From assembly GCA_965209055.1 (NCBI GenBank), contig OZ242374.1, positions 4,512,001 through 4,576,000 on the forward strand: a DNA stretch of 64,000 nucleotides. Reading direction: 5' to 3'. The notes under the pieces are model-generated. The model had not been told where the DNA came from. It ran no database searches and saw nothing but the letters and a program-made list of their open reading frames with translations. The position numbers were made by a program, and so were the translations under genes. Origin of the DNA: Acidobacteriota bacterium. Lineage in GTDB: Bacteria > Acidobacteriota > UBA6911 > RPQK01 > JAJDTT01. Below are positions 1 through 64,000 of this stretch, in pieces (the first letter of the stretch is position 1; each line of letters opens with the position of its first letter).

Positions 1-291
1 TAGGCCAGGCAGAACCCACGGTATAGTCCACGTCCAAGGCGAAACTCAGATTGCGGTGGGTGCTCTGGGATTTGATCACGAGACCGGCGAGTTTTGGGGA
101 TTGCCCGTATTTGCCGAACCACCAGAGCACCCTTGAGATTCCTTCCTCAGAAAATCCAGCAATTGGTTGCTACGGAGGTCGCGTCAACCCGTCGTGCAGG
201 TGCAGGACCAGAGCCGGCAGACTTTTCCTCGCGTTGATACTCCAGATGCCCCGTGTCCAAGGATCCGCCGTCTCTAGCTCTACTCGTCAGG

Positions 292-3200
292 TCATCGGAG
301 AACCGGGACCATGGGCAATGTGGTGAAGATCCGGTTATCGGCATCCATCTCCAGGGCCACTCCCGTGAAGGCTCCACCCGGCGGCGCAGTGCAGAGGACC
401 GAGCCGGTAAAATCGGAGGTATCAGCGTCCTTGAAGAGTTCGTCGATGAAATGGGCCACTTGACCGCCGGCGTCCAGATCGATCTCCGTCTCGGTCAACA
501 TTCGGCCGTTCTGCATCAGTGCGCAGGTCAACGTCATGGTTTCCGGTTCCAGATTGCGGACCGCAGCTCCGGTGTTGATCCCGTTCCCCTGGCGCCGGAC
601 GGGGAACATCGCGGCCGCGACGGGTAGGCTGGCGCCAATCCCGGCCATCCCCACGCTTGGGACGTCTAAGCGCAGGACCCCGCCAACGGGTCCGTCAGAC
701 TCCACCCGCACGGATCCCGTCACCAATTCCCCTTGCCCATGGGTCGAGATCGTGAGCTCGCTCAGAGCCAACATTTCCGCCCCGATGCTCAGTGCTCCGT
801 CCTCCCGGACCTCCAGGTCTCCCACCACTTCCACCACCGATTCCGCGTCAATTTGGTCGCCCTGCCGATCATAGAAGTAGACGGAGGGCCGGATCGGATC
901 GGCCCCCACGTTCACTAACACCAACTCGGATCGAATGGACGATCCGTTCCCGAAATGCGCGAAGACCAAAGTCCCTTCCCCGCTCCCGTCCGCCAAAGGC
1001 TCCACCGGCACCATCGGCAAGGTTGTGAAGATCCGATTTTCGGTATCCATTACCACGGCCACTCCCGTGAATAGCTTGCCGCGTGGTGAGGTACAGCGCA
1101 CCGAACCAACGAAGTCGGACGTTTCGTTCTGGGTGAACAATTCGTCGATGAACCGGGCCGCTTGCCCGTCACGCGTCAGTGAGATCTGCGTCTCTTCCAG
1201 CACCGTGCCCGCTTGCAGCAACTGACACTGCACCCTCATCCATTCGTCTCCCCGGCTGCGGATCGCGACCGCCGTGCGGATCCCTCCCGCCTGGTTTCGA
1301 GCCGGGAAGATGGCGTCCCGAACGCGCGGACTCGCTCCCACCCCGGCCACCCCGATGTCCGGATTGACATAGCGGAGGACCCCGCCGAGGGGACCTTCGG
1401 ACTCCACCCGCACCGATCCGGACACAATCGTCCGTCGAGGATGGGTCGAGATCGTGCGCTCCCCCAGAGGCTCGATGCCCGTCCGAACCCTCAGCGTGCC
1501 GTCCTCCTGGACCTCCAGATCCTCCCTCATCTCCACCAGCCATCCGCCGGACAGGAGATTCCCTCCACGGTCCAGGAAGGAGACGACCGGACGGATCGGC
1601 TCGTCGCCCACGTTCACCAACACCAATTCGGACGTAATGGACTCCCCATTGGCGAAATGGGCAAAGTGCAGATTCGGCATCTCCAGAACGTTCAGCGGCA
1701 AGTGGGGCGACTTGACCAGAGTGAGTTCCGTATCAATGGAGCTCGGCATCGCGGGCAACTCGCCGATATCCACGAAGACGGCAGAGGCCGGGCCGGGGTT
1801 CCGGGAAACGGTGAACGTGGCGCTATACACGCTGCCCCTGGGGATATTGATGTGGCTCGAACCGCCGTCAAGGACGCCGTTGACGACGTTGATCGGCAAC
1901 ACGATCTCAAAGAGGGCCCCGGAGTCGGCCCGGGCTCTGAACCGGCCTTCCCCAGCGAATTCCAGGGAAATCATTGTGGTCAGTTGGTTCCAGTTGTCAG
2001 ACAGAGAAAGTCTTTGCAGCGAGGGCAACCCGGAAAAGATCCCCTCCGGCAGTGCCGTCAGGCGATTGGTAGACAACCAAAGCGATTCCAACGAGGACAG
2101 CCCGGAAAAGATCCCCTCCTGCAGTGCGGTCAGGTGATTGTCAGACAACCCAAGCGCTTTCAAAGAGGACAGCCCCGCGAAAACCCCGGCCGACAGCGTC
2201 GTCAGGTCGTTACGAGTCAGGTAGAGCACTTCCAGAGAAAACAGCCCGGCGAAGACTCCGACCGGGAGTGTCGTCAGGTCGTTATCGCCCAGGTAGAGCT
2301 CTTTCAGAGAGGACAGCTCACCGAAGATCCCAGCCGGCAGCGTCCTCAGGTCGTTATTTCTCAGGTAGAGCTCTTCCAGCGAGGACAGCCCAGCGAAGGT
2401 CCCGACTGGAAGCGACCTCAGCTCGTTCGAACGCAGATAGAGCACTCGCAGTGAGGACAAACCGGCGAAGACCCCGGCCGGCAGCGTCCTCAGGTCGTTG
2501 TTTCTCAAGTAGAGCTCTTCCAGCGAGGACAGCTCGTAGAAGACCCCAGCCGGTAGCGTCGTCAGATGGTTGTTGTCCAGATAGAGCTGTTTCAAGGACG
2601 ACAGTCCAGAGAAGGCCCCGGCCGACAGCGTCGTCAGGCCGTTGTCATCCAGAGAGAGCCATTCCAGCGAGGACAGCCCGGAGAAGACCCCGATCGGCAA
2701 CGGCGTAAGACGGTTGCCACCCAGAGAGAGCCCTTCCAGCGAAGACAACCCGGAGAAGACGCCGACCGGGAGTGTCGTCAGGCCGTTGCCACCAAGATAG
2801 AGCCGTTCCAGCGAGGACAACCCCGAGAAGACTCCGACCGGCAGCGTCGTCAAGCCGTTGCCACCCAGAGAAAGATCTTCCAGCGAGGACAGCTCGGAGA
2901 AGACGCCGGTCGGCAACGTCGTCAAGCTGTTTCTAACCAGAGTGAGATCTTCCAGCGAGGACAACCCGGAGAAGACGCCGACCGGGAGTGTCGTCAGGTC
3001 GGTATCGCCCAGGGAGAGCTCTTTCAGAGAGGACAGCTCACCGAAGATCCCGGCCGACAGCGTCGTCAGTCGATTGTCTGTTAAATCGAGCCCTTCCAGC
3101 GTGGACAGTTCCGCGAAAATCCCGGCCGGCAGTGTCGTTAATCGATTGCCGCTCAGATCGAGACTTTTCAACGACGACAACCCGGAGAAGATCCCGGCCG

Positions 3201-3939
3201 GTAGCTCAGTCAATCGGTTGAAGGCCAGGTGGAGCGACTCCAGCGACGACAGTCCCGCGAAAACCCCAACCGGCAGCGTCGTCACGTCGCTGACTCTCAA
3301 TTTGAGCCATTTCAGCGTGGGCAATCCGACGAAGAGGTCATCTGGCAGAGGACCCCCGATGTACAGAGTGAGCGATTGGAGCGAGGTCAGTCCCGAGAAA
3401 AGCTCGCCGGCCGGGGGAGCCATATCGTTGTAGTGCAGGGACAGCCCGAGCGATTGGAGCGAGGTGAGTCCCGAGAAGATCCCGGCCGGCAGGGTGGTCA
3501 GTGGATTGCGGCCCAGCGCGAGCGTTTCCAGGGAGGAAAGCCCGTGGAAGAGGCCCGCCGGAAGGGTAGTCAGTTTGTTGGCATGTAACTGAAGTCCTTC
3601 CAACGAGGACAGTCCGCTAAAATCCCCCGCCTTTAACTCTAGAATGGGATTCGGGAGATCGCCGGAGGGAACACCCCATACATCGTACGGACCTGCCAGA
3701 TTGAGGTCACCCTCAATCTCAGCCAGATGTGGCTCCGTCACATCACCGCAATCGTTAACGTCCGGAACCTTCTCCACGATTGCGTCGCGCACTTCCGGTG
3801 TCCGGTCGCAGACGGGGACGATCTGCGCCGTGGCTTTCTCCGGTACGGCCAGCAGAACCAGGCCCAAAGTTACCGTTAGCACCGAGGTCGTGGATCGCAA
3901 TCGGGGAAGCGGTGCAATCTTCAGTATGTGTACTGGCAT
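292..3939 (-). CDS. Secreted leucine-rich repeat protein (about 23 x 24-aa typical LRRs) with a tandemly duplicated C-terminal beta domain
   Basis: Signal peptide ending ATA-Q; Cys-containing cap (VCDRT...DCGDVT); repeats FSGLSSLExLxLxxNxLTTLPxGx; two ~230-aa copies starting HFAHFANG..SELVLVNVG and FAHFGNG..SELVLVNVG, both ending NRIFTTLPMVPV. Confidence 0.9.
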   Translation of the reverse strand: MPVHILKIAPLPRLRSTTSVLTVTLGLVLLAVPEKATAQIVPVCDRTPEVRDAIVEKVPDVNDCGDVTEPHLAEIEGDLNLAGPYDVWGVPSGDLPNPILELKAGDFSGLSSLEGLQLHANKLTTLPAGLFHGLSSLETLALGRNPLTTLPAGIFSGLTSLQSLGLSLHYNDMAPPAGELFSGLTSLQSLTLYIGGPLPDDLFVGLPTLKWLKLRVSDVTTLPVGVFAGLSSLESLHLAFNRLTELPAGIFSGLSSLKSLDLSGNRLTTLPAGIFAELSTLEGLDLTDNRLTTLSAGIFGELSSLKELSLGDTDLTTLPVGVFSGLSSLEDLTLVRNSLTTLPTGVFSELSSLEDLSLGGNGLTTLPVGVFSGLSSLERLYLGGNGLTTLPVGVFSGLSSLEGLSLGGNRLTPLPIGVFSGLSSLEWLSLDDNGLTTLSAGAFSGLSSLKQLYLDNNHLTTLPAGVFYELSSLEELYLRNNDLRTLPAGVFAGLSSLRVLYLRSNELRSLPVGTFAGLSSLEELYLRNNDLRTLPAGIFGELSSLKELYLGDNDLTTLPVGVFAGLFSLEVLYLTRNDLTTLSAGVFAGLSSLKALGLSDNHLTALQEGIFSGLSSLESLWLSTNRLTALPEGIFSGLPSLQRLSLSDNWNQLTTMISLEFAGEGRFRARADSGALFEIVLPINVVNGVLDGGSSHINIPRGSVYSATFTVSRNPGPASAVFVDIGELPAMPSSIDTELTLVKSPHLPLNVLEMPNLHFAHFANGESITSELVLVNVGDEPIRPVVSFLDRGGNLLSGGWLVEMREDLEVQEDGTLRVRTGIEPLGERTISTHPRRTIVSGSVRVESEGPLGGVLRYVNPDIGVAGVGASPRVRDAIFPARNQAGGIRTAVAIRSRGDEWMRVQCQLLQAGTVLEETQISLTRDGQAARFIDELFTQNETSDFVGSVRCTSPRGKLFTGVAVVMDTENRIFTTLPMVPVEPLADGSGEGTLVFAHFGNGSSIRSELVLVNVGADPIRPSVYFYDRQGDQIDAESVVEVVGDLEVREDGALSIGAEMLALSELTISTHGQGELVTGSVRVESDGPVGGVLRLDVPSVGMAGIGASLPVAAAMFPVRRQGNGINTGAAVRNLEPETMTLTCALMQNGRMLTETEIDLDAGGQVAHFIDELFKDADTSDFTGSVLCTAPPGGAFTGVALEMDADNRIFTTLPMVPVLR

Positions 3940-4159
3940 CCGAAATGGTTCCTCCAGGCAGATGGATGGCCTTCGACAGTATTCAATGATGCGGGGGAGC
4001 CCCTTCTAGCCGAACCCAACGACGGGACGCAGACTCGACAGATCAACGAGCCGCTCCTCCAGGGATTGGCAGTCTCAGAGAACCCGGGGGCCTGGGGCGT
4101 GCGTAGCCATCTGATCCCTCCCAGAGGGGCATGGAGGAAATAACCCAGACCAGCACTCC

Positions 4160-6062
4160 GTCGAGTTACACTACTCAGCCGCCACCGGCACCGTATGAAA
4201 CCAGTTCGTCGCCCGTGAGTACCCGACTGCGGCCACGGCTTTTGTATGACCTAACCTCATGGCCAGCATCGTCAAGAAGATCATCCGCGGCCACCCCTAC
4301 TACTACGCCCGCGTCTGCAAACGCGTCGATGGCAAGCCCAAGATCGTCTCCCAGACCTATCTCGGCCGCGCCGACAAGATCCTCGAGAAGCTCCGGGCCA
4401 AGCCCGTCCCCGCCCCGCCTCTGGAGGCGGTCGTGCGCGAATTCGGCGCCTCCACCGCTCTGCTCACCCTCGCCCGCCGCTTGCAATTCGTCGAGCACAT
4501 CGACCGCCGTGTCCCCCAGCACGGCTCCGGCCCCTCCGTCGGTCATTACCTGCTCGCCGCCGTCCTCAACCGCTGCCTCGCCCCCGGCTCCAAGGCCAGC
4601 CTCGCCCGCTGGTTCGACTCCACCGCCCTCCCCCGCCTGCTCCCCCTGCGTTCCCGCCAACTGACCAGCCAGCGCTTCTGGGACCACATGCACCGCATCC
4701 CCGTTCCAGCGATCCCCACCATGAAACGGGACATCGTGGCCGCCATGACCCGAGAGTTCGGCCTCGACCGGCGCCAAGTGCTGTTTGACGCCACCAACTT
4801 CTTCACCTACATCGATTCCTTCAACCATCACTCCGAGCTGGCCCAGCGCGGCCACGGCAAGGAGGGCTGCAAGTCGTTGCGCATCATCGGTGTGGCGCTG
4901 CTGGTCACGACTGACTTCCGCCTGCCCCTGCTGCATCGCACCTATCCCGGCAACCGCCCCGACGCGCCGCTGTTCCAGAGCCTCGCCGCCGATTTGGCCC
5001 GGCGCTGCCGCGAGATCGCCGCCGGCGCCGAGACGCTCACGCTGGTCTTCGACAAGGGCAACAACTCGCGGGAGAACCTGAAGTGGGTCGAGCGCAGCCC
5101 GTTCCACTTCATCGGCTCGCTGGTGCCGACCCAGCACCCGGACCTGCTGGCCGTGGAGGCGGACCAGGTGCGCTCGCTGGAGGCCGACGGGTTGCCCGGC
5201 GTGCGCGTCTACCGCACCGACTACGAGGTGTTCGGCATCGAGCGCACGGTGCTGGTGATCTGGAACCAAGCGCTGTTCGACGCCCAGTGCCGGACGCTGC
5301 TGCGGGAGATCGCCAAGCGGCGCCAGCACCTGCGTGCGCTGCAGCGGCAGTTGCGCCGCTGGCGCGACGGCAAGATCCGCGGGGGGCGCAAGCCGGGCGT
5401 GGCCACCACGCGCAAGAAGGTGGACACCTGGCTGCGGGCCCGGCACATGCGGGACCTGTTCGCTGTCCAGGTGCGCGAGGTCCAGGGCCTGCCGAAGGTG
5501 AATTACCGCTTCCAGCGCCACGCCTGGGAGAAGCTGCAGAGCACGCTGCTGGGGAAGACCCTACTGTTCACGGACCAGGCGGATTGGAGTGACGCCGAGC
5601 TGGTGCGCGGCTACCGAGCCCAGCATCAGGTCGAGAGCGCCTTCCGGCAGTTGAAGGACAGCGACTGCATCGCGATCCGGCCGCAATACCACTGGACGGA
5701 TCAGAAGATCGCGGTGCACGTGTTCTGCTGCGTGCTGGCGCTGATGTTGTGCAGTCTGCTGCAGCGGGAACTGAGCCGGCACGGGGTGAAGGGCTCCATC
5801 CCCGGACTGCTGGATGCCCTCGCGGGGATTCGGGAGGTGGACGTGCTGTATCCCGCGCGCCAGGAGGGCGGTGAGCCCGAACTCAGAACGACGCTCTCGC
5901 AGATGACGGAAGAACAGCGCGCGATGTACGACATCCTGGGCCTCGACCGCCACCCGCTCCCACCTCTGACGCAGACCCGTTAGGTCATACGGAAGGGATT
6001 CTCCAAGTCTCTGAAAAAAAGGAACTTATCCGTATTCTGTCGTTCAACATGGTAAACTCGGG
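4160..6062 (+). mobile_element. IS1634-like insertion sequence (ends approximate)
   Basis: Transposase ORF inside; weak terminal IR (TCGAGTTACAC at 4161 vs reverse complement of GGTAAACTCGGG at 6051-6062); no clear target duplication. Confidence 0.6.
4259..5983 (+). CDS. IS1634 family DDE transposase
   Basis: N-term MASIVKKIIRGHPYYYA..RVDGKPKIVSQTYLG; FDATNFFTYID, LVFDKGNNS, VESAFRQLK, RPQYHWTDQKIAVHVFCC motifs. Confidence 0.88.
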   Translation: MASIVKKIIRGHPYYYARVCKRVDGKPKIVSQTYLGRADKILEKLRAKPVPAPPLEAVVREFGASTALLTLARRLQFVEHIDRRVPQHGSGPSVGHYLLAAVLNRCLAPGSKASLARWFDSTALPRLLPLRSRQLTSQRFWDHMHRIPVPAIPTMKRDIVAAMTREFGLDRRQVLFDATNFFTYIDSFNHHSELAQRGHGKEGCKSLRIIGVALLVTTDFRLPLLHRTYPGNRPDAPLFQSLAADLARRCREIAAGAETLTLVFDKGNNSRENLKWVERSPFHFIGSLVPTQHPDLLAVEADQVRSLEADGLPGVRVYRTDYEVFGIERTVLVIWNQALFDAQCRTLLREIAKRRQHLRALQRQLRRWRDGKIRGGRKPGVATTRKKVDTWLRARHMRDLFAVQVREVQGLPKVNYRFQRHAWEKLQSTLLGKTLLFTDQADWSDAELVRGYRAQHQVESAFRQLKDSDCIAIRPQYHWTDQKIAVHVFCCVLALMLCSLLQRELSRHGVKGSIPGLLDALAGIREVDVLYPARQEGGEPELRTTLSQMTEEQRAMYDILGLDRHPLPPLTQTR

Positions 6063-6300
6063 CTAGGGAAGTCGCGTCTCACGCGCAGTCGACGGCCAGA
6101 CGGCAACATGCTTCACACATCAGTCAGCCGGAGCCATCTCCGCCGAGGCGAGGAAAGAGGTGAGACTCTCCGCCAGAGGATCGCGCGCATGTTCAGACCT
6201 CCCTTAGATTCATACCATCCGAACTCACCCAATGAGCTGATTGCAGAGAAAAATTCACATTTCCTGATGCGTGTCTGATTTCTCCTGGGAGGTGGGCACT

Positions 6301-6855
6301 ATGAGCAACCTTGCAAGCATACGCAAAAGGCGGTTCCGGACAACGACGGCAGCGGGATTCGTGCCCTCGTTGCTTTTTGCAGGTCTGCCGGGCTGCACCG
6401 CGAGGAACAAGACCGACTGGTCCCAAGTGCGAACCGTCGCCCCAAACACCACGACGGAGGTGCAGGTGTACGAGGGAGTAGCCCCTCACGAGGAGCGGAA
6501 AGTAAAGGGCTGCTTCGTATCGGCTACGACGGACTCATTGACGTTGCAACTCAAGGACGGACGAGCCAGGACGGTTCAGAAGAACGACATTCGGAAGATT
6601 CTGACGCGGCGGCCATTCATGAAACGTTGGCCGGGATGGGCTGCACTGGGGGTCACGGTGTTCGCACTGGCCGTAGTGCCTATGGATTCTGGCGACCATC
6701 GGCTCGTCTCTAAAACACTATTCCATACCTACTAACCCCTCCCGATTACGATCGCATTCTTCATCGGATCTCGAATGAAAGCGATTTGCGAAGTCCAACC
6801 CAAGGCGAGCGGACGCTGGTACCCGAAGGAAGACAATAAGGAGCAGTCCCCATGA
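6301..6855 (+). pseudogene. Lipoprotein paralog of 6852-7379, interrupted by in-frame TAA at 6733-6735
   Basis: Lipobox LPGC; shares WSxVxxVxPxTxTEV and RWPGWAALG with its neighbour; homology continues in frame after the TAA (PITIAFFIGSRMKAICEVQP vs PISALFFYGSRMRGIYEVPP) to TGA 6853-6855. Confidence 0.7.
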
Positions 6856-7379
6856 AACTCGCATCTGTTCTGCTGATCCTGGTCCTTTTGTCGGGCTGTG
6901 GCGGCCCGAAGCGGCACATGCCCACCTGGTCCCGAGTGCAAGCCGTGTCCCCACAGACAAAGACCGAGGTTCGACTGTACAAGGATGAGGCTCTGGAGGG
7001 CAGCAGGAGGGTCGAAGGTCGCTTCCACTCGGCCACGGATGATTTCGTTACGCTGACGCTACCGGATGGGCAGAACCGGACCTTCCAGAAGCAATCCGTG
7101 CGCGAGTTCCTGACCCACCGATCGTTCTGGAGACGATGGCCGGGCTGGGCTGCTTTAGGGATCTTCACCATTCCGCTTTGGTTGGCTCTCCCCATAAGGG
7201 ACGAGGATCCCATGCGCGGTTTGTGGGTTGGCGCAGTTCTCGCAACACCGATTTCGGCCCTATTTTTTTACGGATCCAGGATGCGCGGGATTTACGAGGT
7301 GCCACCCGAGTACAGGACATTACCGCCGGCAGCCAACAAGCCCAATGCTGGGAACAAGCCGGGAAAGAAGCCGCAGTGA
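6852..7379 (+). CDS. Hypothetical lipoprotein with C-terminal hydrophobic hairpin
   Basis: RBS AAGGAG; lipobox LLSGC; two hydrophobic segments near the C-terminus; ATGA overlap with upstream paralog. Confidence 0.75.
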   Translation: MKLASVLLILVLLSGCGGPKRHMPTWSRVQAVSPQTKTEVRLYKDEALEGSRRVEGRFHSATDDFVTLTLPDGQNRTFQKQSVREFLTHRSFWRRWPGWAALGIFTIPLWLALPIRDEDPMRGLWVGAVLATPISALFFYGSRMRGIYEVPPEYRTLPPAANKPNAGNKPGKKPQ

Positions 7380-7816
7380 TTGGACGGTTCGACTCAGACA
7401 TCTTGGCGGGTTTTCTATCGTGTATTCGTAGGCGGCGGGAAGTGATGTCGAGTGGACGCCCAGTGGAGTGCTTGGTGTCGCCGTTGTCGGCGCGGGTGTC
7501 AATGGGCGTCGAAAATGTCAGGATCTGAGCGCTGCCCGTGCAGGGTGGAGCGACCGGAGCGGGGCAGCGAGCCGGGATCGGGGGTGTCGCCACGAGGCAA
7601 GCCGGAGTTGCTGACGTGTCCGTTCACGGCCACGAAAGGCCAAGGACATCCATTTCGTCCCGGTGGAAAGAATGGTGGAGAGTGCCGCGGCTGAGAATTC
7701 ATAACTCTTTTATAGAGAATGGGTTACGGAATTTATAGAAACAGTCCGCTGAAAATTGGGCTAGCTTGCCAGTCGCCTGCGACCTGATCGGCAGTCACCC
7801 CGACGGCATCTACGTG

Positions 7817-8569
7817 TCAGTTCACCGGTTCGATCGACGAGTTGATCCGGCCCAGATGTTCCTCGTAACGGGCGTGGGCCTCCCGGTCCCGCTGCGCCCG
7901 GGAAGAGTGGTAGGCGAAGCCGAGGTTGCGCCGGTGATGGGCAGTGCGATTCGGTCCGGTGCGATGGATCACGTTGACGTGGTGGAGCGAGAGGTCCCCG
8001 GGCTTCAGGTCGAGCGCCACCTCCGGGTAACGGCTGAGGTCCGGCTTCTCCAGCAAGCCCAGGCTCGCCCCCGTGACGCCTGAAGGCTGGTGCGGCAGGA
8101 TCGGAGCGCGGTGCGAGCCCTTCAGGCAGACGATGGTCCCGTTGTCGTCATTGGCTTCATCCAGGGCCAAGGTGACGGCTACGGCCTCCGCCGGATTCCA
8201 GAACTGGTAGGCATTGTCCTGATGATAGGGGAACTCGTAGGTGGCGAAGGGGGCCTTGTCGATGAGCATCACGCCATCCGCCCCGGCCGCCGCGCCGGGA
8301 TAGAGCGCTTCGACCAGGGCGATCAGACGTGGATCCCGTATCAAGCCCGCAAAATAACCGGAGCGTTGGTTGATCCTGAAAACGCACCGCACCGCGCCAC
8401 CGCCGCCATCCTCGTAGTAGGCTTCGCCCGGTTCCAGACCGGAAAGGGACTCCTGCAGGTACCGGCCGAGTTGCCGATCCACCTCAGCCAGCTCCTCTGG
8501 CGAGAAAAATCCGGGAACGACTCCGAACCCGTTCTCGTCGTATTCACGGGCAATCGCATCGTAGTCCAT
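7817..8569 (-). CDS. Phytanoyl-CoA dioxygenase (PhyH) family Fe(II)/2-OG oxygenase
   Basis: YHQDNAY (HxD), LKGSH, HHVNVIHRTGPNRT..RR; RBS GGAGG before ATG 8569. Confidence 0.88.
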   Translation of the reverse strand: MDYDAIAREYDENGFGVVPGFFSPEELAEVDRQLGRYLQESLSGLEPGEAYYEDGGGGAVRCVFRINQRSGYFAGLIRDPRLIALVEALYPGAAAGADGVMLIDKAPFATYEFPYHQDNAYQFWNPAEAVAVTLALDEANDDNGTIVCLKGSHRAPILPHQPSGVTGASLGLLEKPDLSRYPEVALDLKPGDLSLHHVNVIHRTGPNRTAHHRRNLGFAYHSSRAQRDREAHARYEEHLGRINSSIEPVN

Positions 8570-8782
8570 AACGTCTCCTCCCGGGATTCCGACCCGCGGG
8601 CCTCGGCTCACGCTCCACCACCTTGTACTCGGAGACGCGTGGAGTCAACGTCCCGGGACCCTGAACCGTGTGCGATTCCGAGTCGCGATTGACAGCCGAC
8701 CTGCGGGACAGGGCCTTCCGGTCATACGGGGCGACTATATTCTGATGCATGAGGAAGTTGCCCCGCAGGAGAGTCGCACGTC

Positions 8783-9676
8783 ATGAGGCGCCCATTTCCC
8801 TGGGCGCGGGGAGGCTGGATGGGACCGCCGGATAGGCTCCCATTTCGCTCCGACCCCTCTCTGAGCCGGTTTGATCCGTTGCCGCGAATCTTCTATCACG
8901 ACGATTTCAACCAGGGAATGAACGGTTGGACAGCGCTCGTGGGCAACTACGAGGGGAGCCTCGACAGCATGCATCCCGGCTACAAGTCGCTGACGGGACC
9001 GATGCTGAGCAACCTGACCCAATGGGACGGGGGAACCCACGGCGCCATGACCGGCACCTACGCACTGAAGATGGCCACCCGTCCCCGAAACGGCGCCCAG
9101 GCCGTCGCCATCAAACGGATCACCTTCTCCAGACACTGTCCCATCCGGTTGGAGTTCTTCTTCACCTTCAAACCCGAGGCCTCGGAACTCCGGCTCTCCG
9201 AATCAGACGTTCGCTCCGTGGGCGTCCTGTTCGACCTCCAGGACGACACCCATCGCGTGATGCCGCACCTGAGATTCCTCAACGCCCGGGACGGCCGGAG
9301 GGTGCGGCGCTGGCAGTACAAGAGGCAGACGGTCGAGTTCGTCCGTGTGGGGGAGAAGACGGTCACGCATCATCACTTGGCCGACCAGGACTGGCGCCCC
9401 CTCTCCGACACTGGGCAGGAGCTCTGCTACAACGAGATTCCGACCAAGGTGAACTGGCACTATGCCCAGGTGGGTTTCGACTTGCGGAGCATGCGCTACA
9501 CGCATTTCCGCTGCAACGACGCCGTGTACGACATGGAAGGCGTCGACCCAATTGTCATTCCCGCCATGCCCAATCTGAGGAACATGCTCAACGTCGCCTT
9601 CTTCGTCGAGACGGATGTGGACAAGAGGGCCTTTTTCTACATCGACTCGGTGATCTTGTCGGGAGACTGGGATTGA
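8783..9676 (+). CDS. Conserved hypothetical protein (resembles DUF6772 family)
   Basis: YHDDFNQGMNGWTALVGNY, THGAMTGTYALKMATRP, CYNEIPTKVNWHY; family name from recall only. Confidence 0.65.
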   Translation: MRRPFPWARGGWMGPPDRLPFRSDPSLSRFDPLPRIFYHDDFNQGMNGWTALVGNYEGSLDSMHPGYKSLTGPMLSNLTQWDGGTHGAMTGTYALKMATRPRNGAQAVAIKRITFSRHCPIRLEFFFTFKPEASELRLSESDVRSVGVLFDLQDDTHRVMPHLRFLNARDGRRVRRWQYKRQTVEFVRVGEKTVTHHHLADQDWRPLSDTGQELCYNEIPTKVNWHYAQVGFDLRSMRYTHFRCNDAVYDMEGVDPIVIPAMPNLRNMLNVAFFVETDVDKRAFFYIDSVILSGDWD

Positions 9677-10014
9677 AGCTGCGAGAGAGTCACACGGCGA
9701 TCCTCTCGCTCGGCGAAGATTGGAAAGGCAAGGTCGCAACCGAACCCTACGAGGCCGCCTGGGCCTCGGAAGCACTCTTTTTTCTTCGGGCCTTGCGAGT
9801 GGAGGAGGCAGTCGACGGGGCCCGGGCCGCGGTCCAGATCTCGCCGGATGGTGTGCACTGGGTCGATGAGGGCACCACCCTCGCCCTGCCCCGTCGCGCA
9901 GGAGAGTTGACCTTCTGCCGGGTTCTCCAATTCGGCAACTACCTGCGGCTCCGAGCGGAGCTTCCGGCCGGGGCGGTTTGCCGGTTGGTGGCGACGCTAT
10001 CGCTCAAGGCGTGA
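9673..10014 (+). CDS. Small hypothetical protein (DUF6385-like)
   Basis: TTG start overlapping upstream TGA; TEPYEAAWASEALFF and VQISPDGVHWVDEG motifs. Confidence 0.6.
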   Translation: MKLRESHTAILSLGEDWKGKVATEPYEAAWASEALFFLRALRVEEAVDGARAAVQISPDGVHWVDEGTTLALPRRAGELTFCRVLQFGNYLRLRAELPAGAVCRLVATLSLKA

Positions 10015-10024
10015 TCTTCGCGCC

Positions 10025-11323
10025 TCAACTGGGCACGGCCCAGTGGCCCGGCCGGTAACGGCGGCCCAGCAGGGTATTGGCCTCCTCGTCTCCCACGATC
10101 TGCTCCCGGTCCGCGTCGAACCGGACGCTTCGATTCGTCCGGGCCACGATGTTCCCCAGATGGGGGAGAGTGGAGGAGAGGTGGCCCACCTCGATGTCCG
10201 CTACCGGGCGTCCCCCGGATCGAATGGCGTCCACGAAGTCCTTCTGGTGGACTCCCCTGGTGAGCTCGTACCGCCCTTCCTGGCGGATCAACTCGTTCTT
10301 CTTGCCGTAGATCCGGATTCCCTGCCCTCCCAGCGTCATCATCCCATCGGTTCCGTAGAAGTAGAGATTGTTTCCCTGAGCGTCGTTTCGATAGGGCGAC
10401 CAGATGCGCTGCTCGTAGACCAGCAATCGTTGCCGCGAGTCGCCGCCGCCTCCCGAATAGACGAACGTCACGGTGTAGGTGTCGGGAAACTCCTGGTCGT
10501 CGTCGAAGAAGAGCTTGGACCCGTAGCCGGTCACCAGGCTGGGATGGGTCTTGACCCCCAGTCCCCAGCGGGCGAGGTCGATGCCGTGGACCCCGTCGTT
10601 GCCGATGTCCCCGGTGCCGAAGTTGTAGAACCAATGCCAATGGTAGTGGACGTAGTTGGACTGGTAGTCCGCCCATTCGGCGGGGCCGACCCAGAGGTCG
10701 TATTCCAGGTTGGCCGGTGGCGCGGACGGCTCGACGTGCCCGATATTGCGCCGTTTCTGGCTGTTCACGTGCTTGGCCACCAGGACGTCGCCGATCACCC
10801 CTTCCCGGAGCATGCCGATGGCCCGGATCACGCCGTCGCTGGACCGGCTCTGGGTGCCATGCTGCATGACCCGCCCGTGCCGGCGCGCGGCTTCGATCAT
10901 CTGCCGTCCTTCCCGGACGTTGTGGGAGCAGGGCTTTTCGACGTAGACGTGCTTGCCCGCCTGGCAGGCCAGAATGGCGGCCGGAGCATGCCAGTGATCG
11001 CAAGTGGCGATCACCACCGCGTCCACCTCCGGGTCGTCGAGGATGTACCGGAGATCCGTGACTCCTCGGCCCGCCCCGGTCTGCTCAATGGCTTGGGCGA
11101 CGCGCTCGGAGTCCGGATCGCAGACATGGGTCACCCGGCAACCCTCCAGGCCGGCGAAATTCTCGCCCAGGCGGCGTCCCCGGCCTCCGCAGCCGATGAC
11201 TCCGACGTTGAGACGGTCGTTGGCCCCGAGAACGCTGCCCACCGCGGGAGTCAATCCCACGGCCGCCGCCGTCAGGCCCAGGCTCGATTCCTTCAAGAAA
11301 GCTCGACGATTCGTTGGGGACAT
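10025..11323 (-). CDS. Tat-exported Gfo/Idh/MocA family oxidoreductase
   Basis: NRRAFLK twin-arginine signal; VGVIGCGGRG; DHWH; HVYVEKP; GDIGNDGVHGID; RBS GGAGG. Confidence 0.92.
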   Translation of the reverse strand: MSPTNRRAFLKESSLGLTAAAVGLTPAVGSVLGANDRLNVGVIGCGGRGRRLGENFAGLEGCRVTHVCDPDSERVAQAIEQTGAGRGVTDLRYILDDPEVDAVVIATCDHWHAPAAILACQAGKHVYVEKPCSHNVREGRQMIEAARRHGRVMQHGTQSRSSDGVIRAIGMLREGVIGDVLVAKHVNSQKRRNIGHVEPSAPPANLEYDLWVGPAEWADYQSNYVHYHWHWFYNFGTGDIGNDGVHGIDLARWGLGVKTHPSLVTGYGSKLFFDDDQEFPDTYTVTFVYSGGGGDSRQRLLVYEQRIWSPYRNDAQGNNLYFYGTDGMMTLGGQGIRIYGKKNELIRQEGRYELTRGVHQKDFVDAIRSGGRPVADIEVGHLSSTLPHLGNIVARTNRSVRFDADREQIVGDEEANTLLGRRYRPGHWAVPS

Positions 11324-11454
11324 CTGCTCACCTCCTCGGACGTGCGGACCGGAAAAAAGGACTGTACCGTCGCCTCGTATGAATGCTAGATCCGAAACTG
11401 AGAGAATTCCAGTGCTCCGGTCCCGATGAGGGGACCGTTCAATGGGAGGCATCC

Positions 11455-12003
11455 ATGCGAGTCCGTGTCGATCCCGATCGAGTCAGACAGGTCTTCCACG
11501 AGTTGAGCGGCTCGTCCGCGTTCCAGGAGAGCCGGGCCCTCGCCGAGGCCGGCGGGCTTCCGGTCGAGATGCTTCAGGCCATGTCGTTGCGGCCCGAGAT
11601 CCTGAAGGCGTTCGGAGCCACCGGCGAAGGGGTTTACCCCGGCGGGGTTCTGGAGCGGGAGCTCAAGGAGAAGGTGATTCTGAAAGCCTCGCTCTACAAC
11701 GAATGCCAGTTCTGCATCAACTCCCACCGGGCCATCATGCGGATGATCGGCATCCCGGACGCGCAGATCGAGAATCTGGATGCGCCGGAGCATCTGAGCC
11801 GCAGGGAGGCGTTGGCGCTGGACTATACGACGCGAGCGATCCGGGATGCCAACGGTATCGGGAAAGACTTCTTCGATCGGCTCCGGGAGGAGTTCTCCGA
11901 TGAGGAGATTGTGGAGCTAACCTTTCTGATCGGCCTGATCCAGCTCCTGAACCTGTTCAACAACGCCCTGCAGGTCACGTACCGCGGCGATTACGACGGA
12001 TAA
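11455..12003 (+). CDS. AhpD / carboxymuconolactone decarboxylase family protein
   Basis: NECQFCINSH motif; FSDEEIVELT; RBS GGAGG. Confidence 0.88.
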   Translation: MRVRVDPDRVRQVFHELSGSSAFQESRALAEAGGLPVEMLQAMSLRPEILKAFGATGEGVYPGGVLERELKEKVILKASLYNECQFCINSHRAIMRMIGIPDAQIENLDAPEHLSRREALALDYTTRAIRDANGIGKDFFDRLREEFSDEEIVELTFLIGLIQLLNLFNNALQVTYRGDYDG

Positions 12004-12029
12004 GTCAGCTGGAGGGACTGACAATCTCC

Positions 12030-14291
12030 TCATGGATTCTTCTTGATCAGGGCCGCGATCAGCGGTTGCAGGTCTTCGTGACGATTCTCGCCGCCGCCAA
12101 ATAGAACCGTGTCTACGTTGCCGTTCTGGTCAATGATGATGTGAGTTGGATAGGTGCTCACGTTGAACTTACTTATGGTTTCGTGGGCGGCTGGGATGAT
12201 TTCGTATTTGAAAGGACTTTCTTCGAGAAACGACCGAAGCGGGGCCTCATTGTCCGTCGCAAACGCGATGAATACGACATCGCGCTTGTCGAATTCATCC
12301 ACCAACTTGTTGAGGCTGGGTATCTCCACTCGGCAGGGTGCGCACCCGATGAACCAGAAGTTCAGTACAACCACTTTCCCACGGAGGGATCTCGATTCGA
12401 AAGCTTCTCCCTCGAGCGAGGTCACACTGAAGGCAGGGGCCGGCGTTGCCTCGGTCTCGACCGACCGGGTTCTTGGCTCAGGTTGTCCGATTCCATCCTC
12501 GCCCGTTTCGTTCAGGATCCAGCTTTTTTCGGGACTGTCAGCCGAATCAATCGGCTCAAAGGCGTAAACCCTCAAAACACCGGGCCCCGAAAAGTACAAC
12601 GCGCCTCTTGAATCGTTTGCGACTAGTTCCCCATCCCACTCGATCTGTTGAAAAGCCTTTCTCCCGTTCAGATCGTACGTGTGGAGACGCGTTTTACGAC
12701 GCTGGTCAGCAGGCGCCAAAGATCGGAGGGTCGCAATCAAGAATCGGTCCCTGACGATCGCCGTCCCTGTGACGGCGGTCCAGGTTGCAAGCCACTGGTT
12801 GTGAAAGTCCGGGTCGCTCCATAACAGCGACTTGTCTACTCGGTCCGGTGGAGGGCGATAACTCGGATCCTGTTGAATCTTGAAGTCTCCGACGTAGACC
12901 CCGCGCGAGTCATATTTTCGAATCTCATAGTCCACGAAGCCAACGGCATAGACGTTGCCAAGGCTATCGGATAGCGCATTGAAGCGCGGCATGTAGTTGC
13001 CTCTGAACTCTTCGTCCGGGCTCAACCATGTGCGTCTTTCCTCGCCGAGAAAGGCAAAACCATCGTCCTTCCTGAGAATCCCGAGCCAAGGACCATCAAT
13101 CGTTCTGAGTCCGAGAAGAAGATCTCCGTTGCGCCTGAATCCCAGTTCAGAGGGGTATATATCTTCCGGTAGGTCAATTCTGTGATCGAAAGATCCGTCG
13201 GGATTGAAGACGATGATGGCTTCACCTTCCGACACATAGATCCGATTGTCCTGGGGATTCACGGCCAGCCCAAATATATGTCCTAGTTGGAGTTGATTCC
13301 GAAGCTTCTCCCCAATATGGCGGATGAAACGTCCGTCGCGCCCGAACTCGGAAACGGTGTCTCTGGAATTGAGCAGAAAAAAACTCCTGGGACCGATGGC
13401 AATGTTGTTCATGTGTACCGAGACGCCTTCCGGTGGCTGGAATCGGATCTCCTTGAGCAGCTCCAGCCGAGGCTTTCTCAGATTCTTGGCAGTCCCATTC
13501 GGGAGATACTTGGGCTCTCGATCGTTCTTTTGCAGTCTGTCTGGATGGGAATCTGAGGTGTCAGGTGCCGTGCTACTGTCTGGCTGCGGACGCCGGGTGA
13601 TCGTGTAGTTGACGAAATCCCAGTCCGAGTTCGACGTTCCCCAACTCGATCCGGCTCCAAAACCTTGCCTCGGAGCATCGCTGGTGGAGTAGTCTGACAG
13701 CGACGCATACGAGATTCTTATCTTCAACTCACCGTCGACAAGCATGTCAACTGCAACATCACTATGTTTCACAACCTTGTACGTATGAAACACCGTCGTA
13801 TCCAGAAAGACTCGAGACTCTGGAATTTCTACACCATGACGAGCCATGAACTGAACGCTTGTGGTCGAAAGACCCAGAAGAATGATCTTGGTTCCATCAA
13901 GAAATCCCGCCTGCACAGATCGACTTTGTCCTGGCGCACCAACCGAGCGGACCCGTGTACGAAACTCCATCACAGCGTCATCATTCCTTGTCAGTGGGTC
14001 GTTCCGGGAATAGAACTTGCACCGGGAACCTCCAGATTCACTTTCAGACACGTTGTCCTCAATGTTCAGAATCCCGTCGTCGACGGACTGGACCCCACAC
14101 TCAGATTCCGCAGCGAAGGGAGGATCGTTTTTTTCCGGTAGCACGTCCGCCCCATACCGAACTTCTATTCGCTCAATCACTGATCCGTCGCTGGAATCGC
14201 TCCCCACTTGCCAAAACTGGCAGGACAGGCTGGTCACAGCCCACAACGCTGCCAGACAGGACCAAACTGCCTTGCCAATGTCTTCAAACAT
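12030..14291 (-). CDS. Putative lipoprotein: N-terminal beta domain, NHL-like beta-propeller and C-terminal TlpA-like thioredoxin
   Basis: Possible lipobox SLSC; propeller-like repeats (FGRDGRFIRHIG, FNPDGSF, YDSRGVYVG); GKVVVLNFWFIGCAPCRVEIP. Confidence 0.8.
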   Translation of the reverse strand: MFEDIGKAVWSCLAALWAVTSLSCQFWQVGSDSSDGSVIERIEVRYGADVLPEKNDPPFAAESECGVQSVDDGILNIEDNVSESESGGSRCKFYSRNDPLTRNDDAVMEFRTRVRSVGAPGQSRSVQAGFLDGTKIILLGLSTTSVQFMARHGVEIPESRVFLDTTVFHTYKVVKHSDVAVDMLVDGELKIRISYASLSDYSTSDAPRQGFGAGSSWGTSNSDWDFVNYTITRRPQPDSSTAPDTSDSHPDRLQKNDREPKYLPNGTAKNLRKPRLELLKEIRFQPPEGVSVHMNNIAIGPRSFFLLNSRDTVSEFGRDGRFIRHIGEKLRNQLQLGHIFGLAVNPQDNRIYVSEGEAIIVFNPDGSFDHRIDLPEDIYPSELGFRRNGDLLLGLRTIDGPWLGILRKDDGFAFLGEERRTWLSPDEEFRGNYMPRFNALSDSLGNVYAVGFVDYEIRKYDSRGVYVGDFKIQQDPSYRPPPDRVDKSLLWSDPDFHNQWLATWTAVTGTAIVRDRFLIATLRSLAPADQRRKTRLHTYDLNGRKAFQQIEWDGELVANDSRGALYFSGPGVLRVYAFEPIDSADSPEKSWILNETGEDGIGQPEPRTRSVETEATPAPAFSVTSLEGEAFESRSLRGKVVVLNFWFIGCAPCRVEIPSLNKLVDEFDKRDVVFIAFATDNEAPLRSFLEESPFKYEIIPAAHETISKFNVSTYPTHIIIDQNGNVDTVLFGGGENRHEDLQPLIAALIKKNP

Positions 14292-14440
14292 TCTGTGACT
14301 CCTGAATTGTTTCCCACTGCATTGGGACGCTCAGCATGACGTCTACGTCATTGGTGACAACACATCGTTCCAGTGGTCGAACTCTTTCGTCCGGCCGTCG
14401 AAACAACATCGAATGCGCCGATCGCTTCGACACCGGCCTC

Positions 14441-15970
14441 TTAGAACTCCATGGGACTGGTCCCGAGCACGAATACACGTTCGACTCCCGCACGCTTGAG
14501 GAGCTTAACCGTGCCCATGATTAAAGTGCCGGAGACTTCATGATCCGGCTCGATTACCACCACGTTTCCAACATCCCTGGATTTTTGGAGAAGACGTTCC
14601 TCGTCCACCAGGGTGTGTCCATGCCAGAGGCTCCCGGAATTGTCGATACGGAGCAGGAGACCCGGCGCTTGCGCGCCCGGTCTGAGGACAAAGTTGATCG
14701 CGATGGTCGTACGTGCCGAAACCGTTTCCCCATCTACCTTGATCGGCTCCCAGCGCCAACTCTTCAATGATTCCAGAGCCGCATTCCGCAAGGCGGGGTG
14801 ACCTTGAACCACTTCTGCCTCCTGCATTGCACCGCTGCTGTCGATGACGACCCGCAAGACGACCAAACCTTCAACCCCAGCCACTTTTGCGACGAGCGGA
14901 TATTCGGGTTCGTCTCGATGGAGCAGATTTCTGGCCATGACATTTCCCGCCACAGGAATCGGAATGGGTTCCTTTACGACAGGTGCTGCCTGCGAGTGGC
15001 GAGCGACGGAAGGCCGTGCCAGCGGCAATGCCGACAGGCTCCACCATCCAGTCACGACCAGCAACCCGAAACAACACGCCAACGAAAGAGCCGTTTTCTT
15101 CTTGGATCGTCTTCTCCCATGGAGTTGGAGCAGCGACCTCACGCGATAGCGCAGTTGGTACTCCTGGAGAAACAGAGGAGCAGGAAGGGAGAACGTGTGA
15201 GTGGCCCGCTTTGCGATTTCAACCAGAGAATGGAGATACGTTTTCCGGGAGCCCAATAGGTGGACGACCCGTTCGTCCACAGCCTGCTCCCGGGTCAACT
15301 GAATCCGGCGAATCAACCAGTGAAAGGCTGGATGAAACCAGAAAAGGGACCGCACGATTTCGTCCACCGTATTCCAGAGCCAGTCCCTTCTCTTCACATG
15401 CAACAGTTCATGGCAGACCACGGCTCTCTGCATCCCCTGCTCCAATTGGCCGAACGATTCGGGGAGGATGATCACCGGCCGCAACCAGCCGAAGGCGACG
15501 GGCCCGGCAACTTCGCCCGACACGCGATATTCCGCGGAGACTCCCAGCTCTTCTTCAAGAACGTGTAGATGCGGCGGTAGAGATTGGCGCGTGGTTCTAC
15601 GCTGTAGGCGGTGGAGCCGGTAGAACCCGACTCCCAGCCAGAGGAAACGGAGCAGCATGCCGGTGACCAGTAGGCCACCCAGCCACGCGTACGGATTGGC
15701 AGAGGTGCTGCCCTGGACCGCCGGCGACGGATTGGCGGTGGCAACCAGTTCCTCGACCAATGGAACGGAAATTGGTTCCGGCACGGCAATTGGCGCCAGC
15801 GGCTGGAGCGCCAATAGCAGGCAGGCGACCATGAGCAGTCGCCAGTAGAGATGCAGGATGCCAGGTGCCCGCAAACGAAAGACCCAGGGGAGAATTCCCC
15901 CGACCAGAATCAGAATTCCTGTCTGAAGACTGTAGAACCAGAGGTTGGACATCCACAGTTCAATGGTCAT
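14441..15970 (-). CDS. BlaR1/MecR1-like M56 peptidase with TonB C-terminal domain and ExbD/TolR-like tail
   Basis: GPVAFGWLRPVIILP, CHELLHVKRRD (HExxH), FWFHPAF, REQAVD; EPEYPLVAKVAGVEGLVVL; ATGA coupling to upstream gene. Confidence 0.85.
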   Translation of the reverse strand: MTIELWMSNLWFYSLQTGILILVGGILPWVFRLRAPGILHLYWRLLMVACLLLALQPLAPIAVPEPISVPLVEELVATANPSPAVQGSTSANPYAWLGGLLVTGMLLRFLWLGVGFYRLHRLQRRTTRQSLPPHLHVLEEELGVSAEYRVSGEVAGPVAFGWLRPVIILPESFGQLEQGMQRAVVCHELLHVKRRDWLWNTVDEIVRSLFWFHPAFHWLIRRIQLTREQAVDERVVHLLGSRKTYLHSLVEIAKRATHTFSLPAPLFLQEYQLRYRVRSLLQLHGRRRSKKKTALSLACCFGLLVVTGWWSLSALPLARPSVARHSQAAPVVKEPIPIPVAGNVMARNLLHRDEPEYPLVAKVAGVEGLVVLRVVIDSSGAMQEAEVVQGHPALRNAALESLKSWRWEPIKVDGETVSARTTIAINFVLRPGAQAPGLLLRIDNSGSLWHGHTLVDEERLLQKSRDVGNVVVIEPDHEVSGTLIMGTVKLLKRAGVERVFVLGTSPMEF

Positions 15971-18252
15971 TCTTCTCTCTCTGTCATTTCCTCCAGCTCC
16001 CGAAGCTTCCGCCGGAAGTCTTTCATGTCGATTTCTGCCATCTCGTTTCTGGCACGCTTTAGTTCCTTCTGTGCCCATTCAAACCGGCGCCGGAGTTCCT
16101 TCATGTCGATCCCCGCCAACCTGCTTCTGGCACGCTCCAATTCTTTCCGAGCGCTCCCAAGCTGGCGCCGGAGTTCCGTCATGTCGATTGCTGCCATCTC
16201 GCGAATGGCACGGTCCGCTTCCTTCAGCGCACTTTCGAGCTTGGGCCGGATCTGGCTCCGGGTCTGATTTGGAATATTGGGCGATTGCGGAACGAACGCA
16301 TCGTGCGGGAAGCGGACGACGACGGTGGTTTTTACTGGAACGGGTATGCCGTTCAAGAGAAAGGGTTTATAGCGCCATTGGCTGACGGCGCTCGCCGCCG
16401 TGGAGTTCAAGCCGGGATTTCCCTCGCCTCCTCGCAGGACCTCCACATGCTGAACTTCTCCATTCTTGCCGATCACGATGGACAGCATGACCTGACCCGA
16501 TGGACGAGCTTCTTTGAGCTCTGCCGGATACTCAGGTTCAACCCGGTGGATCAGGCGGCTCTCCATGATCCGTCCTCCTACTCGAACCGGTTCCTCGACG
16601 GCTGATTCCGATTTGGGCACACGAAGCAAGACGGCGGTTCTCACTATTATGGGTTTCCCCTGGAAGACATACGGTTCATAACGCCACTGTCTCACTGCAT
16701 CCACGGCGGCAGAATTCAGGCGAGAATCGCCTTTGTCACCCCGAACGACTGTCACCTCCTGAACTTCGCCATTCTTACCAACCACGATGGACAAGATGAT
16801 CAGGCCCAGTGGGCCGTCGCTTTCCAAACCCGACGGAATCTCGGGATCGACCCGGTGGATCAGCCTGTCCGCCATGACATTGGTGCCCACATGAATAGGC
16901 TCATCGACAGTGGGTTCCGGGTGCGGCGATCCATGGGAACTAGTCGTGCCCACTGCCTCCGCGCGTGGCAAACGAAGAAAAACGGTGGTTCTCACCGGAA
17001 CGGGCTTCCCGTCCAGGAGAAACGGCTCATAGCGCCACTGTCTCACCGCATCCGGGACGGCGGAATTCGAGGGGGGATGGGCTTTATCGCCTTGCAAGAT
17101 TTCTACCCGCTGAACTTCTCCATTGCCATCGATGACGATGGACAATATGAACTGAGCCAACGGGCGGGAACTCCCCGCGTGTCCAGGAATCTCCGGATCA
17201 ACCTGGTGGACCAGCTTGTTCGCCATGACGCGACTACCGACTCGAACCGGCTCCCCGGCAGCCGGTTCCTCTTGCGGCATCCGAACTGACGGAGTGGCCG
17301 TCAAAGGCAGTGCAGCCAGAATCCACCATCCGCTTGCCATGAGCAGCGCCACGCACACGCTCCAAAAAACGGTCGATTTAGTCTTGGACATTCGTACCTC
17401 CCGCAATTGGAGCAGGTGCCGCACCCGGCGGCTGAACTGGCATTCCCTAAGAAAAAGTGGAGCGGGCATGGATGCGGCAGAAGTCTTCCACCTTGCGATC
17501 TCTACCAATGAATGAAGGTAAGTCTTCCTCGATCCCAGCAGCGCGACCGCCTGTTCGTCCACGACCTGCTCCCGGGTCAACTGAATTTGACCGATCAGCC
17601 AGTAGAAACCCGGGTGGAACCAGAACACGGTCCGCACCAACTCCTCGAATGCGTTCCAGAACCAGTCTCCCCTCTTCACGTGCAGCAGTTCATGGCAAGC
17701 GACGGCCTTCTGCATTGCCGGCTCCAGTTCGTCGAACGAATCGGGGAAGACGATGACCGGGCGGAACCAACCAAAGGTAATGGGCCCGGTGACCTCGGAC
17801 GACACACGAAACCGGGTAGAAACTCTCATCTCCCCGGTCAGCGGTTGAAGATGCGGGGGCAGGACCAGCCGTCGAGTTCTCCGCCTCAAGCGGTGGAGCC
17901 TGTAGAAGCCGGTCCCCAGCCAGATCAGGCGGAGTAGAATGCCGGCGAGGAAAAGGACCCCCAACACCGGAAATACGTCAGCAGCTTGGTCCGTCCCACT
18001 CACCGTCACCGGAGAAACAGGAAGCGTCAGTTCTTCGGCCAGAGGTACCGGTACGGGATCGGACAAGGGGTCCGGTACTCCAGGTTGGAAACCCAGAAGC
18101 AGACAGACTGCCAGCAGAACCCTCCAGAAAAGGTACAAACTGCGGGGCTCTCGAAGTCGAAGGAATCGGACCAGGAGGCCAGCCGCCAGAATCAGGATTC
18201 CGGTCTGCAGGCTGTAGAACCAGAGATTGGATAACGACAGTTCCAGGCTCAT
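15967..18252 (-). CDS. M56 peptidase with three TonB C-terminal domains and a helical repeat tail
   Basis: CHELLHVKRGD; three EPxxVG..L(V/I)HxV(D/E)PE..AVxQWRYxP units; three 26-aa helical repeats. Confidence 0.88.
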   Translation of the reverse strand: MSLELSLSNLWFYSLQTGILILAAGLLVRFLRLREPRSLYLFWRVLLAVCLLLGFQPGVPDPLSDPVPVPLAEELTLPVSPVTVSGTDQAADVFPVLGVLFLAGILLRLIWLGTGFYRLHRLRRRTRRLVLPPHLQPLTGEMRVSTRFRVSSEVTGPITFGWFRPVIVFPDSFDELEPAMQKAVACHELLHVKRGDWFWNAFEELVRTVFWFHPGFYWLIGQIQLTREQVVDEQAVALLGSRKTYLHSLVEIARWKTSAASMPAPLFLRECQFSRRVRHLLQLREVRMSKTKSTVFWSVCVALLMASGWWILAALPLTATPSVRMPQEEPAAGEPVRVGSRVMANKLVHQVDPEIPGHAGSSRPLAQFILSIVIDGNGEVQRVEILQGDKAHPPSNSAVPDAVRQWRYEPFLLDGKPVPVRTTVFLRLPRAEAVGTTSSHGSPHPEPTVDEPIHVGTNVMADRLIHRVDPEIPSGLESDGPLGLIILSIVVGKNGEVQEVTVVRGDKGDSRLNSAAVDAVRQWRYEPYVFQGKPIIVRTAVLLRVPKSESAVEEPVRVGGRIMESRLIHRVEPEYPAELKEARPSGQVMLSIVIGKNGEVQHVEVLRGGEGNPGLNSTAASAVSQWRYKPFLLNGIPVPVKTTVVVRFPHDAFVPQSPNIPNQTRSQIRPKLESALKEADRAIREMAAIDMTELRRQLGSARKELERARSRLAGIDMKELRRRFEWAQKELKRARNEMAEIDMKDFRRKLRELEEMTEREE

Positions 18253-18620
18253 TACCCCTCCTCGATCATTTCTTCCAGTTCTCGAAGCTTCTCCTTGGAG
18301 ATGTCGTGCCGCTCGACCAGGTGCAGCATGAGCGCCTCGCTGGACCCTCCGAATACCCGCTCCACCAGATCCGCCACCACCTCACGAATCACTTCTTCCC
18401 GGGGACGGGTGGGTTGATAGATGTGTGCCCGGCCCTCTCTCCACTTCCGGAGAAACCCTTTCCGATCCAGGCTCTGCATGGTGCCCATGACGGACGTATA
18501 GGCGATTCGGCGCCGCAGCCGCAGCTCCTCGTAGACATCGCGGACGGTGACCTCTGCCTTGTCCAGACGCCAGACCAGCTTCATGATTTCCAGTTCCTGC
18601 CGACTTAAGGATTTGGACAT
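18252..18620 (-). CDS. blaI: BlaI/MecI/CopY family transcriptional repressor
   Basis: LSRQELEIMKLVW..TVRDVYE..IAYTSVMGTMQSLDRKGFL..RAHIY..VFGGS; directly upstream of the M56 genes. Confidence 0.92.
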   Translation of the reverse strand: MSKSLSRQELEIMKLVWRLDKAEVTVRDVYEELRLRRRIAYTSVMGTMQSLDRKGFLRKWREGRAHIYQPTRPREEVIREVVADLVERVFGGSSEALMLHLVERHDISKEKLRELEEMIEEG

Positions 18621-18655
18621 ACGTATATCCTAGTACGTTATATACCTTATTTCAA
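18621..18655 (-). promoter_or_regulatory. Sigma70-type promoter for a probably leaderless blaI mRNA, with overlapping palindromic operator
   Basis: Minus strand TTGAAA (18655-18650), 17 bp, TAGGAT (18632-18627), 6 bp, ATG; palindrome ACGTA-N8-TACGT at 18621-18638. Confidence 0.6.
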
Positions 18656-18776
18656 CCGGAAATCCCACTTTTCGAAATCACTTCGAAAATTCAGCACGCA
18701 GTCTGTGCTTGGAATGACGTTCGCGGATACGCTCGCCGGGTCCCCCTGCTTCGGTGAGCCGGCAACGAAATGGCGG

Positions 18777-20621
18777 CTACCCTGGCCACTTTCTCAACCC
18801 TTTCACCGGAAACGGCTTATCGCTCAAGAGCCTTTCCAGAATGTTTCCCAGGATTTCCACGGTTTTCGGAGCGGCCCCGAGGGCGCTCCAGACGATGTTG
18901 CCTTCGCCGTCGATAATGTAGTGGCTCGGGTAGGCCTCAACCCCGAATGCGCGTGCCAGCCGGTTGGAGGATGGAACGATCTCGTAGCGGAACTCCCGTC
19001 TCTTCAGAAACTCCTTGATCGGTTCCGCGTCATCCGTGGCGAAGGCAAGGAATCTGGCCTTGCCCGAAAACTCGTTCGTCAATGCGTTCAGCTCGGGGAT
19101 TTCCTTGATACACGGTCCGCAACTGGTGAACCAGAAATTCACGACAACCGGCTTCCCCTTCAGCGACTCGGACGTCAGTCGGACGCCCTCCAGTGTCGTC
19201 CCTCTGATCTGCGGGGCAGGTTTCAGTTCCGGAGTTTCACCGGTCAACCGGGTCATGAGGTAATCGTCAAAACCGCGGCTGTCTCCGGTGCGGGCAACGA
19301 AGGCGTTCTTTAACATCTCCGCGGCCGTCGCGGATCCCATTCGATAGGCTTCTACGAGAATCTCCTCGGCGCGGCGGAGGTGGCCGACGTTCGTCCAGAT
19401 TGCCGCCTCGATTTCCAGGTCCTCCGTCGATCGCCCTCGTGCGTCCGCTTGAGCCATCTTGACGTCGGCCAGGGCCCCTTCAGCATTCCCGTTCCGGAGC
19501 CGAAGCCGGGCGCGAATCCTGAAGGCCTGATCCCTCAGGCGCTTGTCGGAAACAAAGGCTTGCGGCGTGTAGTAGAGCTCAAGCGACCGGTCGATGAGCC
19601 GCTCAGCCTCTTCGTCCGAGTTCCCTTCCCGGTACAGCGCATTTGCCAGCAGAAGATAGGGATGGGGGTCTGCCGGGTCCTCGTCGACCCATTCGGCAAA
19701 AAGGTGGCGAGTGGCCTCCAGGCTCATCTTTGTGTTGCTCGTGAGCCAGAGGACGGATTTCCTGTCCTTCCACAGTCGTGAATTGGCCGGTGCGTCGCTT
19801 ACGACCTTCGCTTGCAGCATTTCCAGCGGAGAGTTCAAGTGGTCCAGTCCCTGAGTCGATATCCAGAACATGGCTTCGTTGAGGGCCTGCACTGAGTATC
19901 TCGATTCAGGAAACCGAGTGCAGAGTTCGGTCAAATTCTCAAACGCGCGACCGGACCGATCTGCAAGCCAATAGCCCATGGACAGGGTCCGAAGCAACGA
20001 CGGTCCCGTTTCGTGGAGTTCCATCTTGCGAAGCTGTGAAATGACTTCATCGCTGTCGAGATTCTTCAACAGCCTTTGTCTCAGCCCCCAGATCTTGGGA
20101 TAGAGCCACCAAAGATTCGGATGTTCAGCGAGTGCGCTAACGATGGACTCATTGCACGTCGAGAGGTCCGTACGCGGCCTGCATGACGCCAAGACCTGGG
20201 TTCCGAGCGGCATTTCTCCACTATCCGTCCGAGGCGCAAAACCCTTGCCACGAAAAATCTTTTCCGGCGTCCGGACCCTGACCGACGCCCATTCGCAGTT
20301 GCCGGGCAACGTCAGCCGAGCGATGAACTCCTCTCCGTTCCAAACGGCCTTCTCATTGAATGTGGAAAGGACATCCTGATGCCAAGTCGACATGTTGATG
20401 AATACACGATCATTCGGAAAAAGCCGTCCCCGCGGGAAATCCGGAGTGACCCGAACGACAAAGTCTTGACCCCAGCGCGGCGCTTCGGGCTCAATCCGAA
20501 TCTCCGCAAACAGGCCGGTCCCCAGCGCGAGGACGGACACGAGAGGGCACACGGTTCCGATCAGACTTCTCGAAACATTCTTAGTATGTATTCCGTAAGG
20601 ACTCATGAATATGGGAAACAT
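18777..20621 (-). CDS. TPR-containing TlpA family thiol-disulfide oxidoreductase (start uncertain)
   Basis: Helical TPR-like middle region; C-terminal GKPVVVNFWFTSCGPCIKEIPEL..YPSHYIID. Confidence 0.83.
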   Translation of the reverse strand: MFPIFMSPYGIHTKNVSRSLIGTVCPLVSVLALGTGLFAEIRIEPEAPRWGQDFVVRVTPDFPRGRLFPNDRVFINMSTWHQDVLSTFNEKAVWNGEEFIARLTLPGNCEWASVRVRTPEKIFRGKGFAPRTDSGEMPLGTQVLASCRPRTDLSTCNESIVSALAEHPNLWWLYPKIWGLRQRLLKNLDSDEVISQLRKMELHETGPSLLRTLSMGYWLADRSGRAFENLTELCTRFPESRYSVQALNEAMFWISTQGLDHLNSPLEMLQAKVVSDAPANSRLWKDRKSVLWLTSNTKMSLEATRHLFAEWVDEDPADPHPYLLLANALYREGNSDEEAERLIDRSLELYYTPQAFVSDKRLRDQAFRIRARLRLRNGNAEGALADVKMAQADARGRSTEDLEIEAAIWTNVGHLRRAEEILVEAYRMGSATAAEMLKNAFVARTGDSRGFDDYLMTRLTGETPELKPAPQIRGTTLEGVRLTSESLKGKPVVVNFWFTSCGPCIKEIPELNALTNEFSGKARFLAFATDDAEPIKEFLKRREFRYEIVPSSNRLARAFGVEAYPSHYIIDGEGNIVWSALGAAPKTVEILGNILERLLSDKPFPVKGLRKWPG

Positions 20622-20682
20622 ACGCCCTCCATCCGGGGAAAATCACAAATTCCAAATCTCAAGAAAGGAGGCGGGGAACTCC

Positions 20683-22365
20683 TCACTCCTCCCCCCTCAT
20701 TTCTCCTTCCAGGGCCGATTCTCCATCTTTCGAAACCCTCTGTTTCCAAGCCTGATAGAGGCGGCCCATCGCCTTCACCCGCTTTGGATGCCGGGACGCA
20801 AGGTTTCGCTTCTCGGTTCGGTCCGCGTCCATGTCGAAGAGCTGCCACAGGCTTTCCGCATCTTCCGGGGCGGGAGGAACGGTCCAGTCTGTCCCCGAAG
20901 GCCGCCAAGGCTGGTAGCGAATCCAGTGGTCGGGCGAAACCAGCTTCCACCTCCCCTGCCGCACCGCCCGCCAGAGACCCCGCTGATTCCAGAAGAGCGC
21001 CTCGTGGCCCTCCCGAGTCCTTCCCTGGAAGATGGGAAGCAGGCTCCGGCCCTCCAACGGCGGGATCTTCATCCCGTTCACTTCTGACGGATAGTCGGCT
21101 CCGGCGACCTCCAGGCAGGTGGCCATGATGTCGATGAGGTGCCCGAGTTCCGGGCTGATCCTTCCCGGCCGCGCGATTCCCCGGGGCCAGTAGGCCACCA
21201 GGGGCGTGGCGATGCCGCCTTCGTGGTTCCATCGCTTGAATTGGCGGAATGGCGTGTTGCTGAGATTGGCCCAAGGGAGGTCCACCGATCGGTAGGATTC
21301 CACCGGACCGGGCGGCAGCTCGGGCGTCCGGGTCCGGTCCTCGTCGCTGGCGCCGTTGTCGGAGAGGAACAGAACCAGAGTGTTCCGCTCCTTGCCCAGC
21401 GACCGCACGGTCTCCATGAGGCGGCCGATGTTCTGGTCCATGCGGTCCACCATGGCGGCATAGACCGCCATCTTCAGATCCCAGGCCTCCTTGTCCGGCA
21501 CCTCGTCCCAGGCCGGCGCGTGGGGGCTGCGGGAAGACAGTTCCGATCGGTCGGAGATCAGACCTTCCCCGACCAGGCGCCGGTGGCGTTCCCGCCGGAG
21601 AGTGTCCCAACCCGCCATGAAACGGCCCCGGTAGCGGGCAATGTCTTCCGGCCAGGCATGAAGCGGGTAATGAGGCACGGTATAGGCGAGATAGAGAAAG
21701 AAGGGGCGTTTCTCCCGGCCGTACTGTTTCAGATAGCCGATGGCGTGGTCGGTGAAGGCGTCGGTGCTGTAGAACCGGCGGTCTTCCGGCGTGTAGGGGC
21801 GAATGACCTTCCCTTCGATGGAAAACGGTTGGTCGTCGCGGGCGAACTTCTTTCCCGGCTCCGGCTCACCGGGTCGTCGCCGGCCCGGATTGAAGTGATT
21901 GCAGGTTCCCGTCAGGAGTCCGTAGTAACGCTCGAAACCCCGTTTCAACGGATGGCCGTCCAGGTGCCACTTGCCCGACATGAGGGTCCGGTAGCCGGCG
22001 GCCTTTAGTGCTTCCGCCAAGGTGACGCATCCCAGGAACCGCCGATCTCCCACCTGTTGGGAATAGAGTCCGCTGAGCAACGACGCCCGGCTGGCCGGGC
22101 AGATGGCGTTGTTGTAGAACTGCGAGAAACGGAGCCCGTTGCGGGCCAGGCGGTCCAGATTCGGGGTCCGGATCTCGCCCCCATAGCAGCCCAGGTCCGA
22201 GTAACCCAGATCGTCCGCCATGATCAGGATGATGTTGGGCCGGGGCGGAGACGAGGCCCACGCCAGCGATCCGGCAAGCAAGGCCACCAGCAACGTCCGG
22301 ATGACGCCGCGGCCGGCGACCCTCACCCTTCGTGATAAGAACGAATGTCTTTCAGAAACCTGCAT
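20683..22365 (-). CDS. Arylsulfatase
   Basis: PNIILIMADDLGYSDLG; CPASRASLLSG; SGKWHL; FLSDNGA; HEGGIATP. Confidence 0.93.
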   Translation of the reverse strand: MQVSERHSFLSRRVRVAGRGVIRTLLVALLAGSLAWASSPPRPNIILIMADDLGYSDLGCYGGEIRTPNLDRLARNGLRFSQFYNNAICPASRASLLSGLYSQQVGDRRFLGCVTLAEALKAAGYRTLMSGKWHLDGHPLKRGFERYYGLLTGTCNHFNPGRRRPGEPEPGKKFARDDQPFSIEGKVIRPYTPEDRRFYSTDAFTDHAIGYLKQYGREKRPFFLYLAYTVPHYPLHAWPEDIARYRGRFMAGWDTLRRERHRRLVGEGLISDRSELSSRSPHAPAWDEVPDKEAWDLKMAVYAAMVDRMDQNIGRLMETVRSLGKERNTLVLFLSDNGASDEDRTRTPELPPGPVESYRSVDLPWANLSNTPFRQFKRWNHEGGIATPLVAYWPRGIARPGRISPELGHLIDIMATCLEVAGADYPSEVNGMKIPPLEGRSLLPIFQGRTREGHEALFWNQRGLWRAVRQGRWKLVSPDHWIRYQPWRPSGTDWTVPPAPEDAESLWQLFDMDADRTEKRNLASRHPKRVKAMGRLYQAWKQRVSKDGESALEGEMRGEE

Positions 22366-22371
22366 CCGTCC

Positions 22372-24750
22372 CTAGCGATCCGACACCACGGGACGGTCCA
22401 ATCGGATGGTGGGGCGTTCGTCCAGTTCCAGCGCCGTGTGCCGGTAGAAGTAGTAGGTTCCCATTTCCGGCGAGGCCAGGATGTCCGGTTTTGCGTCGCC
22501 GTCCAGGTCTCGAAATCCGTAGTAGGGACCGTGGGAGCCAAGCCCTTCCAACGGTTTTCCGAAGAGGGACAGAACCTGCGGGCGTCCGAAGCGCGGTTCC
22601 GTGGGGGTGCCGATGTTGGGATAGATCAGAGGCCGGGTCGGATTGTGGTCCCACTCCGCCGTCCTTCGCCAACATTCGTTGAAGAAGAGGTCCAGCAGTC
22701 CGTCCCCGTTCCAGTCCACCAGGAAGAACTGGCTCGGCTGGAGATCGACTGCCTGGATGGTTTCGCCTCCGGGAAGGCGAAAGGGTCCGTCGTCCCGGAG
22801 CCGAAGCCTCCCCTCCCCGTCCCGGAACCTTCGGAACAGGCGGGTATCCCAAGTGACGGACGCAGCCGTCACGAGATCGGTGAGACCGTCACCGGTAAGG
22901 TCGGCAAAGGAGGCCCGGGCCCTCCAGCGGAACGGCTGATGGCGGTTGGGAACCCGTTTCCTCCACTGGCCGGTGCCGGCCCCCAACAGTTTGGCCGTCG
23001 CGCGCAAGAGGTCCTTTCCGTCCGGATACCCCTCGCACAAAACCTGGAGCCGGGGACCGAACCTGGGGCGGCTCCGGGTGCCGATGTTCCGGTACCAGTA
23101 GATCCGGTTGGTGAGGTTGGGCAACATCAGGTCCGGCAGCCGGTCTCCGTCCCAGTCGACGTAGACCGGGTGCGTGTAGCCCATGTTGTGCCCGTAGTCC
23201 TCCAGCCCGGGAAAGACCTGGCTCATGAAGAGGCGGATCGGTTCCCCCTGGGACCGGACCGGCTCTTCCCGGACGAATACCGGCCGGGACTCGGTGCCTT
23301 GGTTGATCAGGACGCGGACGAAGCCGAATCCGTCGCCGGCCAGCAGATCCCAGTCCCCGTCTCCGTCCCAGTCGCAGGGATAAGGCGTCGATTGTTCTCC
23401 CAGAATCGCATGCGCAGACAACGACAGTGCCTCGTGGCGGCGGAAAGCCGGTTCCTTTTCGGCATCATCCTGAAGTTGTTCGAAGAAGGCCAACTTTCGC
23501 AGGTGGTCGTAGGCCACCAGCAACCCCTGGCGGCGGCCCGACGGGACGGACGCGGTGAAATAGGCGGCCCGGGCTCCGACCTGTTCCAGCAGGCGAGGGG
23601 AACCAAAACTTGGAACCGTTCCACCCTGGTTCCGGCGCCACGCCACCCGGTAGAAATGTTTCTTCCTCTCGGCGTCGGGATCGGTGACCAGGCAGACGCT
23701 GTCCGGACGGCCGTCCTGGTCCACGTCGTAGAAACTGGCCCGGACTCCCGGATCGATTCGTACAGGAGACCCCGGCCGAAAGGGCCAGCCCTCGGGATTC
23801 CTATTTCTAATGAAGTAACCCCGGCCGTCAGGTGGAATGTCCTGACCTCGAAACATGGATCCGACGAACAGGTCCTGGGTTCCGTCCTGGTCCAGGTCCA
23901 CGATTCTCACTGGACCCCACCAGTCCGGCGGACGGGAAATGCGGCCGTGGTCCCGGAAGAGGGGAAGTCCTCCGTCGTCCCGGCGCCCGGTGTTGATGAG
24001 GAAGACGATCCAACCCTCGGCGCTGCGGGGATTCTGATGTGAGCCGTCGGCAGGCGAGGAATAGACGAGGTCGACCAGGCCGTCGCCGTTCAGGTCTCCC
24101 GCGTCCAGATGGAGATAACCGGCCCGCAGGTGACGCGGCTCCGGCGAGCCGGCTTCGTCCAGGTAGCGGATGGCGACCGGTTCTCCGAACTGGAACTCGT
24201 CGACACCGCCGACCCGGGGATAGCAAACGATTCCTCCAGGCGGACGGTCAGGCGAATACGTGTAGATCACCGTTCCCACCAAGTCCCGCTTGCCGTCCCC
24301 CGTCAAGTCCACCAAGGCGCCCAGAATGGGGAGTGAAATGGGTTTCGGTTTCCCCGCGTTGTAGCGAAGCAGATCGCCGGTACCGATCATGGGGATGTAC
24401 GGGCGGGGGTTCAGAGGCGGCCGGACGGGACCCGTCCGAAACCGGATTCGGTAATCTCGTCGCTCCGGGTCCTCCACGACCCACTGGACCCGTCCCTGAT
24501 GTCCGTGGTGGAAGTCGCGGCTCAGCGCATGAGGCACAGGACCCCCCGATACCGCATCCACGACCTGAATCGAGTTGGGATCGAGAACGCCTTCGATTCC
24601 GGCGTCCGCAGCCAGGGAGGCGAAATCGATCCAGGGGTCGACGGGGATCTGGGCAAAGGGGAGGGACGAGGTGATGCGAAGCTCCACCGAGCACTCGCGG
24701 CCAGCCGGCTCCGCACCGGCCCGGGCCAGGGGCGCCAGGATCATGAGCAC
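22372..24750 (-). CDS. FG-GAP/VCBS repeat protein
   Basis: Multiple DxxGDGxxDL motifs (DLNGDGLVDL, DWDGDGDWDL, DWNGDGLLDL). Confidence 0.85.
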   Translation of the reverse strand: MLMILAPLARAGAEPAGRECSVELRITSSLPFAQIPVDPWIDFASLAADAGIEGVLDPNSIQVVDAVSGGPVPHALSRDFHHGHQGRVQWVVEDPERRDYRIRFRTGPVRPPLNPRPYIPMIGTGDLLRYNAGKPKPISLPILGALVDLTGDGKRDLVGTVIYTYSPDRPPGGIVCYPRVGGVDEFQFGEPVAIRYLDEAGSPEPRHLRAGYLHLDAGDLNGDGLVDLVYSSPADGSHQNPRSAEGWIVFLINTGRRDDGGLPLFRDHGRISRPPDWWGPVRIVDLDQDGTQDLFVGSMFRGQDIPPDGRGYFIRNRNPEGWPFRPGSPVRIDPGVRASFYDVDQDGRPDSVCLVTDPDAERKKHFYRVAWRRNQGGTVPSFGSPRLLEQVGARAAYFTASVPSGRRQGLLVAYDHLRKLAFFEQLQDDAEKEPAFRRHEALSLSAHAILGEQSTPYPCDWDGDGDWDLLAGDGFGFVRVLINQGTESRPVFVREEPVRSQGEPIRLFMSQVFPGLEDYGHNMGYTHPVYVDWDGDRLPDLMLPNLTNRIYWYRNIGTRSRPRFGPRLQVLCEGYPDGKDLLRATAKLLGAGTGQWRKRVPNRHQPFRWRARASFADLTGDGLTDLVTAASVTWDTRLFRRFRDGEGRLRLRDDGPFRLPGGETIQAVDLQPSQFFLVDWNGDGLLDLFFNECWRRTAEWDHNPTRPLIYPNIGTPTEPRFGRPQVLSLFGKPLEGLGSHGPYYGFRDLDGDAKPDILASPEMGTYYFYRHTALELDERPTIRLDRPVVSDR

Positions 24751-24793
24751 CAGGGAGAATGTTACTTTCGCCGCCAGGAACGTCCCCCTAAAT

Positions 24794-26296
24794 TCAGTTG
24801 ATTTGGAAGGAATATAGACGGGTTCTGCTCAGAATAAACTTCAAACGAACCGGTCGATCTTGAAGCTCTTCCAGGCTCTCCTTCCCCTCCCACGAGACCT
24901 TGGAATAGACCCCGTCTGCCGGTGCCAGACTGGAAGCATCGGCTTCGTACCCGGGAATGGGGTTCCCTGCCGCGTCCTGGATCTCCACCTTCAGATAGCC
25001 TTCCTGGTTGGGGCTGTCGTTGAAGGTCACCTCCCCCGGCGCCTCCGACGCGTCCCCCTCCCGCCGGAGCAGGCGGGCGTTCACTTGGAGTGTGCTCCCC
25101 GAGAACTGCAGCGGCTTGGTCAGAACCGAGCCCTCGGCAGTGGCGTCGAGGGCAACGAAGCCGTCCTGCCGCATGCGGGCCAATCCGATCTCTCCCGTGT
25201 GGTCCTCCGACGGGGCGTTGTGGAGGTTGTCGAACCCGGAGTAGTAGATCCAGACCATTCCATCCTTGACCACGGGAGCCGTGATGGGCCAGATCATCCC
25301 GCTGTCGAAGCTCTTGCCCGAATACTCGTTTCTCTGGTAGCCCAGGTAGATCAGCGGCCGCCGGTAGACGCTCCGATCCCACTTGATGCCATCCCGGCTG
25401 GAGACCAACTGGACGTCCATGGTCTGGATGTTGGTGTGAAAGACCCAGAGCAGACCCAGGGTCTGGCTGCCGTAGGGGAAGGCCGAAAGCCCGTAGAACT
25501 CGGTCCCGGGACGGTCATGGGCATCCGGTTCCAGCACCAGGCGATCATCGGTCCAGTGGATGAAGTCGTCGCTGACGAGCCGTGACACCTTCCGGGGACC
25601 TCCGGGATTGGTCTTGTGATAGAGCCAATATTGCCGGGAAACGGGGTCCCGCATCACCGCGAAGGTGTCTCCCGTGGCCCAGCAGGGCACCACCGGATTC
25701 TTTTCGTAGTCGGTCCAGCGGATGCCGTCAGGAGAGAAGGCGGCCCAGATGCCGCACCGTTCCCGGTCCCTGGTCTGCCAGTAGCCCATCTTGTAGCGGC
25801 GGGCGGGGTCCGGGTCCTCCGGGTCCAGGATCACCGAATGGTTCCAATTGTTCCAACGCAGCACGATGTTGTTGGCCTTGGAGCCGCGGAACTCCAGGTG
25901 GTTCAACTCCGGCTTCTCCCACCGGATCCCGTCCTCGGAGGTGGCGTAACAGACGAACTGATCGATGTCGGATTCTCCGGTTCGCGGCAACGTGTTGTAC
26001 CACATCTCGAAAATTTTCTTTTCCGGAGAGTAGATAACACTCCCCGGTTGAAGTATCAGATAACCTTCCCAGGGACGGTCGGATCGGATCAGGGGGTTCC
26101 CGGCCACTTTTCCTCCCCGCCCCAGACTCCGCCAGATCCGGTCCATCCGCTCGACGAGCAGGTCATCCGCGAACAGTTGGACCCGATCGTCCAGCCGAAT
26201 GGGAGGATCCGCCGCGGGACCCGGAGCGCAGGAGACTCCGGGCAACAGGACGCCTCCCAGGAAAATTGCCGAGCATAGGGTGGAATTCAATCTCAT
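24794..26296 (-). CDS. Lipoprotein, glycoside-hydrolase-like five-bladed beta-propeller
   Basis: Lipobox GVSC; QLFADD; YATSEDGIRWEKP; SRDGIKW; GLARMRQDGFVAL. Confidence 0.75.
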   Translation of the reverse strand: MRLNSTLCSAIFLGGVLLPGVSCAPGPAADPPIRLDDRVQLFADDLLVERMDRIWRSLGRGGKVAGNPLIRSDRPWEGYLILQPGSVIYSPEKKIFEMWYNTLPRTGESDIDQFVCYATSEDGIRWEKPELNHLEFRGSKANNIVLRWNNWNHSVILDPEDPDPARRYKMGYWQTRDRERCGIWAAFSPDGIRWTDYEKNPVVPCWATGDTFAVMRDPVSRQYWLYHKTNPGGPRKVSRLVSDDFIHWTDDRLVLEPDAHDRPGTEFYGLSAFPYGSQTLGLLWVFHTNIQTMDVQLVSSRDGIKWDRSVYRRPLIYLGYQRNEYSGKSFDSGMIWPITAPVVKDGMVWIYYSGFDNLHNAPSEDHTGEIGLARMRQDGFVALDATAEGSVLTKPLQFSGSTLQVNARLLRREGDASEAPGEVTFNDSPNQEGYLKVEIQDAAGNPIPGYEADASSLAPADGVYSKVSWEGKESLEELQDRPVRLKFILSRTRLYSFQIN

Positions 26297-26334
26297 GCCG
26301 TCACTCCCGGCGGGGATCATAACACGCAGGTCAT

Positions 26335-26467
26335 GGAGCGGCGACTCTCCTGTCGCCGACTGGGGAGGCGGTTTTCCTACCGCCGATGAGGGGGGGTAGG
26401 GGGGACGGCAGTCCCTCCTGTACCAATCCGGTGACCGAAGAGCGGGCGATTGGAAATCGCCCCTCCC
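26335..26467. repeat. REP-like palindrome cluster (REPIN-like)
   Basis: GGAGCGGCGACTCTCCTGTCGCCG (26335-26358), GGGGAGGCGGTTTTCCTACCGCCG (26362-26385), and inverted copy CGGGCGATTGGAAATCGCCCCTCCC (26443-26467). Confidence 0.75.
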
Positions 26468-26506
26468 GACATTTGCCATGGACTGCTAAACTTGGGATCC
26501 GGATCC

Positions 26507-27859
26507 ATGCTTCGTCTCGACGGCCCGACATCGCCCCATCTTTGCCAGGCAGTCCACCGCAGGGACTTCCTTCACGCCGGCTCTCTGGCGTTCCTGGGCC
26601 TCACCCTGCCCGGCTTCCTGGAGCTCAAGGCCGCGGGCCGGACCAGCTCCGACAAGGACGTGAACTGCATCCTCCTGTTCCTGGAGGGGGGCGCCCCCCA
26701 AATGGACACCTGGGACCCGAAGCCGGATGCGCCGGCCGAGATTCGGGGACCCTACAAGCCGATTCCCACCAACGTGGCCGGGGTCCGGATCACCGAACTG
26801 TTTCCCCGCATGGCCCGCCACGCCGACAAGTTCGCGTTGATCCGTTCCTACTACCACACCAATCCGGCCCATCCCCAGGCCAAGACCTGGATGCAAACCG
26901 GAAGGCCTCCGCTCCCCGGAATTCAGTATCCCCATCCGGGTTGCGTTGTCGACAAGCTGAAGGGCGCCCGGGGCGACCTGCCCGCGCACGTCCTTCTCCC
27001 CTACCGGCCGGACGACGGTCAGGGGCCCGGTTTCCTGGGCAAGACCCACGAGCCCTTCGTCATCGACTCCGACCCTTCCGACCCTTCCTTTCGGGTCCGG
27101 GACCTCCGGCCGCCCGACTACGTCTCGGCGGTTCGAGCCGGGAGACGGATTTCCTTCCGCCGGCTCATCGACCGGAGCTTCCTCGATTTTGAGGAGAACT
27201 GTGCCGAGAGCCGGCTCCTGGACGCCAATTTCTCCCAGGCCTACCGGATCGTCTCCTCACGTCAGGCCCGCCAGTCCTTCGATCTGACGGGCGAGCCGAC
27301 CCAGCTTCGGCAAAGCTATGGCATGAACCGATTCGGGCAGAGTTGCCTCCTGGCCCGCCGCCTCGTGGAGCGCGGCGTCCGCTTCGTGACCGTCAACATG
27401 TTCGACGATCTCGCCGGGTCCTGGGACATCCATGGCCAGTCGCCTTTCACCTCCCTGAGCGCGCTCGACACGCTGGGGCCCATGTTCGACCACGCCTTCT
27501 CTTCCCTGCTCGAAGACCTCCAGCAGCGCGGCCTGTTGGAACAGACCCTGGTGGTGGCCATGGGAGAGTTCGGCCGGTCTCCCAAGATCAACCCCGCGGG
27601 CGGCCGGGATCACTGGCCGGCCTGCGGCACGCTCATCCTCGCCGGCGGAGGCGTCGTGGGGGGACAGGTCATCGGTTCCTCCGACCGCACGGCCAGCGAA
27701 CCCAGGGACCGTCCCGTCGAACCCATGGAAATTCTCGCCAGCCTTTATCAGGCCCTCGGCATCAGCGTTCACACCGAACTGGACGGACCGGGCAACCGGC
27801 CCGTTCCCGTGGTGGAGATCGGTGTGGAGCCGATCCGGGAGCTATTCGGCACCGCATGA
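26507..27859 (+). CDS. DUF1501 domain protein (Tat-type signal)
   Basis: HRRDFL; LFLEGGAPQMDTWDPKP; YGMNRFGQSCLLARRLVERGVRFV; MGEFGRSPKIN..GRDHW. Confidence 0.92.
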   Translation: MLRLDGPTSPHLCQAVHRRDFLHAGSLAFLGLTLPGFLELKAAGRTSSDKDVNCILLFLEGGAPQMDTWDPKPDAPAEIRGPYKPIPTNVAGVRITELFPRMARHADKFALIRSYYHTNPAHPQAKTWMQTGRPPLPGIQYPHPGCVVDKLKGARGDLPAHVLLPYRPDDGQGPGFLGKTHEPFVIDSDPSDPSFRVRDLRPPDYVSAVRAGRRISFRRLIDRSFLDFEENCAESRLLDANFSQAYRIVSSRQARQSFDLTGEPTQLRQSYGMNRFGQSCLLARRLVERGVRFVTVNMFDDLAGSWDIHGQSPFTSLSALDTLGPMFDHAFSSLLEDLQQRGLLEQTLVVAMGEFGRSPKINPAGGRDHWPACGTLILAGGGVVGGQVIGSSDRTASEPRDRPVEPMEILASLYQALGISVHTELDGPGNRPVPVVEIGVEPIRELFGTA

Positions 27860-30321
27860 TCGCGACTCTCCTGCTGGCCGCGTCCACTCTCACGGTTTCC
27901 GGAGCCGGTCCGCTGGCGCTGATCCCATCCGACATCACGCTTGAGGGACAGGATGCGACACAGCGGCTCATCCTGATCCAGCGGACGCCCCAACGCGGCT
28001 CCGAGGCCGACATGACCCCGGAAGCGGCTTTTACCTCTTCTTCTCCCGGCGTCGTCCGAGTGGACGCTCAAGGGGTGGTGCGGGCGGTGGGCGACGGAGA
28101 GGCCCGAATCACCGCCCGGCTGCCCGACGGCCGCCAGACATCCGTCCTTGTCCAGGTAAAATCGGCCGGCCAACCGCCGCGCCGGGACTTTCGGAACCAG
28201 GTCCGCTCGGTCATGACCAAGTCGGGTTGCAACTCGGGACCCTGCCACGGCGCGGGAGCGGGACAGAACTTCTTCAAGCTCTCGCTGAGAGGCTATTCCC
28301 TGCAGGAGGACTTCCGAGCCCTGACCCGGGAAGCCGGGGGCCGCAGAATCTCCCGCCGGGAGCCGTCGCGGAGCCTGGTACTGCTCAAACCCACCCTGGC
28401 CGTCTCCCACGGGGGCGGAAAGCTGCTGGAACCGGACTCCCTCGACTATCGAATCATGGCCGACTGGATCGCAGGCGGAGCCAAGGGTCCCGCTCCCGAC
28501 GATCCCAGGGTCGAGCGGTTGGAGGTCTACCCTTCGCAGGCGATGCTGCGGCCCGGGGTCCGGCACCGGCTGGTGGTCCGGGCGTTCTATTCCGACGGAC
28601 GGACCGAGGACGTCACCCGCTGGGGCAAGTACACCAGCAGCGACGCCTCCGTGGCCAAGGTTGGGCCGGATGGAATGGTGGAGACGTCGGGTCACGGCGA
28701 GGCCAACCTTTCAGTTTGGTACCTGGATCGGATCGCCACGGCGAGAGTTTCCGTTCCCTTTCCGGTCCGGCTTCCGGAGCAGGTCTTCCGCAAGGCGGCA
28801 CGCCACAACTTCATCGACGACCTGGTCCTGGAGAAGCTGAAACAGATGAGGATCCCCCCGTCGGAGCTCTGCACCGATTCGGAGTTTCTCCGGCGAGCCT
28901 ACCTGGACGCGGCGGGAATCCTGCCCAGCGGCGAAGTGGCGAAACGGTTCGCGGCCGATCCGGACCCTGGAAAACGACGCCGTCTTGTGGACGCGTTGCT
29001 GGAACGGTCCGAGTTCGTGGACCTCTGGGCCTACAAGTGGTCCGACCTCCTTCTCGTCTCCAGTTCCAAGCTCACTCCGGCCGCGACCCGCACCTTCCAT
29101 GGTTGGATTCGACAGGCGGTCGCCGAAAACAAGCCCTGGGACCGCTTCGTCCGGGAGATCATCACCGCCTCCGGAAGCAATTTGACCAACGGCGCCGCCA
29201 ACTACTATCTGCTTCACGACGGGCCCACCGTGCTGGCGGAGAACATGACCCTCACCTTCATGGGGATCGCCATCAACTGCGCCCGTTGCCACAACCACCC
29301 TTTGGACAAATGGTCGCAGGACGACTACTACCACCTCTCCAGCTTCTTTTCCCGAGTCGGCCGCAAGAACGACCTGGGCTACGGTTTTACCGACAATCCC
29401 AACTCTTTGAAGGAGACCACCATATTCACCGCCAGCCGCGGCGAGGTGATCCACCCACTCCTGGGCCGGCCCCTGCCTCCCCGCCCTCTGGAGTCGGCGG
29501 AGACGATCAGCGACCGGCCGGGGAGAGACCGGCGCCTCCCTCTCGCCCAGTGGCTCACATCGGGCGAGAATCGCTACTTCGTCCGTGCGGTCGTGAACCG
29601 CGTCTGGCATCACTTCATGGGCCGGGGCCTCGTCCATCCCGCCGACGACATGCGGGAAACCAATGTGGCCTCCAACCCGCGCCTCCTGGACGCCCTGGGG
29701 CGCGAGTTCGTGCGGAGCGGATTCGATCTCAAGTCTCTGATCCGAACCATAGTGAACTCGGCCGCCTACCAGAGGAGCTCCCGGCCCCAGGAAAACAGCC
29801 ATGACCGGAAGTATTACTCCCACTATCTGATCCGGAGACTCCCCGCCGAGGTCCTGCTGGACGTGGTGTCCCAGGCCCTGGGGGTGCCCGAGAGCTTCGC
29901 CGGGCATCCTGAGGGCGTCCGGGCCCTCCAACTGCCCGACTCCCGTGTGAGCTCCTATGCCCTGACCCTCTTCGGACGCCCTTCCAGAGAAATCAACGCC
30001 TACTCGGAGCGGGTCCGAAGCTCCACGGTTCCCCAGGTCCTGCACCTCCTCAACGGGGAGCTCCTGAGCGCCAAGCTCCGCTCCCCCGAAGGAAACCTTC
30101 AGCGGATGCTCGACCAGGGGTTCACGGATCGGGAGATCGTCCGCCGGATCTTCTGGAGTTCGCTTTCCCGGCCGCCGTCCCCGAGCGAAGAGGCGGAGGT
30201 CCTGGAAATGTTCGGTCCGGATGGAGGCTCGGCCTCCTCCGGTGATCGGGTCCGCCGGGAACTCCTGGAGGATTTCTGGGCGGGCGTGATGATGAGCAAG
30301 GAATTCCTCTTCAATCACTGA
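27856..30321 (+). CDS. Ig-like + DUF1549 + DUF1553 (PSD1-type) protein
   Basis: ATGA overlap with upstream gene; GCNSGPCHG; NFIDDLV..FLRRAYLD; NCARCHNHP; VNRVWHHFMGRGLV; C-term EFLFNH. Confidence 0.9.
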   Translation: MIATLLLAASTLTVSGAGPLALIPSDITLEGQDATQRLILIQRTPQRGSEADMTPEAAFTSSSPGVVRVDAQGVVRAVGDGEARITARLPDGRQTSVLVQVKSAGQPPRRDFRNQVRSVMTKSGCNSGPCHGAGAGQNFFKLSLRGYSLQEDFRALTREAGGRRISRREPSRSLVLLKPTLAVSHGGGKLLEPDSLDYRIMADWIAGGAKGPAPDDPRVERLEVYPSQAMLRPGVRHRLVVRAFYSDGRTEDVTRWGKYTSSDASVAKVGPDGMVETSGHGEANLSVWYLDRIATARVSVPFPVRLPEQVFRKAARHNFIDDLVLEKLKQMRIPPSELCTDSEFLRRAYLDAAGILPSGEVAKRFAADPDPGKRRRLVDALLERSEFVDLWAYKWSDLLLVSSSKLTPAATRTFHGWIRQAVAENKPWDRFVREIITASGSNLTNGAANYYLLHDGPTVLAENMTLTFMGIAINCARCHNHPLDKWSQDDYYHLSSFFSRVGRKNDLGYGFTDNPNSLKETTIFTASRGEVIHPLLGRPLPPRPLESAETISDRPGRDRRLPLAQWLTSGENRYFVRAVVNRVWHHFMGRGLVHPADDMRETNVASNPRLLDALGREFVRSGFDLKSLIRTIVNSAAYQRSSRPQENSHDRKYYSHYLIRRLPAEVLLDVVSQALGVPESFAGHPEGVRALQLPDSRVSSYALTLFGRPSREINAYSERVRSSTVPQVLHLLNGELLSAKLRSPEGNLQRMLDQGFTDREIVRRIFWSSLSRPPSPSEEAEVLEMFGPDGGSASSGDRVRRELLEDFWAGVMMSKEFLFNH

Positions 30322-32711
30322 TGCGCGCGATACTCGGCACTCCGATCCTCATCCTTCTCGGAACCCTTTCGTGGGGCATGGCCACGACCTACTATCCTTT
30401 TGTTCCGGTGATCTACTTCGCCGACCCGACTGGAGCCCAGGCCGGATCCACAGTTGAAGTAAATTTGGAGGGAATACATCTCAAAGGATCGGAAAATATA
30501 GTTTTTAACTCCTCGAACATTTCGGCGAGCATCCTCGAGGGATGGGACGGTCCCAACGGGCGGTTCCAGACCCCGTTGGAGCGGCTGCGCCTGGAAGTCG
30601 AAATTCACGCGGAAACGCCTCCCGCCATCTACGGATTGCGAGTCAAGACCCGGCACGGAGCCAGCAACTGGATTCCCTTCGCCGTCGGGCGGTTCCCCGA
30701 GATCCGCGAGTCCGACGGCAACCACACCGTTTCCGAAGCCCAATCCGTCACCCTTCCCGTGACGGTGAACGGCCGGATCGCCAAGGGAGGAGAGGAAGAC
30801 TACTTCCAATTGGATGGGCGCCAGGGTGAGGAGCTGGTGGTCCAACTACAAGCCCACCCCTTGGGGTCCCGGATGGACGCGGCTCTCACGCTCATGGGAC
30901 CGGATGGGCGCGTCCTGGCCACCAGCAACAATGCCTCTCCACGAAACCTCGACGCCATGCTGGGAATGCGTCTGCCCCGATCAGGCCGCTACACCGTCCG
31001 GGTCACCGATTTCACCGGCGGTGGCGGCTCGCGACGCTTCTACCGCCTGACCTTGGGCGCAGTACCCTATGTGACCCACCTGTTTCCCGCGGGCGTGCGC
31101 CGGGGTGAAGAGGTGGAAGCGCGGCTGGAGGGCTTCAATCTGGGAGGTCAGACCCGGATCCGGCTCCGCGGGGATCGACCACCCCGGGAGGACGGCTTTC
31201 GGGACCTGACAATCCGCACGGCCCACGGACCGTCCCTCAACCCCGTCCGGATCGCCGTGGGGAACCATGACGAGACCCTGGAGTCGGAGCACAACGACGA
31301 CCCGGAGACGGCCCAGCCGGTCTCCGTTCCCATCACCGTCAACGGCCGGATCGATTCGTCGCAGGACGTTGACGTCTTCCGGTTTCCGGCTCGCCGGGGG
31401 AGGCCTCTGGCCTTGGAGGTGGCGGCTCAGCGGCTCGATTCTCCGCTGGATTCCCAAATCGAAATCCTGGACCTCCAGGGAGGTTCCCTGCCCCGGGCCC
31501 GGCTCAGGACCGTCTTCGAAGGAAGCCACCTGGAACCCCTGGCGTCCCGTTCCCTGCAACTGCAGCGGTTCGACCTGGCCAACGGAACGGCGTTTCGGGG
31601 AGGAGACTTCGTCCTCCTGAGCGAGCGTGAGCTGGTCCGCCTGGAAGAGGGGCTCCGCCACTCGGACGATTTCTCCCTGGCCCAGGGCCTCATGGGACAG
31701 CGGTTGGCCTGGTTGGGAACCAGCCCCCAGAACCATCCCAAGAACTACAACGCCCGAAAGGTGGAAATCCTCCCTCCCGAGGCTCCGGCCCCGGGAGATT
31801 CCTCCATCCTGACCCTCTTCTATCGAAACGACGACGGTGGTCCCGTCTACGGCAAGGACTCGTATCTACTGTTCGACCCTCCGGCGGACGGAGAATACCT
31901 GGTTCGCCTGCGGGATCTGAGCGGTTCGGGAGGACTCCGGCATACCTACCGCCTCACGGTCCGCCCCGCCAGACCCGATTTCCGCCTCTACCTGGACGAC
32001 GGCTTCATGCAACAGCGGGACTTGAGGGGAGCAGGCGCCAGGAGCCCCAACGTCCCCCGGGACGGGAGCGTTCCTCTGGTGGTGTCGGCACTGCGGATGG
32101 ACGGGTTCCGGGATGAAATCCGGATCGAAGCCCTGGATCTGCCGCCCGGCGTCGGGTCCGAACCGGGAGCCATTCGCCGGGACGAGTTCCACACGACGCT
32201 GGTTTTCACCGCGGACGCTTCAGCGCCTCCGGCACCACCGGATCACAGGCTCAAGATCCAAGGGCGCGCCCGAATCGGAGGTGTGGAGAGAATCCACGCG
32301 GCGGTGGACCCGGACAGTGGGCTGAACCTGGTCACCGTGGTCCCTCCCCCCACCATCCGGCCTCTCGTCGAACCGGAACACCTGGTCCTGAAGCGGGGGT
32401 CCCAGGGCCGCCTCCATGTCCGGATCGCCTGTCCGGATGACTTTGCTCATGAGGTGGGTATCGAAGTGAAAAATCGCCCCCCCGGCCTGTTCGTCGACGG
32501 TCGGTCCACCAATGCGGGTCTGGTCATCAGCAAGGGCGAACACTCCCGCATCCTGAATATTCTGGCGGAGGAATCGCTGGAGCCCATGACCGTGCCCATC
32601 TACGTCGTCACCCGGCACCGCAGCGAACGCACCGAGAAGATGCGAGGATTGGGAATCCTGGAAGAGTCGGTCGACTACGCCTCCCACCCTGTCCTGGTGA
32701 CCATCGAATAG
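30321..32711 (+). CDS. Pre-peptidase C-terminal (PPC) repeat protein
   Basis: ESDGNH..AQSVTLPVTVNGRI..DYF and ESEHNDD..AQPVSVPITVNGRI..DVF; usual partner of DUF1501/DUF1553 genes. Confidence 0.82.
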   Translation: MRAILGTPILILLGTLSWGMATTYYPFVPVIYFADPTGAQAGSTVEVNLEGIHLKGSENIVFNSSNISASILEGWDGPNGRFQTPLERLRLEVEIHAETPPAIYGLRVKTRHGASNWIPFAVGRFPEIRESDGNHTVSEAQSVTLPVTVNGRIAKGGEEDYFQLDGRQGEELVVQLQAHPLGSRMDAALTLMGPDGRVLATSNNASPRNLDAMLGMRLPRSGRYTVRVTDFTGGGGSRRFYRLTLGAVPYVTHLFPAGVRRGEEVEARLEGFNLGGQTRIRLRGDRPPREDGFRDLTIRTAHGPSLNPVRIAVGNHDETLESEHNDDPETAQPVSVPITVNGRIDSSQDVDVFRFPARRGRPLALEVAAQRLDSPLDSQIEILDLQGGSLPRARLRTVFEGSHLEPLASRSLQLQRFDLANGTAFRGGDFVLLSERELVRLEEGLRHSDDFSLAQGLMGQRLAWLGTSPQNHPKNYNARKVEILPPEAPAPGDSSILTLFYRNDDGGPVYGKDSYLLFDPPADGEYLVRLRDLSGSGGLRHTYRLTVRPARPDFRLYLDDGFMQQRDLRGAGARSPNVPRDGSVPLVVSALRMDGFRDEIRIEALDLPPGVGSEPGAIRRDEFHTTLVFTADASAPPAPPDHRLKIQGRARIGGVERIHAAVDPDSGLNLVTVVPPPTIRPLVEPEHLVLKRGSQGRLHVRIACPDDFAHEVGIEVKNRPPGLFVDGRSTNAGLVISKGEHSRILNILAEESLEPMTVPIYVVTRHRSERTEKMRGLGILEESVDYASHPVLVTIE

Positions 32712-32717
32712 GGCGGT

Positions 32718-32739
32718 TTCCCCTCCGCAGGAAGGGGAA
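32718..32739. terminator. Hairpin between convergent genes
   Basis: TTCCCCT-N8-AGGGGAA between the stops at 32711 and 32751; no U-tract. Confidence 0.35.
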
Positions 32740-32750
32740 GGCGGATCCAA

Positions 32751-34268
32751 CTATCGCGAATCCGCCTGAATCGGATCCCGCTCGACGTATGCGCGCCGCA
32801 ACTTCCGGAGAGCGGAGGCCTCGATCTGCCGGATTCGCTCCCGCGTCAGGGAGAAAACGCGCCCGATCTGCTCCAGCGTATGCTCCCGGCCTTCTTCAAT
32901 CCCGAACCTCAGGCGCAGCACTCGCTCCTCCCGGGAATCCAGGTTCTTGAGGATGCCTGAAGTCTCATCCGCCAGGCTCAGACGCAGGAACTCATCGGAC
33001 GGAGACTCGCTGCTGCAGTCCTCGAGGATATCCTGCAGCTTACCCTCCTCGTCACGGCCGATGGGGGCTTCCAGGGACACCGGTTTTCGCGCGATTTCCA
33101 GGATGCGCTGGACCCGGTCCGCCGGTAGTCCCACGGCTCCGGCGAGCTCTTCCGTACTTGGCTTGCGGCCATAGATCCGGGTCCACTCGCGTGCCGTTCG
33201 GACGGACTTGTAGACGACTTCGGAGATGTGGACGGGAAGTCGAATGGTTCTCCCCTTCTCGGAGATGGATCTTTGGATCGCCTGCCGGATCCACCAGTGG
33301 GCGTAGGTGGAGAACTTGAAGCCCAGACGGTAGTTGAAGCGGTCGACCGCCTTCATCAGGCCGATGTTCCCCTCCTGGATCAGATCCAGGAAAGCAAGCC
33401 CGCGGCCCCGGTATTTCTTGGCCACGGACACGACCAGCCGCAGGTTCGACTGCACCAGCTCCTGCTTGGCATCGGTCGCCCGGGCCTCCGCGTCGCAGAT
33501 GCGGCCGAAGGTTCGGCGCGCCTGTTCCCGGGTCACGCACTGGGACTGCTCCCACCGCTCCAGTTCGCTGCATACCTGCCGATATCTGCCCTGGTCCTCC
33601 GCCGCGGGACTCTCCCGGAGCCGCTCGCTCGTGTTGACCAGGTCCAGCATCGGTTCCAGAGAGGCCTTGAGCGACTTGAGCAGGCGGTCTCGTGCTTCCT
33701 CCTTCAGACCCAGAGTGCGAATCCGCCCGGCGATGGCGCGGCGGACGCGAGCCAATCCCAGCAGTTCCCGGAAGCCGGGCTCGCCCTCCTGCACAACCTG
33801 CCGCCATCGGCGCCAGAGCCGCCGGGCGCGTTGGTCCAAACGGGCGATGGCCCCCAGTTGGATCCGGAACCACTCCCCCGCCTTGACCCCGGAGGTAGCC
33901 TTGGCATCCGGGCGGGCGATCTCCCGAATCCGCATCTCTCCGACCTGCAGCCGCGGCCCCCAGGAAATCAGTTCTCCGACGGCCAGCGGACAACGGTAAA
34001 GACTATCAGCGAGCCGCTCCCTTCCTTTTGCCAACCGGCTGGCGATCTCGGTCTCCTGCCTGGCCGTCAACAGAGGGATCGATCCCATCTCCTTGAGGTA
34101 GGCAAAGATGGTGTCGTCCCCGTGGCTTCCCCGGTTCGCATCCGACGCCGTCCCCGGGACTTCGTCCTGACCCCATGGATTCGAGCCGGTATTCCGTCGC
34201 CAAACAGAGCCCGCGCTCCCGTAGCCGCCACGATTCGCGCCAAATCTCGATTTCATCATATCGGTCAC
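32751..34268 (-). CDS. RpoD/RpoS-type sigma-70 factor
   Basis: [12 protein letters not shown] (1.2); [43 protein letters not shown] (region 2); [15 protein letters not shown] (4.2). Confidence 0.95.
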
Positions 34269-34335
34269 CTGCCTTGAATGACGTCCTGTGTAGTAGACGG
34301 ATTCTCGGCAGAAAAGGTTTCGTTTCGATGGAGAA

Positions 34336-34384
34336 GGAGCGGTGACTTTCTTGTCGCCGAGGAGCGGCGACTTTCCTGTCGCCG
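34336..34384. repeat. Tandem pair of REP-like palindromes
   Basis: GGAGCGGTGACTTTCTTGTCGCCG (34336-34359) and GGAGCGGCGACTTTCCTGTCGCCG (34361-34384). Confidence 0.78.
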
Positions 34385-34522
34385 GAAGGGGATTATCGCG
34401 GACGGCAGTCCCCCTTTACGGCTTCCGCCCTCGACGCTTCCCGGACGCCAAATCGCGCAACAACAGAGAATACGGGCGGACAGGCACGTCCCCCCACCCG
34501 GTCACCGGGATTTCGCCCCTCT

Positions 34523-34876
34523 CTACAGGAGCAGCCAGACGGCAGCCGCCGTCCCTGCAATGGCGGAACCGTAACAGAGGACCGAAATGGGCGTCTTGAC
34601 GGCTCCGCCTCCCAGGTCGATCAGGATGTGCCGGAGACGGTGGGCCGCGTGAAAGAGAGGCAATGAAATGACAACCAGCAGGTAGAGCCGAACCAACGGG
34701 TTCTCCAGGAGTTCCCGAACCCGTTCGTAGGAAAGCGTCTCGATTGGAATCCAGCCCAGGCCGATGCCCAAGCCGGTCACCAGGATGTGGACCGGGACCA
34801 GGAAGGCCGCCACCGTGCCGCCCGCCGAAAAGAGTCCCCACCAGATGGGGTCGGTTGTCTTGAGCCGGACCCCCAT
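34523..34876 (-). CDS. frdD: Fumarate reductase membrane anchor subunit D
   Basis: DPIWWGLFSAGG; LPLFHAAHRLRH; CYGSA; operon position. Confidence 0.88.
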   Translation of the reverse strand: MGVRLKTTDPIWWGLFSAGGTVAAFLVPVHILVTGLGIGLGWIPIETLSYERVRELLENPLVRLYLLVVISLPLFHAAHRLRHILIDLGGGAVKTPISVLCYGSAIAGTAAAVWLLL

Positions 34877-34877
34877 C

Positions 34878-35282
34878 TCAGTTCACCACCAGGTACCAGA
34901 GGACCCCGGAAAGCAGGATCCAGACCAAATAATTCCCCGCCAGCACCAACTTGGCAGGGATCACCTTGCGGCCCATCCGAACCACCATCACGATGGGGGT
35001 CAGGTGGATCCAGGTCACCGTGTGAAGCAGGCAGAACGCCAGGGACACTCCCAGGAAGACGAGGACGGCCGGGTGGTGGAGCATGGCCAGGTACGCCTCA
35101 TAGCTGTCCTTCCCTTGGGACAGCCGGTACAGGCCCCCCAGGTAACTGAGCGCGTAGAGCGCTACGAACACCGCCGACAGCTCCCGGAGCATGAACAGAA
35201 AATACCGTCCGTTGCTCAGCCACCAGAGGGACGACCGCCGGGGCTGATGGCGGGGCGGACCTGGTGCCGGAGTCACGCTCAC
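34878..35282 (-). CDS. frdC: Fumarate reductase membrane anchor subunit C
   Basis: WWLSNGRYFLFMLRELSAVF; LLHTVTWIHLTP; GTG start overlapping the frdB stop. Confidence 0.86.
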   Translation of the reverse strand: MSVTPAPGPPRHQPRRSSLWWLSNGRYFLFMLRELSAVFVALYALSYLGGLYRLSQGKDSYEAYLAMLHHPAVLVFLGVSLAFCLLHTVTWIHLTPIVMVVRMGRKVIPAKLVLAGNYLVWILLSGVLWYLVVN

Positions 35283-36016
35283 GATTTCCCCCAGGGCCAG
35301 AGCAACCCAAGGATATGGTCCTTGGTCAACTGCACCTTGGAACGCTGAATCGCCGCCGCCGGGTCCACATGCTTGGGGCACACCACGGAGCACTCGCCGA
35401 CAAAGGAGCATTCCCAGATCCCCTCGTGGCTTCCGATGACCTCGGCCCGCTGGTCCTGGCCCTCCTCCCTGGAATCCATGTCATACCGGTGCGCCAAAGC
35501 GATGGCGGCAGGTCCGATGAAGCTCTTGTCAGCCGCGTAGACCGGGCAGGCCGCGTAGCAGAGACCGCAATTGATGCACATGCTGAACTGCCGAAAGAGC
35601 TGCAACTCCTCGGGAGACTGGAGATACTCCCCCTCTTCAACCGGCTTTTCCTGCTTACGAATCATCCAGGGCTTCACCGCCCGGAGCTTGTCCATGAAAT
35701 CGTCCATCTCGATGACCAGATCCCGGACCACCGGGAAATGGTCCATGGGACCCACCTGCACGCCCTGCGGATAGTCCTTCAGGAAGACAGCGCAGGTCAG
35801 CTTGGGAACTCCGTTGACCGTCATGCCGCAGCTTCCGCACACCCCCATGCGGCAGGACCAACGGTAGCTCAGGCTCCCGTCGACATGGTCCTTGATGTAG
35901 TTGAGGCCGTCCAGGACCACCATCTCATCGTCGTAGGGGATGGTGTAGGTCTGCTCGTACGGGGCGGGACTATTCTCCGGATCGTACCGGGTTACGGTGA
36001 TGTCGATGGTCTTCAT
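35279..36016 (-). CDS. frdB: Fumarate reductase iron-sulfur subunit
   Basis: SCRMGVCGSC..C; CINCGLCYAAC; CSFVGECSVVCPK. Confidence 0.92.
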   Translation of the reverse strand: MKTIDITVTRYDPENSPAPYEQTYTIPYDDEMVVLDGLNYIKDHVDGSLSYRWSCRMGVCGSCGMTVNGVPKLTCAVFLKDYPQGVQVGPMDHFPVVRDLVIEMDDFMDKLRAVKPWMIRKQEKPVEEGEYLQSPEELQLFRQFSMCINCGLCYAACPVYAADKSFIGPAAIALAHRYDMDSREEGQDQRAEVIGSHEGIWECSFVGECSVVCPKHVDPAAAIQRSKVQLTKDHILGLLWPWGKS

Positions 36017-36036
36017 GCCGGAATCTCGCTCCTGGC

Positions 36037-37746
36037 TCAATATTTCCGCTCCTCGGGCGCCCAACGGGTGATGGGCACCGGCTGGGTCTCCAACCTTGGA
36101 CCTTCCTCGGAGATGAGGGACAGTTGGTGATGCAGGAACCGCTCGTCGTCGCGCTCGGGAAAGTCGACCCTGGCCTGAGCCCCGCGTGACTCCTCGCGAG
36201 TCAAGGCGGCGCCGGCAATGCAGCGGGCCACGTCCAGCATGAAGTCCAGCTCCAGGGCCGCCACCAGGTCGGTGTTGAAGACCTTGCCCCGGTCGTCGAT
36301 GCGCACGTTGGCGAATCGCTCTCTCAACTCCGCCAGCTCCCTGGTGGTCTCCAGCAGGCTCTCCCGGGTGCGGAAGACCCCGCAACCCTTTTCCATGGCC
36401 GTCTGCATCTCGCCCCGCAGACCGCTGATGCGCTCGGTCCCGTCTTGCCGACGGAGGAATCCCTGCTCGATCCGCTGTTCCTCCTTGCGGGCCGCCGCCC
36501 GGACCCGGCTCGGATCGACGAGGCCGGTGGACTGGGCGTGGCGGGCAGCCGCCTCGCCGGCGAATCCGCCGAAGACCAGGCATTCGGTCAGGGAATTCGA
36601 CCCCAGACGATTGGCGCCGTTGATGGTGACACAGGCGACTTCGCCGGCCGCGTAGAGGCCTGGCAGGGGTGTGCTCCCATCGTTTCCGGTACTCACGCCT
36701 CCCATCATATAGTGCACCACCGGCCGGACCGGAATGGGTTGATAGACCGGGTCGATCCCCACGTACTTGGACGCCAGCTCCCGGACGAAGGGAAGCTTCT
36801 CGTCGATGACCTTTTCACCCAGATGGGTGAGATCGAGATGGACGTACTCGCCGTGTCGGCCTTCAAAGGTCCGGCCCGCCTGGCGCTCGGAGATGATGGC
36901 GCGAGAGAGGATGTCCCTGGGTCCCAGTTCCATCTTCCCGGGGATATAGCGCTCCAGGAACCTCTCGCCCTCGCTGTTGAAGAGATATCCTCCTTCGCCG
37001 CGCGAGGCTTCCGTGATCAGGATCCCGGTCCCGGGCAGGCCTGTGGGATGGTATTGGACGAACTCCATGTCCTTCAACGGCGCTCCCGCCCGGTAGGCCA
37101 TGGCCATCCCGTCGCCGGTCTTGATGTTGCCGTTGGTGGTGAAGGGGAAGATCCGGCCGCCTCCGCCGGTGCAGAGCATGACGGACCTGGCCAGGATAGG
37201 TTGGATCCGTCCGGTGGCCAGATCCAAGCCGGTCACCCCCACGCATTCGCCGTCGTCCACCAGCAGAGACGTGACGAACCACTCGTCGTACCGGCGGATC
37301 CTGGCAAAACGCAGCGAGTGCTGGAAGAGGCTGTGGAGCATGTGGAACCCGGTCTTGTCCGAGGCGAACACGGTCCGCTTGACGCTCATGCCCCCGAACG
37401 CCCGAACGCTGATGCGCCCGTCCCGGTCCCGGCTCCACGGACAGCCCCAGTGCTCCAGTTGAAGGACCTCTTTCGGAGCGGTGTCCACGAAAAGCTCCAC
37501 GGCGTCCTGGTCCGCCAGGTAGTCGCTTCCGCGAATCGTGTCGAAGCAATGCAGGTCGTGGCTGTCGTAATCGCGCAGCACGGCCGCCGTGCCGCCCTCG
37601 GCCGACACGGTATGGCTGCGCATGGGGTAGACCTTGGAGACCACGACGATGTCCAGGTCCGGCTGGATCTCGACCGCCGCCACCGCCGCCCGCAGCCCGG
37701 CCGCCCCGCCACCCACGATCAGAAGATCACACTTCAATGCGTCCAT
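36037..37746 (-). CDS. frdA: Fumarate reductase flavoprotein subunit
   Basis: GGGAAG; [10 protein letters not shown]; QYHPTG; [10 protein letters not shown]; VHYMMGG; [10 protein letters not shown]. Confidence 0.92.
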
Positions 37747-37804
37747 ATTCGGGCGCGAATCTTGCCACATTTCGCGGGCCGAATTCAAGGCGCGGATGAG
37801 GATG

Positions 37805-37883
37805 GGAGCGGCGGTTTCCTAACCGACGAACTCCTGTGTGACAACTTGGCGACGCAGACCGGGCGATTGGAAATCGCCCTTCC
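37805..37883. repeat. Inverted pair of REP-like palindromes
   Basis: GGAGCGGCGGTTTCCTAACCGACG (37805-37828) and CGGGCGATTGGAAATCGCCCTTCC (37860-37883), nearly identical to 26443-26467. Confidence 0.72.
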
Positions 37884-37955
37884 GTACAGTATCTTTCGAC
37901 CACGACCAGGTGAACTGGTTGGAACGAGAGGCGGCGTTGCGGATGGAAGGAAACG

Positions 37956-38378
37956 ATGAGTCTTCTCCATCTTATGGACATCTTCTTCCTCCTCTTCCAC
38001 TCCCTCTGGATCCTCCTGGTGATCCTGGGTTGGATCTGGTCCCGGACCCGCCGCCTGTGCCTGGCGGCGCTGGCGCTGACCACGATTTCGTGGTTCGGAT
38101 TCGGCTACTGGCGGGGGTGGGGCTACTGCATCTGCACCGACTGGCACTGGCAGGTGCGGCGGTCGCTGGGTGACCTCAACCTGCCCCACAACTACATCGG
38201 CTTTCTGATCAGGGAAGGGACCGGTCTGGAGGTCCCGGATCCGGTTCTGGAACCGGTCATCCTGGGCGCCTTCCTGGCGTCCGTAGCCGGGGGCGTTGGT
38301 CTCAGCCTGCGGGACCGCTCCCTGAAAGCCGGCACCGAAGACGGCGACAAGAACGTCGCCGCTTGTCTGTTTAAATAA
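37956..38378 (+). CDS. DUF2784-like membrane protein; C-terminus altered by the IS110 insertion
   Basis: FFLLFHSL..SWFGFGYWRGWGYCICTDWHWQVR; the current stop lies inside the IS left end. Confidence 0.78.
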   Translation: MSLLHLMDIFFLLFHSLWILLVILGWIWSRTRRLCLAALALTTISWFGFGYWRGWGYCICTDWHWQVRRSLGDLNLPHNYIGFLIREGTGLEVPDPVLEPVILGAFLASVAGGVGLSLRDRSLKAGTEDGDKNVAACLFK

Positions 38379-38379
38379 G

Positions 38380-38543
38380 TCTGCCCGGGCCGCTCATGAG
38401 CGGCCCGGGCGGCGGTGGCTGGACCGTGTCGCCGCTGACCGTTAGATCCGGATGTGGAGTAAGGTCGGCCACCGTCTTTCCCGATGTCCTGAATGGATAC
38501 GAGGGCATCAAGGCCCGAATGACAAGCACAGGAGACCGGAAAG
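38380..38543 (+). ncRNA. IS110 bridge (seek) RNA
   Basis: 5' hairpin 38383-38410; target-binding stem 38411-38425/38463-38476 holding GTCGCCGCT and GGAG; donor-binding stem 38476-38491/38529-38543 holding ATGGATAC and GACAAG. Confidence 0.85.
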
Positions 38544-39491
38544 ATGAAACAGCATACCGTAGGCATCGACATCTCGAAAGCGCACCTGGACGCCCACCGG
38601 CTGGCCGACGGCCGATCCGCCCGGTTCGACAATGACCCGGCCGGCTTCCGGGCGCTGATCGATTGGATCGGAACTCCGGTCGAGTGCGTCGCCTACGAGG
38701 CCACCGGCCCCTATCACCGGAACCTCGAGGAAGCGCTGTGGAAAGCGAAGCTGCCGCTGTCGAGAGTGAATCCCTGGCAGGCCCGGTGTTTTGCTCAGGC
38801 GACCGGGAGCCGCGCGAAGACCGACACCGTAGACGCCCGGATGCTGGCCCAGATGGGGGCCAGCCTGGATCCGCGCCGGACCCCGGCGCCGTCCAAGACG
38901 CAACGCCGGCTCCAGGAACTGCAGGGGTGCCGGGACGCGCTGATGCGCCAGCGCACGGCCGCGCTGAACCGCCGCGCCCATTTGCGCGATCCCCTGCCCA
39001 AGCGGCAGAACCAGACCCAGATCAACCTGTTCGAGCGCCAGGCGAAGGCCATTGACCGAAAAATGCAGCAACTGATCGCGGCCGATCCGGAGCGGGCGCG
39101 CAAGTTGGAGATCCTGACCTCCATTCCCGGGATCGCGGCCACCACCGCCGCGGGTCTACTGGCCGAGATGCCGGAGCTGGGCACCCTGAGCGGTAAGGCC
39201 GTCGCCAGTCTGGCCGGGTTGGCCGCCGTTCCTCGCGAGTCGGGGGCTTGGCAGGGACGGGCCTTCATCCGGGGCGGACGAGCGCGGGCGCGACGGCTCC
39301 TGTACATGCCGGCGGTGGCCGCCCTGCGCTGGAACCGCGACCTGGCCGAGGTCTATGGGAGACTGACCGGGCGTGGCAAGCCCGGCAAGGTGGCCCTGGT
39401 CGCCGTCATGCGCAAGCTCATCGTCCTAGCCAACACCCTGGTGAGTCAGGACCGCACCTGGTTGCCCGAAGCGCCCCGTGTGGTCTGCTGA
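38544..39491 (+). CDS. IS110 family DEDD recombinase
   Basis: GIDISK, YEATG, AKTDTVDA, SIPGI, RESG, GKPGKVALVAVMRKL. Confidence 0.95.
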   Translation: MKQHTVGIDISKAHLDAHRLADGRSARFDNDPAGFRALIDWIGTPVECVAYEATGPYHRNLEEALWKAKLPLSRVNPWQARCFAQATGSRAKTDTVDARMLAQMGASLDPRRTPAPSKTQRRLQELQGCRDALMRQRTAALNRRAHLRDPLPKRQNQTQINLFERQAKAIDRKMQQLIAADPERARKLEILTSIPGIAATTAAGLLAEMPELGTLSGKAVASLAGLAAVPRESGAWQGRAFIRGGRARARRLLYMPAVAALRWNRDLAEVYGRLTGRGKPGKVALVAVMRKLIVLANTLVSQDRTWLPEAPRVVC

Positions 39492-39837
39492 AGCGACGGA
39501 GCGAGATGAGGAGGAAAGGGGGCGTGACGGGTCCCCCGAGGAATGATCTGTAGAACTTCCGGTCAGGCCTGGCCGGAAGCTTGCTTACGGCCTTGAAAGC
39601 TCTTCACGCCCTGGGGAGCGTCGGGTCACCCGAAGGGCCGCAGCGAAGCGGAGGAGCCGTAGGCTTGACCCGAGGCTCCCCAGGGCGTACCCGCGCCCAG
39701 TGGACCGGACAGATCACGTGCCAACAGGAAACCGGACACCTCACTGACTAACGACCCGGGATGGAATCACCGATGAGAACCCACCCCTTGCAACATGGAT
39801 ACTCCCGAGTCCCCCACCGGAGAGCAGGAGGACCTCC

Positions 39838-41361
39838 ATGAATAGTCCGGGCGGCGGACTCGCAGCCGTGGACTGGGCGATCATCGTCCTCTACGCGCTG
39901 GGCACGGTCGCCTTGGGATATTTCTACGGGCGCCGTCAGAACAGCCTCAAGGAGTATTTCACCGGCGGCGGACGCATGAATTCCATCGTGGTGGGGTTCT
40001 CCATCTTCGCCACCGGCCTGAGCACCATCTCCTACCTGGCGGTCCCCGGCGAGGCCATCGGCAAGGGTCCGGGCGCCATGTTCAACAACTTCATGGTCTA
40101 TCCCATCCTCTACCTGGTCATCGGCTACGTCTTCCTGCCCCTCTACATGCGCCGGCGCGTCACCAGTGCCTACGAATACCTGGAAGAGACCCTGGGTTTG
40201 CGGATCCGGCTCCTGGGAGCCGTCATATTCATCTTTTCGCGTCTGATCTGGATGTCACTTCTCGTCTACCTGTCCGCCCGGGCCATGGTCGTCATGCTGG
40301 GCGTGGACGAATCGTGGGTGCCCGTCGTTATTCTGGTCACGGGATTCGTCGCCGTGCTCTACACGTCGGTGGGGGGGCTGAGAACCGTCGTCATTACGGA
40401 CACCCTCCAACTGACCCTCATGCTGGGGGGAGCCTGGCTCGTGATCGGGATCGTGACCTACCAACTGGGGGGCGTCACCTGGGTCCCAACCTCCTGGCAG
40501 CCTCATTGGGACCACCAGCCGTGGTTCAGCCTCGACCCGGCAGTCCGGGTCACCGTCTTCGGATCGGTGATTTACGTCGCCCTCGAGGGCATCTGTGGAG
40601 CCGCCTCCGACCAGACCCATGTCCAGAGATACATGGCCACGGGGAGCCTGAAGGCCGCCCGGCGCTCCATGATCGCCAATATTCTTGCGGGCCTCGCCGT
40701 CGTCCTCACTCTCTGGATCACCGGGCTCGCCCTTCTGGGGTACGTGCAGCAGGCGGCTCAGACGCTTCCTTCCCACATCAACGTCGGTCAGGGGGCCGAC
40801 AGTGTCTTTCCCTATTTCATTGCCTACGTGCTGCCTCCCGGCATCTCGGGTCTCGTGGTGTCGGCGATGTTCGCCGCCGGCATGTCCAGCGTCGACTCGG
40901 GCGTGAACTCCATTACCGCCGTGGTCAGCCGCGATTTCCTGCACCGTTTCGGGAGATTGCCGGCCAGCCGGCGCGCCCGGACCCGCCTGGCCAAGATCAT
41001 TGCGTTCTCCGTCGGGACGATCGTGGTGGTGGTCGGCTCCCTCATAGACAACGTGCCGGGAAACATCTGGGCGGTCGGCCAGAAGACGTCCGGGTTGCTC
41101 TCGACTCCCCTGTTCGGTCTCTTTTGTTTCGCCTTTTTCGTCCGCTTCGCGACCACTCTGGGAGTGGTCTTCGGCACCGTGACCGGCATCACGACGGCGG
41201 TCCTGGTGGCCTACTCCGGACCGATCTTCGGATTCGACCCGGAAACCGGATACGACCCGGTGAGTTTCATCTGGATCGGGCCATTCGCCTTGGCGGCGAA
41301 TCTGCTCGTGGGAATCCTGGTGAGCACCCTTCACCGGAAGCTCCGCCGGTCTGACGGTTGA
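39838..41361 (+). CDS. Sodium:solute symporter family transporter
   Basis: DWAIIVLY; YFTGGGRM; SAYEYLE; GGLRTVVITD; DQTHVQRY; FAAGMSSVDSGVNS. Confidence 0.92.
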   Translation: MNSPGGGLAAVDWAIIVLYALGTVALGYFYGRRQNSLKEYFTGGGRMNSIVVGFSIFATGLSTISYLAVPGEAIGKGPGAMFNNFMVYPILYLVIGYVFLPLYMRRRVTSAYEYLEETLGLRIRLLGAVIFIFSRLIWMSLLVYLSARAMVVMLGVDESWVPVVILVTGFVAVLYTSVGGLRTVVITDTLQLTLMLGGAWLVIGIVTYQLGGVTWVPTSWQPHWDHQPWFSLDPAVRVTVFGSVIYVALEGICGAASDQTHVQRYMATGSLKAARRSMIANILAGLAVVLTLWITGLALLGYVQQAAQTLPSHINVGQGADSVFPYFIAYVLPPGISGLVVSAMFAAGMSSVDSGVNSITAVVSRDFLHRFGRLPASRRARTRLAKIIAFSVGTIVVVVGSLIDNVPGNIWAVGQKTSGLLSTPLFGLFCFAFFVRFATTLGVVFGTVTGITTAVLVAYSGPIFGFDPETGYDPVSFIWIGPFALAANLLVGILVSTLHRKLRRSDG

Positions 41362-41456
41362 CACGGGTCGCGGGAGCAGGACTCTGGTAGACTTGGCGAA
41401 TATTGTCCGGGTCCGATTTGTCGACATCCGGACCCGATTCCGGAGAGAGGAAGAAC

Positions 41457-42614
41457 ATGAGAAAACACATGCGAATCTTGTTGGCGGCTCTACTGTTTTC
41501 CGGAGCCGCGCTGGTGGCCAACCACGGGACTCCGACGACCGAAGCGCTCATGCGTGATGCGGCGCAGGTCCTGACCCAGTCCCTGGACCGGGTCCAGCGG
41601 TCCTATACCCTGTTCCCCTTCGAGGCGGATCACCGGGCCGACTGGCATTACTTTCCCGAAGGAGGATTTACCCGGGTCCACGGCTACACCCGCAACGGCA
41701 TCACCTTCGGACAGATGAACCCCATGCAGAAACACCTGGCCAGCGGCCTGCTGGCTTCGGGATTGAGCCGCAGCGGTTTCGCCAAGGCGACCCGGGTCAT
41801 GAGCATGGAGGAGATCATCCGCGCCATCGAGGACGATCACACGGGGCACCGGGACGCCGAGAGTTTCCATTTCTCCATCTTCGGAACTCCTGGGGACGAG
41901 GGCAACTGGGGCTGGCGGGTGGAGGGACATCATCTCTCGCTGCACTACACGCTCAAGGACGGCAAGCTCATCTCGTCCAGTCCCACCTTCTTCGGAGCCA
42001 ATCCTCACGAAGTGGCCCAGGGAGCCCACAAGGGGATGAGAGTGCTGGAACGGGAGGAGGATCTGGCGGTCGCCTTTCTCAAGAGCCTGGATCCTGAGCA
42101 GCAGAGTCAGGCCATCTACCAGGAGGTGGCGCCCGAGGACATCCTGACCTTGGCCGACCGCCGGGCCGAGATAGAGGGCGACCTCAAGGGGCTGCCGGCA
42201 TCCAAGATGACGGAGGCGCAATATGAGGGTCTGATGGAGCTGATCGGTGAATACGCTGGCAACATGCCCCAGGAAGTGGCGGCCCGCCGCATGAAGACCG
42301 CTCGGGAAACGCCCCGTGATCAGCTCTACTTCGCCTGGGCCGGACAGATTGGACGGCCCAAACCGGAGGCCGTTCCCATCGGCGGCAGGACCACCGGGAA
42401 TCGGCACGCCAGGGGCAACTACTACCGGGTCCAGGCCCCGACCTTCCTCATCGAGTACGACAACACCCAGAACCTGAGCAACCACAGCCACTCGGTCTGG
42501 CGGGACTACGAGAACGATTTCGGCTTCGACGTCCTGGCGGATCACTACCGGAAATACGATCACGGGACCGGTGGAATCCACTGGGCTGTCCTGGATCGGA
42601 GTGACATCCCGTAG
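41457..42614 (+). CDS. DUF3500 domain protein
   Basis: WGWRVEGHHLSL; PTFFGANP; YYRVQAPTFLIEYDNTQN..NHSHSVWRD..NDFG. Confidence 0.88.
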   Translation: MRKHMRILLAALLFSGAALVANHGTPTTEALMRDAAQVLTQSLDRVQRSYTLFPFEADHRADWHYFPEGGFTRVHGYTRNGITFGQMNPMQKHLASGLLASGLSRSGFAKATRVMSMEEIIRAIEDDHTGHRDAESFHFSIFGTPGDEGNWGWRVEGHHLSLHYTLKDGKLISSSPTFFGANPHEVAQGAHKGMRVLEREEDLAVAFLKSLDPEQQSQAIYQEVAPEDILTLADRRAEIEGDLKGLPASKMTEAQYEGLMELIGEYAGNMPQEVAARRMKTARETPRDQLYFAWAGQIGRPKPEAVPIGGRTTGNRHARGNYYRVQAPTFLIEYDNTQNLSNHSHSVWRDYENDFGFDVLADHYRKYDHGTGGIHWAVLDRSDIP

Positions 42615-42651
42615 TAGAAGCGAAACTTCGAATCAAAGAGGAAGGACGGAA

Positions 42652-44109
42652 ATGTACAGAAGGACCGCAGTTCTGCTGTGTCTCTGGTCCGGAATGGCGG
42701 CGGCCGCTCCGCTGTCGGCCGCGGGCATCATCGGCGTCACTCGGGGTGGCGCCGATTTAAAGGTGCCGCCAACCGAGCCTGCCGACGCCACCTGGCGATA
42801 CGGCCTCGGCACCGCCCATCAGATCGGGCCTCGCCAGGCGGCTCTGTTTTGCGGCATCCGCCGCGAATACGGTCCCGGAGTCGATTTCGAGATCGGCACC
42901 GACGCGGTCCTGTTCGACGACCTCTCCGACGTGCGGGCCGAACGGGCCGTCGTCCTCTCTCGAAATCACCTCGAACCCAATCCCAACTCCGATCCTCCCG
43001 GAAGGCCGGCCGTCATGGTGAAGTATCCGGTCCAAGGCGGATTCATTCCCCTGGGGGCGAGGCGGGCAAACGGGTCCCCGTATGAACAAGGGGGAACCGG
43101 GTTCGGAGTGGCCAGCGCCATCGGCTGGCCGGCAGCCGATTCAGATGCGTCCGGCGACAAAGTCTGGCGCTTCGAGAATCCTCGGGGGGTCGAACCCTTC
43201 GGGGCAAACGAACAACACAGGTATTTCGAGGTTCAACAATACGCGTTCGACGGCGAGGCGTTCCGGGTGGTCGAGACCCGCAAGGTGGGCGAGACCGAGC
43301 TCGTTTCCGGCTGGCGGGTCACCAACCGCGGTCTGGGCCCGGCCATCCTTGACGGAGAAGACCTGATCATGGGAATGGTGGGGGCGCCTCTGGCGGCGAC
43401 CGGTTCCGTGCCGTCGAAACCGACCGGAGCGGTCCTCGTACGTTGGGAGCATCGGAACGGAAAATGGGAAGCGTCGGACATCATCCCCGTGACCGGAGGG
43501 GACAACTCCTTCGAGCCCAGCGTGGCGCGCGACCGGGACGGGTCCCTCCTCTTCTGCGTGCGCGGCGGCAAGGAGCCGGACCACAACGACGTACGCATCT
43601 GGCGTTCCCGGGATCAGGGCCGGAATTGGGAACAGATCATCTACGTCCGGGGGATCATCGGCAGCACGCCCATCAACCTCAACCCGGCCACCGACGGCAG
43701 CCTCTACGTCGCGTCCAACCTCTACCAGGTTCACATGCACCCCTGGCCCCACACCTACCGTCTCCCCCGGGACCGCCGGGGGAATCAACGGGGCGGCGGT
43801 TGGTTGCGCGAGACCCTGGCGCTGTGGCCTTTGCGGCCGGACCGGACAGGTCTGGAGACACCCATCATCGCCCGCGACTGCCGGAGTGAGTTCGGCACTC
43901 CTCCCGGAGGCTCCACCTGGAACGTCGATCACCCCATCGCCGTGAACCTGAGACTGCGGGACGGCCGCTGGCACAACGTCATGGTGACCCGGATCGTGGA
44001 GTACGGAGAGATTGTCCGCCAATTGGGCCCGGCTCCCCAGTCCGGAGCCTATCTTGAGGAGGTCCACTCCTCGGGCAAACCGGTTCCCGCCTGGCGATTC
44101 GAAGACTAG
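42652..44109 (+). CDS. Secreted sialidase-like/BNR (Asp-box) beta-propeller protein
   Basis: Signal peptide; FEPSV..DGSLLFCVR; WRSRDQGRNW Asp-box. Confidence 0.65.
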   Translation: MYRRTAVLLCLWSGMAAAAPLSAAGIIGVTRGGADLKVPPTEPADATWRYGLGTAHQIGPRQAALFCGIRREYGPGVDFEIGTDAVLFDDLSDVRAERAVVLSRNHLEPNPNSDPPGRPAVMVKYPVQGGFIPLGARRANGSPYEQGGTGFGVASAIGWPAADSDASGDKVWRFENPRGVEPFGANEQHRYFEVQQYAFDGEAFRVVETRKVGETELVSGWRVTNRGLGPAILDGEDLIMGMVGAPLAATGSVPSKPTGAVLVRWEHRNGKWEASDIIPVTGGDNSFEPSVARDRDGSLLFCVRGGKEPDHNDVRIWRSRDQGRNWEQIIYVRGIIGSTPINLNPATDGSLYVASNLYQVHMHPWPHTYRLPRDRRGNQRGGGWLRETLALWPLRPDRTGLETPIIARDCRSEFGTPPGGSTWNVDHPIAVNLRLRDGRWHNVMVTRIVEYGEIVRQLGPAPQSGAYLEEVHSSGKPVPAWRFED

Positions 44110-44462
44110 GAGCCTTGGTCGCGCCTAAGCAGCCCGCGGTAGAAGTCGTCACGGCAGTCGACCGTCCCTGCATCCCCGGCGGATTGGTTCCGTGACGACC
44201 GTAAACAATGTATCATTAAAGGGATATGTATTTTGCAGCCACGCTATCCCCCCATTCTTTCCACCTGAACGAAACGGATGCCCTTGACCTTACGTGGCCG
44301 TGGATGCACGTAAGCCTTCAGTCAAGCCGTGGCGCCCGTCCCGTGCAGAATGTGTGTGAGGTCTGGCAAGGCGATCTGGAATGCACTATCTCCAAGGGCA
44401 TGGCAATACAGAACGGCAACGGACGCAAGGGCGTGGCGCTAGTCGAGGGGCCGGAGGAGCCT

Positions 44463-44506
44463 CGGAACTGAAAGTCCGTTGTTCTGCCCAACTGAGCTAC
44501 GGACTC
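44463..44506 (-). pseudogene. Degenerate tRNA 5' half (Lys/Glu-like), possible att-site relic
   Basis: Minus strand GAGTCCG TA GCTC AGTTGGGCA GAAC A ACGGA CTTTCAGT TCCG; no T-arm or 3' acceptor strand. Confidence 0.45.
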
Positions 44507-44526
44507 GATTCGATCTTTTCATCAGG

Positions 44527-44760
44527 TTATCCCAATTCTTCCCTCGAATCATTTCCCCTCGTTTCCTGTTGCATTTGTAACTCTTCGTTAGCCTGTGCCA
44601 CCCCAATGCTCTGAAGTGCATGGGAATTGACGTACCTGGCATATCGCGTCGTCGTGCTGGTCGCCGAGAGTCCGATTAGCTTCTGCACTGTCCTCATGCC
44701 CACCCCCTGCATCAACCACTAGCTGCAGCGGAATCGCCTCAGATCGTAGCACAGGGGAGC
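44527..44760 (-). pseudogene. Tyrosine integrase C-terminal remnant
   Basis: YDLRRFRCS*WLMQGVGMRTVQKLIGLSATSTTTRYA resembles a decayed HxLR..LGH..TTxRY box. Confidence 0.65.
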
Positions 44761-45038
44761 ACGATCCAGTGACATACGGAGCGCTTGTACAGCTCGGCGG
44801 GCGGCGACCTGTGAAAAACCATCAGAGGGAAGAAATCTGGAGTCCTAGTCAGAATATTTGCAGATTTGGATGGGAAACGGGCTGCTGAAACGTTAACCGG
44901 CGGCAGAGACCAGATCGCCTGCACAAAGGAGCAGGGGGCGGGATGATAGTAGGGATGTTGGTCTCCGTCGTGGCGAACCCACTATGGGATCGAGCCGAAT
45001 AATATTTCGCTCACTTTCAGAAAGGAGCCAAAAAGACA

Positions 45039-45467
45039 ATGTACCTTCACGAGATCCTTCCGGTTTGTGAACCGAAAACATACAAGCTCCACTTCGCGGA
45101 GAACGACGGTTACGTAGCACCGGTCGATGTCTTTGCCAAGGATTGAACCGAATGGCAGGCTTGGCAAGAGTACCGGTGGTCGCCGGAACGCAACGAGTTC
45201 AACCGGCCCCTCATATTTGCTCTGGCCCACTTTTACTATTATTCACGTCCAGAAAAGGAGGCCTGGCTTTTTGGAGGCATCTTCCACGTCGTGGCACGTC
45301 ATGAAGCCAGCTACCAAGTCAAGTGGACGCGCCAAGCCGAGCCGTTCGTTGGCCGTCTCATACATCGACTCCCAGGCGGACACAATCTTTCCATACGCTC
45401 GAATCTCGAAACTTACTACCGACATTTTGAGGTTCTGGAAATTCTGAGGTAGCCGTACTCCGGGTAG
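45039..45467 (+). pseudogene. N-terminal part of a GIY-YIG nuclease-family gene with internal stops, truncated near the IS
   Basis: RBS AAGGAG; MYLHEIL..YKLHFA..VFAKD*TEWQAWQEY..NEFNRPLIF..WLFGGIF..FVGRL..EVLEILR*PYSG; TGA at 45144-45146; family from recall. Confidence 0.55.
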
Positions 45468-45524
45468 CGCCTGTTTCCCCCGCCCCCTCCGCTTAAAGAG
45501 CCAGCACACTGGACAAAGGCGTAT

Positions 45525-47001
45525 CAGCCCGTGGGAACACTCCGGGAATCAACGCCAGACCTCTGACATAAAATGACACTATGGTGAGGGATAGAAACCG
45601 TCTGGAGGACGGCAGCGAGGGATGTGCCTGGCGACTCAGAAACTGCCGCGGAGTCCGAGGCATCCCTTCTACAAGCGGTTGAACCAAGTGCTGGAGAATG
45701 CCGGTTTCGACCCCTTCGTGGAAGCGCGGTGCGCACGGTTTTACGCCGACGGGATCGGGCGACCGAGTCTGCGCCCGGGACGGTACTTCCGGATGCTGTT
45801 GGTAGGGTACTTTGAAGGACTGAATTCGGAACGGAGCATCGCTTGGCGAGTGGCGGACTCGATGAGCCTGCGCGCTTTTCTGGACTTGGATCCGGAGAAG
45901 ACGCCCCCGAATCACTCGACCGTGTCGTGCACCCGGCGACGGATCGATGTCGAGACGCACGGGGAGGTGTTCACCTGGGTGCTCAAGCAGTTGGCGCAAG
46001 CGGGACTGGTGCAGGGGAAGACGATCGGGGTCGACGCGACGACGTTGGAGGCGCACGCGGCGCTACGCACGCTGGTGCACCGGGACACGGGGCAGGACTA
46101 CGAGACGTTCGTGAAGGGACTGGCAAAAAGCTCGGGAGTCCCGACAACGACCCGGGAGGAGCTGGTTCGGTTCGACCGGAAGCGAAAGAAGAAGACGAGC
46201 AACCGGGAGGGGATGAATCCGCACGACTCGGACGCGAAGACCACGAAGCTCAAGGACGGGCGGACCCGTCTGGGGCACAAGGTGGAAGAGGCGGTGGACC
46301 TGGAGGCGGGAGCGGTGGTGGCGGTGACCGCACCGGAGGAGTTGGGCGATCCTCAGACTCTGGGGAAAACCCTCCGGATGGCGCGGGAGGAAGTGGGGGC
46401 GGTCGGGTCGGGCGCACAGGTCCGGGAAGTGGTGCCGGACAAGGGATACCACAGCAACGAGACGGTGCTGGAGTTGAAGGAACTGGGATTGCGAGGGTAT
46501 CTGTCGGAAACGGATCGGGACCGGCGCAACTGGAAGGGGAAGAACCGGAAGTACCAGGCGCCGGTGTACGCGAATCGGAGACGGATTCGTGGCCACCGGG
46601 GCCGCCGGATGCAGCGGTAGCGGAGCGAGTTGGTGGAGCGGCCGTTCGCGCATCGGATCAGGACGGGCGGGTTGCCCCGCATCTTCGTCCGGGGCCACGA
46701 CGATGTCCGGAAGCGATTGCTGATCCATGTGTGTGGTTTCAACCTGGGCCTGCTGATGGGCCATCTGACGGGGATCGGTACGCCCCGGAGTCTGCAGGAC
46801 CGCATCCGGGCGCGTCTTTTTTCGGTTCTTGGGGCGACAATGGGCTACTGGCTCGGCTGGAATCGACTCTCGGAGCGCTTCTGGGCGCCGACCGGGCCCG
46901 ATTCGCTGTTTAGGGCTCCTCGGACCCATCAACATACCATCTCCACGTCAGCTTGCCGAATGGACAATAGTCGGAGAAATCAGGACTTTTGCCACGGGCT
47001 G
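45525..47001 (+). mobile_element. IS1182/IS5-like insertion sequence
   Basis: Terminal IRs CAGCCCGTGGGAACACTCC (45525) and CAGCCCGTGGCAAAAGTCC (reverse complement ending 47001), 16/19 identical. Confidence 0.8.
45622..47001 (+). pseudogene. Transposase with in-frame TAG at 46618-46620
   Basis: HPFYKRLN; GRPSLRPGRYFRMLLVGYFEG; GVDATTLEA; DKGYHS; reads RRMQR*RSELVERPFAH in one frame. Confidence 0.82.
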
Positions 47002-47089
47002 TTAGCATGTCGGGCGGTGAGTAGCAGCTGGGACAAGTGCGGAGTCGATGATTGCACAGGACGGAGAACATAGTTGAGGTGGTCCAAAA

Positions 47090-48109
47090 ATGAGGAATAC
47101 CGAGACAACTGAAAACTTCACCGCTTTCTATACTTCGCGCCCCTTCTGGGCAGGTGATAAAATTGACTTTGGTACAGCTAGTGCAAACTTGCCATTCACC
47201 GAGCAAATGGCTCAGGTAGTCTTTTCATATGACACCAATCGTCTCCGTCTTCGAATCTGCAAAGACGGCATGGTGATGCCTCATGTTCCTAAGTTAGAGA
47301 CGCAAATCACGGGCGATGATCTCTCAATTGAGAATAAGGTTTCATGGTGGGGGCGGTATCTCGACTATCTTAATTGTCTGTACCTTCTATTGGACTCAGC
47401 TACAATTGAGGTGTCCAATCTCGCGTATTTTGAGCTATCGGAGATCACGAACAAAGACGCGTTCCGCGTCCGTTTTGAGGATGGCAGATGGGCAGGCGAG
47501 CAAATCGCCAGCGAGAGCCTTGCGTCCTATTATCAAATGGGAAGATTCCAAAGCCTTTATCCCGGAGGCCCGCGCACCGATCCGCGCATTCTCCGCCGGA
47601 TACCGTTAAGGAAAGAAATCTTCGACACTCTGTTTGCTAACGTTTCGATCGCAACAGAAAATACGTCCCTACTGAAGAGCTTGTCTTCTATTTCAAAGAG
47701 CATAGCGGAATACAAAGTGGGTAACTACGAGACCTCGCTAATGTTGAGTTGGTTTGTGTGTGAATCCAAATTGTCGACACAGTGGAGGATATTCCTAGAT
47801 GAGTCGAATAGAGACTATCCAGACGGATCTAAGCGCATTTCGAGTAGCCGTCGACAAACACTCACAGGGAGGGACTATCCGGTAAGCGTTGTTTCGAATG
47901 TATTAGAATTGTCAGGCAAAGTCCCATACAAGGCTTTCGAGCGCATCAATACCGTTCGACGCTATAGGAACAAAGTCGTACATCAGGACCCGGACTTTAC
48001 ATGTGGTCCGACACACTGCCAAGAAGCAGTGGAATTGGCGTTGAAGCTCGCATTGCAGGATAGTGGAATCCGGGTGCGACCAAATTTGAATTTCTCCGTC
48101 TCCACATGA
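47090..48109 (+). CDS. Hypothetical protein with C-terminal HEPN-like domain
   Basis: Intact low-GC ORF with RBS GAGG; SWFVCE followed by RRYRNKVVH (RX4H). Confidence 0.7.
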   Translation: MRNTETTENFTAFYTSRPFWAGDKIDFGTASANLPFTEQMAQVVFSYDTNRLRLRICKDGMVMPHVPKLETQITGDDLSIENKVSWWGRYLDYLNCLYLLLDSATIEVSNLAYFELSEITNKDAFRVRFEDGRWAGEQIASESLASYYQMGRFQSLYPGGPRTDPRILRRIPLRKEIFDTLFANVSIATENTSLLKSLSSISKSIAEYKVGNYETSLMLSWFVCESKLSTQWRIFLDESNRDYPDGSKRISSSRRQTLTGRDYPVSVVSNVLELSGKVPYKAFERINTVRRYRNKVVHQDPDFTCGPTHCQEAVELALKLALQDSGIRVRPNLNFSVST

Positions 48110-48235
48110 GTACGGAGTGTTCTAATACGGTAACCACCTTACAGCTGCCCCCTAAGAAGGGGGCCGGTGGCCAACCAGCCCCCGAAGAGGTTAGTTGAGA
48201 GGTGCTCAACGACTCAACGACCACGCGAGAAGAGA

Positions 48236-48550
48236 ATGACCACGGCCCAATCGGAAAAGATATACCGCCGGAACGTAGCCTGGGGGCGCGGCATCCGGCG
48301 GATCGTGGACATCTGCCGCGACGCCGGAAACCCGGCGCCGACCTGGCGGCTCGATACAGGCGGCGATGGACTGTGGGTGGAGTCCCCGTTTTCGGGGACC
48401 TATTAGGCCGCCGACTCCGGCGCGCGCTGGAACGCGGCGGGGGGCATTGCCCGGGACACAACCCAGAAAAGCCGCGCCACCACCCAGAAGACTACGTGGG
48501 ATTCCGCCGGTGACCGGATCGTGGACTGCCTGAGGGCCGAGCCTAGGCTG
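48236..48550 (+). pseudogene. Remnant of ATP-binding (HATPase_c_4)/HTH protein
   Basis: AWGRGIRRIVDICRDAGNPAPTW..GLWV then TTQK repeats and DRIVDCLRAEPRLS, with stop/frameshift. Confidence 0.5.
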
Positions 48551-48724
48551 AGCTGGAATGCTGAGGCTCGTCTCATCTGGCTAAAATTCGAACTACCCAA
48601 GAAGCCCACGCCGTGCCTCGAATACGTCGTCCACGAGATGGTTCATCTCGCCGGGCCGAGCCACAATGTGTGCTTCCATGAGATCCTGGACCGGGTGATT
48701 CTGGGCTGGCCTCTGCGCGCCTAA
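48551..48724 (+). pseudogene. YgjP/M48-like metallopeptidase C-terminal remnant
   Basis: IWLKFELPKKPTPCLEYVVHEMVHL..HNVCF..ILDR..GW (HExxH..H). Confidence 0.6.
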
Positions 48725-48886
48725 GAGTTGAACCGCGCCCATCCTGCCGATGAGAAATGGGACGAATCGAAGCCCAGCGGACTGCGTTGCGATTCGGGCA
48801 CATATTCCCAGTATGCACTCGAATCGCGCCTTGTCCGGCGGGCACAGGAACGGTTTCGGTGCTCGCGAGACTTTCACCACGGCCCC

Positions 48887-49816
48887 CTACTGGGCGCGTT
48901 GGATGTGCCTGAGCAGCTCGCCCCTGGTGGTGAGGATCAGGATGGTCTTGGCGTCCACGCCCCGCTCGTAGGTCTCCATGCTCTTCATGAAGGCGTAGAA
49001 CGAAGCGTCCCGGTTGTACGCCTCGGCGTAGATCTGGGTCGCCTCGCCGTCGGCCCGGCCGCGGGTTTCCTGAGCCGTCTTGTACGCTTCCGACTGAATC
49101 CGCTGCAGCTCCCTCTCCCGCTCGCCCCGGATCCGGGCAGCCTCGCCCTGACCTTCAGACCGGTAGCGCTCGGCGATCCGGTTGCGTTCGGCGATCATGC
49201 GGGCAAAGACGTCCTTCTGAACCTCTTCCACGTAGTTGATCCGCTTGAGCTGGAGATCGATGAGCTCGATCCCGAAGTCGGCCACCTTGGGCGTAGCGGT
49301 CTCCAGAATTTCCCGGGTGATGGCCTGACGCCCGGTCTCGATGGTCTCCAGCACCGAGGTCTCCTCTTCGGCTTGGTCCTGGGCATCCTGGGGCTCCCGG
49401 TTGCTGGTCCGGACCACCTCCACCAAGTCGTGGCGGGCGATGGCATTGCGGGTCTCGCCGTCCAGGATGTCGTCCAATCGGGACTGTGCCCTGGGTTCGT
49501 CCCGCATCCGCTCCAGGAATCGGAGCGGATCGCTGATGCGCCACCTGGCATAGGTGTCGACCCAGATGAACCGCTTGTCCTTGGTCGGCATCTGGTCCGC
49601 GTCTCCGTCCCACTCCAGAAAACGCTTGTCGAAATAGTTGGCCGTCTGGATGAAGGGAAGTTTGAAATGCAGACCCGGATCGGTGACCGGATTGCCCACC
49701 GGTCTGCCCAACTGGGTGATGATGACCTGCTCGGTTTCGTTCGTGACGTAGGTCCCGTTCACCACCAGGGCGAGGACGGCCACAACCAGGATCAGATAGA
49801 GCTGCCGGCCCTTCAT
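48887..49816 (-). CDS. hflC: FtsH modulator HflC
   Basis: EQVIITQLGRPV..PGLHFKLPF; TKDKRFIWVD; RMIAERNRIAERYRSEG; YAEAYNRDASFY. Confidence 0.92.
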   Translation of the reverse strand: MKGRQLYLILVVAVLALVVNGTYVTNETEQVIITQLGRPVGNPVTDPGLHFKLPFIQTANYFDKRFLEWDGDADQMPTKDKRFIWVDTYARWRISDPLRFLERMRDEPRAQSRLDDILDGETRNAIARHDLVEVVRTSNREPQDAQDQAEEETSVLETIETGRQAITREILETATPKVADFGIELIDLQLKRINYVEEVQKDVFARMIAERNRIAERYRSEGQGEAARIRGERERELQRIQSEAYKTAQETRGRADGEATQIYAEAYNRDASFYAFMKSMETYERGVDAKTILILTTRGELLRHIQRAQ

Positions 49817-50823
49817 TGGTCCGTTCCCTCCGCCCGCGATCGGCCCGGGATCAACTTCTCCAGAGACTCCATGGGGAGCAGCGGGATGACACCGTCGGCA
49901 TCCTGGTCCAGAAACAGTTTGCGGCCTGATAGAGGCAGGATCTTCTGCATGGTCTCCAGGTACATCCGCCGCCGGGTGACCTCGGGCGCCCGGCGGTAGG
50001 CGTCGTGCAAGGACTTGAAGCGGGAGGCGTCCCCCTTGGCCTGGTTGACGCGTTCGAGGGCGTAGCCCTGAGCCTGCAGAACGGCCTGTTCCGCTTCACC
50101 CTTGGCCCGGGGGATCACCTTGTTGTACTCGGCGCGAGCCTCGTTGATGAGGCGGTCCATCTGTTGCTGGGCCTGGTTCACCTCGTCCCACGACGGTTTC
50201 ACGGGATCGGGGGGATTCACGTTCTGCAAGACGACCTGGTCCACGGTGATGCCGGTCTCATACTGCTTGCAGAGATTCTGAAGCTTCTGCTCCGCGCTGT
50301 CCTCGATTTCCTGGCGGCCCACGGTCAAGACCTCGGTGACGGTCCGGTCTCCCACCACCTCGCGCATCACCGCTTCGTTCATGTCCCGAAACGTCTCCTG
50401 GACGTTCCGGACCTTGAAGAGAAAAAGGTAGGGATCGGTGATCCGGTACTGGACGATCCACTCCACCACCGCCACGTTCAGATCTCCGGTGAGCATCAAC
50501 GACTCGTCCAGGAACCGCTTGGAGGCGTATCGCGTCCGGATCTCCGGCTGGGCGGTCCGAAACCCGAATTCCTGCTTGAGCTGACGCTGCACCGGGACTT
50601 TCAATACATCTTCCACGAAGGGGAGCTTGAAGCGAAGGCCCGGTTGGGCGGAGCGAACATGACGCCCGAAAAAAAGGACGACTCCGACCTCTTCCGGCTG
50701 CACCTGGTAGACGGTCCCGAAGGCCGTAATCGCCGCCAGAACGACCAGGATTCCTACTCGGACATACCTCCAATTGATTTTCGGAGGACGAAACTCGGGC
50801 ATGTCGAAAACTTGGTCAGCCAT
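49813..50823 (-). CDS. hflK: FtsH modulator HflK
   Basis: EVGVVLFFG..PGLRFKLPF; LMLTGDLN; VNPPDPV; APEVTRRRMYLETMQ. Confidence 0.92.
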   Translation of the reverse strand: MADQVFDMPEFRPPKINWRYVRVGILVVLAAITAFGTVYQVQPEEVGVVLFFGRHVRSAQPGLRFKLPFVEDVLKVPVQRQLKQEFGFRTAQPEIRTRYASKRFLDESLMLTGDLNVAVVEWIVQYRITDPYLFLFKVRNVQETFRDMNEAVMREVVGDRTVTEVLTVGRQEIEDSAEQKLQNLCKQYETGITVDQVVLQNVNPPDPVKPSWDEVNQAQQQMDRLINEARAEYNKVIPRAKGEAEQAVLQAQGYALERVNQAKGDASRFKSLHDAYRRAPEVTRRRMYLETMQKILPLSGRKLFLDQDADGVIPLLPMESLEKLIPGRSRAEGTDQ

Positions 50824-50919
50824 GTTGAAAGCTCTACCGAATCAAAGAAAAGGATAACAGAGATGGTCCCCGTCGGCAGAATGAATTCGAAAGCGGGTGC
50901 GCCATGAGGCCGAAGAGTG

Positions 50920-52197
50920 TCATGGGGAGCCGGCCGGCGATCCGTCGTATGCCCGGCTCACTTCGTCCACGATGATGTCGAGTCCGCATTCGATCCGGTC
51001 CCAGTCGTCGGCGTAACTGATGCGAATGCATTCCCGCTTGTGCCGCCAGTCGTCCTCCTCGAGTCCCGGAAAGAAGTAGTGGCCCGATACGACGATGACA
51101 CCGCGCGCTTTGAGCCGTTTGTAGAGCGTGGCGTTGGTCATGGGGAGGCCCGGCATCCAGAGCCAGAGAAAAAACGCGCCCTCCGGTTTGTGAATACGGA
51201 TCGGGTAGTCCTCCAGCCCGGCGCGGAGCCGGTTCACGGCGAGCTCCGCGCGATCCTGGTAGTGGGGCCGGATGACCTCCCGGACCAAAGCCAGGACCTC
51301 GCCGCTCTCGATGAGATCGGTGGCGAGGGCGGGTCCGAGCCTGCCGGGCGACAGGCAGAAGATGGCCGTGGCGGCGGCCAAAGCGGCGACGATCTCCTCG
51401 TTCGCGATGACGATCCCGGTGCGCAACCCGGGAAGTCCGAGTTTCGACAGACTCATGCAGACCACCATCTGCTCGTCCCATACCGGGGTGTCCTGATCGA
51501 AGACGATGCCCGGGAAGGGCGATCCGTAGGCCGTGTCCAGGATGAGGGGCACACCGCGGGAACGGGCGGCGGCGCGAAGCCGGTCGACCTCCAGGTCGGT
51601 GACCACGTTGCCGGTCGGATTGGACGGACGGGACACGCAGATTGCTCCAATGTCCTCGACACCGTCCATCTCCTCGAAGTCCACCCCGTATTTGAACAGC
51701 TTGCCGCCCAGCTCATGGATGGTCGAGCGGCAGGCGGTCAGCAGGCCGGGCGTGAGCCCCAGGTCCGCGTAGCCGATGTACTCCGGCGCCAGCGGCAGCA
51801 GGATGCGGCGCATGCTCCGGCCGGCATCCATGGGGCCGGCCAGGAGATTGAACAGGGGCAGGAAAGCGGATTGGCTCCCGTTGGTCAGGGCGATGTTTCG
51901 CTCACTGATATCCCAGCCCAGTTCTCTCCGCAGGAATCGGGCCAGAGCGCGGGCGAAATCCCGGTCTCCGTCCGGTCCGCCGTAAAAGCCGACCGCCTGC
52001 TCGAACGCCCCTTCGCGCTCCAGTAGCGCCTGCATCCGGCGGCGATACCGCGCGACGGCCGCCGGGACGAGGCTGGGATTGCCTCCTCCGAGATTCATAA
52101 TCGAGCCGCCGGACGCTGCAATTCCACCCAGGTCGTCCATCAGCGACCAGGTCCCCGAGTCACCCAACAGCCGCCGTCCGAACGCCGAAAAATCCAT
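50920..52197 (-). CDS. avtA: Valine--pyruvate transaminase
   Basis: SLMDDL; LGGGNP; NIALTNGSQSAF; LPLAPEYIGYAD; VSRPSNPTGNV; SLSKLGLPGLRTG; CIRISY. Confidence 0.88.
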   Translation of the reverse strand: MDFSAFGRRLLGDSGTWSLMDDLGGIAASGGSIMNLGGGNPSLVPAAVARYRRRMQALLEREGAFEQAVGFYGGPDGDRDFARALARFLRRELGWDISERNIALTNGSQSAFLPLFNLLAGPMDAGRSMRRILLPLAPEYIGYADLGLTPGLLTACRSTIHELGGKLFKYGVDFEEMDGVEDIGAICVSRPSNPTGNVVTDLEVDRLRAAARSRGVPLILDTAYGSPFPGIVFDQDTPVWDEQMVVCMSLSKLGLPGLRTGIVIANEEIVAALAAATAIFCLSPGRLGPALATDLIESGEVLALVREVIRPHYQDRAELAVNRLRAGLEDYPIRIHKPEGAFFLWLWMPGLPMTNATLYKRLKARGVIVVSGHYFFPGLEEDDWRHKRECIRISYADDWDRIECGLDIIVDEVSRAYDGSPAGSP

Positions 52198-52225
52198 GCT
52201 CACCTTGAGTCGCGTCCTCCCCTGT

Positions 52226-53518
52226 CTAGTCCACGGCGTTGGCCACGAGCTTCAGGATCCCGTCGTAACGTCCCAGAGCGAGGCTTCCGTCTTCGGACAG
52301 AGCCAGGGCCAGGATGGAATCGGGCTCAGGATCCCAAGCCCCGACGCGAGACAGCGGATTCGAGTCCCAGATTTTGACGACCCGATCGGTTCCGCCGGTG
52401 ACGATCTTCCGGCCGTCCGCAGAGTAGACGATGTGCTCCGTCCCCCTCCGATGCGCCACAACAGAGCGTTTTACCTGCCACTCCTCTCCGTCCCGGACCC
52501 AGATCCGTATGGTCCCGTCGCCCCCCGCAGTCGCAATCTGGCCGCCTTCCGGATGGACGGCCACGCCGAATAGGGGACCCTCGGCTCCGGTCAAGGTGAA
52601 GAGCCGCCGGAGCGAGGCGACATCCCAGACCTTTACCGTTCCGTCCGCCGAAGCGGATACGAGTTCGTTTCCCGAAGGCAGGAAACCGATGGAATAGATG
52701 GGCCCGTTGTGCTCCTCCAAGGCGCCGATCTCGGCTCCAGTTCGGACGTCCCACAAACGAACCACGCGATCGTAGCTGGAACTGGCCAGAAGGCGGCCGT
52801 CGGGACTGAAATCCAATGCGTAGACACAGTCGGAGTGCCCCTTCAGCTCGACCTGGAGCTGGGGCCCGTTCAGATTCCATACTCGAATCTCCCCTTGCCG
52901 GGCGGGAGCTCCGCCTCCGGCCGCCAACAGCTTTCCGTCGCGGCTGAAGCTGAGGCTCCGGACCAGGTCCCGGGGACCTTCGAGACTGTGAAGGGTTCGG
53001 TTCTCAACCAGGTCCAGAAGCTCGACCTGCCGGAAACCTCCCCGCGCCAGCCACTTCTCACTGGGATGGAAAGCCAAAGCGGCGAGCGGGGGCTCCACGT
53101 CGACTTGGGGACGAATATCGGGAATGGGGACCTCATCGTCGGCGGCCGCCGGCGTCGCCGGAGGCCGGGCACTGGCGTCGATCCAGGCTCTCACCAGTTG
53201 GATCTGTTCGGCCGGCAACTGGCCGTTGAGGGGCATTCTGGGCTCGGCCGTTCCCTCCAGCATCCTCACCAGGAGGCTCTGATCTGCATGACCCGCCACC
53301 AAAGGGGTTCCCTGCTCTCCCCCCTTCATCAAGTCCTGGTAGCTCTCCAGGACCAATCCTCCCAGCTTCAGGGCCGAGCTGTGGCAACCCACGCACTCGC
53401 GCTGGAAGATGGGCAGGATATCCCGATTGAAATCAGGTTCGGGCGGCGACTGCACCGCCCCGAGGGTGGAAACCGGAATCAACAGGAGGAGAACCGGGAA
53501 ACAGGCCCGAAACCACAT
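52226..53518 (-). CDS. Planctomycete-type cytochrome c domain + WD40 repeat protein
   Basis: DFNRDILPIF..CVGCH..MP..WIDA; GHSDCVYALDFSPDGRLLASSSYD..LWD repeats. Confidence 0.88.
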   Translation of the reverse strand: MWFRACFPVLLLLIPVSTLGAVQSPPEPDFNRDILPIFQRECVGCHSSALKLGGLVLESYQDLMKGGEQGTPLVAGHADQSLLVRMLEGTAEPRMPLNGQLPAEQIQLVRAWIDASARPPATPAAADDEVPIPDIRPQVDVEPPLAALAFHPSEKWLARGGFRQVELLDLVENRTLHSLEGPRDLVRSLSFSRDGKLLAAGGGAPARQGEIRVWNLNGPQLQVELKGHSDCVYALDFSPDGRLLASSSYDRVVRLWDVRTGAEIGALEEHNGPIYSIGFLPSGNELVSASADGTVKVWDVASLRRLFTLTGAEGPLFGVAVHPEGGQIATAGGDGTIRIWVRDGEEWQVKRSVVAHRRGTEHIVYSADGRKIVTGGTDRVVKIWDSNPLSRVGAWDPEPDSILALALSEDGSLALGRYDGILKLVANAVD

Positions 53519-53556
53519 CGAATCTCGTCTCTTCTCCCGGTCTCTCCCTGTTCCCT

Positions 53557-53853
53557 CTAACCCGCGATTGACCTTCTGACGATGGTTTCTTGAAGTCCTT
53601 TCAGAAGCCCCTCCAGGTGCGCTATGCGCTCGCGGACCGCGGCAATCTGACGGTCCATCTGCGATTGAAACTCATCGAAGCGAGATTCCAGGGCGTCGAT
53701 CCTCCGATCCAAGGCATCGATCCTGCCATCCAGACGCTTTTCCATTCCGGCCATATCCTGACGAAGACCCCGGTTCGTGGCGAGGATCAACCCCGCCAAC
53801 GCAATGCCAATCGCCGCCATCGCCACGAGGACACTGATCAATTCGACGCTCAT
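53557..53853 (-). CDS. Small membrane-anchored coiled-coil protein
   Basis: N-terminal hydrophobic helix, then heptads RIDALDRRIDALESRFD..RERIAHLEG; RBS GGAGG. Confidence 0.7.
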   Translation of the reverse strand: MSVELISVLVAMAAIGIALAGLILATNRGLRQDMAGMEKRLDGRIDALDRRIDALESRFDEFQSQMDRQIAAVRERIAHLEGLLKGLQETIVRRSIAG

Positions 53854-54048
53854 GTTTCCTCCAGTGGAACCTACTGACTCGCTCAGATCCTGTCAATTAA
53901 ACGACGGACTACCGTTTATCCATGAGATTTTTCCACCAACAAATTTCTTTCGGCGGCTTCAGATCCATCCCGGGCAAACCATGGCCGGCAGCGCGGTTCC
54001 TTGACACTGCCTGCGGCGACCGCATAGCCTCGTTTCCGCGAACCTCCC

Positions 54049-56901
54049 ATGACTCGACGCCTCTCGGCTGTGTTCATTCTGGCAATGGCGGCGGCCGCAG
54101 TGTTCCGTTTCGGATCCGGGTGGATCCCTTCCGCAGGAAAGACGACGCAGGCCTCATCTCCTGCGCCTGGCTTCGACCCGTCGCAGCTACACCTCACCGT
54201 GAAGGTCTCGCTTGGACTGAAGGACACGGAGCTGCAGGATTGGAACGGAATCGCCCACCTGAACCGGGGCGATTTCCACCGGATCCAGGGTTGGAACTTC
54301 GACGAGGAGAGGTCCGAGGTGGTTCAGGAACCGAAGATCGCCTGGCGGGTCCGGAGCAAGCGCCCCGACGTGGACACGAGCTGGACCGTCAAGGGACTCG
54401 GGAATTCACGTCCTCGCTACGGCTTCAAGCTCACCCGCCCCGTGGGCGTCTGGCTGCAACTGGACTCGGTCCCGGGAGCCCGGATGGACGTGAACACGGT
54501 GCAGGGAGATTTCCAGGTCGACCTGGACCAGCTTCCGGATACGGATCCCCTGTCGTTTCTGGACGGCGCCGCTTCAGTGGAGAGATCCCCGGCGGCTCTC
54601 CCCGTTTCCCGCTCGCCCGGAGAAGAAGACTACCCGTCCGTCGTGACCGGTCCCGACGGCCGGCTCCACGCGGCCTGGATCCAATACCAGGACGGGGCCG
54701 ATCACCTCTACCACAGCACGCTGGCCCGGAATGGCTGGGGGCCGCCCACCCGGATCCCTTCGGCCGGAGGGGAACCCATCTACGGATCGGTCCTGATCAC
54801 CGGTGGGCCCGGCGAGAGCCTCTGGCTCATCTACAATCAGCTTGCGCGAGACCAGTTCGACCTCTGGGCCCGCCAACTGAAACCCACTCTGGAAGATCCC
54901 ATCCAGTTGACCCGCCACCCGGGCAACGACATCAACCCGGTGACCGCTTCCGACGGCCGGGGGAGAAACTGGCTGGTCTGGCAGGGGCTGCGAGAAGGAA
55001 ACTCCGACATCTACGCCCTCTCCATCGCCGATTTCGGCCGGCTTCCGGACGAGATTCGCGTCACTGAGCATCCCGGGACCGACTGGCATCCGGCTGTCGC
55101 CGTCGACTCCAGGGGCGGGGCCGCCATCGTCTGGGACACCTACCGGAACGGCGACTACGACATCTATCTGAGAACCATCGGCCCCAGGGGCCGCCTGGGA
55201 AAGGTGGAACCGGTCTCGGCCACGCGGCATTTCGAAGCCAACGCGTCGGTGGTCTTCGACTCCCGGGACCGGCTCTGGGTCGCCTGGGAGGAATCGGGTC
55301 CCAAGTGGGGCAAGGACTACGCCCAGGAAAGCAACTTCGCGGCGACCCTGCTCCATTCCGACCGCAAGATTCGGATTCGCTGCCGCAGCCGGGGGAACTG
55401 GCACCGTATGGGACAGGACCCTGCAAGCCGCTTCCTGGACCTGCCTCTCAACTTCCAGGAACAGCCGCGGCTCCTGATGGGACGAAACGGCAACCTCTGG
55501 CTCATCTTCCGCCAATGGACCAGCCGCATGTACCCGGACGAGGTCTGGAACGTGTACGCCGTCCATTTCAACGGTGAGCAGTGGTCCAGACCGCGTGAGC
55601 TGGCCTTCAGCAGCGGCCGATTGACCCAGGAGTTTCCCGCGGCCGCACACCCGGACGGAAGCGTCTGGGTGCTCTATCCCACCGACTACCGCGCGGGCGG
55701 AAACCGGCGCCTGGGACAGTGGGACCTCTGGTCCTCGCGCCTGGCCGCGCCGCCGGCCACTGGCGAGGCCGTGGATCTGCGCCCGGTACCGGCCCCGGCG
55801 CCCGAGACGAGTTATTCGCCCACACCCAACAAGCTCTACGAGACAACGGTGGGGAGCAGGACCTATCGCCTCTATTACGGCGACCTGCACCGCCACACCG
55901 ATATCGTCGGTCACGGTTGGACCGACCTCTCTATCTCGGGTCAGTACCGTTACGCGCTGGACGGGGCGGAGCTGGATTTCATGGCCACGACGGACCACAA
56001 CCAGACCTACAACATGGTGGCGGGCGGGGAGAGGAAAGCCGGAAAGGAGGACGCGCTGGGCGAATATGGCTGGTGGCGGACCCAGAAGGTGGCGGACATG
56101 TACCTGTTTCCGGGCCGCTTCGTGTCCCTGTTCGGATACGAGCGGAGCATGGAATATCCGGGGGGACACCGCAATCTGATCTGGCCCGAGCGGCGCGGCG
56201 AACTGATCCCCGGCGACGTGGGCATCCCTTCGGACAACATTCCGCTGGGCCTCTGGGAAAGGCTCAAGGGGACCGACGGCATCTCCATCCCCCACTCTCC
56301 GTTGGGCCCGCGGGTGAGCTGGAAATGGCATGATCCGGTGAGCCAGCCGGTGCTGGAAATGTACCAGGGCTTCCGCCGCTCCTACGAGCACTCGGACGCA
56401 CTCCCCGAGGAGAGCCGGGGTCCGCTGGGAAACCGGCCCGAAGGACCCCACATGTTGTGGGACGCCCTGGCCCGGGGACACCGCATCGGCGTCATCGCCA
56501 GCTCCGACCATGAATCCACCCACATGTCCTACGCAGGCGTCTGGGCCACGGAGTTCACGCGGGAAGGAATCTTCCAGGGCCTGAAACAGCGCCACACCCT
56601 GGCCTCCACGGACAATATCGTCATCGACTTCCGTATCGGCGACGCCTTCATGGGGGACGAAACCACCGTCTCCGAGACCCCGAAGCTGGAAATCAAGGCC
56701 ATCGGGACCGGACCCATCCGCCAGATCGACGTGGTCAAGGACAACAGGTTCGTCTATCAGACCCGTCCCCACCAAAGGGAGGCATCGGTGACCTACCTGG
56801 ACCAGAACTCCGGACCGGGGACCAGCTACTACTACGTGAGGGTCATCCAGGAAGACGAAATGATGGCCTGGTCTTCAGCGATCTGGGTCACGCGACGGTA
56901 A
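54049..56901 (+). CDS. Secreted beta-propeller + PHP-fold (DUF3604/CehA-McbA-like) metallohydrolase
   Basis: Repeated P.V..D..G..W.VW..DIY blades; YYGDLHRHT, TTDH, IPH, ASSDH; C-term YYYVRVIQED..AWSS. Confidence 0.75.
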   Translation: MTRRLSAVFILAMAAAAVFRFGSGWIPSAGKTTQASSPAPGFDPSQLHLTVKVSLGLKDTELQDWNGIAHLNRGDFHRIQGWNFDEERSEVVQEPKIAWRVRSKRPDVDTSWTVKGLGNSRPRYGFKLTRPVGVWLQLDSVPGARMDVNTVQGDFQVDLDQLPDTDPLSFLDGAASVERSPAALPVSRSPGEEDYPSVVTGPDGRLHAAWIQYQDGADHLYHSTLARNGWGPPTRIPSAGGEPIYGSVLITGGPGESLWLIYNQLARDQFDLWARQLKPTLEDPIQLTRHPGNDINPVTASDGRGRNWLVWQGLREGNSDIYALSIADFGRLPDEIRVTEHPGTDWHPAVAVDSRGGAAIVWDTYRNGDYDIYLRTIGPRGRLGKVEPVSATRHFEANASVVFDSRDRLWVAWEESGPKWGKDYAQESNFAATLLHSDRKIRIRCRSRGNWHRMGQDPASRFLDLPLNFQEQPRLLMGRNGNLWLIFRQWTSRMYPDEVWNVYAVHFNGEQWSRPRELAFSSGRLTQEFPAAAHPDGSVWVLYPTDYRAGGNRRLGQWDLWSSRLAAPPATGEAVDLRPVPAPAPETSYSPTPNKLYETTVGSRTYRLYYGDLHRHTDIVGHGWTDLSISGQYRYALDGAELDFMATTDHNQTYNMVAGGERKAGKEDALGEYGWWRTQKVADMYLFPGRFVSLFGYERSMEYPGGHRNLIWPERRGELIPGDVGIPSDNIPLGLWERLKGTDGISIPHSPLGPRVSWKWHDPVSQPVLEMYQGFRRSYEHSDALPEESRGPLGNRPEGPHMLWDALARGHRIGVIASSDHESTHMSYAGVWATEFTREGIFQGLKQRHTLASTDNIVIDFRIGDAFMGDETTVSETPKLEIKAIGTGPIRQIDVVKDNRFVYQTRPHQREASVTYLDQNSGPGTSYYYVRVIQEDEMMAWSSAIWVTRR

Positions 56902-56956
56902 ACCGGACCCCTCTCACGGAATCTGCGCCCGTCCGGAGCCCCGCCGCCATCCCGGC

Positions 56957-57451
56957 TCAACGAGCCGCTGACGGAGGAATTTCCCCTCCCTCCAACCACC
57001 GGACCAAGGCCTTGCCCGGATCGGCGATCTCGTCAATGGACGTGTACCAGTAGGCCTCCCAGCCCGTCTCCGGCAAGCCGGCGAACAGCATCAGATTGAG
57101 CGGATAGGTTTCACTGTCCGTGCAGCGCCGAAAGTCGTCCCGGAATAGAAACACCGGCTTCTTCCAGGCGATCGCCAGCCCCAGCTCCACCATGACCCCT
57201 TCATCTGGCGGGCAACCGTTGACCACCCCGAAGAAGCCGTCCGCCTCCCTCACGTCTCTGACATCGGCCTGACCGACCCGGTAGGCCCACCCTGGACTTG
57301 AGACGTCCTCCTGCCCGTTTCGCGCGAAGGGTTCCCAGACCTCCGCCCCGATCCCTTCCAGAGCAGCGACCAGACCGGTCAGCGGCCCTTCCTGCAATTG
57401 CAGGGAAAAGCCGTACGGATTGGCCAGGTAAAGAATCTTCCTGAATGTCAT
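56957..57451 (-). CDS. Nucleoside 2-deoxyribosyltransferase family protein
   Basis: YLANPYGFS; DVRDVREAD; PPDEGVMVELGLA; YPLNLML. Confidence 0.88.
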   Translation of the reverse strand: MTFRKILYLANPYGFSLQLQEGPLTGLVAALEGIGAEVWEPFARNGQEDVSSPGWAYRVGQADVRDVREADGFFGVVNGCPPDEGVMVELGLAIAWKKPVFLFRDDFRRCTDSETYPLNLMLFAGLPETGWEAYWYTSIDEIADPGKALVRWLEGGEIPPSAAR

Positions 57452-57506
57452 GTTGTTTCACCTGATTTTGGCTCGAGCCGGCCAGAGGACACCGGCTCAT
57501 GGGACG

Positions 57507-59915
<2,409 letters not shown>

Positions 59916-59990
59916 GTCGAAACCAGATCAAGCACCGAAGTGTTCACATCGCGAGGCCCGGCGATGCTTCCACACATATCTTTAAGATCA

Positions 59991-60464
59991 CTAACGCCCC
60001 ACATCCCGAATCGACTTCCCAAATTCGTTTTCCCAGTCGCTGACCATCTCGAAATCGCTCTGGGTCACCCTCCAGGATCCGAACTCCCGCTCCAACAGGA
60101 AGGACTGGCGGGTGTTGCGGTCGTTGTAGACCGTCTCGGTCAGGACGCGGACCTGATCCGGACTCAGTTCCTCCTGGCCCAGAATGGCCAGACCCTTGAC
60201 GGCGCTTCCGCGCCTCCGGAGCCACTCCGACAGCCAGGGCGCCGAGTCCCGCGCCAGCAGGTCTTCCAGGCGCCTTCTCAGGTCTCCGCCGAAGCACTCC
60301 TTGAGCGCCGCGACGTCACCGCGCTCCATGGCCTGAACCATGGCGATCAGGACGTCGTCCGGATTCTCTTCCCTCTCCGTGTCCTTGACGGGGGTCTCGC
60401 GTGTGACGAAATAGAGGAAACAGCCGAGGATCGCCAGCAGGGAGAACCATTTCCTGGGTTCCAT
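59991..60464 (-). CDS. Membrane-anchored hypothetical protein, NTF2-like fold suspected
   Basis: N-terminal hydrophobic helix; DDVLIAMVQAMERGDVAALKECF..FLLEREFGSWRV. Confidence 0.65.
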   Translation of the reverse strand: MEPRKWFSLLAILGCFLYFVTRETPVKDTEREENPDDVLIAMVQAMERGDVAALKECFGGDLRRRLEDLLARDSAPWLSEWLRRRGSAVKGLAILGQEELSPDQVRVLTETVYNDRNTRQSFLLEREFGSWRVTQSDFEMVSDWENEFGKSIRDVGR

Positions 60465-60500
60465 CTCCGTCTCCCCGAGGGTCCGCTTCGCCGGCGTCCC

Positions 60501-61424
60501 TCACTCCTCCACGGCGAAGATATCCAGGTCCAGGCCCTGCCGGCTTCCGGCATCGTCCAAAATGACCTTGCGGGTGCGGGGCAGGATCTCCTCCATGGCC
60601 TCCAGGAAGAGGCGCGCCGTGGTGACGGTGGGATGGCGCCGGTATTCTCCCCACAGGCTCAGGAAGTGCTGCGACTCGCCCTGGGACCGGTCCACCACCT
60701 CCCGGCCGTAGATTCGGGCCTGCTGGAGGTTTTCCTGAGCCTGGCCGCGGGTTCGAGGCAACAATTCGCTGGCGTATCCCCGGGCCTCCTGCACGATCCG
60801 GTTCCGGTCCTCCCTGGCGTTGGCCACCTCCAGGAAAGCATCGCGGACCTGTTCGGGAGGACGGACCTGTTCCAGGGCCAGGGCGGTTACGGCCACGCCC
60901 AACGCCAAGCGGTCCGCCTCCTGCTGGAGATCCTCCCGGACACGATTCTGGATCTCGATGCGGCCCGTGGTGAGCACGTCGTCGACCCCCCGGATCGCCA
61001 CGGCTCGAGAGAGGGAACGATAGAGCAGGACCTCCAGGACCCGGGGAAGATCGCGGGATCGATACAGATACCGTCCCGGATCCTGGATGTAGTACTGAAT
61101 GGAGGCCCGGAACTGGACCAGGTTCTGGTCGCCGCTCAACAGGGAGTCGTCCTCCGTCAGGACCCGGACTCCCAAGGCCCGGTCCAGATCGGTGCCCCCG
61201 ACGGTGAGACGCTGGGCCTCATTCGTCTTCAACAGGATCACCTCTTCCAGAGGGTACGGAACCGCGTACTGCAGACCCGGTTGGATCCGCTCCGGAAGCA
61301 GCCGGCCCAACCGCAACTTCACCGCCTGCCGATCGGTGGGGACATAGTAGATCCCGGACGCCACGTACAGGGCGACCAACACGGACGACAGCAGCAGGCT
61401 GTTCCGCCGCAACCAGTTTCTCAC
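60501..61424 (-). CDS. HflK-like SPFH protein
   Basis: SGIYYV..RLG..PGLQYAVPYP; LLSGDQN; VRPPEQVRDAF; TTARLFLEAMEEILP. Confidence 0.88.
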   Translation of the reverse strand: MRNWLRRNSLLLSSVLVALYVASGIYYVPTDRQAVKLRLGRLLPERIQPGLQYAVPYPLEEVILLKTNEAQRLTVGGTDLDRALGVRVLTEDDSLLSGDQNLVQFRASIQYYIQDPGRYLYRSRDLPRVLEVLLYRSLSRAVAIRGVDDVLTTGRIEIQNRVREDLQQEADRLALGVAVTALALEQVRPPEQVRDAFLEVANAREDRNRIVQEARGYASELLPRTRGQAQENLQQARIYGREVVDRSQGESQHFLSLWGEYRRHPTVTTARLFLEAMEEILPRTRKVILDDAGSRQGLDLDIFAVEE

Positions 61425-62368
61425 CGGGCCAACCTTCCGTTACGCCCTTCGGTCAGCAACTTGAGCAACTCCGAGTCGGCCGAGAGGACCGCGGTGGTCT
61501 TGTCGTCCAGGATCCGCTGGTACGCTTCCAGCGTCCTGACCATCTGGTAGAACTCGGGATCCCGCGAATAGGCCCTTCCGTAGATCCGGGCGGCCTGCGC
61601 GTCCGCCTCGCCCCGGATGATCTCCGTCTGCTTGTAGGCCGCCGACAGCAGTTCCTCGGCCTGGCGGTCCGCCTCGGCCCGGATCTTGCGGGCCTCCTCC
61701 TCTCCTTCAGCCCGGTATTTCTTGGCGATGCGGTCCCGTTCCGCCCGCATCCGGGCATAGACGCTCTCCCGGTTCTGGGTCGGCAGGTTGATCCGCTTCA
61801 CGTCCACTGACGCGATCCGAATTCCGTAACGTTGGCGGGAGACTTCATCGCACTCGCGCGTGAGTTTCTCCATCAAGGGTTCCAGGCGCACCTGTTCCGG
61901 GTCCGTGGCCACCAGCTCGGAGAGCTCGGTCCGGCCCAGATCGGCGGAGACCGACGACCACACGATGTCGTGCAGGCGCATCTCGGCCCCGGAGCGATCC
62001 CCGACGGCCCGCAGATACCGGAGCGGCTCCTGGACCTGCCAGATCACGTAGGTCTCCACCAGGAGATTCTTCTTGTCCCGGGTCAGATACTCGGAAGGCC
62101 GGGGATTGTAGAGATGCAACCGTTTGTCGATGCGCGTGAGCCCCTGGAAGAACCATTTGAACCGGAGTCCCGCCTCCTTGTACTCGGCAACGGGGCGTCC
62201 GAACTGGGTCACCAGGACCATCTCCTCCTCGTTCACCGTGAACAGGCTCCGGTACGCCAGAATCAACAGGACCACGATCCAGAAGACCTTGCTTCGGATC
62301 ACCCTTCCGGTTCCGACCGATTGCCTGCTTTTCTCGCCGTCCGCGGGCGCCTTCACTGGGTAGTGCAT
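61421..62368 (-). CDS. HflC-like SPFH protein
   Basis: VLVTQFGRPV; LTRDKKNLLV; RMRAERDRIAKKYRAEG; YGRAYSRDPEFY..RTLEAY. Confidence 0.9.
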   Translation of the reverse strand: MHYPVKAPADGEKSRQSVGTGRVIRSKVFWIVVLLILAYRSLFTVNEEEMVLVTQFGRPVAEYKEAGLRFKWFFQGLTRIDKRLHLYNPRPSEYLTRDKKNLLVETYVIWQVQEPLRYLRAVGDRSGAEMRLHDIVWSSVSADLGRTELSELVATDPEQVRLEPLMEKLTRECDEVSRQRYGIRIASVDVKRINLPTQNRESVYARMRAERDRIAKKYRAEGEEEARKIRAEADRQAEELLSAAYKQTEIIRGEADAQAARIYGRAYSRDPEFYQMVRTLEAYQRILDDKTTAVLSADSELLKLLTEGRNGRLAR

Positions 62369-62375
62369 CTCCGGG

Positions 62376-64000
62376 TCATCTCCCACTGGCGGAGACCGCC
62401 TTCTCCAGGTCTCCCAAATTGAACACCGAGTTACGGAACAGCAGCATCTTCCGGCGTCCCGAGCTCTGGTCCAGGATGTACTTCTTTTTCCCTGCCAAAC
62501 CCGCCTCGACCGCCTCCAGGTAGACACGGATCCGGGTCGTCTCGGGCGACATGCGATACGCGCCGTAGCGCAGATCGAAGCGGCGGGACTCGCCTTCGGA
62601 ACGTTGGACCCGGGAGACCGCATAGGCCCGGGCCTGGATCTGGCGCCCCTGGGCCTCACCCGCCGCGATGGGGACCCGCTCGTTGGCGTAGGCATGAGCC
62701 TCGTTGATCATGCGGCTCTTCTGCTCCAGGGCGCTGGCCACGTCCCGGAACGCCCCCACCACCTCCAGCGCGGGATGCACGTCCTGGAGCTGGAACGCCT
62801 GGATTCGAACGCCCAAGCCCAGACGATCCGCCTCCGATCGGACCATCTCCATCGCCGCGCTCTCGATGGTGCGCCGGTCGAGGGCCAGAATCCGGTCCAG
62901 CTCCATGGTGGCCGCCACCTGGCGCAAGGCGCTCTCGCACAGGAACTGCAAGGTGGATTCCAGGCTCGAGCTGGCGAAGAGGTATTGATGGAAGTCGGCG
63001 ATGGTGTAGTGGACGACCGCGTTCACCTCCACCAGGTACTCGTCTCCCGTGAGCATGAGCGCCTCGTCTTCCCTCCGCAGATAGCGTCCCTGCCGATGCT
63101 GAATGTTCCACTCGTAGGCGGCCGGCCCCCCTTCGACCTCGGCCGCCGAGTCGGAGATCCGGAAACCCAGCTCCACGGTGCGTACCTGCGCCGGCCGGAG
63201 CCGGTGGAGGGTCTCCACGGGCCAAGGCGCCACGTAGTGAAGGCCCGATCCCAATGAACCCTCGACCAGCCGGCCCAGTCGCTGGACCACTCCCACCTCT
63301 TCGGGCGCCAGGATCCGGATCCCGGAGAGCAGGTACGCCAGGACGGCAGCCGCCCCGGCCCAACGCAGCAGGGACCCTTTGCGATGGCCTGCCCAGTGAA
63401 GGGAGTGCCTGAAGAGATGGGCTGGATTCCGATGGTGCAACCAATGGAGCACATCGTGCTGGAGATGGTGGACCTCGTGGCGGAAGTGGTGGTACCGGTG
63501 GCCCAGGTGGTGCAACCGGTGGCGAAGCCGGTGGGGAAGAAAGTCCGACGGCCGGCGATCCAGCAGCTTGAGGGAATTCATCAGGACCAGGAACGAGGAA
63601 CCCTGGTGGACGACGGCGGCGCCCACGGCGCTCAGGTACCCCCAGAAGGCGGCCATGACCGCGGCCAGGTTGAAGACCAGACCGAACCAGAAGATGTTGT
63701 CGTGAATGGTCTTGACGGCGCGGCGGCTCATGCGGATCAACGGTTTCAGGCGGTCGAGCCCCCCATCCCCGACCAGAACCACCCCCGACGCTTCGGCTGC
63801 GATGTCGGTCCCCGTGTCCCCCATGGCGATGCCGACGTGGGCGGCGGCCAGGGACGGCGAGTCGTTGACGCCGTCTCCCACCATGGCCACCCGGAGGCCC
63901 TGGAGCTTGAGATCCTCCAGCTGGGCCAGCTTCTCCTCGGGAAGCAGGCCGGCATGCACCTGGGCGATCCCCACCTCGCGGCCCACCCGAAGGGCCGCCT
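62376..64000 (-). CDS. Heavy-metal P1B-type ATPase (C-terminal part) fused via a His-rich linker to an HflK-like SPFH domain; 5' end outside the window
   Basis: LLPEEK, MVGDGVNDSPSLAAAHVGIAMG, AAVVHQGSSFLVLMNSLKLL; then 18-His linker, TM helix, EVGVVQRLG..GLHYVAPWP..LMLTGDE..DVHP..PETTRIRVYLE; frame open to the window edge. Confidence 0.88.
   Translation of the reverse strand, partial: AALRVGREVGIAQVHAGLLPEEKLAQLEDLKLQGLRVAMVGDGVNDSPSLAAAHVGIAMGDTGTDIAAEASGVVLVGDGGLDRLKPLIRMSRRAVKTIHDNIFWFGLVFNLAAVMAAFWGYLSAVGAAVVHQGSSFLVLMNSLKLLDRRPSDFLPHRLRHRLHHLGHRYHHFRHEVHHLQHDVLHWLHHRNPAHLFRHSLHWAGHRKGSLLRWAGAAAVLAYLLSGIRILAPEEVGVVQRLGRLVEGSLGSGLHYVAPWPVETLHRLRPAQVRTVELGFRISDSAAEVEGGPAAYEWNIQHRQGRYLRREDEALMLTGDEYLVEVNAVVHYTIADFHQYLFASSSLESTLQFLCESALRQVAATMELDRILALDRRTIESAAMEMVRSEADRLGLGVRIQAFQLQDVHPALEVVGAFRDVASALEQKSRMINEAHAYANERVPIAAGEAQGRQIQARAYAVSRVQRSEGESRRFDLRYGAYRMSPETTRIRVYLEAVEAGLAGKKKYILDQSSGRRKMLLFRNSVFNLGDLEKAVSASGR

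What the first reader, a model, noticed from the sequence alone, without database searches (positions are those of the whole stretch)
38355..39805. IS110 bridge RNA readable from sequence: all four guides match target and donor
Seen: left target guide GTCGCCGCT (38428-38436) equals the left flank 38355-38363. Right target guide GGAG (38456-38459) is the reverse complement of CTCC (39802-39805). Left donor guide ATGGATAC (38493-38500) equals the element right end 39795-39802. Right donor guide GACAAG (38521-38526) is the reverse complement of CTTGTC (38362-38367). The guides lie in two stem-enclosed loops after a perfect 5' hairpin, and the DEDD recombinase is intact. Known: this is the IS621-type bridge RNA layout with a CT core. 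Inference: an apparently active, programmable recombinase ortholog with a defined 11-bp target, GTCGCCGCTCC.
Basis: partly seen in the sequence, partly recalled or inferred. Interest (0 to 1): 0.8.

Follow-up and report, generated by a model that had tools for sequence, protein, structure and literature searches.

The report
Bridge-RNA insertion sequence targeting hairpin repeats
This is an intact IS110-type mobile element whose own small "bridge" RNA spells out both the element's ends and the 11-base genomic site it inserts into; it is a well-supported new example of a mechanism described in 2024, not a new mechanism.

Summary
Observation confirmed, interpretation supported. All four guide/DNA matches are at the stated coordinates. 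By chance the 9-mer, 8-mer and 6-mer are expected 0.0012, 0.0019 and 0.033 times in the 180-nt left end; the 4-mer alone is uninformative.

The element is 1440 bp (38364-39803) with a CT core on each side. Its 315-aa DEDD/Tnp recombinase aligns to IS621 and ISCro4 with all five catalytic residues.

Independent support:
- Three near-identical copies have the same flanks.
- A 268-nt metagenome contig and a sister genome show the exact empty site.
- Among 22 close elements plus a more distant class, five different left target guides each match their own flank, while donor loop and ends stay constant.
- The RNA fold has 7 compensatory pairs.
- Both handshake positions fit.

The target is a REP-like hairpin repeat. 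In all five target classes the CT core directly follows a DNA hairpin, as reported for ISPpu10.

Not shown: transcription, circle junction, recombination activity. New member of a known kind; modest interest.

The parts
38342..38361 (+). REP-like target hairpin in the left flank (CGGCGAC / AAGAAC / GTCGCCG). Its 3' arm is the left target.
   Evidence: The same unit flanks copies 2 and 3 and occurs at 35 of the 62 empty 11-mer sites in the genome.
38355..38363 (+). Left target (7 nt) plus CT core (38362-38363).
   Evidence: The empty site is contiguous in L038 and in a contig of run X3.
38364..39803 (+). The insertion sequence, 1440 bp counted with the right-hand CT (39802-39803).
   Evidence: Three copies. 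A joint that skips 1440 bases, 38361 to 39802. Orthologous empty site.
38371..38376 (+). Candidate -10 box TTAAAT of a promoter that would be completed only in the circular form (weak, inferred).
   Evidence: Read. It lies 17 nt from TTGCAA across the junction. Only 8 of 12 consensus positions match, and the scan of the integrated copy found no promoter.
38381..38412 (+). 5' stem-loop of the bridge RNA (perfect 12-bp core 38383-38410).
   Evidence: Four pairs carry compensatory changes.
38413..38474 (+). Target-binding loop: outer stem 38413-38425 with 38463-38474, enclosing the target guides.
   Evidence: RNAalifold. 12 pairs are 100% paired, one of them compensatory.
38428..38436 (+). Left target guide GTCGCCGCT.
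   Evidence: It co-varies with the flank in four variants plus class E.
38456..38459 (+). Right target guide GGAG (core + 2).
   Evidence: At least 4 contiguous matches in 19 of 21 related elements. Extended to 7 nt in class E.
38460..38461 (+). Handshake guide of the target loop (UA), complementary to donor positions 6-7 (TA).
   Evidence: The first base U is invariant. The concept comes from PMC11208158.
38475..38544 (+). Donor-binding loop: outer stem 38475-38491 with 38529-38544, inner stem-loop 38503-38516. Its 3' strand overlaps the ribosome-binding site and start codon.
   Evidence: Compensatory pairs.
38493..38500 (+). Left donor guide ATGGATAC (8 nt).
   Evidence: Invariant, like the right end, in all 22 elements and in class E.
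38521..38526 (+). Right donor guide GACAAG.
38527..38528 (+). Handshake guide of the donor loop (CA). The C is complementary to target position 7 (G in all target classes).
38544..39491 (+). Recombinase gene, 315 aa, with DEDD residues D9 E52 D94 D97 and serine S233.
   Evidence: Pfam PF01548 8.5e-22 and PF02371 7.8e-19. Aligned to IS621 and ISCro4 chains. IS621 catalytic residues from PMC11208158.
39598..39695 (.). Palindromic ~76-nt mini-repeat nested in the 3' untranslated part; not part of the core machinery.
   Evidence: Absent from L017, L030 and L034 and present in 7 of the 10 comparable rows. Partial copies occur elsewhere in the genome. Rfam gave only weak microRNA-model hits.
39788..39793 (+). 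Candidate -35 box TTGCAA in the right end (inferred).
   Evidence: Conserved in all right ends, including class E.
39795..39803 (+). Left donor (ATGGATA) plus CT core at the right end.
39804..39805 (+). Right target CC.
   Evidence: All three copies continue with CCC.

Best explanation
An intact IS110-group insertion sequence (1440 bp, 38364-39803) sits in a sponge/reef-associated Acidobacteriota genome. Its left end encodes an IS621-type bridge RNA with a 5' stem-loop, a target-binding loop and a donor-binding loop.

Inferred mechanism, by homology with IS621. The element excises as a circle that joins right end to left end at a CT core. The bridge RNA is made from the left end. Its donor loop pairs with both strands of the junction (ATGGATA-CT-TGTC). 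Its target loop pairs with GTCGCCG-CT-CC. A tetramer of the DEDD/serine recombinase exchanges strands after the CT.

The natural target is the 3' arm and tail of a REP-like hairpin repeat (GGCGAC-N6-GTCGCCGCTCC).

Shown here: element boundaries, copies, the empty site, guide/flank identities and their co-variation, the strand-specific RNA fold, and the catalytic residues.

Inferred: transcription, circle formation, present-day activity and programmability.
For: - Guide matches at the stated places are very unlikely by chance.
- The protein has PF01548 and PF02371. It aligns over residues 3-297 to ISCro4 (E 1.8e-37) and IS621 (E 2.6e-36). D9/E52/D94/D97/S233-G234 sit opposite IS621 D11/E60/D102/D105/S241-G242.
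- The genome holds three copies. Copy 2 differs at 3 of 1440 bases and encodes an identical protein. Copy 3 differs at 6 of 1362 bases. All three have GTCGCCGCT on the left and CCC on the right.
- Empty site: sister genome G002 has ...GCCGCCGCT directly followed by CCCGAG (L038). A 268-nt contig of DNA run X3 joins 38361 to 39802 with 0 differences and 127 and 141 nt on the two sides. Run X5, from another study, shows the same joint with a 21-nt side.
- Natural reprogramming: in 22 elements (3 here, 19 in three other genomes at 81-88% protein identity) there are four left-target-guide types. Positions 1-8 equal the element's own flank in 20 of 22. The mean own match is 8.2 of 9, against 6.6 for guides paired with flanks of other types.
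- A fifth, more distant class (5 loci read of 7 hits) matches its flank with 6 nt on the left and 7 nt on the right.
- The donor loop and the element ends are invariant across all of these.
- Handshake positions fit: the U after the right target guide faces donor A7, and the C after the right donor guide faces target G7 (concept).
- Fold: z = -4.1. In 12 sequences and 44 pairs, 98.9% of cells are paired, 7 pairs have compensatory changes, 0 of 500 shuffles reach this, and slid controls give 32-52%. G-U pairs occur on this strand only, which points to RNA.
- Contigs from RNA libraries of two studies cover the bridge-RNA region and ORF of close relatives. This is weak evidence.
Against: - No Rfam family matched, even at E up to 10. 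A bridge-RNA model may simply not be in the library.
- The consensus scan found no sigma-70-like promoter in the integrated copy. The proposed junction promoter matches only 8 of 12 consensus positions.
- No circle junction was seen. All laid runs were contigs, which cannot show starts, strand or level, and DNA can be present in RNA libraries.
- 62 perfect 11-mer sites remain empty against 3 copies, so activity is low or further constraints exist.
- The right target guide is only 4 nt. It fails beyond the core in L030 and L031, and L018 and L021 each have one left-guide mismatch.
- In guide types B and C the ninth guide base does not match the core T.
- An inner stem-loop between the two target guides is clear only in class E.
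- The bridge RNA of copy 3 is split by another IS.
Confidence: 0.9

Rival explanations
1. The element is a genuine bridge-RNA IS, but the copies in this genome are now immobile relics that inserted once and only persist.
For: Only 3 copies exist, although 62 perfect target 11-mers are free. One copy is disrupted in its bridge RNA. The window element lacks about 110 bp of 3' sequence that its orthologs have. No circle junction or promoter was found.
Against: The copies are 99.6-99.8% identical. Copies 1 and 2 encode identical intact proteins and have intact guides. The window insertion is absent from the same locus in another sample's contig, which is otherwise identical. The conserved right-end 75 nt and all guides are intact.
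Confidence: 0.25
2. Target choice is mainly set by the REP hairpin structure or by the protein. The RNA/flank identities would then be a by-product of the element carrying REP-derived sequence.
For: All five target classes place the CT core directly after a hairpin. Stems are at least 4 bp in 25 of 27 flanks, against 10% of 40,000 random CT positions. An ISPpu10 preprint (abstract and section 7 read) reports the target stem-loop as an extra specificity determinant.
Against: The guide region is not a REP copy, because it has no complementary 5' arm in the RNA. Single-base guide changes (types B versus C, position 5) track single-base flank changes. Class E shares no target sequence, yet matches on both sides. 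The hairpin is best seen as an added layer, not an alternative.
Confidence: 0.08
3. The four matches are coincidental short repeats in GC-rich DNA next to an ordinary transposase gene.
For: The 4-mer alone is expected 1.4 times by chance. The 11-mer is common in this genome: 62 copies against 14.7 expected.
Against: The joint expectation is 7.6e-8. The matches recur with co-variation in five guide classes. The guides sit in the loops of a fold supported by compensatory pairs.
Confidence: 0.01

Closest known systems
IS621 (E. coli) bridge recombinase and bridge RNA (Durrant et al. 2024, PMC11208160; Hiraizumi et al. 2024, PMC11208158; passages read)
   Same: - Two-domain recombinase with the DEDD residues and the catalytic serine.
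- RNA in the left end with a 5' stem-loop and two internal loops.
- Guide lengths: left target 9 nt, right target 4 nt, left donor 8 nt.
- CT core, an 11-bp target built as 7+2+2, and handshake positions.
- REP-type natural targets.
   Different: - Host is an Acidobacteriota genome.
- The protein match is only moderate (E 2.6e-36) and the protein is 315 aa, against 326 aa for IS621 (Tnp domain residues 189-326).
- The right donor guide is 6 contiguous nt, against 4 plus a split 2 in IS621.
- The RNA is about 161 nt against 177 nt.
- The right end is long (312 nt) and carries a nested palindromic repeat.
- Nothing has been tested experimentally.
ISCro4 transposase (PDB 9t56)
   Same: Best structural-database hit: E 1.8e-37 over residues 3-297.
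   Different: Only the sequence match was seen here. Its RNA was not compared.
ISPpu10 (Pseudomonas putida), 'sequence-structure dual match' (bioRxiv 10.64898/2026.03.19.712850; abstract and section 7 read)
   Same: It inserts into REP copies in which a 5' extension pairs with the left target to form a stem-loop just upstream of the CT. Here the stems are 7 bp (window), 6-8 bp (type B), 4 bp (C), 5 bp (D) and 5 bp (E).
   Different: The phylum and the REP sequence differ. A functional role for the hairpin is untested here. In this genome 35 of 62 free 11-mers lie in such a hairpin, so 3 of 3 insertions in hairpins is not significant by itself.
ISPpu9 with the Ssr9 small RNA downstream of the transposase (PMC12288879; search listing and abstract only)
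   Same: An IS110-family element in REPs whose 3' part carries an extra repeated RNA-like module that also occurs elsewhere in the genome.
   Different: Here the 3' module is a 76-nt palindrome that some orthologs lack. No evidence shows that it is an sRNA.
IS1111 group / seekRNA elements (recalled; review abstract PMC13604230 seen in the listing)
   Same: The same recombinase family and RNA-guided targeting.
   Different: From recall, those carry the guide RNA 3' of the gene. Here all four guides lie 5' of the gene.

Membership tests
IS110 family, IS110 group (bridge-RNA recombinases, IS621-like) | N-terminal RuvC-like DEDD domain and C-terminal Tnp domain | tested here: met
   PF01548 at 78 bits (cut-off 29) and PF02371 at 68.3 bits (cut-off 21.3).
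IS110 family, IS110 group (bridge-RNA recombinases, IS621-like) | Catalytic D, E, D, D and Ser-Gly | tested here: met
   D9, E52, D94, D97 and S233-G234 align with IS621 D11, E60, D102, D105 and S241-G242. The PDB chain numbering is offset by +2. The residue list comes from PMC11208158.
IS110 family, IS110 group (bridge-RNA recombinases, IS621-like) | No terminal inverted repeats; a 2-bp core (CT) on both sides; precise empty site with one core | tested here: met
   CT lies at 38362-63 and 39802-03. Empty alleles have a single CT.
IS110 family, IS110 group (bridge-RNA recombinases, IS621-like) | Non-coding RNA in the left end with a 5' stem-loop and two stem-enclosed internal loops | tested here: met
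   Minimum-free-energy fold z = -4.1. RNAalifold gives 49 pairs. 98.9% of cells are paired and 7 pairs are compensatory. The alignment was fitted to the model, so it leans towards that structure.
IS110 family, IS110 group (bridge-RNA recombinases, IS621-like) | Loop 1 matches the target (left guide = top strand, right guide = complement); loop 2 matches the donor junction | tested here: met
IS110 family, IS110 group (bridge-RNA recombinases, IS621-like) | Guide and target co-vary among relatives | tested here: met
   Five guide classes. Positions 1-8 match in 20 of 22 elements. Class E matches 6 nt on the left and 7 nt on the right.
IS110 family, IS110 group (bridge-RNA recombinases, IS621-like) | Handshake guides complementary to position 7 of the other DNA | tested here: met
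   The first handshake base fits in both loops in all 22 elements. The second base fits only in the window element's target loop.
IS110 family, IS110 group (bridge-RNA recombinases, IS621-like) | [quoted passage not shown] | tested here: inconclusive
   TTGCAA, 17 nt, TTAAAT across the junction matches 8 of 12 consensus positions. This is below the scan tool's threshold, and no promoter was found in the integrated copy.
IS110 family, IS110 group (bridge-RNA recombinases, IS621-like) | The RNA is expressed | tested here: inconclusive
   Contigs from RNA libraries X16 and X19 (two studies) cover 38385-38960 and more at 90-99% likeness. Contigs cannot show transcription, strand or ends.
IS110 family, IS110 group (bridge-RNA recombinases, IS621-like) | Circular intermediate and RNA-programmable recombination | not testable with these tools
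   Needs PCR or long reads and a recombination assay.
REP-targeting IS110 elements with a target stem-loop (ISPpu10-like) | A 5' extension pairs with the left target so that the core follows a hairpin | tested here: met
   Stems of at least 4 bp ending at left-target position 7 occur in 25 of 27 flanks and in all five classes. The background is 10% of 40,000 random CT sites. Classes A, B and D are related REPs, so there are about three independent cases.
REP-targeting IS110 elements with a target stem-loop (ISPpu10-like) | The hairpin contributes to specificity | not testable with these tools
   In this genome 35 of 62 free sites are hairpins, so 3 of 3 insertions in hairpins gives P of about 0.2.
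Rfam RNA families | Match to a curated covariance model | tested here: not met
   Nothing relevant at E up to 10 in 37800-40300.

The most novel reading that the evidence does not exclude
This Acidobacteriota clade may be a natural reprogramming series. The recombinases are closely related (81-88% identity to the window's) and the donor loop and element ends are invariant, yet at least five target specificities arose by a few base changes confined to the target loop. Several of them coexist in one genome. Every target class places the CT core immediately after a DNA hairpin whose 3' arm is the left target. If the hairpin is a required second key, the 'dual-match' gate reported for one Pseudomonas element would be a general, phylum-spanning property of IS110 targeting. 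That could mean recognition of extruded or single-stranded hairpins. Relatives also carry transposase-less bridge-RNA units nested in their left ends, which could be non-autonomous riders.
Probability: 0.3. Interest if true: 0.55.

Novelty: new member of a known kind. Interest (0 to 1): 0.35.

Why it matters
The case shows that a bridge RNA's four guides, and even its handshake positions, can be read correctly from raw sequence. It also provides a compact (315 aa, about 160-nt RNA) ortholog from an uncultured sponge/reef Acidobacteriota lineage.

The relatives form a natural mutational series of target loops on an almost fixed scaffold. This gives a ready-made comparison set for guide rules: tolerance at core position 9, right-guide length from 4 to 7 nt, and the role of target hairpins. 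The mechanism itself has been established since 2024, so the value is incremental.

Tried and rejected
- Rfam scan of 37800-40300 at E up to 10 gave only weak microRNA-model hits on the 3' palindrome.
- The consensus promoter scan found none in 38250-39900.
- My first 200,000-sequence simulation timed out. I replaced it with an analytic Markov expectation.
- MAFFT alignment of the nested 'mini' bridge-RNA units was unreliable in the 5' half. I used only the donor-loop half. I could not define a left end or a convincing right target guide for those units.
- I could not settle an inner stem-loop between the two target guides for types A-D. RNAalifold instead pairs guide bases with loop bases.
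- A regex search for orthologous empty sites found only 1 of 7 loci. A local-alignment anchor then found all 7.
- Read laying gave no 'goes back' joint (circle junction). RNA-library contigs gave no cover of 38200-38376. Higher word depth over 38436-38553 than over the ORF in X19 cannot rank parts of a gene, by the tool's own caveat.
- The look-up of sequencing runs was busy three times before it answered.
- PF01548 search of the genome found only the three copies, so no second IS110 type was available for comparison.
- The exact protein sits in a 12-member cluster in which no member carries a name.
- Supplementary tables of the bridge-RNA papers were not available. I cannot say whether this ortholog is already in their lists.
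Full report
**Observation**

- GTCGCCGCT at 38428-38436 equals the left flank 38355-38363.
- GGAG at 38456-38459 is the complement of CTCC at 39802-39805.
- ATGGATAC at 38493-38500 equals the right end 39795-39802.
- GACAAG at 38521-38526 is the complement of CTTGTC at 38362-38367.

Under a first-order Markov model of the 180-nt left end, the 9-mer, 8-mer and 6-mer are expected 0.0012, 0.0019 and 0.033 times. The 4-mer is expected 1.4 times and indeed occurs twice, so it has no weight alone. The base after the 8-nt left donor guide is G, not the core T. The IS621 left donor guide is also 8 nt (A123-C130; PMC11208158, passage read).

**Boundaries, established independently of the guides**

The genome is one 6.08-Mb contig and holds three copies.
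- The window copy.
- A second copy that differs at 3 of 1440 bases.
- A third that differs at 6 of 1362 bases. It is split after element position 82 by a 1189-bp IS5-family element with a TTAG duplication.

All three copies have ...GTCGCCGCT on the left and CCC on the right. No other DEDD_Tnp_IS110 gene is present in the genome.

Seven same-genus genomes carry the orthologous DUF2784-symporter junction.
- One (L038) has ...GCCGCCGCT directly followed by CCCGAG, with no element.
- One has three tandem repeat units.
- Five have no repeat at all.

In DNA run X3, a 268-nt contig with no differences joins 38361 to 39802. It skips 1440 bases, with 127 and 141 nt on the two sides. Run X5, from another study, shows the same joint but with only 21 nt on one side. 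The element is therefore 38364-39803 with a single CT core in the empty site, and the window insertion is polymorphic in nature.

**Protein**

The 315-aa ORF (38544-39491) has PF01548 and PF02371. It aligns over residues 3-297 with ISCro4 (E 1.8e-37) and IS621 (E 2.6e-36). D9, E52, D94, D97 and S233-G234 stand opposite the IS621 residues D11, E60, D102, D105 and S241-G242, which were shown to be essential (PMC11208158). Copy 2 encodes the identical protein. Copy 3 has two substitutions.

**RNA**

The left end folds far better than shuffles (-83.9 kcal/mol, z = -4.1). RNAalifold on ten variants gives:
- a 14-bp 5' hairpin;
- a 12-bp stem enclosing a loop that holds both target guides;
- a second stem enclosing a loop that holds both donor guides around a small inner hairpin.

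I built a covariance model from these variants. It found further copies in 5 of 8 same-genus genomes and in 0 of 6 genomes of a sister genus. On 12 distinct sequences and 44 pairs, 98.9% of cells pair and 7 pairs in all four helices carry compensatory changes. None of 500 shuffles reaches this, and sliding the partners drops pairing to 32-52%. That alignment was fitted to the model, so it leans towards the structure.

G-U pairs are tolerated on this strand, which argues for an RNA rather than a DNA structure. The 3' strand of the donor-loop stem overlaps the ribosome-binding site and the start codon.

**Natural reprogramming**

Nineteen related loci, at 81-88% protein identity, came from three other Acidobacteriota genome records. 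In the alignment of their left ends, almost all variation lies in the target loop. The donor loop, like the element ends, is invariant.

| Guide type | Left target guide | Elements |
|---|---|---|
| A | GTCGCCGCT | 5 |
| B | ACCGCCGCG | 12 |
| C | ACCGACGCG | 3 |
| D | CACGCCGCT | 2 |

- Positions 1-8 equal the element's own left flank in 20 of 22 elements (3 here plus 19). L018 and L021 each have one mismatch.
- Position 9, the core T, is matched only in types A and D.
- Guides paired with flanks of other types match 6.6 of 9 on average, against 8.2 for their own flank.
- The right guide matches at least core+2 in 19 of 21 elements. L030 and L031 carry GCAG and match only the core. No right end was found in the fetched part of L032.
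- A fifth, more distant class (118-122 bits; 7 hits, 5 read) has a quite different target. It matches 6 nt on the left (GTATGC) and 7 nt on the right (CTCCCTC).
- In DNA runs X3 and X5, one contig in each carries the type-B letters at 38428-38429. In the X3 contig the differences cluster between 38428 and 38461.

**Handshake positions**

In IS621, two bases after the right target guide and two after the right donor guide pair with positions 6-7 of the other DNA after strand exchange. Here the target loop continues with UA, complementary to donor TA. The U is invariant in all variants. The donor loop continues with CA, and the C faces G7, which is present in every target class.

**The target is a hairpin repeat**

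The 11-mer GTCGCCGCTCC occurs 62 times unoccupied, against 14.7 expected. In 35 of those cases it is the tail of the unit GGCGAC-N6-GTCGCCGCTCC. The sister motif with ACCGCC occurs 174 times.

Across all 27 flanks examined, a stem of at least 4 bp ends exactly at left-target position 7 in 25. The stems are 6-7 bp in the three copies of this genome (7 bp at the window copy), 6-8 bp in type B, 4 bp in C, 5 bp in D and 5 bp in E. Only 10% of 40,000 random CT positions show such a stem. Types A, B and D are related repeats, so this amounts to about three independent cases.

An ISPpu10 preprint reports the same geometry and shows experimentally that the stem-loop adds specificity (abstract and section 7 read). 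Within this genome, 3 of 3 insertions in hairpins is not significant (P about 0.2).

**What is not shown**

- No Rfam model matches.
- The integrated copy has no consensus promoter.
- A -35-like TTGCAA in the right end and TTAAAT in the left end would stand 17 nt apart in the circle. They match only 8 of 12 consensus positions. The junction promoter is therefore an inference by analogy with IS621.
- RNA-library contigs from two studies cover the bridge-RNA region and ORF of close relatives. Contigs cannot prove transcription, ends or strand, and no circle junction was seen.

**Verdict**

This is a bona fide IS110-group element with an IS621-type bridge RNA. It is a new member of a known kind. 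The mechanism and the large-scale guide/target co-variation were published in 2024 (PMC11208160, passages read).

The added points are:
- the precise empty site;
- the five-member natural series of target loops on a fixed scaffold;
- the handshake fit;
- the hairpin context of every target class.

I did not search the literature for this particular element. The one search made listed 63 papers on bridge RNAs and IS110/IS621.

Noticed in passing
G000:C1:1171727-1172915 (outside the window; locus L003): [quoted passage not shown] It has DDE_Tnp_1 and DUF772, terminal inverted repeats starting GGAAGGTCTGA, and a 4-bp TTAG duplication. That copy keeps an intact ORF and intact ends, so it could only move with RNA supplied in trans.
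   Followed up: partly
window 26335-26345 and 34361-34371 (minus strand); genome-wide: The genome has a REP-like family, GGCGAC-AGGAAA-GTCGCCGCTCC, with GGCGGY...RCCGCC variants. There are 62 exact type-A 11-mers and 174 type-B 11-mers. At the DUF2784-symporter junction the repeat itself is present in one or three copies, or absent, among 7 same-genus genomes.
   Followed up: partly
window 39598-39695: A 76-nt near-perfect palindrome sits inside the element's 3' untranslated part. It is missing from orthologs L017, L030 and L034 and has partial copies elsewhere in the genome (for example L005 at 86%). It looks like a miniature palindromic mobile repeat nested in the IS. It hits only microRNA models weakly in Rfam.
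   Followed up: partly
window about 39695-39720, compared with L018/L019 etc.: The window element lacks about 110 bp of 3' sequence that most orthologs have (element length 1440 bp against 1552-1555 bp). The last 75 nt or so of the right end are conserved.
   Followed up: no
L025:3450-5730 and L026: Two orthologous elements are 3.4 kb long. Between the recombinase gene and the right end they carry a DUF6788 ORF (140 aa) and a 400-aa ORF with no Pfam match. The enlarged element sits at two different sites, so it moved with this cargo. A 2026 preprint on cargo-bearing IS110 elements is relevant (abstract read).
   Followed up: partly
L020:2298-2479, L035:2298-2479 (weaker covariance-model hits at L050:1961-2132 and L051:1966-2138 were not read): The left ends of two orthologs, L020 and L035, hold a second bridge-RNA-like unit with no transposase gene. 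It has its own 5' hairpin, target loop and donor loop, with a donor guide ATGGAGAC and a matching right-end-like TGGAGACT about 270 nt downstream. Its donor-loop stems show compensatory changes relative to the main RNA. No left end could be defined. It may be a decayed or non-autonomous IS110 derivative.
   Followed up: partly
L058 (G003:C1:3239434-3239617): A truncated remnant: the left end, the 5' hairpin and the 5' half of the target loop with a type-A guide, next to a GCCGCCGCT flank, followed by unrelated sequence.
   Followed up: no
window 38342-38373: The flank hairpin followed by the T-rich start of the element scores as an intrinsic-terminator-like site on the + strand. On the minus strand the 5' hairpin of the bridge RNA does the same. 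Either could insulate the element from read-through transcription.
   Followed up: no
window 37956-38378: The insertion replaces the last 13 or so codons of the DUF2784 ORF with 4 codons from the element (CLFK, then stop). The Pfam domain (residues 6-107) is untouched.
   Followed up: no
whole stretch 38200-39950: Public DNA runs labelled coral reef, sponge and marine metagenome hold 63-83% of the stretch's sampled words, spread over several studies. In the two DNA runs that were laid, the element's interior has far higher summed depth than the window's flanks, as expected for a multi-copy element shared among related genomes.
   Followed up: partly

Follow-up and report, generated by a model that had tools for sequence, protein, structure and literature searches.

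A P1B-type metal ATPase fused to HflK within a conserved HflC/HflK gene cassette: a candidate SPFH ring with built-in metal exporters

Within a 64,000-nucleotide stretch of an Acidobacteriota genome (the whole of the DNA analysed here, referred to as the window), a single minus-strand gene joins an entire P1B-type ATPase, by way of a His-rich cytoplasmic linker and one transmembrane (TM) helix, to a full SPFH/coiled-coil domain of the HflK type. Behind it come genes for an HflC paralogue, for a second HflK paralogue that stands free and for a small membrane-anchored NTF2-like protein, and these four proteins have been inherited together across phyla. An HflK-HflC-HflK module is, moreover, fused to three further kinds of metal exporter beyond the pump of the window. 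We consider it modestly probable that these genes specify an HflK/C-type ring in which metal exporters are built-in subunits, fed by His-rich cytoplasmic tails. The relevant features are as follows, in window coordinates and with residue numbers of P0001, the 1067-aa product read from the first ATG of the fused ORF.

65447 or 65579 (contig 4577447 or 4577579), minus strand: 5' end of the fused gene, beyond the window and in window-equivalent numbering, for a start at M45 or at the first ATG, respectively
62376..64000, minus strand: 3' part of the P1B-ATPase::HflK gene within the window, open past the window end; stop codon 62376-62378
63858..63875, minus strand: GDGVND hinge motif of the P domain (residues 569-574), aligned to the CopA, sCoaT and ZntA structures
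63561..63707, minus strand: last two ATPase TM helices (about residues 625-673)
63363..63560, minus strand: His-rich, positively charged cytoplasmic linker (residues 674-739)
63306..63362, minus strand: single TM helix of the HflK part (residues 740-758 by hydropathy; AF2 helix 734-750)
62379..63305, minus strand: periplasmic HflK-type SPFH domains, coiled coil and C-terminal segment (residues 759-1067)
61421..62368, minus strand: cassette HflC paralogue (P0005, 315 aa), after a 7-bp gap from the fused gene
60501..61424, minus strand: free second HflK paralogue (P0006, 307 aa), its GTG start overlapping the HflC stop (GTGA)
59991..60464, minus strand: small protein P0007 (157 aa), N-terminal membrane anchor and NTF2-like domain, starting 36 bp past the free HflK stop

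Inside the window the list of ORFs places the fused frame at 62376..63998 on the minus strand, open at the window's end, and in the genome it runs to 1078 aa from stop to stop. The true start is likely to be M45, giving a protein of 1023 aa, because alignments to relatives (59-66% identity) begin at residue 45 of P0001, because P0008, which is 89% identical, is 1023 aa long, and because a sigma-70-like sequence (TTGAAC-16-TATAGT) lies just upstream of M45; residues 1-47 have a pLDDT below 50 in the AF2 model. A preliminary description had recognised the hinge, the last P1B TM helix, a His-rich linker and an HflK-like domain in one ORF, and all are present; the upstream DKTGT and metal-site motif to which it looked are likewise found once the genome is read, the latter as CPC. 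The topology also fits: with the ATPase C-terminus in the cytoplasm, the single TM helix leads to a periplasmic SPFH domain, the arrangement of HflK itself. This architecture is obscured by automatic names such as 'FtsH protease activity modulator HflK' or 'cadmium-translocating P-type ATPase'.

P1B-type pumps are marked by a DKTGT phosphorylation motif, an A-domain TGE, a GDGxND hinge and CPx in the fourth core TM helix. All of these occur in P0001 (ITGES at 222-226, CPC at 318-320 and DKTGT at 362-366, within FDKTGTLT at 361-368, in addition to GDGVND), which matches both PF00122 and PF00702 and scores 543 bits with the heavy-metal P-type ATPase model TIGR01525, against a cut-off of 346. The solved pumps LpCopA (3rfu), sCoaT (7qbz), AfCopA (7r0g) and ZntA (4umv) align with it over their full length (E 1e-94 to 5e-84) and share DKTGT, the hinge and CPC or SPC in TM4, but unlike them the window pump has no N-terminal metal-binding domain, a Pfam search finding no HMA domain. 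The pump is complete and its site signature is unusual: TM4 carries CPC, TM5 Asn and TM6 His-Gln. Across 110 fused homologues TM4 is invariably CPC, TM5 carries N628 in 105 and both F632 and N637 in all 110, and TM6 has H658-Q659 in every case, followed by S661 and S662 (HQGSSFLVLMNS at residues 658-669 of P0001).

This signature was compared with three exporter subclasses. Cu+ exporters of the P1B-1 (CopA) type have YN in TM5, MxxSS in TM6 and usually N-terminal HMA domains, as is visible in the LpCopA alignment; the window pump instead has FN, HQGSS in place of the Met/Ser motif and no HMA domain, and its 405 bits with TIGR01511, although slightly above the cut-off of 397, are below its score with the Cd-family model (460). 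The Zn/Cd/Pb exporters of the P1B-2 (ZntA) type carry Lys in TM5 and DxG in TM6, both visible in the ZntA-like HflK fusions considered below and both absent here, where N637 and H658-Q659 are found, and the ZntA equivalog models score far below their cut-offs (401 vs 1005 and 346 vs 1240). The P1B-4 (sCoaT/CzcP) type has SPC in TM4 and HEGxT in TM6, seen as HEGST in the 7qbz alignment, whereas the window pump has CPC and keeps the TM6 His with Gln for Glu, both in 110 of 110 homologues. Given that CPC/N/HQ matches no exporter subclass of known metal, any metal or direction assigned to the pump is provisional. The only further P1B pump of the genome is of a YHS/HMBD copper type.

The linker is positively charged and rich in His, with 18 His, 12 Arg+Lys and 4 Asp+Glu in residues 674-745; residues 683-732 are predicted by AF2, with modest confidence, to be mostly helical, and both length and His content differ among homologues. 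The domain beyond it is an HflK by its score with TIGR01933 (178.4 bits over residues 754-1045; cut-off 159.4), matches E. coli HflK (7vhp) at E 4e-27 and has helices at residues 938-1007 in the AF2 model. Its SPFH part contains a YEWNxQHR loop (residues 822-829; window 63093-63116) in which six of the eight residues are invariant among 33 aligned fused proteins and Q827 is nearly so. The order and spacing of the downstream genes given in the preliminary description, namely HflC-like, HflK-like and a small anchored NTF2-like gene, also hold. P0005 scores 198.3 bits with the HflC model TIGR01932 (cut-off 134.4), and P0006, with a TM helix at residues 10-28, scores 196.4 bits with TIGR01933 (cut-off 159.4). 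In quick trees with only three canonical HflK rows, the fused HflK domains (SH-aLRT 99), free HflKs (98) and cassette HflCs (88) form clades apart from the canonical proteins, the free HflK clade being sister to the fused domains.

In the NTF2-like fold, helices form a cone that packs against a curved beta sheet. After an N-terminal hydrophobic helix, the AF2 model of P0007 (pLDDT 80.6) has four helices and then four strands, and Foldseek returned 50 PDB matches at E<=0.001, among which, in those listed, NTF2-like proteins predominate, with NTF2-like matches at E 3e-5 and below; model and matches together identify the fold. A Pfam search with P0007 gave no family match, and no conserved His, Cys or Met was found in this protein.

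The fusion is not an assembly artefact, because independent metagenome contigs span the junction and fused homologues occur in many loci. Two such contigs, from other studies, are X6 (one 10,953-nt contig over 60000-64000) and X10 (61511-63703), so the joining error that the preliminary description had entertained is not supported. A database search with the HflK part yields at least 282 proteins of fusion length (E<=0.001), and among the 120 matches listed all combine Hydrolase with Band_7, 111 having E1-E2_ATPase too, such that the pairing of E1-E2 ATPase with Band_7 is a conserved one. Among 48 related genome loci, ATPase and HflK share a frame in 41 and are split in one, giving 42 cassettes; HflC is next in 39 and free HflK in 36, each locus without one ending at a contig edge. 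The small NTF2-like protein is present at E<=1e-8 in 33 of the 42, eight others being cut by contig ends and one having it by a weaker match only. The synteny of the four genes is therefore conserved across phyla, the record titles naming Acidobacteriota, Armatimonadota, Planctomycetota, Verrucomicrobiia, Lentisphaeria, Abditibacteriales and one Clostridia MAG. Clustering of the flanks of 18 loci gave no conserved neighbour beyond the four cassette genes and no metal-sensing regulator. A large exported DUF3604-domain protein adjoins the cassette in four loci (L027, L035, L036 and L041) and lies about 3 kb off in the window. Full-text literature searches found no paper describing a P1B-ATPase::HflK fusion, in keeping with the earlier remark that no characterised system of this architecture was known.

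New here are the HflK fusions to exporters other than the window-type ATPase, namely ZntA-like Zn/Cd ATPases, CDF exporters and SO_0444-type Cu/Zn efflux permeases. Of 120 HflK-fusion matches listed, 88 have PF03773 (named by NCBI as the SO_0444 family Cu/Zn efflux transporter), 13 have Cation_efflux, 13 have P-type ATPase domains and six have Band_7 only; SO_0444 is required for growth under Zn or Cu stress (PMC3219624). The second HflK-fused ATPase type has a His-rich N-terminus and an HMA-like domain, and resembles ZntA in its CPC, its Lys in TM5 and its DxG in TM6. At both of the loci read, L053 and L075 (Aquibium oceanicum plasmid), the fused HflK is followed by HflC and then free HflK, and in a quick tree the free HflKs of the ATPase, SO_0444 and CDF cassettes form one clade (95). 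The His-rich cytoplasmic tails, meanwhile, move between the three SPFH subunits across lineages: the linker carries them in the clade of the window, the L007 group (L007-L010, L016, L020), L014 and L038, the N-terminus of HflC does so in L026 and L042, and that of the free HflK in L031-L033. At least five His within 20 residues occur in 22 of the 42 cassettes, many of these close kin; as His-richness is missing from the other 20, it cannot be essential.

If the four genes do form one membrane machine, it would be a dedicated SPFH ring in which some HflK positions carry an attached P1B pump. The two HflK paralogues and HflC may alternate as in an HflK/C-like ring, the free HflK occupying positions that could not all be filled by bulky pumps, and such a ring would cluster and stabilise exporters within one patch of membrane. 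The His-rich segments might collect divalent metal (most likely Zn2+, Cd2+ or Co2+) and pass it to the pump, which would release it into the periplasm beneath or next to the SPFH dome, on the side that would also hold the anchored NTF2 protein. Ring or cage formation is a proposal drawn from family membership, and from homology to E. coli HflK/C we infer that the three SPFH proteins may close a cage around the pump.

HflK and HflC count as modulators of FtsH when they form a physical complex with it and affect its proteolysis. Like E. coli HflK/C, the ring could recruit the cell's FtsH, the tether placing the pump in the protease compartment to be protected or delivered for metal-dependent turnover, a reading that we regard as unlikely. 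All three SPFH proteins exceed curated HflK or HflC cut-offs and the genome has two ftsH genes, but both lie millions of bases from the cassette, no ftsH is found in or near it, and the flanks of the 18 loci hold nothing conserved beyond the four genes; the tie between metal export and proteolysis proposed in the preliminary description is conjectural. The genome also keeps a separate, better-scoring housekeeping hflKC in the same window (48887-50823; hflK 281 bits, hflC 264 bits). Since this ordinary pair and the two ftsH genes sit elsewhere, the cassette is a dedicated second SPFH set, as had been supposed. FtsH coupling would, in addition, leave the His-rich tails and the NTF2 protein unexplained.

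It is also doubtful that the pump acts in metal scarcity, importing Zn or Cu, or exporting a little to metallate periplasmic enzymes, with the SPFH ring and NTF2 protein as a delivery compartment. Such a role is suggested by Pseudomonas aeruginosa, for which three reports record that PA2435 (hmtA) and PA2437, PA2438 and PA2439 (HflC and HflK family) rise 5.6- to 14.4-fold on zinc depletion (PMC4542158, Table 2), that the PA2439 promoter is shifted by Zur (PMC8531726) and that proteins of the cluster are more abundant in Zn-depleted cells (PMC11761036). HmtA has been reported as a Cu/Zn importer (reviewed in PMC8456098), and this, with induction by zinc starvation and not excess, fits poorly with a detoxification platform. 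The lack of an N-terminal metal-binding domain, the atypical TM6 and the DUF3604 neighbour point the same way. Against this, the transporters of the sister cassettes (ZntA-like, CDF and SO_0444) belong to exporter families, no inverted repeat or Zur-like palindrome was found upstream of the operon, and the small protein is without conserved His, Cys or Met.

A stronger version of the ring reading, which we think quite improbable, would have a closed periplasmic vault over an exporter-only patch of membrane, with metal released into a sealed nanocompartment rather than the open periplasm, for a client or to be sequestered, and with the NTF2 protein and the conserved YEWNxQHR loop lining the chamber; if true, a defined, built-in cargo and a chemical function could be ascribed to an SPFH cage for the first time. 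That the fusion is mechanistically meaningless, a tolerated read-through of co-expressed neighbours or an artefact with pump and SPFH protein independent, is very improbable: one relative (L021, also G393) has the gene in 758-aa and 391-aa frames and unfused CPC/HQ pumps make up 11 of 150 representatives, but the fusion is held at 38-45% identity over several phyla, HflK fusion arose with at least four transporter types and contigs from other studies cross the junction.

What SPFH cages (HflK/C, prohibitins, stomatins and flotillins) do for the proteins they enclose is a long-standing question, and the E. coli HflK/C complex has given only mild, indirect phenotypes (PMC12005517). Here a client is repeatedly welded to the putative cage, from three unrelated transporter families and two to three P1B subtypes, all handling transition metals. 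With the client defined, its phenotype selectable (metal tolerance or starvation) and the point of tethering fixed, genetics, transport assays and cryo-EM can address directly what the cage contributes. As to metal homeostasis, the cassettes point to a widespread, unannotated layer in the organisation of exporters.

Compared with E. coli HflK/HflC-FtsH (7vhp, 7wi3, 9cz1), the cassette shares the N-terminal TM helix, periplasmic SPFH domains and coiled coil, and HflK and HflC paralogues encoded side by side, but joins one HflK covalently to a metal pump, has two HflK paralogues per HflC together with an NTF2 protein, and coexists with housekeeping hflKC without an evident link to FtsH. Exporter organisation by HflK/C would be analogous in function to the effluxosomes of Mycobacterium tuberculosis, built from different parts. 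According to the published accounts, PacL1, a small scaffold of the membrane whose metal-binding motif contains His, stabilises P1B pumps such as CtpC, clusters them in foci and also acts as a metallochaperone (PMC9374683, PMC13043812), whereas PacL proteins are DUF1490 and not SPFH, scaffold and pump are unfused, and the foci are independent of a flotillin-like protein. The nearest published case to the fusion is the Zur-regulated hmtA-hflK/C cluster of P. aeruginosa (PA2434-PA2439), a zinc homeostasis locus that likewise holds a P1B-type ATPase and three HflK/HflC-family genes. There the genes are separate whereas in the window they are fused, and the fusion suggests a role for the unexplained HflK/C genes at that locus.

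The window lies within one 6.08-Mb contig (G000:C1:4512001-4576000, G000 being the organism's own genome), where the frame of the fused gene can be followed beyond the window edge.

62376-63998, minus strand: in-window reading frame of the fused P1B-ATPase::HflK gene, at the right window edge and open at that end
63093-63116, minus strand: YEWNxQHR loop of the periplasmic SPFH domain (residues 822-829 of the fused protein, P0001)

The complete frame is 1078 aa from stop to stop and 1067 aa from its first ATG, from which we number the residues of P0001. The protein contains E1-E2_ATPase, HAD hydrolase and Band_7 domains together with the motifs TGES, CPC, DKTGT and GDGVND, and it has no N-terminal metal-binding domain. 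It scores 543 bits against TIGR01525 (cut-off 346), and its residues 754-1045 score 178.4 bits against the HflK equivalog TIGR01933 (cut-off 159.4). These motifs and scores bear out the preliminary description, which had read an ATPase hinge, the last pump helix, a His-rich linker and a full HflK part in a single ORF, and the DKTGT and CPC that it proposed to look for past the window edge are both present in the continuing frame. The true start is likely to be M45, giving 1023 aa, since relatives with 59-66% identity align from residue 45, an 89%-identical database protein (P0008) is itself 1023 aa long, a promoter-like TTGAAC-16-TATAGT sits just upstream of M45, and AF2 pLDDT is below 50 over residues 1-47. 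After the last pump helix comes a linker of 66 residues that is His-rich and net positive (18 His, 12 Arg+Lys and 4 Asp+Glu across residues 674-745), followed by a single TM helix at 740-758 and the SPFH and coiled-coil part. This gives a consistent topology, with the pump's C-terminus and the linker in the cytoplasm, one TM helix, and the SPFH domain in the periplasm as in HflK. Within the YEWNxQHR loop, Y, E, W, N, H and R are invariant and Q827 nearly so in 33 aligned fusions of the CPC/HQ type (CPC in TM4, His-Gln in TM6); the loop is absent from free HflK and from other fusion types, and its region is poorly modelled (AF2 pLDDT below 50 for 812-848).

The fusion is real and not an assembly artefact, the junction being crossed by independent contigs from other studies, namely a single 10,953-nt contig over 60000-64000 with 35 differences in sequencing run X6 and a contig over 61511-63703 in run X10. 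Other proteins joining an ATPase to Band_7, the existence of which had been left to be checked, are plentiful: a search with the HflK part returned at least 282 matches of fusion length, and all 120 of those listed carry Hydrolase and Band_7, with E1-E2_ATPase as well in 111, the other nine (607-775 aa) being mostly short-contig proteins. Both parts lie in one frame at 41 of the 48 genome loci found with the fused protein. The remaining seven comprise one split gene (locus L021), three unfused pumps of about 30% identity from Colwellia or Alteromonadaceae, two ordinary hflKC from Hyphomicrobiales, and one starting inside the HflK domain. In that one relative (L021 5914-9064; G393:C1:1963576-1964412) the gene is divided into overlapping frames of 758 and 391 aa, because of a frameshift or else a sequencing error. 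Synteny of the four genes is conserved across the 42 fused or split loci: HflC comes next in 39 and the free HflK is present in 36, every exception being a contig edge, and a homologue of the small protein (E<=1e-8) was found in 33, with eight cut by contig ends and the last, L036, giving a weaker match only. The small gene lies upstream at L027 and on the opposite strand at L015. By their record titles these loci belong to Acidobacteriota, Armatimonadota, Planctomycetota, Verrucomicrobiia, Lentisphaeria, Abditibacteriales and one Clostridia MAG. Among 401 sampled Acidobacteriota genomes, 21, including the window's own, have the HflK part in frames of at least 1000 aa, and in G393 it is split; the unpublished G152 is one of the 155 genomes in which some HflK-like match occurs, and the fusion counts leave it out.

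The genes downstream are as first described, with an HflC paralogue 7 bp after the fused gene, a second, free HflK overlapping it at GTGA, and, another 36 bp on, the gene for an N-terminally anchored protein of 157 aa. The latter matched no Pfam family and, by sequence, no PDB chain below E 0.04, and its fold is NTF2-like (AF2 pLDDT 80.6; Foldseek). A complex prediction pairing this protein with the membrane-proximal half of each of the three SPFH proteins scored 0.01 against a mark of 0.32, which speaks neither for nor against an interaction. The SPFH genes of the cassette are a dedicated second set, beside the housekeeping pair.

49813-50823, minus strand: housekeeping hflK (TIGR01933, 281 bits)
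48887-49816, minus strand: housekeeping hflC (TIGR01932, 264 bits)

This pair overlaps at ATGA and adjoins a valine-pyruvate transaminase gene (50920-52203), the cassette being about 10 kb away. In a quick 64-row maximum-likelihood tree, with SH-aLRT support only and the Hyphomicrobiales HflK present under both labels, 20 fused HflK domains form one clade (99). Its sister clade (98) holds 20 free HflKs, with a support of 83 for the union of the two. The cassette HflCs also group together (88), and none of these cassette clades includes the window's canonical proteins or the Hyphomicrobiales hflKC. Seven Band_7 genes occur in the genome, and its one further P1B pump carries YHS and HMBD domains. 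One might suppose that the cassette serves FtsH-coupled turnover of its pump; the two ftsH genes of this genome are both far from the cassette, and we regard this explanation as unlikely.

No inverted repeat was found in the 250 bp upstream of the cassette operon, and flank clustering of 18 diverse loci revealed no further conserved neighbour except a DUF3604-type gene, encoding an exported protein of about 1000 aa with Reg_prop and DUF3604, which is directly upstream at L027, L035, L036 and L041.

L027 2789-5842: Reg_prop and DUF3604 gene
Window 54049-56901, plus strand: gene for a 950-aa exported homologue of the L027 protein (full-length, 29% identity, E 5e-132)

This protein could be a cassette-linked periplasmic metalloenzyme or a coincidence. 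Beyond the window, divergently transcribed neighbours on the plus strand (L001 7578-14430) encode a GHL10-like protein (a weak match), a 717-aa exported protein without a Pfam family, and a protein with planctomycete-type cytochrome domains (PSCyt1/PSCyt2/PSD1). The segment 60000-64000 is present in 20 public runs from eight studies, and since those that are labelled are sponge metagenomes, this acidobacterium probably lives in association with sponges. In one metatranscriptome library, short contigs of 90-95% likeness match parts of each of the four genes; these come from a relative and are no proof of transcription.

The pump has a well-conserved signature. CPC in TM4 and H658-Q659 in TM6 are present in all 110 fused homologues, as are F632 and N637 in TM5, where N628 occurs in 105. 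This combination lies outside subclasses P1B-1, -2 and -4 as we take their motifs to be defined. Its TM6 HQGSS aligns with the HEGST of sCoaT (7qbz), and its TM5 FN with the YN of LpCopA. The two Cys and a His, the higher score with the Cd-family model (460 bits) than with the Cu model (405 bits) and the His-rich segment all hint at a divalent metal as substrate. Fused pumps make up 47 of the best 150 representatives (50% clustering), with HQ in TM6 in at least 22 and HE in at least eight, and at least 11 unfused CPC/HQ pumps occur in the same set, the HQ and HE counts being floors because the TM6 regular expression left 91 of the 150 unclassified.

An HmtA-like role under zinc scarcity was also considered. 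In P. aeruginosa, hmtA (PA2435) stands with three HflK/C-family genes (PA2437-PA2439), and this locus, a possible unfused form of the cassette, is, in the available text of the respective sources, induced by zinc depletion (PMC4542158) and bound by Zur (PMC8531726). When 400 scored genomes of the class of locus L045 (Colwellia, Gammaproteobacteria) were searched with the ATPase part, 17 matched at E<=1e-100, and no cassette was found at the 12 short or eight extended loci read from them; L068 alone has an ordinary-looking hflK-hflC pair, 5 kb off. None of the 10 unfused CPC/HQ pumps with names checked is from Pseudomonas, and full-text literature searches, supplements apart, returned no role for PA2437-PA2439. 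We consider such a role improbable here.

That the fusion is meaningless is nearly excluded. HflK is also fused to other metal exporters, a variety that was absent from the first reading and is new here.

L053 2865-6915 (G026:C37): PF03773 permease::HflK, then HflC and free HflK; also in G007 and G042
L075 5463-9108 (NZ_CP018172.1, conjugative plasmid of Aquibium oceanicum B7): Cation_efflux::HflK (515 aa), HflC, HflK (375 aa)

In three of the Acidobacteriota genomes the frame that contains HflK is about 745 aa long; the L053 permease has a CSCG motif and a Cys-rich loop, and that locus lacks an NTF2 gene. Among 120 fusion-length matches to the L053 HflK part, 88 combine PF03773 with Band_7, 13 Cation_efflux with Band_7 and 13 a P-type ATPase with Band_7, and six have Band_7 only. 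Part of the first group goes by the NCBI name 'SO_0444 family Cu/Zn efflux transporter', and SO_0444 itself was needed for growth under ZnSO4 or CuCl2 stress, according to the available text of PMC3219624. Four of the ATPase fusions (P0165, P0167, P0175 and P0189; 1106-1133 aa) are ZntA-like and constitute a second, independent ATPase::HflK type: besides CPC they have Lys in TM5 and DxG in TM6, along with an HMA-like domain and an N-terminus rich in His. The L075 genes, annotated merely as HflK or HflC, neighbour PPIase, PCu(A)C and SCO genes and a CopA-like pump that has HMA domains; a two-component system lies upstream. The plasmid search with HflC gave 62 matches, most of them ordinary-looking hflKC, the top match alone being read closely. 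Since A. oceanicum B7 is cultured, the design is testable there. A second quick tree, of 51 HflK domains, in which the position of three canonical HflKs is not settled, places the free HflKs of the ATPase, SO_0444 and CDF cassettes in one clade (95) and nests the ZntA-type fusions within the SO_0444-type clade (99, 87, 95); the HflK-HflC-HflK module therefore looks like one lineage whose first HflK was joined to different metal exporters. Database examples are HEX4948441.1, MGA2132100.1, MBV9081154.1, PYM33982.1, RIK38962.1 and MDJ0852286.1. The preliminary description knew of no characterised system of this kind, and full-text literature searches, supplements apart, likewise found no publication describing a transporter-HflK fusion. 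HflK/C-type scaffolds that have metal transporters built in as covalent subunits are a real, widespread and unstudied design. What had been observed at the outset stands, and the interpretation of a dedicated cage around an attached pump stands in part, the architecture and the conserved gene set being real.

The His-rich cytoplasmic segment varies in position and is not confined to the linker.

L026 8911-9921: His-rich HflC N-terminal tail, 22 His (Bryobacterales)
L042 8911-9861: His-rich HflC N-terminal tail, 7 His (Bryobacterales)
L031 9668-10702, L032 9660-10736, L033 9827-10894: His-rich free-HflK N-terminal tails, 15-21 His (Verrucomicrobiia)

Such a segment occurs somewhere in 22 of the 42 cassettes by a crude window count, in which many cassettes are close kin and three K2 entries are mis-assigned. 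This is most naturally read as a meeting of all three N-termini at a single cytoplasmic face, where a metal-binding tail is of use on any subunit. Taken together, we think it somewhat probable, arguing from sequence, that the cassette forms an SPFH ring with built-in metal exporters fed by His-rich tails. The available text of PMC12005517 describes E. coli HflK/C as 12 heterodimers around four FtsH hexamers. By homology, HflC would alternate with HflK-type subunits, whose places would be divided between the fused and the free form. Such a ring would hold the pumps together and stabilise them, with the tails gathering metal and with the periplasmic SPFH wall, its YEWNxQHR loop and the NTF2 protein at the exit side. 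The free HflK is kept at all 36 loci where the contig is long enough (36/36), which suggests to us that not every ring position can hold a bulky pump. The nearest functional precedent for such an arrangement is the PacL1-CtpC effluxosome of M. tuberculosis, which, as described in the available text of PMC9374683 and PMC13043812, has parts unrelated to those of the cassette and is independent of flotillin.
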